Assembly: GCA_045536565.1 (NCBI GenBank) | Contig: JAZSNU010000014.1 | Span: 1 to 36,276, forward strand | DNA length: 36,276 nucleotides | Source: Clostridia bacterium | Lineage (GTDB): Bacteria > Bacillota > Clostridia > TANB77 > CAG-465 | Direction of reading: 5' to 3' | In this document: one piece after another, positions 1 through 36,276 of the stretch | How the letters are laid out: each line of letters opens with the position of its first letter | How positions within the stretch are numbered: the stretch's first letter is position 1 | Made by a program: the position numbers and the translations under genes | Notes under the pieces: generated by a model | Databases searched by the model: none | The model's input: only the letters and a program-made list of their open reading frames with translations | Told to the model about the DNA's origin: nothing

Positions 1-13
1 CAGGTGGACAAAT

Positions 14-50
14 AAAAAGAATCTATTCCTTGTGGATAGGTTCTTTTTTT
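14..50 (+). terminator. Intrinsic terminator of an upstream gene
   Basis: Stem AAGAATCTATTC / GGATAGGTTCTT (with G-U pairs) followed by a T run. Confidence 0.7.
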
Positions 51-80
51 ATTGACAATTTACATAATTATGATATAATA
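51..80 (+). repeat. 30-bp exact direct repeat, copy 1 (copy 2 at 2794-2823)
   Basis: ATTGACAATTTACATAATTATGATATAATA is identical at both positions. Confidence 0.95.
52..79 (+). promoter_or_regulatory. Sigma-A promoter with extended -10
   Basis: TTGACA-16 bp-TATAAT with TG at the extended position; RBS AAGGAG before ATG 130. Confidence 0.75.
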
Positions 81-129
81 TATTGGAATTTAAAATAAGT
101 CTAATCAAGATTTTGAAAGGAGAATTTAT

Positions 130-1197
130 ATGAAAGTTATAACAAGAAAAATATTAACTACGTGTGGTTTAGAAACAAAAAAAGAGTTTACACATTCTTT
201 GGAAACAACTCCTATGATTGCATTATGGAATGACAATTTAATTTGTTGGTATGAAAAAAGAAAATGCACTAAGCACAATGAAATACGTGGTAAAGTTTTA
301 TCATGTAAAAGAACATTCATTATTGAAAAAGACGGAAAAAAAGGAGTGTACTCGTTAGATGGAGTAGAAATAATTCCATTTGATAACTACGATTATATTA
401 CAGAATATTGCTATGCTCTTAAGGTAAGCAAAAATGATTTAGTTGGTGCTTATTCTTATGCTGGAAAAGAACTACTACCAATTAGTTATCCTAATCTTAT
501 TATTGACAAATATGGGATATCATCTACAATTGATGGTGGAATAAGGGAAGGACTATATTCATATAACCGTGAAGTAGTAGTTCCAAAAGAATATAAGATT
601 CAGTATATTGATAAAGATATAATAATATGTTCAACTGATGATGCGGAAAGAGAAGATGTATATGGTATGTATTCACATGATGGTCAAGTGTTGATACCAT
701 TTGAATATGATGACATAGCACAGTATAACAAATGTGTAATTGCAGAAAAAGATGGTAAATGGGGGATGCTATCTAATATAGGTGATGTTTTAATTCCATT
801 TGAGTATTGGGATATTGATGTGATAGATGAAAAAGAGCAAGACTATTTTATAGTTACCAAATATCCTGATTATAAAAAAGGTTTATATAAGTACAACGGA
901 AAGGAAATATTACCTCCTGTCTACGATGAAATTTTGGATGAGCAAGAATTTGTTATAACAAAAAAGGATGGATATTATGGACTATATACAACAAGTGGCT
1001 TAGAATTATTAAAACCAATATATAACAATATACACTGTGATAAGAAGGATATTTTTATAGCTAAAATGTCAGGTACTGATAGTTTTCATTATATTGCGTC
1101 ACTAAATATGAAAATATATGCAAATCAAGTTAGTTGTATAGGCAATGACTATGTACAACAAAACGAAGGCGTATGGACAATTATCGAAAAATATTAA
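130..1197 (+). CDS. WG-repeat-like (beta-repeat) protein, 355 aa
   Basis: Repeated units such as KKGVYSLDGVEIIPFDNYDYI, KWGMLSNIGDVLIPFEYWDI, KKGLYKYNGKEILPPVYDEI; no signal peptide seen. Confidence 0.75.
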   Translation: MKVITRKILTTCGLETKKEFTHSLETTPMIALWNDNLICWYEKRKCTKHNEIRGKVLSCKRTFIIEKDGKKGVYSLDGVEIIPFDNYDYITEYCYALKVSKNDLVGAYSYAGKELLPISYPNLIIDKYGISSTIDGGIREGLYSYNREVVVPKEYKIQYIDKDIIICSTDDAEREDVYGMYSHDGQVLIPFEYDDIAQYNKCVIAEKDGKWGMLSNIGDVLIPFEYWDIDVIDEKEQDYFIVTKYPDYKKGLYKYNGKEILPPVYDEILDEQEFVITKKDGYYGLYTTSGLELLKPIYNNIHCDKKDIFIAKMSGTDSFHYIASLNMKIYANQVSCIGNDYVQQNEGVWTIIEKY

Positions 1198-1215
1198 AGA
1201 AAGGATGAAATAAAT

Positions 1216-1584
1216 ATGGCTGAAACATTTCTTCTTGAAAAAAATTATGTTATTGCAACTATAATGTGTTTTAAGAATGAGAAACTTGGAGAGGATTTTG
1301 TAACACAGAGTGAATTAAATTATGTTACAAATGAAATGCAAAAGCGGTTTAACAAAGAAAATGTAAATGCATGTATAACTTCTGCTATTTGGTGTGATCA
1401 TTTTAAGTTAGAGGGAGTTATTTTAAAAAAAATATCAATGCAATTTGTTGAAGAATTTTATAAAGCACACGCACCAATCGATATCTTAAAAGTTGTTTGG
1501 GACCATAAATTCATTGCAGAAAAACTATATGAACTAAAAAAAGAGGAGCTTGAAGCTCTTGAAAAAATTAAAACTAATCAATAA
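1216..1584 (+). CDS. Hypothetical protein, 122 aa
   Basis: ORF with AAGGA RBS, co-oriented between two WG-repeat genes. Confidence 0.7.
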   Translation: MAETFLLEKNYVIATIMCFKNEKLGEDFVTQSELNYVTNEMQKRFNKENVNACITSAIWCDHFKLEGVILKKISMQFVEEFYKAHAPIDILKVVWDHKFIAEKLYELKKEELEALEKIKTNQ

Positions 1585-1604
1585 TTTGTGAGGAGAATAA
1601 AAGT

Positions 1605-2741
1605 ATGAATATGAACTATTTAGGTATTAAAACTAAAATTGCACTTACAATGAACGAGGAAGAAATAACTGATTATATCTTTGATCATGTAAAAGAGACT
1701 AAAAACTCTATTGCGTTATGGAATGATGATACTATCGAGTGGTATGATAAGAAAACCTGTAAACTCACAAAACAAATAAAAGGAGTTTCGAAAATTGTAC
1801 TAAACCATGACCTCTTTATATTTACTTATGACAAATATAAAGGGGCAAATGACTTAGACGGAAAGACCATTATTTTATCAGATAAGTATACAGAAATTAT
1901 TCCAAATGATTATTGCATCGAGGTAAGAACAGAAGATGAAAAATGTGGTGCTTTTAGTTATGACGGTAAATGTATTATGCCTGTAAATTGCGGAAGTATT
2001 ATATTCCTCGAAAGTGGTATGACTGTAACACCCCCAGATGATTCTTTTAAGTATTATGGACTATATCCATATGATGGAACGGGCGCTATAATTTCTAACA
2101 AACATAGATATACACATCATTACAACAAAGATGTAATTATATATCAAGACCCTTCTGCTGATCCTGATAATTGCAAGTCGTTTATCATTTTTTCTCATAA
2201 TGGTGAAACTCGTGGTAGATTTAAAACTGATGATTATGGACGTTTTTATCTTTTTGACAATGCTATTAAGATAGATAATAATGGTAAAAAAGGACTTGTT
2301 TCACTTGATGGAAAAGTAATTGTACCATCTGAATTTGACTTTATTACTGAAAATGGTGAGAAAGAAAATCTGAGATATATCTTAGATAAAGGTGATAAGG
2401 CTGGAATTGCAACAATAGAAAAAGGAATTACAGTACCTGTTGAATTTGATGAAAAAATAGTTTTCTATGATAGACATCTTGTAGTAAAAAAGGATAACAA
2501 GTTCGCTTTGTACTCATATGACGGAGAAGAACTAATTCCTCTTGACCATCATACAATTACAGAGACTATATTTGAGGTGCCAGGTGTTTTTGAAGTAACC
2601 AATAACTTTGATAAGAAAGACAAACTGATATATATAGCACCGCTAAATAAATATATAGAACCTTGTCATATAAGGCGTGATAGAAAAACAGGAGAGTATT
2701 ACTATTTTGATACCAGTTTAGGTGACTATGTAAAAATGTAA
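1605..2741 (+). CDS. WG-repeat-like protein, 378 aa, paralogue of 130-1197
   Basis: Shared N-terminal IALWND..I.WY.K..C block; repeats KKGLVSLDGKVIVPSEFDFI, KFALYSYDGEELIP; GAGGAG RBS. Confidence 0.75.
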   Translation: MNMNYLGIKTKIALTMNEEEITDYIFDHVKETKNSIALWNDDTIEWYDKKTCKLTKQIKGVSKIVLNHDLFIFTYDKYKGANDLDGKTIILSDKYTEIIPNDYCIEVRTEDEKCGAFSYDGKCIMPVNCGSIIFLESGMTVTPPDDSFKYYGLYPYDGTGAIISNKHRYTHHYNKDVIIYQDPSADPDNCKSFIIFSHNGETRGRFKTDDYGRFYLFDNAIKIDNNGKKGLVSLDGKVIVPSEFDFITENGEKENLRYILDKGDKAGIATIEKGITVPVEFDEKIVFYDRHLVVKKDNKFALYSYDGEELIPLDHHTITETIFEVPGVFEVTNNFDKKDKLIYIAPLNKYIEPCHIRRDRKTGEYYYFDTSLGDYVKM

Positions 2742-2748
2742 TTATATT

Positions 2749-2778
2749 GGACGTTGTAAAATTTACAGCGTCCTTTTT
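2749..2778 (+). terminator. Intrinsic terminator
   Basis: GGACGTTGTAAA / TTTACAGCGTCC stem plus T run. Confidence 0.75.
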
Positions 2779-2794
2779 ATATTATGCTATTTCA

Positions 2795-2822
2795 TTGACA
2801 ATTTACATAATTATGATATAAT
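2795..2822 (+). promoter_or_regulatory. Sigma-A promoter with extended -10, identical to 52-79
   Basis: TTGACA-16 bp-TATAAT, TG extended. Confidence 0.75.
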
Positions 2823-2877
2823 AATATAAATTTAAAATATAATTTTATCAATAATTTGAATAGAAAGGAGTAATTAA

Positions 2878-3492
2878 ATGAATAAACTAAATGGAATTGT
2901 AGAGCGGTTTGCTTTATATAAGGACGGAGAAAAAATAACAGATTTTGAATACGAAGAGGTAAAAGAAAAAAACGGTGTATATATCTTATGGAATAAAAAA
3001 CAAGTTGTTGTATATGATAAAGAAACTATGACAAAAAAACTTGAAATTAATGATAACATACTTTGTTTATTTTTCAAAAAAGACTATTTTATTGTTCGTA
3101 TAAATGATGGCAAAGATTGGGATTCAAAAGTACTCACAAATGCGGCATATAGTTATGATGGTAAAGTTTTAATCGAGCCATATAAATATACCGACGTTCG
3201 TTCCTATGAAAAAGTTATTGTAGTATATTCTAAACCCAGATATCATGAGCTGTTTTTATATGACTTAGATGGTAATCCACTTATAACACCTGTATGCTCG
3301 TTCGAAAATGTTTTACCTGATAGAAAGGGTGTTATCGTAACAAAAAATGGTAAGGTCGGTATGTATTCATATAAAGGAGAATTATTAGTACCTATTGAAT
3401 ATGGAAAATATACTGAGGTGTTAAAACTAGTTAAAGATAAAAAAGTCGAAATAATTGATGAGGAATTTTCAGAACACAATGATTGGCTATAA
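2878..3492 (+). CDS. WG-repeat-like protein, 204 aa
   Basis: AAYSYDGKVLIEPYKYTDV, KVGMYSYKGELLVPIEY; AAGGAG RBS. Confidence 0.7.
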   Translation: MNKLNGIVERFALYKDGEKITDFEYEEVKEKNGVYILWNKKQVVVYDKETMTKKLEINDNILCLFFKKDYFIVRINDGKDWDSKVLTNAAYSYDGKVLIEPYKYTDVRSYEKVIVVYSKPRYHELFLYDLDGNPLITPVCSFENVLPDRKGVIVTKNGKVGMYSYKGELLVPIEYGKYTEVLKLVKDKKVEIIDEEFSEHNDWL

Positions 3493-3524
3493 ATTAAAAA
3501 TATATAAATAAAGGAGAATTAATT

Positions 3525-3893
3525 ATGTCAAAGTTTGTAAGAGTGGAAGGTTATACTAGTTTTGAAAAGATAGGAGAGGTTATTAAGAATAATAAGGAAT
3601 GTAATTATTATATTGCACCTAAGCTTATGGACAGTATTTTAAATAGCAATTTACAAACTGGTATTGATTTGAATTTGGAAGTTGTTAAAAAAGATACACT
3701 TAAACAGATGGACTTAGTTGCAATATCTGTGTATAACAAGGTTTTTGAAACAAAAGCATTTAGAATTGAAGTAATAAAATTTAATGGAATGCAACATAAA
3801 GTATTACATGCTATGGAAAATGATTATATTGCATTTGGTCTTGATGAAGATGAGGAACAATTTATGTACTCTGAATTAGAATTTCTTGATTAA
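3525..3893 (+). CDS. Hypothetical protein, 122 aa, tandem paralogue A
   Basis: AAGGAG RBS; shares MSKFV.VE, NYYIAPKLM, VYNKVF.T and FGL.E.E..FM with 3918-4286. Confidence 0.8.
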   Translation: MSKFVRVEGYTSFEKIGEVIKNNKECNYYIAPKLMDSILNSNLQTGIDLNLEVVKKDTLKQMDLVAISVYNKVFETKAFRIEVIKFNGMQHKVLHAMENDYIAFGLDEDEEQFMYSELEFLD

Positions 3894-3917
3894 TATTACA
3901 ATAAGGAGAATTATATC

Positions 3918-4286
3918 ATGTCAAAGTTTGTAAAGGTAGAATGGACTAACGATTTTAGTGAAATAAGAGAATACATTTTAAATAATAAGGGTAATAATTA
4001 TTATATAGCGCCTAAGTTAATGCATATGTTTTTAGCTAGCCTCAGAGTTAATTGTGTAGCAGGTGTACGAGCAGATGATATAAGAATAAGAGAACATCAT
4101 AGAATAGAGTTTACTGCTATGCCAGTATATAACAAGGTATTTCAAACAAATGTATTTAAAGTAGATAGCATTAAAAGGTATGATACGCTTACAAGACTTG
4201 AAAATGAATTTGAGTATAACGATGTTGTATTTGGTCTTGAAGAAGAAGAGAAAAACTTTATGTTATACAAAGTTCTTGGCTATTAG
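3918..4286 (+). CDS. Hypothetical protein, 122 aa, tandem paralogue B
   Basis: AAGGAG RBS; same conserved blocks as 3525-3893. Confidence 0.8.
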   Translation: MSKFVKVEWTNDFSEIREYILNNKGNNYYIAPKLMHMFLASLRVNCVAGVRADDIRIREHHRIEFTAMPVYNKVFQTNVFKVDSIKRYDTLTRLENEFEYNDVVFGLEEEEKNFMLYKVLGY

Positions 4287-4300
4287 CAGAGGTGATTAAC

Positions 4301-4465
4301 ATGAATAAATATTTAACAAGGGAAGAGAAAAAAGAGCTTGCCATGCAAGGTAAAGATGTTCCATTATGCGTAAGTACAACTTCATACAAAAAGAAAAATT
4401 CATTCATTTGTAAAATAAGAAGTATTTGGGATTCAAGTCTAAAAAACAAGAAAATGAAAATTTAA
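4301..4465 (+). CDS. Small basic hypothetical protein, 54 aa (not in the ORF track)
   Basis: GAGGTG RBS 6 nt before ATG; MNKYLTREEKKELAMQGKDVPLC...; stop immediately before a terminator. Confidence 0.55.
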   Translation: MNKYLTREEKKELAMQGKDVPLCVSTTSYKKKNSFICKIRSIWDSSLKNKKMKI

Positions 4466-4472
4466 ACTATTT

Positions 4473-4508
4473 AAAGTATTGCAATTAATTTTGCAATACT
4501 TTTCTTTT
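4473..4508 (+). terminator. Intrinsic terminator closing the accessory block
   Basis: AAAGTATTGCAA / TTGCAATACTTT perfect stem plus T-rich tail. Confidence 0.7.
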
Positions 4509-4519
4509 ACTTAAAATAC

Positions 4520-4548
4520 TTGATTATTGTTTGCATAAAATGTATAAT
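4520..4548 (+). promoter_or_regulatory. Sigma-A promoter of the rlmN operon
   Basis: TTGATT-17 bp-TATAAT. Confidence 0.55.
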
Positions 4549-4576
4549 ATTTAAGAAGTAAGTAAAGGAAGAAATT

Positions 4577-5611
4577 ATGATAAATATAAATGAGTTAACA
4601 GAGCAAGAACTTTCAGAATATATAGAAAGTTTAGGTGAAAAGAAATTCCACGCAAAACAAATATATAAATGGCTTCATAAGGTTAATATAGAGTCTTTTG
4701 ATGAAATGACAGATATATCTAAAAGCCTAAGAGAAAAGTTAAAAGAAAATACATATATTGATGTATTAGAAATAATAACAGTGCAAAAATCTAAGGACGG
4801 AACACATAAGTTTTTAATCAAATTACATGATAATAACGCAATCGAATCGGTATTTATGAGATACAATCATGGTAATACTTTATGTGTATCTAGTCAAGTT
4901 GGATGTAAAATGGGATGTTCGTTCTGTGCGTCTACAAAAGATAAATTTAGAAGAAGTTTGTTAGCATCAGAAATAGAAGGACAAATAATAGCAGTACAAA
5001 AATATATGAATGAAAAAATATCTAATGTTGTATATATGGGTATAGGAGAGCCATTAGATAATTACGATAATGTTGTAAAATCTATAAAGCAAATAAATAA
5101 TCCAAATGGACTTGGGATAGGCGCCAGACATTTAAGTTTATCTACATCTGGAATAGTGCCAAATATATATAGGTTAGCTGATGAAAAAATACAAGCAACA
5201 CTGTCTATTTCACTTCATGCAGTATCAGATGAAAAAAGGAGAGAAATAATGCCTGTTGCCAAGAAATATTCTTTAACCGAGCTATTAGATGCATGCAGAT
5301 ATTATATAATGCAAACAGGTAGAAGAATAAGTTTCGAGTATGCATTAATTTCAGGAGTAAATGATACAAAAGAGGATGCCATGGCACTTATAAAATTATT
5401 AAGAGGAATGATAGCACATGTAAATCTTATTCCGGTTAATGAAATAAAAGAAAGAGACTATAAAAAGAGCACGGAAAATAACATAGAAAACTTTATGAAT
5501 ACTTTAAATTCAGCAGGTATTGTAACAACAGTAAGAAGAGAACTTGGTAAAGATATAGATGCTGCATGTGGGCAGTTAAGACAAAGATATTTAGATGAAA
5601 TAAATGAGTAA
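4577..5611 (+). CDS. rlmN: 23S rRNA m2A2503 / tRNA methyltransferase (radical SAM)
   Basis: CVSSQVGCKMGCSFCAS CxxxCxxC motif, MGIGEP, C-terminal DIDAACGQL. Confidence 0.96.
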   Translation: MININELTEQELSEYIESLGEKKFHAKQIYKWLHKVNIESFDEMTDISKSLREKLKENTYIDVLEIITVQKSKDGTHKFLIKLHDNNAIESVFMRYNHGNTLCVSSQVGCKMGCSFCASTKDKFRRSLLASEIEGQIIAVQKYMNEKISNVVYMGIGEPLDNYDNVVKSIKQINNPNGLGIGARHLSLSTSGIVPNIYRLADEKIQATLSISLHAVSDEKRREIMPVAKKYSLTELLDACRYYIMQTGRRISFEYALISGVNDTKEDAMALIKLLRGMIAHVNLIPVNEIKERDYKKSTENNIENFMNTLNSAGIVTTVRRELGKDIDAACGQLRQRYLDEINE

Positions 5612-5648
5612 AGTTTGATATATAATATATAGGGAGGTGCATATATTT

Positions 5649-6365
5649 ATGTATTTTGGACTTACCAATGTAGGTAATGTTAGAAAGAGAAATGAAGACT
5701 ATATAGTGCAATATGATTTTAGTGATACAATCCACTTATACATTGTTTTAGACGGTGTTGGAGGTCACAATAGTGGGGATGTTGCAAGTAGAGTAACAGG
5801 ACAAAAAGTATTAGAGTATTTAAAAACTAACATGGATTTAGAAAATATATCTGAAAGCATAATTAAAGAGGCTGTTCAGTATGCAAATAAAGAAATATAT
5901 AATCTAAGTAATGGAAATAGAGATTATAGAGGAATGGGTACAACCATATCATTACTTTTATTAGATGGTAATATGGCATATTTTGTAAGTGTTGGAGATA
6001 GTAGAATATATACTATAAAAGAAGGCTTAGTTCAAATAACAGAGGATGACACATACATTAATGCACTGCTTAAAGATAACATTATAAATAAAGAGGAAGC
6101 AAAAAACCATCCTCAAAAACATATGCTTGTAAATGCAATCGGAATAAGTAAAAATTTAAAATGTTCTGTGTACAAAAAAGAAGTAAAAAAAATGGATAAA
6201 TTTTTGTTATGTACAGATGGACTTACAAACATGCTTGAAGATAAAGAAATTTTTTCAATTATAACTAAGAGCAAAAAAGAGAAGATATGTGAAAGTCTAG
6301 TTTTAATGGCAAACAAAAGAGGGGGAGCAGACAATATATCAGTAATATATGTTGAATGTGAGTAA
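5649..6365 (+). CDS. stp: PP2C-family Ser/Thr phosphatase (Stp1/PrpC)
   Basis: RKRNED, DGVGG, GMGTT, VGDSR, LLCTDGL, GGADNIS; start placed at ATG 5649 after GGAGG. Confidence 0.93.
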   Translation: MYFGLTNVGNVRKRNEDYIVQYDFSDTIHLYIVLDGVGGHNSGDVASRVTGQKVLEYLKTNMDLENISESIIKEAVQYANKEIYNLSNGNRDYRGMGTTISLLLLDGNMAYFVSVGDSRIYTIKEGLVQITEDDTYINALLKDNIINKEEAKNHPQKHMLVNAIGISKNLKCSVYKKEVKKMDKFLLCTDGLTNMLEDKEIFSIITKSKKEKICESLVLMANKRGGADNISVIYVECE

Positions 6366-6390
6366 TTATTAAAAGGAGTGAAACTAAAAA

Positions 6391-8397
6391 ATGAATTTAG
6401 TAGGTAAAGAGTTAGGAAATAGGTATGAACTATTAGAGAAAATTGGTGAAGGCGGAATGGCAACAGTATACAAAGCAAAATGTAGATTATTAAATAGATA
6501 TGTTGCTGTAAAAGTGCTTAAAGAAGAATATGCCAAGGACACATTGTTTGTTAAAAGGTTTAAAATTGAAGCGCAATCTGCTGCAAGCCTTACACATCCT
6601 AGTATAGTATCAGTTTTTGATGTTGGAGAAGATGATGGTGTAAATTATATTGTAATGGAATTATTAGAAAAAGATACATTAAAAGATTATATTGAAAGTA
6701 AAGGTAAATTAACACCTGATGAAACAATAAATCTTTCTATACAAATTGCATCGGCTTTAGAAGCAGCACATAAATCAAAAATAGTACATAGAGATATAAA
6801 ACCACAAAATATAGTACTTGCAAGAAATAACACACAAGCAAAAGTTACTGATTTTGGTATAGCAAAAATGAGTTCGTCTGCAACAATTACAGCACTTGGA
6901 TCAAGTACAATAGGTTCTGTTCATTATTTTTCGCCAGAACACGCAAAAGGCGGATATACTGATGAAAAATCCGACATATATTCACTAGGAATTGTAATGT
7001 ATGAAATGGCAACTGGTGAGCTTCCGTTTAATGCAGAATCGCCGGTATCTGTTGCATTAAAACAAATACAAGAAGAACCAAAAGCACCAAAAGAAGTAAA
7101 TCCTGAAATACCGGTGGCATTAAATAACATTATATTAAAAGCAATGGCTAAAAACACAACTGATAGATACCAAACAGCAACAGAACTAGTAGAAGATTTA
7201 ATGGTTGCAAAAACAAATCCTAATCAGAAGTTTATAAAATCAAGTTCTGATATATCAAGTTCTGCTACACAAGTTATTCCTATTATTGGTATGAAAGATC
7301 TAGAAGAAAGAAAAGATAGAAGTGATAACTCATCAATGCCTTCTCGTAAAGCATCAAGAAGAAATAAAATAGTAGAGGAAAACACAAGTAGTGACATAAA
7401 AGAGGATGTAGAGGAAGAGGATATATTTGCAAGGCCTAAAAAGAAAACAAATAAAAAATTAATGTTTACATTAATTGGAATAGGCGTAGTATGTGTAGGT
7501 ATATTAATTGGCTTAGGTATTAATTTATTAAGTAAATTTAATGATGATAAAAAAGTTACTATAACAGAAGCGCCTGAACTTCTTGGAAAAGTATATGAAG
7601 AAATAAAAGAAGAATATAAAAAGCAAGGCCTTGTAATATCGCTTGAAAAATATGAATATAGCGCTGAATATGAGGATGGACAAATAATGTCACAATCAAT
7701 TGATGCAGGTAAGACATTACCATCTAACAGAATAAGTGTAGTTGTTAGTAAAGGTGCTAAATTAGTTAAGATGATTAATGTAGTCGGAACTGACTATACT
7801 GTTGCAAAATATGATCTAGAAGCATTAGAATTAGTTCCTGAATTTGAATTTAAGACAGATGATAAAGTAGCAGAAAATATTGTTATATCACAGGAAATTG
7901 AGCCAAATACAGAAATAAAAGCAGGAGATAAAGTAAAGATTGTAGTAAGCCAAGGAAATGGTAAAAAGAAAGTTATAGTTCCAAATGTCCTTACTATGAC
8001 TGAAAAAGAAGCAACAACAACTTTGCAAGAATTAAATCTTAAAGTTAATGTTAATTATTCAGAAGATACAAATAAAGCAAATGGTGTCGTTTTATCTCAA
8101 AGCCAAAAACAAAACGCAGAAGTTGAAGAAGGTTCATTGATAGAACTTACTGTTAACAGAATACAAAAATCAAAGGTTGTTCCTATTCCAGTAGCAAGTT
8201 TTGTTGAAGGAGATACGGAAGAAGATGTAACACTAAAAGTTGTTGCTAAGGTTGAAGGTGTCTCAAATACAATATATGAGAAAAAAGTACCACATCCATA
8301 TAACAGTATAGATGTTAGTGTAAATGGATATACAACAGCAACACTTTCTGTTTACATAAATGGAACATTAAAAAATACACAAAACATTACATTTTAA
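6391..8397 (+). CDS. prkC: PASTA-domain Ser/Thr kinase (PrkC/PknB)
   Basis: IGEGGMATVY, HRDIKPQN, DFGIA, TM helix, three PASTA-like repeats; follows stp. Confidence 0.95.
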   Translation: MNLVGKELGNRYELLEKIGEGGMATVYKAKCRLLNRYVAVKVLKEEYAKDTLFVKRFKIEAQSAASLTHPSIVSVFDVGEDDGVNYIVMELLEKDTLKDYIESKGKLTPDETINLSIQIASALEAAHKSKIVHRDIKPQNIVLARNNTQAKVTDFGIAKMSSSATITALGSSTIGSVHYFSPEHAKGGYTDEKSDIYSLGIVMYEMATGELPFNAESPVSVALKQIQEEPKAPKEVNPEIPVALNNIILKAMAKNTTDRYQTATELVEDLMVAKTNPNQKFIKSSSDISSSATQVIPIIGMKDLEERKDRSDNSSMPSRKASRRNKIVEENTSSDIKEDVEEEDIFARPKKKTNKKLMFTLIGIGVVCVGILIGLGINLLSKFNDDKKVTITEAPELLGKVYEEIKEEYKKQGLVISLEKYEYSAEYEDGQIMSQSIDAGKTLPSNRISVVVSKGAKLVKMINVVGTDYTVAKYDLEALELVPEFEFKTDDKVAENIVISQEIEPNTEIKAGDKVKIVVSQGNGKKKVIVPNVLTMTEKEATTTLQELNLKVNVNYSEDTNKANGVVLSQSQKQNAEVEEGSLIELTVNRIQKSKVVPIPVASFVEGDTEEDVTLKVVAKVEGVSNTIYEKKVPHPYNSIDVSVNGYTTATLSVYINGTLKNTQNITF

Positions 8398-8414
8398 CTA
8401 GTGGAGGAAAATAA

Positions 8415-9317
8415 ATGCTTGCAAGAGTAATTGAAATTCTATTAGATACATATAAAGTAAATATATTAAATATTAATAAATATGTGTTTGTAAAAACAAG
8501 AGGAAATGTAAAGAAAAATGGCTCTATTAAAGTTGGAGATATAGTTGAAATTTCTGAGGTTAATAACGAATATATAATTACTAATATTACTAAGAGGAAA
8601 AATGATTATATAAGGCCGCCTGTAACTAACATTGATTATGTCTTTATAGTAATTGCAGGTGGAATCCCTAAACCCGATTACCTGTTACTTGATAAACAAA
8701 TAATAACAGCAATGTTAAATAATTCAATACCAATAATTGTTGTAAATAAGACAGATTTAGAAGAAGCGGAAGAAATATCAAATTATGTACAAAAGGTATA
8801 TGGTAATTTGGGATACAAAATTATTCTTACTAATACAGTAGATGATAATCTTGTTAATAATGATGCTTTTAGAGATTTGCCAGAAGGTAGTTTATGTGCT
8901 TTTTCTGGTAATTCAGGAGTAGGAAAATCTAGTATTATATCAAAATTAAATAATAGCGAGGAAGTTTTACAAACAAGCTCTGTATCTGATAAAACAGGAA
9001 AAGGAAGACATACAACTAAAAAAGTTACAATATATACTACTTTAAATAATGAAAACAAAACAATATATTTTTTGGATACACCAGGTTTTTCAAGTTATGA
9101 TATATACAATATAAAGGCAAAAGAATTAAAAATGTATTATCCAGAATTTAATAAATATACTTGCCAGTATGATGACTGTAATCATATAAACGAACAAGAA
9201 AAATATTGTAGTATAAAAAGAGCAGTTATAGAAGGACTAATTGATAATTTAAGATATGAAAGATATAATAAAATTTTTGAAGAATTAAATCAAAAAGAAA
9301 AGAGAATGTATAAATAA
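8415..9317 (+). CDS. rsgA: Ribosome small subunit-dependent GTPase A
   Basis: NKTD, GNSGVGKS, GRHTT, DTPGF and CxxxxCxHxxxxxxxC zinc site. Confidence 0.95.
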   Translation: MLARVIEILLDTYKVNILNINKYVFVKTRGNVKKNGSIKVGDIVEISEVNNEYIITNITKRKNDYIRPPVTNIDYVFIVIAGGIPKPDYLLLDKQIITAMLNNSIPIIVVNKTDLEEAEEISNYVQKVYGNLGYKIILTNTVDDNLVNNDAFRDLPEGSLCAFSGNSGVGKSSIISKLNNSEEVLQTSSVSDKTGKGRHTTKKVTIYTTLNNENKTIYFLDTPGFSSYDIYNIKAKELKMYYPEFNKYTCQYDDCNHINEQEKYCSIKRAVIEGLIDNLRYERYNKIFEELNQKEKRMYK

Positions 9318-9327
9318 GGAGAAATAT

Positions 9328-9978
9328 ATGAGTAAAATATTACCTTCTTTGTTAGGAATAAAAGATTTAAATGAATTAAAATATTTTCTTAATGAAATAA
9401 AGGATACAAACATAGATGAACTTCATTTTGATATAATGGACGGAGTATTTGTAGAGAATAAATGCGATAATTTAGATGACATTCCATTAGTTAAAGAAAA
9501 TAACCACATTGCAAATGTTCATTTAATGGTAGAAAATCCAGAAGAATATATAGAAAAGGCTGTTAAATTAGGTGCAGATAGTATAACAATTCATTATGAA
9601 ATTAAGAGTTTTGAAGATATGCTTAGTTTACTTCATAAATATAAAAAAGAGACAGATTTTAAAATAGGTGTATCAATTTGCCCACAAACAGATATAAGCG
9701 CTTTAAAATCAATTATAGACCAAATAGATATAGTTTTAGTTATGTCTGTAAATCCTGGTAAAGGCGGACAACCTTTTATGGAAGATAGTTACAACAGAAT
9801 TAATGAGATTAGAAAGTTATCTAGTAACATACGAATTATAGTTGATGGTGGTATAAACGATACTAATATATCAGAAGTTCTAAATAGTGGGGCAGATAGT
9901 GTAGTTGTTGGGAGTTATATCACAAAAGATATTACTATTGTAAAAAATAAAATAAATAACTTAAATTCACTAATATAA
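9328..9978 (+). CDS. rpe: Ribulose-phosphate 3-epimerase
   Basis: HFDIMDGVFV, HLMV, MSVNPGKGGQ, VDGGIN; conserved synteny after rsgA. Confidence 0.95.
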   Translation: MSKILPSLLGIKDLNELKYFLNEIKDTNIDELHFDIMDGVFVENKCDNLDDIPLVKENNHIANVHLMVENPEEYIEKAVKLGADSITIHYEIKSFEDMLSLLHKYKKETDFKIGVSICPQTDISALKSIIDQIDIVLVMSVNPGKGGQPFMEDSYNRINEIRKLSSNIRIIVDGGINDTNISEVLNSGADSVVVGSYITKDITIVKNKINNLNSLI

Positions 9979-10050
9979 TTTAAAAAATATCTTATACTAT
10001 ATGTATCAGATATTTTTCTTTATATAAAACAAGTTTTTTATATTAAAAAC

Positions 10051-10079
10051 TTGAAAATAAATATTGATATATGTATAAT
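10051..10079 (+). promoter_or_regulatory. Sigma-A promoter of pfk
   Basis: TTGAAA-17 bp-TATAAT. Confidence 0.55.
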
Positions 10080-10116
10080 AACCATATAATTTATAATTTT
10101 AGAAAAGAGGTATAAT

Positions 10117-11190
10117 ATGAAAAAAATAGCTATTATGACAGCAGGTGGAGATTGTTGTGGTCTAAATTCTGCTATAAAAACACTAGTATATGAGGCACAT
10201 AGTAAGGGAGTAGAAGTTGTAGGCGTTTTAGATGGTTTTAAAGGATTTATAGAAGGAAGAAATAAAACAATAACTCTTAATGATGTTTATGGAATAGAAG
10301 ACCTAGGAGGAACTATACTTGGATCTTCAAATAAAGAATGTCCTTTTTATTATTTAGTAGATAAAGAAAAGGAAATATATGAAGATTTAACAGATCAAGG
10401 AATTAAAATACTAACTGATATTGGTGTAGAGGGATTAATTGTAATTGGTGGAGATGGAACATTGGATTCAGCAAGAGTAATACATGAAAGAGGCTTACCG
10501 ACAGTTGGTATTGCTAAAACAATTGACAATGATATGATAGCAAGTGATTGTACAATTGGTTTTGAAACGGCTATTAATAATAATGTGCAAAGCATAGAAA
10601 AATTAAAATCTACAGCGTTTTCACATAAAAGGGCAATTGTAGTTGAGGTAATGGGTAGAACATCTGGATATTTAACCTTATATAGCGGCTTTGCAGCAGG
10701 TGCTGATATTATATTGCTACCTGAAAAAGATTATGACTTAAATGTTATATGTGATAAAGTACAAGAATTGGTAGATAAAAAAAGATATGCTATTATAACG
10801 GTTGCAGAGGCAGCTAAAGAAATTGGAAAGGATGAAACGGTTGCGAAAATTATCGAAGATAGTTTTGAACAAAAGAGATATGGAGGAGTAGCAGATAAAT
10901 TAGCTAAACAAATAGAAGAAAAAACAGGAATAGAGGCAAGAGCACAAGTGTTAGGTTATACTCAAAGAGGCGGAACAACAATATATTCTGACATTATAAA
11001 TGCATCACTACAAGCAGATTATGCATTTGATTTATTGTTAAATAATCAAGCAGGATACATTGTTGGAGTTAAACAAGGAAATGTTGCCAAAATGGAATTC
11101 CCTAAAATCCGTGTACCAAGGGTACTTGATTTTGATAATAATAAACTAGTACAAACATCCTTGAAGATGGGAATTAGTTTCGGTATATAA
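10117..11190 (+). CDS. pfkA: 6-phosphofructokinase, PfkA family (group III-type signature)
   Basis: TAGGD, GGTILGSS, IGGDGT, KTIDND, EVMGR, QRGG. Confidence 0.9.
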   Translation: MKKIAIMTAGGDCCGLNSAIKTLVYEAHSKGVEVVGVLDGFKGFIEGRNKTITLNDVYGIEDLGGTILGSSNKECPFYYLVDKEKEIYEDLTDQGIKILTDIGVEGLIVIGGDGTLDSARVIHERGLPTVGIAKTIDNDMIASDCTIGFETAINNNVQSIEKLKSTAFSHKRAIVVEVMGRTSGYLTLYSGFAAGADIILLPEKDYDLNVICDKVQELVDKKRYAIITVAEAAKEIGKDETVAKIIEDSFEQKRYGGVADKLAKQIEEKTGIEARAQVLGYTQRGGTTIYSDIINASLQADYAFDLLLNNQAGYIVGVKQGNVAKMEFPKIRVPRVLDFDNNKLVQTSLKMGISFGI

Positions 11191-11221
11191 AATAAAATAT
11201 CATCTAACACATAATGAAGTG

Positions 11222-11266
11222 CACCACAAATGTTAGATAAAAAGTTAACATTTGTGGTGTATTTTT
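11222..11266 (+). terminator. Hairpin after pfk, probable terminator
   Basis: CACCACAAATGTTA / TAACATTTGTGGTG perfect 14-bp stem followed by TATTTTT. Confidence 0.6.
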
Positions 11267-11277
11267 CAATTTTTTCC

Positions 11278-11316
11278 AAACAAATGTTTGACAAGCATAT
11301 AACTATATGTTATAAT
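11278..11316 (+). promoter_or_regulatory. lexA promoter with overlapping SOS-box-like palindrome
   Basis: AAAC-AAAT-GTTT (11278-11289) overlaps TTGACA (11288-11293), 17 bp, TG-T-TATAAT (11311-11316). Confidence 0.7.
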
Positions 11317-11348
11317 CGAATTGTAAAATTATTTGGAGGTAATTATAT

Positions 11349-11978
11349 ATGTTAAATAATAACGAACAAAACATTTTGAATTTTATAAAAAAACAAATTA
11401 AAGAAAATGGATATCCGCCATCTGTTAGGGAAATTTGTGCAGCGGTTGGACTAAAATCAACATCTTCTGTACATTTGTACTTAAATAGATTAGCAGATAA
11501 AGGCTGTATATCAAAACAAGGATTAAAAACAAGGGCTATAAAAGTTGTAGATGATGACACAACTTCTATATATGATAGTGAAAATGATGAAAATATCATT
11601 ACAATCCCATTGGTAGGTAATGTAGCAGCAGGTGCCCCTATTTTAGCAGAAGAAAATATAGAAGATTATTTTAAAGTACCATCTAGTTTTATTTCTAAAA
11701 ATGCCATGAAGGTTGGCACATATATGCTTAAAGTTAAGGGCGAAAGTATGATTAATGTAGGGATTAACAATGGTGATTATATAATTATTTCTAAACAAAG
11801 TACTGCAAATAATGGTGAAATAGTTGTTGCTTTAATAGAAAATGAAGCAACTGTAAAAACATTCTATAAAGAAAAAGACTATGTAAGATTACAACCTGAA
11901 AATGATACAATGGAACCTATAATAGTAAAAGATGTTCAAATTCTAGGTAAGGTTATAGGATTATTTAGAAAATATTAA
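11349..11978 (+). CDS. lexA: SOS repressor LexA
   Basis: GYPPSVREIC HTH, VAAG cleavage site, GESM serine, ATVK lysine. Confidence 0.97.
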   Translation: MLNNNEQNILNFIKKQIKENGYPPSVREICAAVGLKSTSSVHLYLNRLADKGCISKQGLKTRAIKVVDDDTTSIYDSENDENIITIPLVGNVAAGAPILAEENIEDYFKVPSSFISKNAMKVGTYMLKVKGESMINVGINNGDYIIISKQSTANNGEIVVALIENEATVKTFYKEKDYVRLQPENDTMEPIIVKDVQILGKVIGLFRKY

Positions 11979-12049
11979 ATAAATATATATATATATAACT
12001 TATAGTATATTTTATCTGCTATAAGTTTTATTTTTATTTTAAATACCAA

Positions 12050-12078
12050 AACATTTTTTATATATTTAGCATAGTATA
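12050..12078 (+). promoter_or_regulatory. Possible mother-cell sigma-K-type promoter
   Basis: AC-17 bp-CATAGTATA fits AC/CATA---TA; spoVF is sigma-K-dependent in Bacillus. Confidence 0.35.
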
Positions 12079-12101
12079 AAGTATACCGGAGGTAAATTAC
12101 T

Positions 12102-12683
12102 ATGAAACTAAAAAACTTAAAAATTGGACTTGGTATAACAGGTTCTTTTTGTAACTTAAAAGATGTAAAAAATATAATTGAAAACTTACATAAAGAAGAA
12201 GTTAAAACAATAATTCCAATTGTTTCAAATAACATACAAAAAGAAGTAAATAGATTTGGTACTCCAGAAGAAACTATCAGCATGCTAAAAAAACTCACTA
12301 AAAATGAGGTCATAGATACAATATCAAAAGCTGAGCCAATTGGGCCTAAAAATTTAATTGATTTAATGATAATAGCACCGTGTACAGGTAATACATTAGC
12401 AAAATTAAATAATGGAATATCAGATACTCCTGTACTTATGGCAGCCAAAAGTCATTTAAGAAATAACAAACCAGTACTACTTGGAATAGCAAGTAACGAT
12501 GCGTTGGGTGCTAATGCCAAAAATATAGGTGAACTATTAAACACAAAGAATATGTTTTTTATACCATTTAGACAAGATGATTATGATAATAAACCTAAAT
12601 CCTTAGTTTTTGATTACACTAAATTAGTAGAAGCCGCAGAATTTGCGATGGAGAATAAACAGTTACAACCTATTTTAATATAA
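12102..12683 (+). CDS. spoVFB: Dipicolinate synthase subunit B
   Basis: GITGSFC, AEPIGPK, APCTGNTLAKL, MAAKSHLRN, PFRQDD, KPKSL, QLQPIL. Confidence 0.94.
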   Translation: MKLKNLKIGLGITGSFCNLKDVKNIIENLHKEEVKTIIPIVSNNIQKEVNRFGTPEETISMLKKLTKNEVIDTISKAEPIGPKNLIDLMIIAPCTGNTLAKLNNGISDTPVLMAAKSHLRNNKPVLLGIASNDALGANAKNIGELLNTKNMFFIPFRQDDYDNKPKSLVFDYTKLVEAAEFAMENKQLQPILI

Positions 12684-12799
12684 ATATAAAACAATCTAAG
12701 TAATAAATCATTTCATAAACTTAGGTTGTTTTCTTGTATAATATAAATATATATGGTATAATATCTACATATTATGTAAATAAATTAGGAGGAATAATC

Positions 12800-14110
12800 T
12801 TGAAAGCAAGTTTAATCACTCTTGGGTGTAATAAAAATGAAATTGATAGTGAAATGATAGTTTCCTATGTATCAAATAGAGGCTTTGAAATAACAGATAA
12901 TCTATCAGAGGCATCACTAATCATAATAAACACTTGTGGATTTATAAATTCAGCAAAAGAAGAAGCAATTAACACTATACTAAATGTAATAGATTACAAA
13001 TATGAAGGTACATGTGAGCATATATTTGTAGTTGGCTGTCTGGCTAAAAGATATAAAAAAGAAATATATAAAGAATTTCCAGAAGTAGACTTAGTAATTG
13101 GTGTTGACGAATATTCTAAATTTGATACAATTTTTTCTAAGTATTTTAAATTAAATGATTCTAAATTAAGTTTAAATTTTCATAATAGAGAAGTATCTTC
13201 TTTGTTTCCGATGGCATATTTAAGAATATCTGATGGTTGTAATAATAGATGTCATTATTGTGCTATTCCACTTATTAGAGGTAATTTAAAAAGTAGAAAA
13301 ATAGAAGATATTGTGTTAGAGGCTAAAAATTTAGTATCAAAAGGTATTAAAGAGTTATGCATAATATCCCAAGATACAACATCTTACGGAATTGATATTT
13401 ACGGCAGATGCGAACTTAGAAAATTAATACAAGAATTATCTAAAATTCAAGATTTAAAATGGATTAGAGTGTTATATATGTATCCTGGAAAAATATCAGA
13501 TGATTTATTACAAGAATTTTTAGAAAATAATAAGTTATGTAGATATTTCGACATACCTGTACAACATATTTCTGATAAAATGTTAAAGCTTATGAATAGG
13601 CATACAACAAAACAAGAAATATATGATGTTGTAAATAAAATAAGAGAAAAAATTCCAGATGCAATAATTCGTACAACGGTTATGGTTGGGTATCAGCAAG
13701 AAGACGAAATGGATTTTGAAGAATTAAAGCAAGGAATCAAAGATCTACAATTTGATAGGTTAGGAACATTTACCTTTTCAAAGGAAGATGATACAGTTGC
13801 AAGTACAATAGATGGAGATATAGATGAGCAAGTAAAAGAAAAAAGATATAATGAGATTATGGAGTTGCAACAAAATATAATTAGTGAAAAAATGAAAGAT
13901 CTAATTGGCAAAGAATTTGAGTTAGTTGTAGAAGATGTAACTAAGGATAATAAATATTTTATTTGTAGGTCATATATGGATGCACCAGATGTTGATCCTA
14001 GAATATATTTAAAGCTTGAAGAAAATATAGATAAGGTAATAGTAGGTGAATATTATAATGTAGTATTAACTGAAATAAATGGCTATGATTTTATAGCAAA
14101 ATTAAAATAG
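12800..14110 (+). CDS. rimO: Ribosomal protein S12 methylthiotransferase
   Basis: LGCNKNEIDSE, NTCGFI, GCNNRCHYCAIP, C-terminal DAPDVD TRAM region; TTG start after AGGAGG. Confidence 0.93.
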   Translation: MKASLITLGCNKNEIDSEMIVSYVSNRGFEITDNLSEASLIIINTCGFINSAKEEAINTILNVIDYKYEGTCEHIFVVGCLAKRYKKEIYKEFPEVDLVIGVDEYSKFDTIFSKYFKLNDSKLSLNFHNREVSSLFPMAYLRISDGCNNRCHYCAIPLIRGNLKSRKIEDIVLEAKNLVSKGIKELCIISQDTTSYGIDIYGRCELRKLIQELSKIQDLKWIRVLYMYPGKISDDLLQEFLENNKLCRYFDIPVQHISDKMLKLMNRHTTKQEIYDVVNKIREKIPDAIIRTTVMVGYQQEDEMDFEELKQGIKDLQFDRLGTFTFSKEDDTVASTIDGDIDEQVKEKRYNEIMELQQNIISEKMKDLIGKEFELVVEDVTKDNKYFICRSYMDAPDVDPRIYLKLEENIDKVIVGEYYNVVLTEINGYDFIAKLK

Positions 14111-14121
14111 GAGGAGTTTAA

Positions 14122-15447
14122 ATGTATAGTAGAGAAGATTTAGTAAAAGCAACATTAACAGAGCTTAGACAAATTGCGGACGAGAAAAAAATTGATGGAT
14201 ATGAAAGATTAAAAAAAGAATATTTAATTGAGGAAATAGTAAAGGCTCTTGAAGAGAAAAAAGAGTTAGAAGTAAAAAATGATATACAGATTGAAAATAC
14301 TGAAACTGATTATATCGCAGAAGGTACACTTGAAGTATTACCAGATGGTTATGGTTTTTTAAGAAGTGACAATTACTTGTCTGGTAGTAAAGATATATAT
14401 GTATCAGCAGTTCAAATAAGAAGATTTAATTTATCAAGCGGAGATACATTAAGAGGGATTGCAAGATTTACAACAGATCCTCAAAACAAATTTCCATCTA
14501 TGATATATGTACAATCAATAAATGGAGATAGTATAGAAACCGCTTTAAAAAGAAAATCTTTTGAAGCATTAATACCTATTTATGCTAATGAAAGATTAAA
14601 ATTAGAAAGTGATAACACACCTGTTTCTATGAGAATTATCGATATACTTGCACCTATTGGTAAAGGACAAAGAGGACTTATAGTTGCTCCTCCAAAAGCA
14701 GGTAAGACAACTATGCTAAAACAAATAGCAAATAGTATAACAAAAAATAACCCAGAAGTTAAAATGATTGTTCTTTTAATTGACGAAAGACCAGAAGAAG
14801 TAACAGATATAGAAAGATCTATTGATGCAGAAGTTGTTTCATCTACATTTGACGAAGCACCAGAACATCATATTAAGGTTGCTAAAATGGTTTTAGAAAG
14901 AGCAAAAAGACTAGTAGAACATAATAAAGATGTTGTTATATTATTAGATAGTATAACAAGACTTGCAAGAGCAAACAACTTATCTGTTGAGCCATCTGGA
15001 AGAACTTTATCTGGTGGTCTTGATCCTGCATGTTTACATTTCCCTAAGAAATTCTTTGGTGCTGCAAGAAATATAGAGAAAGGTGGAAGCCTTACAATTC
15101 TTGCAACTGCTCTTGTAGATACAGGTAGCAGAATGGATGACATCATTTTTGAAGAATTTAAGGGAACTGGTAATATGGAAATTCACTTAGATAGAAAATT
15201 AAGCGAAAGAAGAATATTCCCATCAATTGATATTCAGAAATCTGGAACAAGAAGAGAAGATTTACTACTTACAGATAAAGAAATGGAAGCAAGTAACAAA
15301 ATACATAAATTACTATCAATGCAATCTGGTCTTCAATTAATTGAAACAGTTGAAAAAATACTTAATATATTCGTCAAAACAAAAAATAACGAAGAGTTTA
15401 TGGATACTTTTAGTAAAGCAGTTACTAAAAAGAAGAAGGAAGATTAA
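14122..15447 (+). CDS. rho: Transcription termination factor Rho
   Basis: DGYGFLR, APPKAGKT, DERPEEVTD, DSITRLARA, FKGTGNME, SGTRREDLL. Confidence 0.97.
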   Translation: MYSREDLVKATLTELRQIADEKKIDGYERLKKEYLIEEIVKALEEKKELEVKNDIQIENTETDYIAEGTLEVLPDGYGFLRSDNYLSGSKDIYVSAVQIRRFNLSSGDTLRGIARFTTDPQNKFPSMIYVQSINGDSIETALKRKSFEALIPIYANERLKLESDNTPVSMRIIDILAPIGKGQRGLIVAPPKAGKTTMLKQIANSITKNNPEVKMIVLLIDERPEEVTDIERSIDAEVVSSTFDEAPEHHIKVAKMVLERAKRLVEHNKDVVILLDSITRLARANNLSVEPSGRTLSGGLDPACLHFPKKFFGAARNIEKGGSLTILATALVDTGSRMDDIIFEEFKGTGNMEIHLDRKLSERRIFPSIDIQKSGTRREDLLLTDKEMEASNKIHKLLSMQSGLQLIETVEKILNIFVKTKNNEEFMDTFSKAVTKKKKED

Positions 15448-15462
15448 TACACATTATATTTT

Positions 15463-15490
15463 AGAATAGGTATGTAGCCTATTCTTTTTT
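15463..15490 (+). terminator. Intrinsic terminator after rho
   Basis: AGAATAGG / CCTATTCT stem plus T run. Confidence 0.75.
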
Positions 15491-15501
15491 ATGCTCGTTA
15501 G

Positions 15502-15530
15502 TTGACATAAGCATACAAGAGTGATATAAT
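15502..15530 (+). promoter_or_regulatory. Consensus sigma-A promoter of an accessory unit
   Basis: TTGACA-17 bp-TATAAT with TG extension. Confidence 0.75.
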
Positions 15531-15580
15531 TATGTAGTATTTTAAATGTATTTAAATAATAATTTATTAGGAGGGAAAAT

Positions 15581-16024
15581 ATGTTAACTATTTTTATTGT
15601 TATGGTACTTGTAATAGCATTAATAAATGTGTTTTTTAAAGTATCAAGTGAAAAAGAGAAACCTGTAATTGTGATCGGTTCTAGTTTTCTTTTTGTTATT
15701 ATTGCAACAACAATTAGCTTACTTCCACTTGCTGGTTATGAAAGTACACCAATTATTGAAGATGTAGTTTTATCACCTTTGGTAGATGGAGAAGAATTAG
15801 ACTGTTATCTAATTAATTCAGAAGAATATTATTATACATATAAAACAGATACAGTTCATACATTAAGCGGAACAAATGTAAGTTACATTGAAGACAGTAG
15901 TGATAAGAATATAATATTAAGGAAAAGTATATATAAGCCGAAAACAAATATGTTTACATTTGCATTTGGTGCCGAAAAAGTCGAATACACATTTTATGTT
16001 CCAAGAGGAACTGTTATAAAATAA
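15581..16024 (+). CDS. Hypothetical membrane protein, 147 aa
   Basis: Two N-terminal hydrophobic helices; GGAG RBS. Confidence 0.7.
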   Translation: MLTIFIVMVLVIALINVFFKVSSEKEKPVIVIGSSFLFVIIATTISLLPLAGYESTPIIEDVVLSPLVDGEELDCYLINSEEYYYTYKTDTVHTLSGTNVSYIEDSSDKNIILRKSIYKPKTNMFTFAFGAEKVEYTFYVPRGTVIK

Positions 16025-16049
16025 TACTTATAAAGGAGAGGTAAATACG

Positions 16050-16526
16050 ATGAAAATTGTTGCTAAAAAAGGTGTTATGGACGGAGATAAATGTATTATT
16101 CCATGTGAATTCACAGATATTAAGCAAGCAATTGTGGATAATAATTTCAGCGATACCATATATATAACCTTAAAAGATGAACTGTATGGAATTGCAGTTA
16201 TTAAAGATTTAAACTCAGGTAAGGTTGAATATACACAAAATGAATTTGATGAGATAAATCAATTTCAAAACGGTGTACTAGTATTCGGACAATATTGTGA
16301 ACGATTTGGTATGAAATATGGACTTATTAATACTGAATTAAATGAAGTTTTGGAGTGTATATATGATGAAATAGATTATCTTTCTTACGATTATGTAAGT
16401 ATAAAAAAAGACGGTAAATATGGAGTATATAGCATACCAGAAAAGAAAATTATAGTTGAGTGTAACCATAAAGGTGTAAGTTGGACCAATGAAGATGGCA
16501 AGGATAAGATTATACTTGATGTATAA
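16050..16526 (+). CDS. Short WG-repeat-like protein, 158 aa
   Basis: KYGLINTELNEVLECIYDEI, KDGKYGVYSIPEKKIIVEC. Confidence 0.7.
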   Translation: MKIVAKKGVMDGDKCIIPCEFTDIKQAIVDNNFSDTIYITLKDELYGIAVIKDLNSGKVEYTQNEFDEINQFQNGVLVFGQYCERFGMKYGLINTELNEVLECIYDEIDYLSYDYVSIKKDGKYGVYSIPEKKIIVECNHKGVSWTNEDGKDKIILDV

Positions 16527-16532
16527 AATATT

Positions 16533-16566
16533 AAAAGGTGGAGATAAAAATCTCTGCCTTTTTTCT
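16533..16566 (+). terminator. Intrinsic terminator closing the accessory unit
   Basis: AAAAGGTGGAGAT / ATCTCTGCCTTTT stem plus T run. Confidence 0.7.
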
Positions 16567-16680
16567 TTGCAAATTTGGTATAAATACAAAAAGTTTTGCC
16601 TTTTGTCTTGTTTTTATTTCCTCTATGTGTTAAAATATTCAAGTAAAATGTTATTTTATCGCTTAAAGGAGGGACAAATA

Positions 16681-16881
16681 ATGAAACAAGATATTCAACC
16701 AAAATTCGAAAAAGCTACTATAACTTGTGCTTGTGGTAATGTAATAGAAACTAAATCAACTAAAGCTGATATGAAAACTGATACATGTAGTGCATGTCAT
16801 CCATTCTATACTGGTAAAAAACAAGCAGTATCATCTAAGGGTAGAGCAGCTAAGTTCGTAGAAAAATATGGAAATAAATAA
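16681..16881 (+). CDS. rpmE: 50S ribosomal protein L31, zinc-binding type
   Basis: MKQDIQP...CACG...CSACHPFYTG; start at 16681 after AAGGAGG. Confidence 0.96.
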   Translation: MKQDIQPKFEKATITCACGNVIETKSTKADMKTDTCSACHPFYTGKKQAVSSKGRAAKFVEKYGNK

Positions 16882-16948
16882 TAATAGTAATTGATGCTAC
16901 TTATATGTTAAATATAGGTAGCTATTTTAATATATGTTGGAGGTATTT

Positions 16949-17767
16949 ATGGGATTAAAAGATGTAGCCTTTATGTACGATTTTGATGGTACACTTGCAA
17001 GCGGAAATATACAAGAATATAACTTTATTCCTGCTTTAAATATGACAAGTAGTGTATTTTGGAAAGAAGTATCGGATTTAGCGTCTGAAAACAATATGGA
17101 CACAGTGCTTGCATATATGTATTTAATGCTAAAAAAAGCAGAAGCAAATGATATATCTATTAAAAAATCTGCTTTCTTTGAATATGGTAAAAATGTTTCC
17201 TTATATCAAGGCGTAACTAGTTGGTTTGATAGAATAAATAAATATGGTGAAAAATTAGGATTAAATATCCACCATTATATTATATCTTCTGGTATAAAAG
17301 AAATGATTGAAGGTACTGAAATAGCACATAATTTTGATAGAATTTATGCATGTAGCTATATGTATAATATTGATAATATAGCAAAATGGCCTGCTGTTTG
17401 CGTTAATTACACTAATAAAACACAATTTTTATTTAGAATAAATAAAGGGATCCTAGATGTTTATGATCCTAAGGTAAATGATTATATGACAGAGGATAAA
17501 AAGAATATTAAATTTTCTAATATGGTATATTTTGGAGATGGTGAAACTGATATTCCATGTATGAAACTTGTTAAAAATTTTGGGGGTAAGTCAGTAGCGG
17601 TATTTGATTCGGAAAATAGAAAAAAGGTTGCTGAAAAAATGTATGAAGATGGAAGAGTAAATTTCTATGCAGAATCGGATTACTCTAAAAACAGTAAATT
17701 GGATTGTTACATAAAAGAATGTTTAAACGAGATTGCATGTAGGGTGAAACAAGATGAACTTAAATAA
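16949..17767 (+). CDS. HAD-superfamily hydrolase
   Basis: YDFDGTL motif I, ISSG, GDGETDIP; start placed after GGAGG. Confidence 0.85.
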   Translation: MGLKDVAFMYDFDGTLASGNIQEYNFIPALNMTSSVFWKEVSDLASENNMDTVLAYMYLMLKKAEANDISIKKSAFFEYGKNVSLYQGVTSWFDRINKYGEKLGLNIHHYIISSGIKEMIEGTEIAHNFDRIYACSYMYNIDNIAKWPAVCVNYTNKTQFLFRINKGILDVYDPKVNDYMTEDKKNIKFSNMVYFGDGETDIPCMKLVKNFGGKSVAVFDSENRKKVAEKMYEDGRVNFYAESDYSKNSKLDCYIKECLNEIACRVKQDELK

Positions 17768-18620
17768 ATTGTATGAAAAAATATCAAACTACGACTTTTC
17801 TAATATAGATATATGTGATAAAGAGTTTGCAATTACCTCTTTAATCTGCCATATCAAAAACATTAGCAAATCAGAATATTTAATTAGAAAAAATGATATG
17901 GATATTTCCGAAAATGAATATTTAAAGCTAAAAGATCATTTAGATAATCTCATAAACAATAATATACCGCTTCAATATATTATAGGTAAAGTATATCTGT
18001 ATAACGAAGAGTATATTGTAAACGAAAATGTATTAATACCAAGACAAGATACAGAAATATTAATAGAAAATGCGGTAAAGTATGTAAATAAATATAATTT
18101 AAAAAATGGACTAGACTTATGCTGTGGAAGTGGTGCTATTGGGATTTCTGTTTCAAAAAATTCTAACTTAAAAGAGATTACATTTGTGGATATATCAGAA
18201 AAAGCATTAGAAATAACAGAAAAGAATATTAAAAATAATGATGTTAATATAAAAACAAATCTAAGACATTCAAATTTATTCGAAACATTAATGACAGATA
18301 ACAATAGATACGATATAATAATGTCAAATCCGCCATATATTAAATCTAGCGATATAAATAATTTATCAGAATATGTAAAAAAGGAACCTTTGCTTGCACT
18401 AGATGGAGGACAAGATGGTCTTTTCTTTTATAATAAAATAATAGATGAGGCAAGAAATTTTTTAAATGATAATGGCTTTTTGATATTTGAAATTGGTTAT
18501 GACCAAATGGATGATTTAGAGAATATTTTTAGCAAATATAAAGAATATGAAATAATAGAAAAAATTAAAGACTATAATTTAAATGATAGGGTGATAATAT
18601 GTCGTTTTCACAAAATATAA
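17754..18620 (+). CDS. prmC: Release factor glutamine methyltransferase
   Basis: PLQYIIG, VLIPRQDTE, DLCCGSG, SNPPY, EPLLALDGG, FEIG. Confidence 0.95.
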   Translation: MNLNKLYEKISNYDFSNIDICDKEFAITSLICHIKNISKSEYLIRKNDMDISENEYLKLKDHLDNLINNNIPLQYIIGKVYLYNEEYIVNENVLIPRQDTEILIENAVKYVNKYNLKNGLDLCCGSGAIGISVSKNSNLKEITFVDISEKALEITEKNIKNNDVNIKTNLRHSNLFETLMTDNNRYDIIMSNPPYIKSSDINNLSEYVKKEPLLALDGGQDGLFFYNKIIDEARNFLNDNGFLIFEIGYDQMDDLENIFSKYKEYEIIEKIKDYNLNDRVIICRFHKI

Positions 18621-19312
18621 AAGATGAAATACTTATGCAAAATACAAATAAAAAATGTTGCTTAAATGTACAAAGAGCAGCAGAACTTTTAACGGAAGGG
18701 GAAACAATTGATGCACAAGCATTAAAAAAATCTGTAAAAAGTAATAACTGTTGCAAAAAAGCGTTTTTAAAAGGCTTATTTTTAGGAAGTGGTTGTATTG
18801 TAGATCCTAATACCGATTATCATTTCGAGATTACTACAAAATCTAAAAAAAATTCAACAATTGTTCTGGATATATTAAATAATATAATTGGATTTGAGTG
18901 TAAGTTAATAAAAAGAAGTACCAACCTTTATGTTATATATATCAAAGATTCTGAGCAAATATCAATTGTATTATCACATTTAGGCGCAAATAACGCTTTA
19001 TTTGAATATGAAAATATAAGAGCATTAAGAAGTATTAAAAACAATATAAATAGAAGTATTAATTGCGAAACAGCAAATCTTACAAAAACGATTTCTGCTG
19101 CATATAAACAACTTAATGCAATACAAAAATTGGAACAAAATGGCATGATAGACAAACTTTCTTTTGAGCTTAAAGAAATATGTATGCTAAGAAAAGAAAA
19201 CCCAGAAATGAGCCTAGAAGAACTTAGTAAATTATGTTCAACACCTGTGACTAAATCAGGAGTAAATCATAGATTAAATAAAATTACCGAACTTGCAAAT
19301 AAAATAAATTAG
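18599..19312 (+). CDS. whiA: DNA-binding protein WhiA, short form
   Basis: MSFS..IK.E start, AFLKGLFLGSG, NRSINCETANLTKT, C-terminal SLEEL...TKSGVNHRL. Confidence 0.88.
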   Translation: MSFSQNIKDEILMQNTNKKCCLNVQRAAELLTEGETIDAQALKKSVKSNNCCKKAFLKGLFLGSGCIVDPNTDYHFEITTKSKKNSTIVLDILNNIIGFECKLIKRSTNLYVIYIKDSEQISIVLSHLGANNALFEYENIRALRSIKNNINRSINCETANLTKTISAAYKQLNAIQKLEQNGMIDKLSFELKEICMLRKENPEMSLEELSKLCSTPVTKSGVNHRLNKITELANKIN

Positions 19313-19326
19313 AAAGGGATAGATAT

Positions 19327-20469
19327 ATGTCACAAGAGTTATCAATATATGTTCATATACCGTTTTGTAAATCTAAATGTTATTATTGTGATTTCTGTTC
19401 AAAAGAAAATAATGATGATTTTGTTGTAAGTCAATATGTAGATGCAGTTATACAAGAAATACTAAATAACGCTGAGATATTATCTGAACATGAAATAAAA
19501 ACAATATATTTTGGTGGTGGAACACCTTCGTACATAGGTGATAAATATATAGAAAAAATATTGTCCGTTATAAAGTTATTCCTAGGTGATAGAATAGTTG
19601 AAACAACCATTGAAATGAATCCTGCTGATTGTACAATGGAAAAATTAACTAACTATGTTAATATGGGAATAAACAGATTTAGTTTGGGTATGCAATCTGC
19701 AAATAATGATGTATTAAAAGCAATTGGAAGAAGGCACACAAGAGAAGATGTAGAAAAAGCATATAACAATATGTCAAAACTCGGCATAAAAAATATTTCT
19801 GTTGATGTCATAACTGGACTTCCGAAAGATAGTATAAATACATTTAAGGATACTTTAATGTTTGTAACAAACCTAGGGGAAAATATAAAACATATATCTA
19901 CATATAGTTTAGAAGTACATGAAAATACAAAACTAGATACTCTTTTAGAAACAGGCTTCTTAAATCTTCCAAGTGAAGATGAAGAAAGAGAAATGAATGA
20001 TTTAACATATAATATTTTAAGTAAAGCAGGATATAATATGTATGAAATATCAAACTATTCTAAACCTGGATATGAATCTAAACATAATCTTACTTACTGG
20101 AATCAAGGTTATTATTTAGGTTTTGGAGTATCTGCTGCAAGCTATATTAATGGTAAAAGATATTCAAATGTATGTAATATAAATGAATATATAGAAAAAA
20201 TTTCAAATAATCAATCAGTAATTTTAGAAACAGAGGAGTTAGACAAACTAGATACTTTAAAAGAGTATATAATACTTAAATTAAGACTTACGGATGGGAT
20301 AAATGTAGATGAATTTAAAAATAGATTTAAGATAGACATTTTTGATATATTTAAAAAGGAAATAGAAGAGTTAATTTCTAATAAACTTTTAGAAAACAAG
20401 AATAATAGAATTTTTTTAAGTAAAAAGGGTAGGGATTTAGCAAATCAAGTATGGCAAAAATTTATATAG
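19327..20469 (+). CDS. hemW: Radical SAM heme chaperone HemW (HemN-like)
   Basis: YVHIPFCKSKCYYCDF, GGGTPS, YEISNY, HNLTYW. Confidence 0.9.
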   Translation: MSQELSIYVHIPFCKSKCYYCDFCSKENNDDFVVSQYVDAVIQEILNNAEILSEHEIKTIYFGGGTPSYIGDKYIEKILSVIKLFLGDRIVETTIEMNPADCTMEKLTNYVNMGINRFSLGMQSANNDVLKAIGRRHTREDVEKAYNNMSKLGIKNISVDVITGLPKDSINTFKDTLMFVTNLGENIKHISTYSLEVHENTKLDTLLETGFLNLPSEDEEREMNDLTYNILSKAGYNMYEISNYSKPGYESKHNLTYWNQGYYLGFGVSAASYINGKRYSNVCNINEYIEKISNNQSVILETEELDKLDTLKEYIILKLRLTDGINVDEFKNRFKIDIFDIFKKEIEELISNKLLENKNNRIFLSKKGRDLANQVWQKFI

Positions 20470-20484
20470 TTAAGAGGAGTAAAT

Positions 20485-23241
20485 ATGGAAGAAAATATAC
20501 AAGATAATAACGAAAAATTTTTAATAATTGATGGCAATAGTATTATGAATAGAGCATTCTATGCAATAAGACTATTATCTACACGAGATGGGTTATATAC
20601 TAATGCTATATATGGTTTTTTAAACATATATTATATGATTTTAGATAAGTTTAAACCTGATTATGTTTCAGTAGCATTTGATTTAAAGGCACCGACATTT
20701 AGACATGAAATGTTTGTAGAATATAAAGCACATAGAAAAATGATGCCTGATGAACTTAAAGTCCAAATGCCAGTTATAAAAGATATATTAAGAGCAATGA
20801 ATGTACCAATATATGAAATAGAAGGATATGAAGCAGATGATATATTAGGAACCATTGCAAATATTAATACTCAAAATAATATTTCTACATATATTTTAAC
20901 AGGAGATAAAGATTCTCTCCAATTAACATCGGATAAAACTAGAATAATAATGCCTTCTTCTAAAATGGGAAAAACTGAATATACTGTGTATACTCCTGAT
21001 GTGCTTATGGAAAAGCAGGGTATAAGACCAGGGCAAGTTATTGATATAAAATCGCTTATGGGTGATAGCTCTGATAATATTCCTGGTGTGCCAGGTATTG
21101 GAGAAAAGACTGCATATTCTCTTATAGGTAAATATGATAGTTTAGAAAAAATTTATGAAAATATATCTAATTTAGATGCAACTGAGTCTGTAAAGAAAAA
21201 ACTAACAGAAAATAAAGATATGGCATTTTTAAGTTATAAACTTGCAACTATTGATGTTAATGTGCCTATTGAATTAGACTATGAAAAATTAAGATTTGGT
21301 AGCGTTGATATGCCCAAACTTACAAGCATATTTGAAAGATTATCTTTTAAAAAATTCCTAGAAAGATATGAAGCCAGCGGTGAAGTTATTTCTCAAACTG
21401 ATAATAATATTGAATTTTTTAAAGATTTTAATAAAGATAATATACTAAATATAGATACAAATTATAATAAATATACGAAGTATATAAACGATTTGAAAAA
21501 TAATGCAGAATCTAATATTTATGCAATTATAGTAAATTCGAAAAATATAGGAATAGAAAATTTTCTTGTTATAAAATGTAATGATAATATAATGTATATT
21601 GATTTGAATTCTAAGTTAGCCACAACAGTTCTTACTGACTTGGCTAACTTAGCAGCAGATAAAATAGGTTATGATGTTAAAAGAATATATAAAGAATATT
21701 TTAAACGCAATATCGTAAGTTTTAAAAGTTTTAAATCTGATATAAAAATAGCATATTATATATTACATTCTACTGAAAGTAATTATGAAATAGAAAACAT
21801 TTCATATAATTTATTAGGTATCAATATGCCTACTGAAAATAAAGAAGATGTAAAAGAAGAAAGTAGTACTATACAAACTTCATTATTTGATGAAGCAGCA
21901 TTATCTAATGATATAGTAATAAAAAAAGATTTATCAGAAACTCAAAAGAAATATTTATATGCTGTTATTACATCTACTCAAAAATTAGATGATATATTAA
22001 CAAATAAAATTAATGAATTAAAGATGAATGAACTATATAATGAAATCGAAATGCCTCTTATCGAAACTCTTGCAGATATTGAAAACAATGGAATGTATAT
22101 AAACAAAAATAAATTAATAGAATTTGGGAAAATATTAACTGGCGATATAATAGAATTAGAAAACAAAATATATGATATAGCAAAAGAAAAATTTAATATT
22201 AACTCACCATCTCAACTTGGCAGAGTGCTATTTGAAACATTAGGACTTTCAACATCTAAAAAAACAAAAAAAGGTTATTCAACCGACAAAGATAGCCTAG
22301 AAGCAATTACAGGTGAACACGAAATAGTTGGGCTAGTTTTAGATTATAGAACTATGGCAAAATTAAAATCAACTTATGTAGATGGCTTATTAGAGTGTAT
22401 TGGAGATGACCAAAGAATACATACAACATTTATGCAAGCAGTAACAGCAACTGGAAGACTTAGTAGTGTTGAACCAAATCTTCAAAACATACCAGCAAGA
22501 ACTGAACTTGGTAGTAAAATAAGAGATTGTTTTGAAGCACAAGATAGCAATATTATAATAGACGCCGATTACAGCCAAATAGAACTTAGAGTGCTTGCAC
22601 ATATGGCAAATGATAATATAATGATAGACGCTTTCAATAATGGAAATGATATTCATGCAATAACCGCATCACAAGTATTTAATATACCTCTTGAAGAAGT
22701 AACACATGAACAAAGAACCAAGGCAAAAGCAGTTAATTTTGGTATAGTATATGGTATAAGTGGATTTGGTCTTGCAAAGAACATTAACACAAGCAGACAG
22801 GAAGCAACTGAGTATATAAATAATTATCTTACTAAATATGAAAATGTAAAGAAATTCATGGATAAAAGTGTTAAAATCGGAAAAGAAAAAGGATTTGTTT
22901 CTACTTTGTTTGGAAGAATTAGATATACTGATGAACTAAAAGCAAGTAATAAAAATACCGTAATGTTTGGTGAAAGAGTTGCCATGAATACTCCAATACA
23001 AGGTACAGCAGCGGATATTATGAAAATAGCAATGAATAAGTTATATGCTGCACTTAAAGAGAAAAATCTAAAAGCAAAAATAATAATGCAAGTACATGAC
23101 GAACTTTTAGTTGAGGCGCCATTAGAGGAAAAAGATGAAGTAATTAAATTAATGAAAAATAGCATGGAGAAAGTTATAAAATTAAAGGTTCCATTAGATG
23201 TTGATATAAATTCAGGTAAAACATGGAATGAAGCAAAATAA
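20485..23241 (+). CDS. polA: DNA polymerase I
   Basis: 5'-3' exonuclease (IDGNS, EADD, GDSSDNIPGVPGIGEKTA) plus polymerase motifs DYSQIELR, KAVNFG, QVHDEL. Confidence 0.98.
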   Translation: MEENIQDNNEKFLIIDGNSIMNRAFYAIRLLSTRDGLYTNAIYGFLNIYYMILDKFKPDYVSVAFDLKAPTFRHEMFVEYKAHRKMMPDELKVQMPVIKDILRAMNVPIYEIEGYEADDILGTIANINTQNNISTYILTGDKDSLQLTSDKTRIIMPSSKMGKTEYTVYTPDVLMEKQGIRPGQVIDIKSLMGDSSDNIPGVPGIGEKTAYSLIGKYDSLEKIYENISNLDATESVKKKLTENKDMAFLSYKLATIDVNVPIELDYEKLRFGSVDMPKLTSIFERLSFKKFLERYEASGEVISQTDNNIEFFKDFNKDNILNIDTNYNKYTKYINDLKNNAESNIYAIIVNSKNIGIENFLVIKCNDNIMYIDLNSKLATTVLTDLANLAADKIGYDVKRIYKEYFKRNIVSFKSFKSDIKIAYYILHSTESNYEIENISYNLLGINMPTENKEDVKEESSTIQTSLFDEAALSNDIVIKKDLSETQKKYLYAVITSTQKLDDILTNKINELKMNELYNEIEMPLIETLADIENNGMYINKNKLIEFGKILTGDIIELENKIYDIAKEKFNINSPSQLGRVLFETLGLSTSKKTKKGYSTDKDSLEAITGEHEIVGLVLDYRTMAKLKSTYVDGLLECIGDDQRIHTTFMQAVTATGRLSSVEPNLQNIPARTELGSKIRDCFEAQDSNIIIDADYSQIELRVLAHMANDNIMIDAFNNGNDIHAITASQVFNIPLEEVTHEQRTKAKAVNFGIVYGISGFGLAKNINTSRQEATEYINNYLTKYENVKKFMDKSVKIGKEKGFVSTLFGRIRYTDELKASNKNTVMFGERVAMNTPIQGTAADIMKIAMNKLYAALKEKNLKAKIIMQVHDELLVEAPLEEKDEVIKLMKNSMEKVIKLKVPLDVDINSGKTWNEAK

Positions 23242-23244
23242 AGG

Positions 23245-23808
23245 GTGAATGATATATTGAAGACAACATATAGAATTTTATTAGTAATTTTACTTATAAT
23301 ATTTACCTATATTAGTTATAAAGTTATATGTAAAAAAATTATATATCCAACAAAATATGATAAGTATGTTGAGAAGGCCGCTGCTGATAATGATATAGAT
23401 CCATATTTAATATACGCATTAATCAAACAAGAGAGTAACTTTAATAATGAGGCTATGTCAAGCAAGAATGCAAAAGGTTTAATGCAAATCTTAGATTCTA
23501 CCGCAGAGGAGACCGCAAGCCAAATTGACTACATAGATTCTCAAAATATTGATTTATATGATTCAAATACAAATATATGTATAGGTACAAAATATCTGAA
23601 ATCATTAATAAATAGATATAACGGCAATATATATCTTGGGATTTGTGCATATAATGCTGGACTTGGTAATGTTGATAAATGGGTTTTGGCAGCTGATATT
23701 TATTCAAACGGACATGTAAATATGTCAAATATTCCTTTTGAGGAAACAAAAACATATTTGACCAATATTCTAAAATATTATCAAAAGTATATAGATTTGT
23801 ATTCGTAA
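23245..23808 (+). CDS. Membrane-anchored lytic transglycosylase (SLT domain)
   Basis: TM helix, IKQESNF, AKGLMQI, AYNAG, PFEETKTY. Confidence 0.9.
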   Translation: MNDILKTTYRILLVILLIIFTYISYKVICKKIIYPTKYDKYVEKAAADNDIDPYLIYALIKQESNFNNEAMSSKNAKGLMQILDSTAEETASQIDYIDSQNIDLYDSNTNICIGTKYLKSLINRYNGNIYLGICAYNAGLGNVDKWVLAADIYSNGHVNMSNIPFEETKTYLTNILKYYQKYIDLYS

Positions 23809-23837
23809 AAGTCTTGGGTTTTGCCCAAGATTTTTTT
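23807..23837 (+). terminator. Intrinsic terminator
   Basis: TCTTGGG / CCCAAGA stem plus T7. Confidence 0.75.
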
Positions 23838-23932
23838 AAAAATATATAGCAATTCTAGTACTTGTTGCATAATATATATTAGTAAAAATAGCAATTGTTT
23901 TTACAAATAATTTTGTAGAGAGGAGAAGGAAT

Positions 23933-24184
23933 ATGTTAAGAATACCCATTAGTTACACTTTAAATTGTATTGTTCCACAAACCAAGGAAGAATGCAAAGA
24001 AAAATTACCACATTGTTATGTTTTTAGAAATTCTATAAGAGTTGCAGTTGTATACCTTAATCCAGTTCGTATTGAAAAAGGCTCTGATTTGTTAAATCAG
24101 GAGATAGAAGATGTTTTATCAATAGTTACAGAAAACCAATACGAATTAGAAGAAGAGTATAGAAAAGTAGCAAATGGTTGGTAA
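23933..24184 (+). CDS. Hypothetical protein, 83 aa
   Basis: AGGAG/AAGGA RBS; flanked by hairpins (24187-24219 downstream). Confidence 0.65.
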   Translation: MLRIPISYTLNCIVPQTKEECKEKLPHCYVFRNSIRVAVVYLNPVRIEKGSDLLNQEIEDVLSIVTENQYELEEEYRKVANGW

Positions 24185-24329
24185 CAAATATATCCCTAGT
24201 ATTTATCTAGGGATATATTCTATTCTAGCTAACTAAATTGATTAAAGATTAATAAATTTTTTAAATATACTACCCAAAGTACAATAAATGTGGTAAAATA
24301 ATTAAGTAAATTTAAAGGAGAGTGAAAAA

Positions 24330-25052
24330 ATGTCAGGACATAGCAAATGGGCAAATATAAAAAGAAGAAAAGAAGCCGTAGATAGTAAAAAGGCTAAAAT
24401 TTATTCAAAGTTGGGTAAAGAAATTACCGTAGTAGTTAAACAAGGTGGACCTGACCCTAACACAAACGCTAAATTAAGAGATATGATAGCAAAAGCTAAG
24501 GCAAATAATATGCCTAACGATAACATAAACAGATGTATTCAAAAAGCAGCAGGTGATTCAACCGCAACAAGTTATGAAGAAATAACATATGAAGGGTACG
24601 GACCAGCAGGAGTAGCGGTAATAGTTGAAGTAATGACTGATAATAGAAATAGATCAGCAGCAGATGTAAGATGTATATTTGATAGAAGCGGTGGTAATCT
24701 AGGTCAAACTGGTTCTGTTGGTTACATGTTCGATAAAAAAGGTATTATTGTTATTGAAAATACAGATTCTGTTGACGAACAAGAATTAATGATGCAAGTA
24801 ATAGATGCAGGCGCAGAGGATTTTGTATCGGACGAAGAATATTTTGAAATAATAACTGCACCACAAGATTTTACAAATGTAAGAGAAGTATTAGAAAAAG
24901 AAAATTACGAACTTGCAGAAGCAGAAATTAAAATGGTACCTAATATGAAAAAAGAACTTACTGAGGAAGAAGAGGAAAAATTTAATAGATTCCTAGATAA
25001 ACTTGATGATAATGATGATGTGCAAAATGTATGGCATAATGCTGATATTTAA
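24330..25052 (+). CDS. yebC: YebC/PmpR family protein
   Basis: MSGHSKWANIK, YEGYGPAG, TDNRNR, DDVQNVWHN. Confidence 0.96.
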   Translation: MSGHSKWANIKRRKEAVDSKKAKIYSKLGKEITVVVKQGGPDPNTNAKLRDMIAKAKANNMPNDNINRCIQKAAGDSTATSYEEITYEGYGPAGVAVIVEVMTDNRNRSAADVRCIFDRSGGNLGQTGSVGYMFDKKGIIVIENTDSVDEQELMMQVIDAGAEDFVSDEEYFEIITAPQDFTNVREVLEKENYELAEAEIKMVPNMKKELTEEEEEKFNRFLDKLDDNDDVQNVWHNADI

Positions 25053-25196
25053 TATATTTTAGCTATAACTAATAATGTTATGGCTATTTTTATATATTTT
25101 TTGATAAAATAGTGTACATAACTATTGACTTTACATAAATATTATGTTAAAATAATATCTGTAAAGTGTTCATTTCATGTTAAGGAGGTGCAACTG

Positions 25197-25793
25197 ATGT
25201 ATTATGAAAACAAAAGAAGTTTTTATATTAGACAATATGGACCACCAGTATTAGCTATTACAATTTCTGCAATTTTAATTGTAGCTGGTTTATTTATAGC
25301 AACTAAATCATTAGAAAATGATATAAATAAACAACAAATAGAAAATTTAGTAGCTGATAACGACACATCAGTTGACATATCAAGTACTATGCCGGAAGAC
25401 TTAGTTAAATTAAAATCTTTTACTAAATCAAAAGAATATACGGTACACGCTATTAGTGATGACGGAGCAGTAGTAATTGAAACTTCCAAAAATGAATATT
25501 TTAAAATAAATCTAATTGGTGTTGAAAGTTCAAATAAATATGCTTCTTTAAAAGAAAAAATGGAAGAAGAATTAGTAAACAAAAAAATCACTATTGAATT
25601 TGATAACTCAAAATTAGATAAAAATAAGGCTTATGCTTATGTATATGTAAATGACAAATTATATAATACTGAAATTCTTAAAAATGGCTATGCTGTTTTA
25701 AGAGTTGAAAGAAAAAATGTTGACAAACTTGATTTACTACTTCAAGCAGAAACAGAAGCAAGAAAAGCAGCAGTTGGAGTTTGGGAAGCGTAA
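25197..25793 (+). CDS. Membrane-anchored thermonuclease (SNase)-like protein, active site degenerate
   Basis: TM helix then KINLIGVE, AYVYVNDKLYNTEILKNGYA, AETEARKAAVGVW; ATG 25197 after AAGGAGG. Confidence 0.75.
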   Translation: MYYENKRSFYIRQYGPPVLAITISAILIVAGLFIATKSLENDINKQQIENLVADNDTSVDISSTMPEDLVKLKSFTKSKEYTVHAISDDGAVVIETSKNEYFKINLIGVESSNKYASLKEKMEEELVNKKITIEFDNSKLDKNKAYAYVYVNDKLYNTEILKNGYAVLRVERKNVDKLDLLLQAETEARKAAVGVWEA

Positions 25794-25896
25794 GTTAAAT
25801 TAATTTGAATGCCGATTAAAGGAAAAACCTTTAGTTTTCATATATCAACCTCTTATAATCGCCTCTACGATCGTTGTAGAGGTGTATTTTTATGTC

Positions 25897-25925
25897 TTGA
25901 CAAAGTTAACATAATATGATATAAT
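25897..25925 (+). promoter_or_regulatory. Consensus sigma-A promoter of an accessory ORF
   Basis: TTGACA-17 bp-TATAAT with TG, directly after hairpin 25861-25891. Confidence 0.75.
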
Positions 25926-25977
25926 ATACTTGTACTGAAAAGTGCAAATCTAAAATATAATTATGGAGGAAAAAAAC

Positions 25978-26406
25978 ATGAGCTTTAATAAGATTAAGGA
26001 TAAGATTAAAAATCTATTGCTTAACAAAAAAGAAGAGGAAGAAAACGTAAATGAAGGTGCATATTGGAAAATGTTAGGTATGAACATTCCACTTTCATTT
26101 CCTTTACTGCAAGAAACAGTAAAAGACAGGACAGAATTTTCTAGCGTTGTAAGAGGTGCTGAAGATCTTCTGGAGCAAGATTTCAAAAGGTTTGGCATAA
26201 AATTCAAAGTGATTGATCCAGTATACAAAAACAACCTTAATGGAAATATTGGAAGCATGACTGTTGTTGTTGATGATAATGATAAAGTAACAGCTAAATT
26301 CCATAGACGTGACGATAATGGATTATGGGATGGTATGTCTAAAAAGTTTCCTGAGGAAGATACAACTGGAAAATATATCGATGAAATTTGCTTTATTATT
26401 ATGTGA
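25978..26406 (+). CDS. Hypothetical protein, about 142 aa
   Basis: GGAGG 8 nt before ATG 25978; own promoter and terminator. Confidence 0.7.
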   Translation: MSFNKIKDKIKNLLLNKKEEEENVNEGAYWKMLGMNIPLSFPLLQETVKDRTEFSSVVRGAEDLLEQDFKRFGIKFKVIDPVYKNNLNGNIGSMTVVVDDNDKVTAKFHRRDDNGLWDGMSKKFPEEDTTGKYIDEICFIIM

Positions 26407-26422
26407 CAATCGCTAAAAAACG

Positions 26423-26456
26423 AGAGTACAAGTTAAATTGCTTGTACTCTTATTTT
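26423..26456. terminator. Bidirectional terminator between convergent genes
   Basis: AGAGTACAAG / CTTGTACTCT stem. Confidence 0.65.
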
Positions 26457-26937
26457 ATATATTTAATTTGCTGATTAATATTGATTCAATATATTGTAAT
26501 TTGTATTCTATTTCATTTATCTTAACCCTTTCAAAATCAGCATTCACAGATTCTAATATATAATCTTTCTTTATATCTTTTTCCTTTGTTATAAACATAT
26601 GATGGGAGTTATCATCTAATTCGATTAATATAATTGGTCTACAATACTTATCACAAATAGTAAAATCTATATGTTTACTTTTAATTTTATTAAAATCAGT
26701 AATATTATTTGTATTTATTAAATCTGCTAATCTAATCTTAGGAAATATATATAACTCATATTTATCTGTAATACTTTTTAATTTATAAAAAAATGATAAT
26801 TCATTTTTGGTGAGTATATATTTACACTTTTCTCCTGAAAAAGAGTAGGTAACTGATGTGCTATTTTTATTATTACTATACAATGTAAAAATATATAGAA
26901 TAAGTAACAGTATAATTATTAAAACAATAAATATCAT
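26455..26937 (-). CDS. DUF2726-family membrane-anchored protein (restriction-endonuclease-like fold)
   Basis: TM helix, ILTKNE..FF, KIRLADLI, KHIDFTICD, IELDDNSH, KDIKKDYIL. Confidence 0.8.
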   Translation of the reverse strand: MIFIVLIIILLLILYIFTLYSNNKNSTSVTYSFSGEKCKYILTKNELSFFYKLKSITDKYELYIFPKIRLADLINTNNITDFNKIKSKHIDFTICDKYCRPIILIELDDNSHHMFITKEKDIKKDYILESVNADFERVKINEIEYKLQYIESILISKLNI

Positions 26938-27037
26938 TAATTAATCAACCCCTTATTAAGATTGTATTATATTATATATTTTTTATTTGTCGAAGTTTGT
27001 CATATATTAAAAGAAATGGTTGAATTTATTCTTAATA

Positions 27038-27066
27038 TTGATTATGTTTACATAATATGGTATAAT
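27038..27066 (+). promoter_or_regulatory. Sigma-A promoter of the 92-aa ORF
   Basis: TTGATT-17 bp-TATAAT with TG. Confidence 0.6.
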
Positions 27067-27103
27067 TTATGAATATTATAAAAATAATAGAAAGGATAGT
27101 ATA

Positions 27104-27382
27104 ATGTGCTTAAAAAATATGGTTTTAAGGAATTTTAAAAGTAGAGTAAAAAGTAATAGAATGCCTTTAAAATTTACAGCGTATGAAATGGAATTAGTAA
27201 TAAAATGTCTATCGACAGGATATAGGTGTTTTGATAAAGAAAAATTTTTGTTCAATGATAACAATTCTGATAAAGAAAATATTTATTATTTACAAAGGGT
27301 TCTAGGTTGTAAGGCCAATGAACATTTCTACGATATTAAAAATAACGAATTTTTTAAATTGCGTAAAAAGATTAAATCATAA
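27104..27382 (+). CDS. Hypothetical basic protein, 92 aa
   Basis: AAGGA RBS, promoter upstream, hairpin downstream. Confidence 0.6.
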   Translation: MCLKNMVLRNFKSRVKSNRMPLKFTAYEMELVIKCLSTGYRCFDKEKFLFNDNNSDKENIYYLQRVLGCKANEHFYDIKNNEFFKLRKKIKS

Positions 27383-27453
27383 ATATATTTTTAAAAGCCA
27401 TGAAAGAGAAGAGAGTATTTAAAAATACATCTTATTATTTTATGGTTTTTATA

Positions 27454-27481
27454 ATTGCGCAAAATATAAATTTTGTGAAAT
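27454..27481. other. Candidate dif (chromosome dimer resolution) site
   Basis: ATTGCGCAAAA-TATAAA-TTTTGTGAAAT; 11-6-11, arms 9/11 symmetric, 21/28 identical to E. coli dif as recalled; about 320 bp upstream of a xer gene at the gene-strand switch. Confidence 0.7.
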
Positions 27482-27557
27482 AAAGGGTATAAAACTATTG
27501 CATAATATTCATTTATTTGATATTATATCTTATATATGATTATACTTATTATTTAAA

Positions 27558-27588
27558 GCCTTATTTTTGATTTTAAAGCGTTTTTATT
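27558..27588 (-). repeat. Xer-locus motif copy A (inverted)
   Basis: Reverse complement AATAAAAACGCTTTAAAATCAAAAATAAGGC fits AATAAAAA-N4-TTAAAAT-N6-TARRRC. Confidence 0.55.
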
Positions 27589-27730
27589 TATTATCAGATA
27601 TATTTTTTACTTCTATTATTATACTACTTTATTAAAAATATTACTATTCTTTATATAATTATGCTAAAAAACATTCAAATTATATAATTTTTGTAAATTG
27701 TATAAATGAGTCCTTTTTTTGAGGTTACCT

Positions 27731-27786
27731 GGGATATACCCCGGACAATAAAAATGGCTTAAAATCGATTTTAGAGCGTCGTTTTT
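27731..27786 (+). repeat. Xer-locus motif copy B
   Basis: GGGATATACCCCGGACAATAAAAATGGCTTAAAATCGATTTTAGAGCG...; 43/56 ungapped identity to copy C. Confidence 0.85.
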
Positions 27787-27799
27787 TGGAGGTTATTTT

Positions 27800-28765
27800 A
27801 TGAATGCTAATAACTATGATGATGTATCAAATATAATAAAAGATTATCTATTATATATGCTTACAATTAAAAATAGATCAGCAGCAACTGTAAAAGAATA
27901 TTATTATGATTTAAGAAATATGTTTAGATATATTAAAAGGGACAAGTTTAATATTAAAACTGATAATTTAGAAGAAATTGATGTTACAGATTTAGATATA
28001 GAATTTTTTAAAAATTTAACATTATCAGATTTTTATAATTATTTATATTATATGTCAAATGACTTAAATTCAAAGCCGGTTTCAAGAGCTCGTAAAGTTG
28101 CAACTATAAAATCTTTTTTTAATTATCTTTGCAATAAAGAAAAAGTTTTGACCGTAAATCCTACAATAGATTTGGAAACACCAAAATTAGGAAAAAGAAT
28201 TCCTAAATACCTGAACTTAGATGAGGCTGTTTCCCTACTCCACTCCGTTGATGGTAAACATAAATCTAGGGATTACGCTATACTTACATTATTCCTAAAT
28301 TGTGGTCTTAGATTATCTGAACTTGTTAATATTAATCTAACGCACATAAGGGGCGATATATTAACGGTTATAGGTAAAGGTAATAAAGAACGCTCTATTT
28401 ACCTAAATGATGCATGTAAAGATGCGATAGCTACCTATCTTAGAGAAAGACCAGTAGATGGTGTTATTGATAAAGATGCTTTGTTTTTAAGTAGTAGATA
28501 TAAAAGAATTGGAAGAAGAACAGTTGAGGTAACTGTTAAAAAATATATTATAAAAGCCGGATTAGATCCAAACAAATATTCGCCACATAAATTAAGACAT
28601 ACTGCTGCTACATTGATGCACAAGCACGGAAATGTAGATATAAGATCTCTGCAACAAATACTTGGCCACGAGTCAATTTCTACAACTGAAATATATACAC
28701 ATATAGATAGTGATGAAGTAAGAAATGCACTCGATAATAACCCATTAAATAGTAAAAATATATAG
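27800..28765 (+). CDS. xerC: XerC-family tyrosine recombinase
   Basis: N-terminal SAM-like domain (SRARKVATIKSFFNYL); catalytic set GLRLSE, GKGNKER, HKLRH, LGH, TTEIYTH intact. Confidence 0.85.
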   Translation: MNANNYDDVSNIIKDYLLYMLTIKNRSAATVKEYYYDLRNMFRYIKRDKFNIKTDNLEEIDVTDLDIEFFKNLTLSDFYNYLYYMSNDLNSKPVSRARKVATIKSFFNYLCNKEKVLTVNPTIDLETPKLGKRIPKYLNLDEAVSLLHSVDGKHKSRDYAILTLFLNCGLRLSELVNINLTHIRGDILTVIGKGNKERSIYLNDACKDAIATYLRERPVDGVIDKDALFLSSRYKRIGRRTVEVTVKKYIIKAGLDPNKYSPHKLRHTAATLMHKHGNVDIRSLQQILGHESISTTEIYTHIDSDEVRNALDNNPLNSKNI

Positions 28766-28775
28766 ATAATAAAAA

Positions 28776-28804
28776 TTAAGAGAGGTTTAATTATCCTCTC
28801 TTAA
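28776..28804. terminator. Bidirectional terminator between xer and the LysM gene
   Basis: TTAAGAGAGG / CCTCTCTTAA perfect stem. Confidence 0.7.
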
Positions 28805-28823
28805 ATAATATTTTATAATGAAT

Positions 28824-29126
28824 TTAGTTATATAAAGGCACTTGTATTATTTTACCCTCAATAATTTCATTACTATTCAAATTATTAATTTCTTTTATAT
28901 CGTAAATAACCTCTTGTATATTTAAACTAGAATCTTCTTTGCAGATTGTACTTGAAATACCCCATAGAGTATCACCAGATTGTACAGTAAATTCAGTTGT
29001 TTTAATTTCTTTTTTACCAAATATTTGAGAAGTAAATATATTAAATATTATAAATGTAACCAATAAAAATAATATATTTCTAACTATTTTACCACCATCA
29101 ATTTTATATCTTTTTACTCTTTTCAT
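28824..29126 (-). CDS. YneA-like SOS cell division inhibitor (TM plus LysM)
   Basis: TM helix, TVQSGDTLWGIS...IKEINNLNSNEIIEGKIIQVP; two SOS boxes upstream; ATG 29126 after GAGGTG. Confidence 0.8.
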   Translation of the reverse strand: MKRVKRYKIDGGKIVRNILFLLVTFIIFNIFTSQIFGKKEIKTTEFTVQSGDTLWGISSTICKEDSSLNIQEVIYDIKEINNLNSNEIIEGKIIQVPLYN

Positions 29127-29144
29127 ATATATCACCTCTAAAAA

Positions 29145-29195
29145 GAACTGTTGTTCTTATGGTTATATTATAATACATGAACATTTGTTTGTCAA
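29145..29195 (-). promoter_or_regulatory. Sigma-A promoter with two LexA boxes
   Basis: GAAC-TGTT-GTTC (29145-29156) and GAAC-ATTT-GTTT (29179-29190); minus-strand TTGACA (29190-29195)-17 bp-TATAAT (29167-29172). Confidence 0.85.
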
Positions 29196-29264
29196 CATCT
29201 TTTTATAATTTTTTTAAATTTTTATAAATAATATTAAACATGAGGTTTTGCAAAGCGACCTAGA

Positions 29265-29320
29265 GGGATATACCCTAAGCAATAAAAATGTCTTAAAATG
29301 GGTTCTAGGACGCCTATTTT
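29265..29320 (+). repeat. Xer-locus motif copy C
   Basis: GGGATATACCCTAAGCAATAAAAATGTCTTAAAATGGGTTCTAGGACG...; direct repeat of copy B. Confidence 0.85.
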
Positions 29321-29396
29321 CACTAAGGTGATTATGAATCGTATAAAAAATTAACAGACATTATTAATACTATAAGTAATTTGCATTGATGGTTAT

Positions 29397-29430
29397 AACA
29401 GCTTAGATTAATTTCTAAGCTGTTTTTCTT
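29397..29430 (+). terminator. Plus-strand terminator-like hairpin with no annotated gene upstream
   Basis: AACAGCTTAGA / TCTAAGCTGTT stem with T run on the right side. Confidence 0.55.
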
Positions 29431-29433
29431 TAC

Positions 29434-29468
29434 AAAAAAGAAGAAATACATTTTATTGTATTTCTTCT
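29434..29468 (-). terminator. clpX terminator
   Basis: AGAAGAAATACA / TGTATTTCTTCT stem with A run on the left. Confidence 0.7.
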
Positions 29469-29476
29469 ATATATTC

Positions 29477-30760
29477 TTACTTTGCACTTTTTGAAGTAGT
29501 CTCTTTTCTTATATATGTTGGTTTTGCATTTTTTGTAACAACATCTTTTGTGATAATACATTTTTTGATTGTCTTATCAGATGGTACTTCATACATAGCA
29601 GTAAGCATAACCTTTTCAAGAATCGACCTAAGTCCTCTTGCACCAGTTTTTCTTTCTATGGCAAGATTAACTATTTCATCAAGTGCATCTTTTTCAAATT
29701 CTAAGACTACATCATCCATCTTAAACATTTTCTTATATTGCTTAATAATTGCATTCTTAGGTTTTGTTAATATGTCAATAAACGCTTTTCTATCTAATTG
29801 ACCAAGTGATGTTATAATAGGAAGTCTACCAACCAGTTCTGGAATTAAACCAAATTTAATTATGTCGTGAGGTAAAACTTCTGAGAATATAGATGCATAA
29901 TCTATTTCTTTTTTCTCTTTTATCTTAGCACCAAATCCCATTACCTTTTCACCAGTACGAGCCTCTATAAGTTTTTCTAAGCCTTCAAATGCACCTCCAC
30001 AAATAAATAATATGTTAGATGTATCTATTTTAATATATTCTTGTTGTGGATGTTTTCTTCCACCAGTAGGAGGTACTGCTGCAACCGTTCCTTCAATAAT
30101 TTTAAGTAGTGCTTGTTGAACTCCCTCACCACTTACATCTCTTGTAATAGATGGATTTTCAGATTTTCTAGATATTTTATCTAATTCATCTATATATATA
30201 ATACCTTTTTCTGCTTTTGATATATCATAATCAGCGGCTTGAATAAGTCTAAGTAAGATATTTTCTACATCTTCGCCAACATATCCAGCCTCAGTAAGTG
30301 TAGTAGCATCTGCTATTGCAAATGGAACTCTTAATACTTTGGCTAATGTTTGGGCTATAAGTGTTTTACCAGAACCAGTAGGTCCGATCATTAGGATATT
30401 ACTCTTTTGAAGTTCTACTTCATCTATTTTATCCATATTTTTTATTCTTTTATAATGATTGTATACAGCAACAGATAACACTTTTTTGGCCTCATGTTGT
30501 CCTATAACATATTCATCTAATATTTTATTAATATGTTCAGGCGAAGGTATTTCAGTATTTTCAATTACTTTTGCTTCAATTTCATTTAATTTATCTTCAT
30601 CTTGCATTATATCTTCTAATATAATACGATTACAAGTATCAATACAATCATCACATATAAATATCCCGTTTGGTCCTGCAATTATTTTATTAACTTCATC
30701 TTTATATCTACCACAAAATGAACAAAAAATATCAAAATCAGTATTTCTTTTCTTTGGCAT
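29477..30760 (-). CDS. clpX: ATP-dependent Clp protease ATP-binding subunit
   Basis: CSFCG zinc finger, [50 protein letters not shown]. Confidence 0.98.
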
Positions 30761-30774
30761 AATACGATATCCCC

Positions 30775-31371
30775 TTATAACTCATTTATACTTTTCATTA
30801 CTTCATCAATAAGCCCATATTCTTTTGCTTCTTCTGATGATAAAAAGTTATCTCTGTCTGTATCTTTTTCAACTTGTTCTAATGGTTTTCCTGTATTTTC
30901 ACTTAATATTTTATTTAATTTTTCTTTTACTTTAAGTAAATATTCAGTATGTATTTTAATATCACTTGCTTGACCTTGAACACCGCCTAATGGTTGATGA
31001 ATCATTATAGTAGCATTTGGAAGAGCAAATCTCTTTCCTTTTTTACCAGCGGCTAAAAGGAATGCTCCCATACTTGCTGCCATACCAGTACAAATAGTTG
31101 ACACATCTGATTTTATATATTGCATTGTGTCATATATGGCCATACCTGCTGTAACACTTCCACCAGGGCTATTTATGTATAAAAAGATATCTTTTCCAGG
31201 ATCTTCTGCATCTAAAAATAATAATTGTGCAACTATTAAAGATGCAGAAGCATCGTTTACCTCTTCTCCTAAAAATATAATTCTTTCCTTTAAAAGTCTA
31301 GAAAATATATCGTATGATCTTTCACCTTTACTTGTTTGTTCTATTACCATTGGTACTAAACTATTTCTCAT
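30775..31371 (-). CDS. clpP: Clp protease proteolytic subunit
   Basis: [40 protein letters not shown]; ATG 31371 after GGAGG. Confidence 0.98.
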
Positions 31372-31398
31372 AATATGAAAACCTCCTAACAATATTTA

Positions 31399-32682
31399 TT
31401 ATTTTTCTACTGCATTTGAAACTAATATTTCAAGTAATTTTTCTTCTTCTATTCTACCTTTCATATATTGTCTTGCATTTTCGTTTGATTTTAAAGAATC
31501 AGAAGAACCATCACCATATTGAGCAGATAATTCATCTATTTTTTTATCAATTTCTTCTGCTGTTGCTTCAATATTTTCTTGTTTTGCAATGCTTTCCATA
31601 GCAAGTCTTATTTTAACTTGTTTTTCTGCATTTTCTTTAAATTGTGCTCTAATTGCTTCCATATCAACATTTAGCATTTGCATATATTGTTCAATAGTTA
31701 TTCCTTGATATGCTAAATTGTGTTCAAAATTGTGAACCATATTATCTATTTCCATTTCTATCATAGATTCTGGAATATTTGCACTTACTTTATCTGCTAA
31801 TTTTTCTATTACCTTATTTTCTCTTTCTGCTTTTGCCATTGATTTTTTAGAAGACTCTAATCTTTCTTTTACACTTTTTTTGTATTCTTCAAATGTATCA
31901 AATTCTGAAATATCTTTTGCAAATTCATCATCTAATGCTGGTAATTCTTTTCTTTTGATTTCATGTAATTTTATTTTAAATATTGTTTCTTTTCCAGCAA
32001 GTTCTGCACTATGATATTCTTCTGGGAAAGTAGTTGTTATATCTTTTTCTTCTCCTACTTTCATACCTATTATTTGTTCTTCAAATCCTGGAATAAAACT
32101 TCCTGAACCAATTTCAAGTTCATATTTTTCAGCTTTTCCACCATCAAATGCTTTTCCATCTAAGAAACCTTCAAAGTCTATAACTGCGATATCTTTATTT
32201 TGAACTTCTGTGTCTTCTACTGTTATAATTCTAGCATTTTTATCTTGAATCATTTCTAATTCTTTGTTTAAATCTTCATCTGTTACTTCTTCTGATACTT
32301 TTTTAATTTCAATTCCTTTATAGTCTTTAACTTCTACTTCTGGTTTAACATATACAGTAATAGTAAATTCTAAATCTTTATCTTTACCAATTTCTTTAAT
32401 ATCAACTTCTGGTCTAGATACTACAAATAAATCATTTTCTTTTATAGCTGCTTCATATTCTTTTTCAGCTGCTATATTAAATGCTTCATCATATAATACT
32501 CCTTCGCCATATGTTTTTTCAATTACATTTCTTGGAACTTTACCATTTCTAAATCCAGGGATTTTAAAATGCTTAGCATTTTTAGCAAATGCTTCATCTA
32601 ATGCTTTGCTAAAATCTTCTTTTGAAACTTTAAATTCCATTGTTACTTTTGAATTTTCTAATTTTTTTACTTCTACACTCAT
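31399..32682 (-). CDS. tig: Trigger factor
   Basis: IPGFRNGKVP ribosome-binding loop, FKBP domain FIPGFEEQ, FPEEYH; tig-clpP-clpX synteny. Confidence 0.97.
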   Translation of the reverse strand: MSVEVKKLENSKVTMEFKVSKEDFSKALDEAFAKNAKHFKIPGFRNGKVPRNVIEKTYGEGVLYDEAFNIAAEKEYEAAIKENDLFVVSRPEVDIKEIGKDKDLEFTITVYVKPEVEVKDYKGIEIKKVSEEVTDEDLNKELEMIQDKNARIITVEDTEVQNKDIAVIDFEGFLDGKAFDGGKAEKYELEIGSGSFIPGFEEQIIGMKVGEEKDITTTFPEEYHSAELAGKETIFKIKLHEIKRKELPALDDEFAKDISEFDTFEEYKKSVKERLESSKKSMAKAERENKVIEKLADKVSANIPESMIEMEIDNMVHNFEHNLAYQGITIEQYMQMLNVDMEAIRAQFKENAEKQVKIRLAMESIAKQENIEATAEEIDKKIDELSAQYGDGSSDSLKSNENARQYMKGRIEEEKLLEILVSNAVEK

Positions 32683-32788
32683 GTTTTTTCCTCCAATATG
32701 ATAATTTAACTATTTAATTATATCACAAATAACATAATTTGCAATACAAACGACAATATTTAGCATACTTTAACACCTCAAAAATTAG

Positions 32789-32821
32789 AAAAAACATCTT
32801 AGAAATATATTCTAAGATGTT
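32789..32821 (-). terminator. Terminator of the PurA-like gene
   Basis: AACATCTTAGAA / TTCTAAGATGTT perfect stem with A run on the left. Confidence 0.7.
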
Positions 32822-32827
32822 AAAACT

Positions 32828-33988
32828 TTAATTTTTAATAATTACTTTATCTGAATTCGAAAAAGATATATACTTTACAGGTACTTCTAAGAAAAACTCA
32901 ACAATAGCAACAAATTTTTTACAACTTTCCGGTAAATCACTATATTCACTAATTTTGGTATTTGAAATATCCCAGCCACCATATGATATAGGAAGATATA
33001 TAGGCTCACACTCTTCTAAATCATATGGAACATAATTAATAAACTTATCTTTATATCCATATGCACAACAAACACGCATATTATGATTTAATACTTTTCC
33101 TATAACATCAATATTGTTTATGCATATATTATCTATTTTATTAGTTAAACATGCATATCTAATAAATGCCAAATCTAGATAACCATATTTTTTACTTCCA
33201 TAAGAGCAATCAATTTCACTTTCAATATTTTCTAATTTTTGGGCACATTCTTCATCCATTATAGTAGGAAGATTTTCTGCACTATTAGTTGATGTGTATG
33301 CTTTCATTATTCCAATAACTTCTTTTACATTTGCTTCTGAAATGCCAACAGATGATAATTTATTTCCTATATCAGAAAATACCTGTGGACCTTGAACAAT
33401 AACTTTTTTATCTTTTTTTATTTGTTCATTTACATAGTAAGACACATCACACACGTATTCTTTCAAATGCTCATATATGGCAGTATATTCCTTAACTAAA
33501 TCAGATATAATGTTACATGCAGAGCCTTTTCCATCAAAAAATTTGTAAGAGTGTACAATTCTCGATATTTCACCTTTTAATTTTTCTGTATTAAATAAAT
33601 CATGCATTATAATATCACACTCATTTGCAGTATTAAGAACCTTACTGTTATATGATATTGTTATTTTTACTCTATCGCTAATTTTAAGATTGTCTGGCGA
33701 AACCTGTATACCTGCTTTTTTCAGTTCAGCAAATTCAAATATTAATTCCTGTAAATTAATGATATTTTCAGGTCCTATTACAGTCGTAATATTATTACAC
33801 AAGATCGATTCTGGTACTAGTTTTATTAAAGACTCATTACCATCGTTTAATGATACTTTGAATGATTTATTATTTAATAATGTTGTATGAACAACAATAT
33901 CAGCATTCTGATATTTGAATTTTGCAATTTTCCTTTTATCTTCATCTGCATATTGTAAACCTGTAAATACTGTTACATTTCTTTTCAT
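32828..33988 (-). CDS. Adenylosuccinate synthetase (PurA)-like protein, catalytically degenerate
   Basis: Colinear with PurA (GLQYADEDKRK, LKISDR, GIMKAYTS, GYLDL, CEPIY, GW, LPESCKKFV) but ligand-binding loops changed or deleted. Confidence 0.8.
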   Translation of the reverse strand: MKRNVTVFTGLQYADEDKRKIAKFKYQNADIVVHTTLLNNKSFKVSLNDGNESLIKLVPESILCNNITTVIGPENIINLQELIFEFAELKKAGIQVSPDNLKISDRVKITISYNSKVLNTANECDIIMHDLFNTEKLKGEISRIVHSYKFFDGKGSACNIISDLVKEYTAIYEHLKEYVCDVSYYVNEQIKKDKKVIVQGPQVFSDIGNKLSSVGISEANVKEVIGIMKAYTSTNSAENLPTIMDEECAQKLENIESEIDCSYGSKKYGYLDLAFIRYACLTNKIDNICINNIDVIGKVLNHNMRVCCAYGYKDKFINYVPYDLEECEPIYLPISYGGWDISNTKISEYSDLPESCKKFVAIVEFFLEVPVKYISFSNSDKVIIKN

Positions 33989-34041
33989 AATATTCTCCTC
34001 CTTAAATATATTAATATTAGGTTAAAATAAAAATTTATATA

Positions 34042-34070
34042 ATTATATCACGCTATGTGTGTTTTTTCAA
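34042..34070 (-). promoter_or_regulatory. Sigma-A promoter of the PurA-like gene
   Basis: Minus-strand TTGAAA-17 bp-TATAAT with TG. Confidence 0.65.
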
Positions 34071-34124
34071 ATATAAAATAAAAGCAAGTACATTTCGTAC
34101 TCACCTTTACTTTTCATACATACA

Positions 34125-34757
34125 TTAATACCAATCTGGCAAACTCACACCATGTAGTTTGAACCAAATTTCCTTAGCAGTCTTAATTCCACAATTTTTC
34201 ATTTCAACAATATCATCTGATGAAAGTTTCATGAGTTGCTCATAATGTATATAACCGTTACTTTTAAGGCAATTATATGCTCTTGTGCTAAATCCCAAAT
34301 CATCAATTGTTATTTCTGCTGTGTTTTTGCCACCTATTATTTTAGTATAATAAGCAATTTCTCTTTCAATTTCTTTTTTTCTAGTTTCTAATACTTGAAG
34401 TTTATGTGGTATATAGAATACTGACTTTTTATATGATAAATTCAAAAAAGCTCTATTAACCACTTGTCTAACTCTCTCGGTAGTAATACCATTTTCGTTA
34501 GCAATATAATGTAATGTTTTAGGTACACCATCATAAAGTCCATATTTATGCTTTAAGAATGTTCTCTCATTTCTTTTTAACATATCTATACACTTTTTCA
34601 ATTCTTCAAAAATCAAAGAATTTTCGGGGATTTGCATAGTTCCTAGAAGTTCAGTTGCTAATAAATAATAAATCTTTATGAGTCCATTTGGTATTGCATA
34701 CAAATCGCAAAATGCAGATATCATATTCCTTTGTACATCGTAATTACTCTTTTTCAT
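34125..34757 (-). CDS. Sigma70 region 4 plus RNA polymerase alpha-CTD fusion protein
   Basis: LKRNERTFLKHKYGLYDGVPKTLHYIANENGITTERVRQV (region 4 HTH); IDDLGFSTRAYNCLKSNG...MKNCGIKTAKEI (alpha-CTD). Confidence 0.8.
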   Translation of the reverse strand: MKKSNYDVQRNMISAFCDLYAIPNGLIKIYYLLATELLGTMQIPENSLIFEELKKCIDMLKRNERTFLKHKYGLYDGVPKTLHYIANENGITTERVRQVVNRAFLNLSYKKSVFYIPHKLQVLETRKKEIEREIAYYTKIIGGKNTAEITIDDLGFSTRAYNCLKSNGYIHYEQLMKLSSDDIVEMKNCGIKTAKEIWFKLHGVSLPDWY

Positions 34758-34809
34758 ATTAACCCTCCAATTTTTTATTAAAAAAATAACAGACTATACC
34801 AATAATATT

Positions 34810-34838
34810 ATTATATCACACTTTACATAAATTGTAAA
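34810..34838 (-). promoter_or_regulatory. Sigma-A promoter of the fusion gene, overlapped by an inverted repeat
   Basis: Minus-strand TTTACA-17 bp-TATAAT with TG; CTTTACA-N5-TGTAAAG at 34821-34839. Confidence 0.6.
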
Positions 34839-34863
34839 GTTAAAAAGTAGCAGGTATTTCCTA

Positions 34864-36276
34864 CTACTTAATTTCTTTAAAATTATCTTCTATTATTTTA
34901 TACATCCATCCTGCTGAGCCTGTATACCAAGTCCAACCACCTCTACCGACATGGTCGACATTTGAATAAACATCTGCTGCTATCACATATGGCTCTACTT
35001 TATATATATCTGCTATTTGTTTATTGTCAGAATGAGAAATTGGATTAAGTATTCTTAATATCTCTATTGCCTTATCCTTTTCATTTAGTTCAAAGTATGC
35101 TTTTGCAAGCCAAATAGCAGCATGAGTGTATTGTCCTCCATTTTCTCTTACCCCTGGAACATATGCTTTGATATAACCAGGATTGTTTACAGGATTGTCA
35201 AACGGAGGATATAGAAGTTTAACAATCATATTTTCTCTATCGACCAAATATTTTTCTGCGTATCTTAATGCAGATAATATTTCTTCTTTTGCATCTTTAT
35301 ATTTTTTAAGCGCAATTGCTGCCCAACATTGAGATATTAAGTCGATTTTGCAATCCTCACTTTTTTCAGAACCAAGAGGATCTCCATTTTCATAAAATGC
35401 CCTTGTAAAATAATTACCATCAAATGCAGATTCAAAAATTTTATGTTTTAGTATATGTCTTTCAGTCTTAAAATGCATTTTATCTACTTCATCTAACATT
35501 ATTTGAGCTATATCCGAAAATTTATCTAAAATATCCATCATGAAGAATGTAAGCCAGACCGATTCACCTCGAATATTGCTAAATCCGTCGTTCCAATCAC
35601 CATCTCCTATATCAAGAAGACCATGTATACCCTTTCTAGAAAGTCCATATTTAATTGCTCTAACACAATGTTCATATACCGTTCCAATATCGTTTGATGT
35701 ATTAAAAACATCATATATTTCTCTTCTATCTTGCATATCTACATCTTGTAAAAATGGTACTTTTTCATGAAGAATGCTTGCATCTTTGGTTATATTTACA
35801 TATTCTGCAACAACATATGGAAGCCATAAATAGTCATCGCTAAAATATGTTTTTATACCAGCATTACTATGTTCATGCCACCAGTGAAGTACATCACCTC
35901 TTTGGAATTGTTTTGACGCATGTTTTATTATTTGTTTTCTTGTAAATCCAGGCCAACTTCTAATAAGTGCCATTGAATCTTGCAGTTGGTCTCTAAATCC
36001 AAACGCTCCACCTGCTTGATAAAATCCTGTTCTTGCAAATAATCTAGATGCGATTGTTTGATACAAAAGCCAGCCATTTGCCATTATATCGATATATTGA
36101 TTTCCTGTACTAAAATTTTTAACAACTTTGCTTTCCCAATATTTTATGGTTTTTTTGTATTCATTTTCAACAGATATAATATCTGAATATTTTAGGATTA
36201 CTCTATCTATTAAATTATATTCTATTGTGCTGCCTAGAAGTATCACAAAATCAACGCATGAATTAGCCGGTATATC
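34864..36276 (-). CDS. GH94 glycoside phosphorylase, NdvB / cyclic beta-1,2-glucan synthase C-terminal type; 5' end outside the window
   Basis: YQAGGAFGFRDQLQD, HWWH, SDDYLWL, GDWNDG, GESVWL, GVRENGGQYTHAA, YKVEPYV, GRGGWTWYTGSAGW; frame open to the window edge. Confidence 0.9.
   Translation of the reverse strand, partial: DIPANSCVDFVILLGSTIEYNLIDRVILKYSDIISVENEYKKTIKYWESKVVKNFSTGNQYIDIMANGWLLYQTIASRLFARTGFYQAGGAFGFRDQLQDSMALIRSWPGFTRKQIIKHASKQFQRGDVLHWWHEHSNAGIKTYFSDDYLWLPYVVAEYVNITKDASILHEKVPFLQDVDMQDRREIYDVFNTSNDIGTVYEHCVRAIKYGLSRKGIHGLLDIGDGDWNDGFSNIRGESVWLTFFMMDILDKFSDIAQIMLDEVDKMHFKTERHILKHKIFESAFDGNYFTRAFYENGDPLGSEKSEDCKIDLISQCWAAIALKKYKDAKEEILSALRYAEKYLVDRENMIVKLLYPPFDNPVNNPGYIKAYVPGVRENGGQYTHAAIWLAKAYFELNEKDKAIEILRILNPISHSDNKQIADIYKVEPYVIAADVYSNVDHVGRGGWTWYTGSAGWMYKIIEDNFKEIK

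Follow-up and report, generated by a model that had tools for sequence, protein, structure and literature searches.

Which recombinase, or pair of recombinases, resolves chromosome dimers in an organism whose dif-like site lies beside a Xer gene at the replication terminus? Textbook accounts assign the resolution of chromosome dimers to XerC and XerD. In the available portions of the literature, the single-recombinase systems named are XerS, XerH, XerA and XerL, known from streptococci/lactococci, epsilon-proteobacteria, archaea and Legionellales, and other firmicutes are described as XerC/XerD users (2017 review; Kono 2011; Le Bourgeois 2007; Nolivos 2010; Debowski 2012; Keller 2016; Smyshlyaev 2021; XerL preprint). 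Within the same limits, Kono 2011 reports that the search for dif failed in Clostridium perfringens 13 and C. beijerinckii. In those portions of the literature, which extend to journals outside subscription, we found no description of a clostridial single-recombinase system, while some of its sites may already be listed there as canonical dif; a full-text search for the arm motifs described below returned, among the matches listed, none concerning Xer or dif.

Here we analyse a window of 36,276 nucleotides from a Clostridia bacterium, which is the whole of one contig (C18) in a genome of 1.13 Mb, 22 contigs and ~28% GC, rated 100% complete. A first-pass annotation of the window had proposed a Xer/dif module in which a single, XerS-like recombinase binds both arms of a variant dif upstream of its own gene. 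Our analysis suggests that this reading was right in architecture, probably right in mechanism, and understated in scope.

The site and its position at the terminus

The putative dif-like recombination site lies at positions 27454–27481, a placement based on its sequence, its uniqueness, its conservation upstream of orthologous genes and its proximity to the skew maximum. On the plus strand, it can be read in an 11-6-11 arrangement as ATTGCGCAAAA (27454–27464), TATAAA (27465–27470) and TTTTGTGAAAT (27471–27481), with 9/11 complementary arm positions, or in a 12-4-12 arrangement as ATTGCGCAAAAT, ATAA and ATTTTGTGAAAT, with 10/12. Re-reading the sequence gave the same 11-6-11 repeat, arm pairing and positions as the first-pass annotation. 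This geometry fits what is expected of dif, namely ~28–31 bp with two inverted arms of ~11 bp and a short centre.

Taken alone within the window, the repeat is unremarkable and no more than chance would provide: a repeat finder returned 12 inverted repeats between positions 27000 and 28000, where the DNA is 23–28% GC, and the 28-mer is one of the 12. It rises above chance through comparison with the genome and with related genomes, because it is unique, has a conserved core and sits between flanks that cannot be aligned. Indeed, the uniqueness check proposed at first pass showed that the 28-mer is present as a single copy in the 1.13-Mb genome, its closest other match having 6 mismatches. A scan of positions 27300–28900 detected 15 promoter-like sites, with 13.0 expected, and 0 terminators. 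Operators of the LexA, Rex and CRP types, judged by their consensus sequences, are unlike the site in half-site orientation and spacing. Two dif-like motifs on another contig (C14, positions 67460 and 70386), considered as parts of an integrated element or invertible segment, were judged unrelated to dif; they fall inside a pair of small paralogous genes duplicated in inverted orientation, a duplication split by an ISL3 insertion sequence, on a contig whose skew is monotonic.

The site sits next to a terminus-type switch in strand composition. GC skew along the window is positive to ~28 kb and negative past that, and at 100-bp resolution the cumulative skew forms a plateau at 28000–29000 with its maximum at 28,600, falling within and just after the xer gene and 1.1 kb from the site; the extremum had been anticipated near 27.5 kb. 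Among the 22 contigs of the assembly, in which the terminus is placed by this skew switch, C18 is the only one with an internal cumulative-skew maximum and C12 the only one with an internal minimum, of the origin type. Gene orientation changes at the same place. The large genes to the left of the site (polA, a lytic transglycosylase gene, yebC and a nuclease gene) are all on the plus strand, and the flip from plus to minus that had been noted close to the site occurs directly after xer, where a LysM/YneA-like gene (28824–29135, minus strand; from the open reading frame list and domain matches) is the first of the opposite replichore. From 28824 rightwards, the larger open reading frames, namely this gene, clpX, clpP and tig, are all on the minus strand. 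Variable small genes (DUF2726, nuclease) are also found to the left of the site. The genome encodes an FtsK with alpha, motor and gamma domains. A canonical dif elsewhere at the terminus, which had been named at first pass as evidence against the proposed module, was looked for as CATAA-N6-TTATG: there is none on C18, and the two such sites genome-wide both lie on contigs with monotonic skew.

The same position is kept in related genomes. In 20 relatives, for which up to 10 kb were fetched on either side of the site, the cumulative skew maximum is never more than 2.5 kb from the site and in several genomes coincides with it; the skew is positive to the left and negative to the right in 19/20, the twentieth having just 150 bp on the right. 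Two of these relatives, G012 and G019, carry the recombinase gene at distances of 2.0 and 3.4 kb from the site, and a third, G015, carries it on a different contig, with the skew maximum still near the site. The site therefore tracks the skew switch, and not merely the gene.

The linked recombinase and its distribution

The gene downstream of the site (27800–28765, plus strand) is an intact open reading frame that starts 318 bp from it and encodes a Xer-type tyrosine recombinase of 321 aa, as judged from its PF00589 match, alignment and phylogeny. The protein has a catalytic domain (PF00589, 125 bits) preceded by an N-terminal SAM-like domain. Its catalytic set R-K-H-R-H-Y is complete: R171, H263, R266 and Y299 are invariant in our alignment, and the Lys (in GKGNKER) and the other His (in LGHES) are present. 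The first-pass description of an intact XerC-family gene ~320 bp downstream of the site is accurate for integrity and distance, but membership of the XerC family fails both by curated score and by phylogeny. XerC (TIGR02224) is the best NCBIfam match at 217 bits, against a cut-off of 335, and the protein likewise falls short of the models for XerD (TIGR02225; 196 bits, cut-off 329.6), XerA (NF040815; 202.8 bits, cut-off 220) and XerS (NF003462; 137.5 bits, cut-off 267), the last aligning only over residues 153–313 in the C-terminal half. A phylogeny of 51 proteins places the 20 linked-type enzymes together in a single clade (SH-aLRT 99), which a long branch parts from the XerC- and XerD-type proteins of the phylum, and the clostridial XerD-like proteins fall within the XerD-type clade (support 100). 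As this tree is unrooted, it does not tell apart a fast-evolving descendant of XerC from an older origin of the clade. The solved structure closest by sequence is XerD (1a0p, E = 1.3e-36), with XerH (5jjv) at E = 4e-15.

Alignment of the loci also revealed a conserved leader directly upstream of the xer start codon (27714–27799, plus strand), which includes CTTAAAATCGATTTTAGAGCGTC, a T-run and then GGAGG. It is nearly invariant in six genus-level loci and is found in most of family f1. An Rfam scan of positions 26900–29500 gave no match at E ≤ 1, and the predicted fold of the leader RNA is no better than that of shuffled sequences (z = -0.32).

Orthologues of the recombinase are present in 39/41 related genomes at 51–86% identity. 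At 24 of the 30 loci fetched, a site with no more than 6 mismatches to the 28-mer of the window was detected, always on the strand of the gene and upstream of it, as the motif search upstream of orthologues proposed at first pass was meant to reveal. Of the six remaining loci, the site is 2–3.4 kb away in two and on another contig in two; one locus ends at a contig border, and in the last no site was found. The inner motif CAAAA/TTTTG, correctly recognised at the outset as a variant, is kept in the relatives. A degenerate 20-nt core, CRCAAAATNNNNATTTTGYR, matches 26 of the 41 related genomes, and does so at a single place in 24 of these 26; the reversed pattern, used as a control, gave 1 match in all 41. 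When six genomes belonging to the same genus are compared, the upstream gene and xer are separated by sequence that cannot be aligned, apart from a leader of ~90 nt before the start codon and the site plus the bases directly beside it. The site is always upstream of the gene, at a distance that is 20–1000 bp in most loci and ranges across the class from 7 bp to 3.4 kb; in one family (f3) it directly adjoins the xer ribosome-binding site.

The module extends well beyond these relatives. A collection scan with TTKCRCAAAATNNNNATTTTGYG, taking one genome per species, returned at least 119 stretches and at least 80 loci, a set that favours palindromes, since these can match on either strand. Among the matches listed, an orthologue of the recombinase (40–65% identity) lies within 5 kb at 37/49 sites matched on both strands, versus 2/31 matched on one strand. 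A change from positive to negative skew occurs, again among the matches listed, at 23/28 both-strand sites where the gene is present and the sequence extends for 3 kb or more to either side, and at 2/20 one-strand matches that have no gene. The matches listed include Clostridia metagenome bins, Oscillospiraceae, Ruminococcus, Monoglobus, Eubacterium-labelled bins, Peptoniphilaceae and several named Anaerococcus species. Of 201 genomes sampled evenly across the class, 145 carry a single-copy orthologue at 41–67% identity; the arrangement is class-wide and not peculiar to the window organism. When 1.5-kb flanks were inspected at 26 of these class loci, 17 contained a CAAAAT-N4-ATTTTG site, two of them having G or T where the right core begins; the outer bases at these sites are ATTATAC or ATTAGAC. 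Eight loci on long contigs were inspected for skew: five have their maximum no more than ~1.2 kb from the site or gene, and the other three show no switch within 10 kb of the gene. Within the protein tree, the enzymes of the window's genus, family and order group together.

Arm symmetry, a XerD-like paralogue and competing explanations

The first-pass annotation had left open whether a XerD partner is encoded outside the window, and such a gene is indeed present on a different contig. The genome contains three PF00589 matches: the linked enzyme, a broken phage-type integrase (C10) and a XerD-like gene (C15). The last is intact, encodes 303 aa, adjoins a spoIIM-like gene and scores 323 bits, just short of the XerD cut-off of 329.6; its product retains the catalytic residues. 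A XerD-like gene is likewise present in 41/41 relatives, and the picture of a genome with one Xer enzyme has to be abandoned for this organism. Across the 201 class genomes, scored at E ≤ 1e-45 for the linked protein and E ≤ 1e-72 for the XerD profile, 92 have both enzymes, 53 the linked type alone, 25 the XerD-like type alone and 31 neither. A XerC above the curated cut-off was found in 0/201 of these genomes, versus 57/101 in a phylum-wide sample, in which most XerC-positive genomes have two high-scoring paralogues. In Anaerococcus, the linked enzyme is the sole Xer-type gene in 4/5 genomes, where the next matches to the XerD profile reach at most 88 bits and are phage-type integrases of 360–420 aa.

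Comparison of the two arms bears on how many proteins read the site. Outside the window's order, the outer 7-mers are identical on both arms in 32/36 loci, in the classes ATTGCAC, ATTTCGC and ATTGCGC; ATTATAC and CATAAAC are additional symmetric classes, and in two of the long-contig loci the inner motif also varies symmetrically. The scan pattern leaves the right arm free at four outer positions, so this symmetry is not imposed by the scan, although palindromes still get two chances to match. The window's order departs from this rule, and the site that had been called symmetric belongs to an asymmetric exception: just 2/27 loci of the order are fully symmetric. Loci of the order retain ATTGCGC or ATTTCGC on the left arm, the outer bases on the right have drifted to ATTTCAC, TTTTCAC, AATACAC or ACTTTAC, and the direction of the asymmetry with respect to the gene is constant. 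Enzymes that neighbour each other on the protein tree have sites differing in both arms together (L116 compared with L119; L105 compared with L057 and L071). This co-variation argument rests on the raw pattern, because a tree-corrected independent-pairs test had too few contrasts to work with (5 and 3 pairs) and did not reach significance (median p = 1 and 0.5). Identical arms that change jointly are the product that would be expected of a single DNA-binding species, and palindrome-correcting mutation could be an added contributor to the symmetry.

The most serious competitor, which we nevertheless regard as unlikely, is a two-recombinase system in which the site is still dif, the linked enzyme is a diverged equivalent of XerC acting on the left arm, and the XerD-like protein acts on the right arm and is activated by FtsK as in the E. 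coli model. The XerD-like gene is after all intact, is found in every relative and accompanies the linked enzyme in 92/145 class genomes that carry the latter. The right arm of the site also resembles published XerD half-sites, the fixed orientation of the arm asymmetry in the window's family is as expected of a two-protein site, and in one Oscillospiraceae locus both genes flank the site. According to the part of Keller 2016 available to us, differences between the two repeats of E. coli dif confer specificity for XerC versus XerD. Perfectly symmetric arms leave nothing by which two proteins could be distinguished, however, and they occur in genomes that do encode a XerD-like protein (family f3 and locus L114), the protein of L114 being substituted at the catalytic Lys and second His positions. 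The same type of site and linked gene also persists where no XerD-like gene was found. Since symmetric sites are seen both with a XerD-like gene (f3, L114) and without one (Anaerococcus), its presence does not track the form of the site. The first-pass proposal of one recombinase for both arms therefore stands with qualifications: symmetric arms in relatives and genomes without a XerD-like gene are consistent with it, while the asymmetric arms and the XerD-like gene of this organism speak the other way.

It is very improbable that the palindrome is a regulatory element only, be it an operator, a hairpin in the 5'-UTR of xer or a terminator of the upstream gene. Inverted repeats are frequent in the DNA of the window, and several lineages place the site 7–26 bp before the xer start or ribosome-binding site, where binding would probably affect expression; but a purely regulatory element would not be expected to stay at the skew maximum when the gene is 2–3.4 kb off or on another contig, to be conserved across the class despite a gene spacing of 7 bp to 3.4 kb, or to combine a single copy with the geometry of a tyrosine-recombinase site. 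Least credible of all is an integrase-att module of a mobile element integrated near the terminus by chance, since, for all that a gene paired with its site is reminiscent of an integration module, as the available part of Le Bourgeois 2007 notes for XerS, and that the small genes left of the site are variable, this module is single-copy, present in 145/201 class genomes, carried by enzymes whose tree keeps the window's genus, family and order together, without a second att-like copy flanking any element on C18, and held at the skew switch across relatives.

The site is thus very probably the dimer-resolution site of the chromosome, beside the gene for its own recombinase. Going further, we consider it somewhat probable that the 28-bp element is dif and the adjacent 321-aa enzyme its cognate recombinase, the two forming a terminus module that resolves chromosome dimers with a single enzyme; for the window genome, this single-recombinase reading is favoured but unproven. 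Under it, the linked Xer clade would stand in for canonical XerC in the class Clostridia, acting on a cognate site with a CAAAAT-N4-ATTTTG core and usually mirrored outer bases. Two copies of one recombinase would occupy the two arms, making four in a synapse of two sites, and strands would be exchanged across the AT-rich centre. FtsK, which has a gamma domain, would probably trigger exchange at the septum, as reported for XerS and XerH. In the window's family, the gene-distal (left) arm has been kept and the gene-proximal (right) arm has drifted, which would give one strong and one weak half-site, as reported for difSL and difH; this difference may determine which strands are exchanged first, as has been put forward for the same two sites. 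In loci where site and 5' end of xer overlap, binding would in addition exert feedback on expression, an effect likewise speculated for difSL in the available part of Le Bourgeois 2007.

Recognition of the site can be explained without the XerD-like paralogue, for which a candidate role that needs no strand exchange is the unloading of SMC at the terminus. B. subtilis XerD is cited as a sequence-specific unloader of SMC at the terminus. That a reduced genome of 1.13 Mb keeps a catalytically intact XerD-like enzyme suggests, on the other hand, that this enzyme still recombines something. We extend our reading to the class only tentatively, as a plausible generalisation that stops short of probable: one terminus-encoded Xer, rather than XerC/XerD, may act on a palindromic CAAAAT-N4-ATTTTG dif before its own gene, with the surviving XerD kept for another task, for example SMC unloading.

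If true, this would be a further single-recombinase Xer system alongside XerS, XerH, XerA and XerL, more widespread by far than any other in bacteria. Our data point to a different arrangement for dimer resolution in a large class of medical and ecological importance, including gut Clostridia, Oscillospiraceae and Anaerococcus, in which canonical XerC is missing, a distinct Xer clade is encoded beside a mostly palindromic dif, and a search for a XerD-like gene found none in about a quarter of the sampled genomes. This may bear on the failure of earlier profile searches in some low-GC clostridia. It also offers a simple sequence rule for finding the terminus in fragmented metagenome bins, and a small gene-and-site unit with which markers could be excised in anaerobes, and it raises the testable question of what XerD does where it is not needed to read dif.

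Comparison with known Xer/dif systems

Like XerC/XerD and canonical dif in E. coli and Bacillus, the system described here has a 28-bp site of 11-6-11 form at the terminus, a genome with a XerD-like gene and a gamma-domain FtsK, and a recombinase whose nearest structure is XerD. It differs in having no XerC above the cut-off, a gene linked to the site, the inner motif CAAAA/TTTTG, and relatives whose arms are mostly symmetric.

The systems known to use one enzyme are compared here as they appear in the accessible parts of the respective sources. In archaeal XerA/dif and Legionellales XerL/dif, as in the arrangement proposed here, one Xer-type enzyme acts on a partial palindrome of low GC content that lies at the skew maximum. 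The window enzyme nonetheless scores 203 against the XerA cut-off of 220, and XerA is reported to be independent of FtsK (2017 review); XerL is set apart by its description as a separate, divergent clade restricted to Legionellales (XerL preprint). XerH/difH of Helicobacter and Campylobacter follows the single-enzyme logic proposed here, with the site near the gene and one arm strong, the other weak; it is reported to depend on FtsK (2017 review; Debowski 2012). XerH belongs to another phylum, is 354–362 aa long and matches the window enzyme weakly in sequence (E = 4e-15 for 5jjv).

The closest likeness in layout is to XerS/difSL of streptococci and lactococci, where the recombinase gene is immediately beside the site at the terminus, a linkage that contrasts with the gene–site arrangement of XerCD (Le Bourgeois 2007). 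The arms of difSL are also imperfect inverted repeats with an inner motif of A4/T4 type, and a XerD-like gene can coexist with XerS. The two systems differ in enzyme length (356 aa for XerS, 321 aa here), in the score against the XerS model (137.5, with a cut-off of 267), and in the site itself: difSL has 31 bp with an 11-bp centre (2017 review), versus 28 bp with a 4–6-bp centre here, and the arms in the window are nearer to symmetry. The XerS-like arrangement proposed at first pass is therefore best divided into its two parts: by curated score and by phylogeny the enzyme is no XerS, whereas the linkage of gene and site is that of difSL and xerS.

A conserved leader directly upstream of xer

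The linked xer gene, which encodes the Xer-type tyrosine recombinase downstream of the dif-like site, is directly preceded at its start by a conserved leader of ~90 nt (window 27714–27799) that stands out by its near-invariance, both throughout the genus and in most members of family f1. Within its sequence, which includes a near-palindrome, ...CTTAAAATCGATTTTAGAGCGTC is followed by a T-run and then by GGAGG. The remaining spacer upstream of xer, outside this leader, could not be aligned among relatives. A search of the leader against Rfam returned no matches, and RNA folding of the same stretch gave no significant structure.

Xer genes across the class and other tyrosine recombinases

At the thresholds used, the XerD-like gene, a second Xer gene distinct from the linked type, was detected alone in 25 of the 201 genomes sampled across Clostridia (for example, in families f6 and f16), and neither type was detected in 31/201 (for example, in f10, f11 and f19). 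A variant XerD-like gene lies in a locus from an Oscillospiraceae bin (L114:3154–3999), 1 kb from a palindromic site that has the linked xer on its other side. The protein that it encodes is altered at the catalytic Lys position, with SRRAER instead of KGNKER, and at the second His position, with LGL instead of LGH. In the genome under study, the only other tyrosine-recombinase remnant is a broken phage-type integrase on contig C10 (~7050–7850; L003:1279–2081), which a stop codon splits into a fragment of 235 aa and, after it, a short one.

Further dif-like motifs and neighbouring genes

Two dif-like motifs, with 6 and 8 mismatches, are found on contig C14 of the same genome (~67460–70413; L209:3461–6414). 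They sit within the arms of a ~350-bp inverted duplication bearing two small genes, paralogous to each other. Between these genes lies an insertion sequence of the ISL3 family, whose 26-nt ends are perfect.

Just left of the dif-like site in the window are a staphylococcal-nuclease-like gene (25125–25793, plus strand) and a DUF2726 gene (26455–26937, minus strand), which, together with two small ORFs without a family match (25963–26406 and 27104–27382), seemingly make up a variable-gene patch at the terminus. Elsewhere in the window, a minus-strand gene (32828–33988) encodes a 386-aa adenylosuccinate-synthase-like protein, whose match, split into two stretches, scores 179 bits, far under the curated PurA cut-offs of 402 bits; this gene is possibly a purA that has diverged or degenerated. 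Another minus-strand gene (34125–34757) encodes a 210-aa protein that unites, in an unusual combination, a sigma-70 region-4-like stretch at residues 44–108 and, at residues 145–202, the C-terminal domain of RNA polymerase alpha (PF03118).
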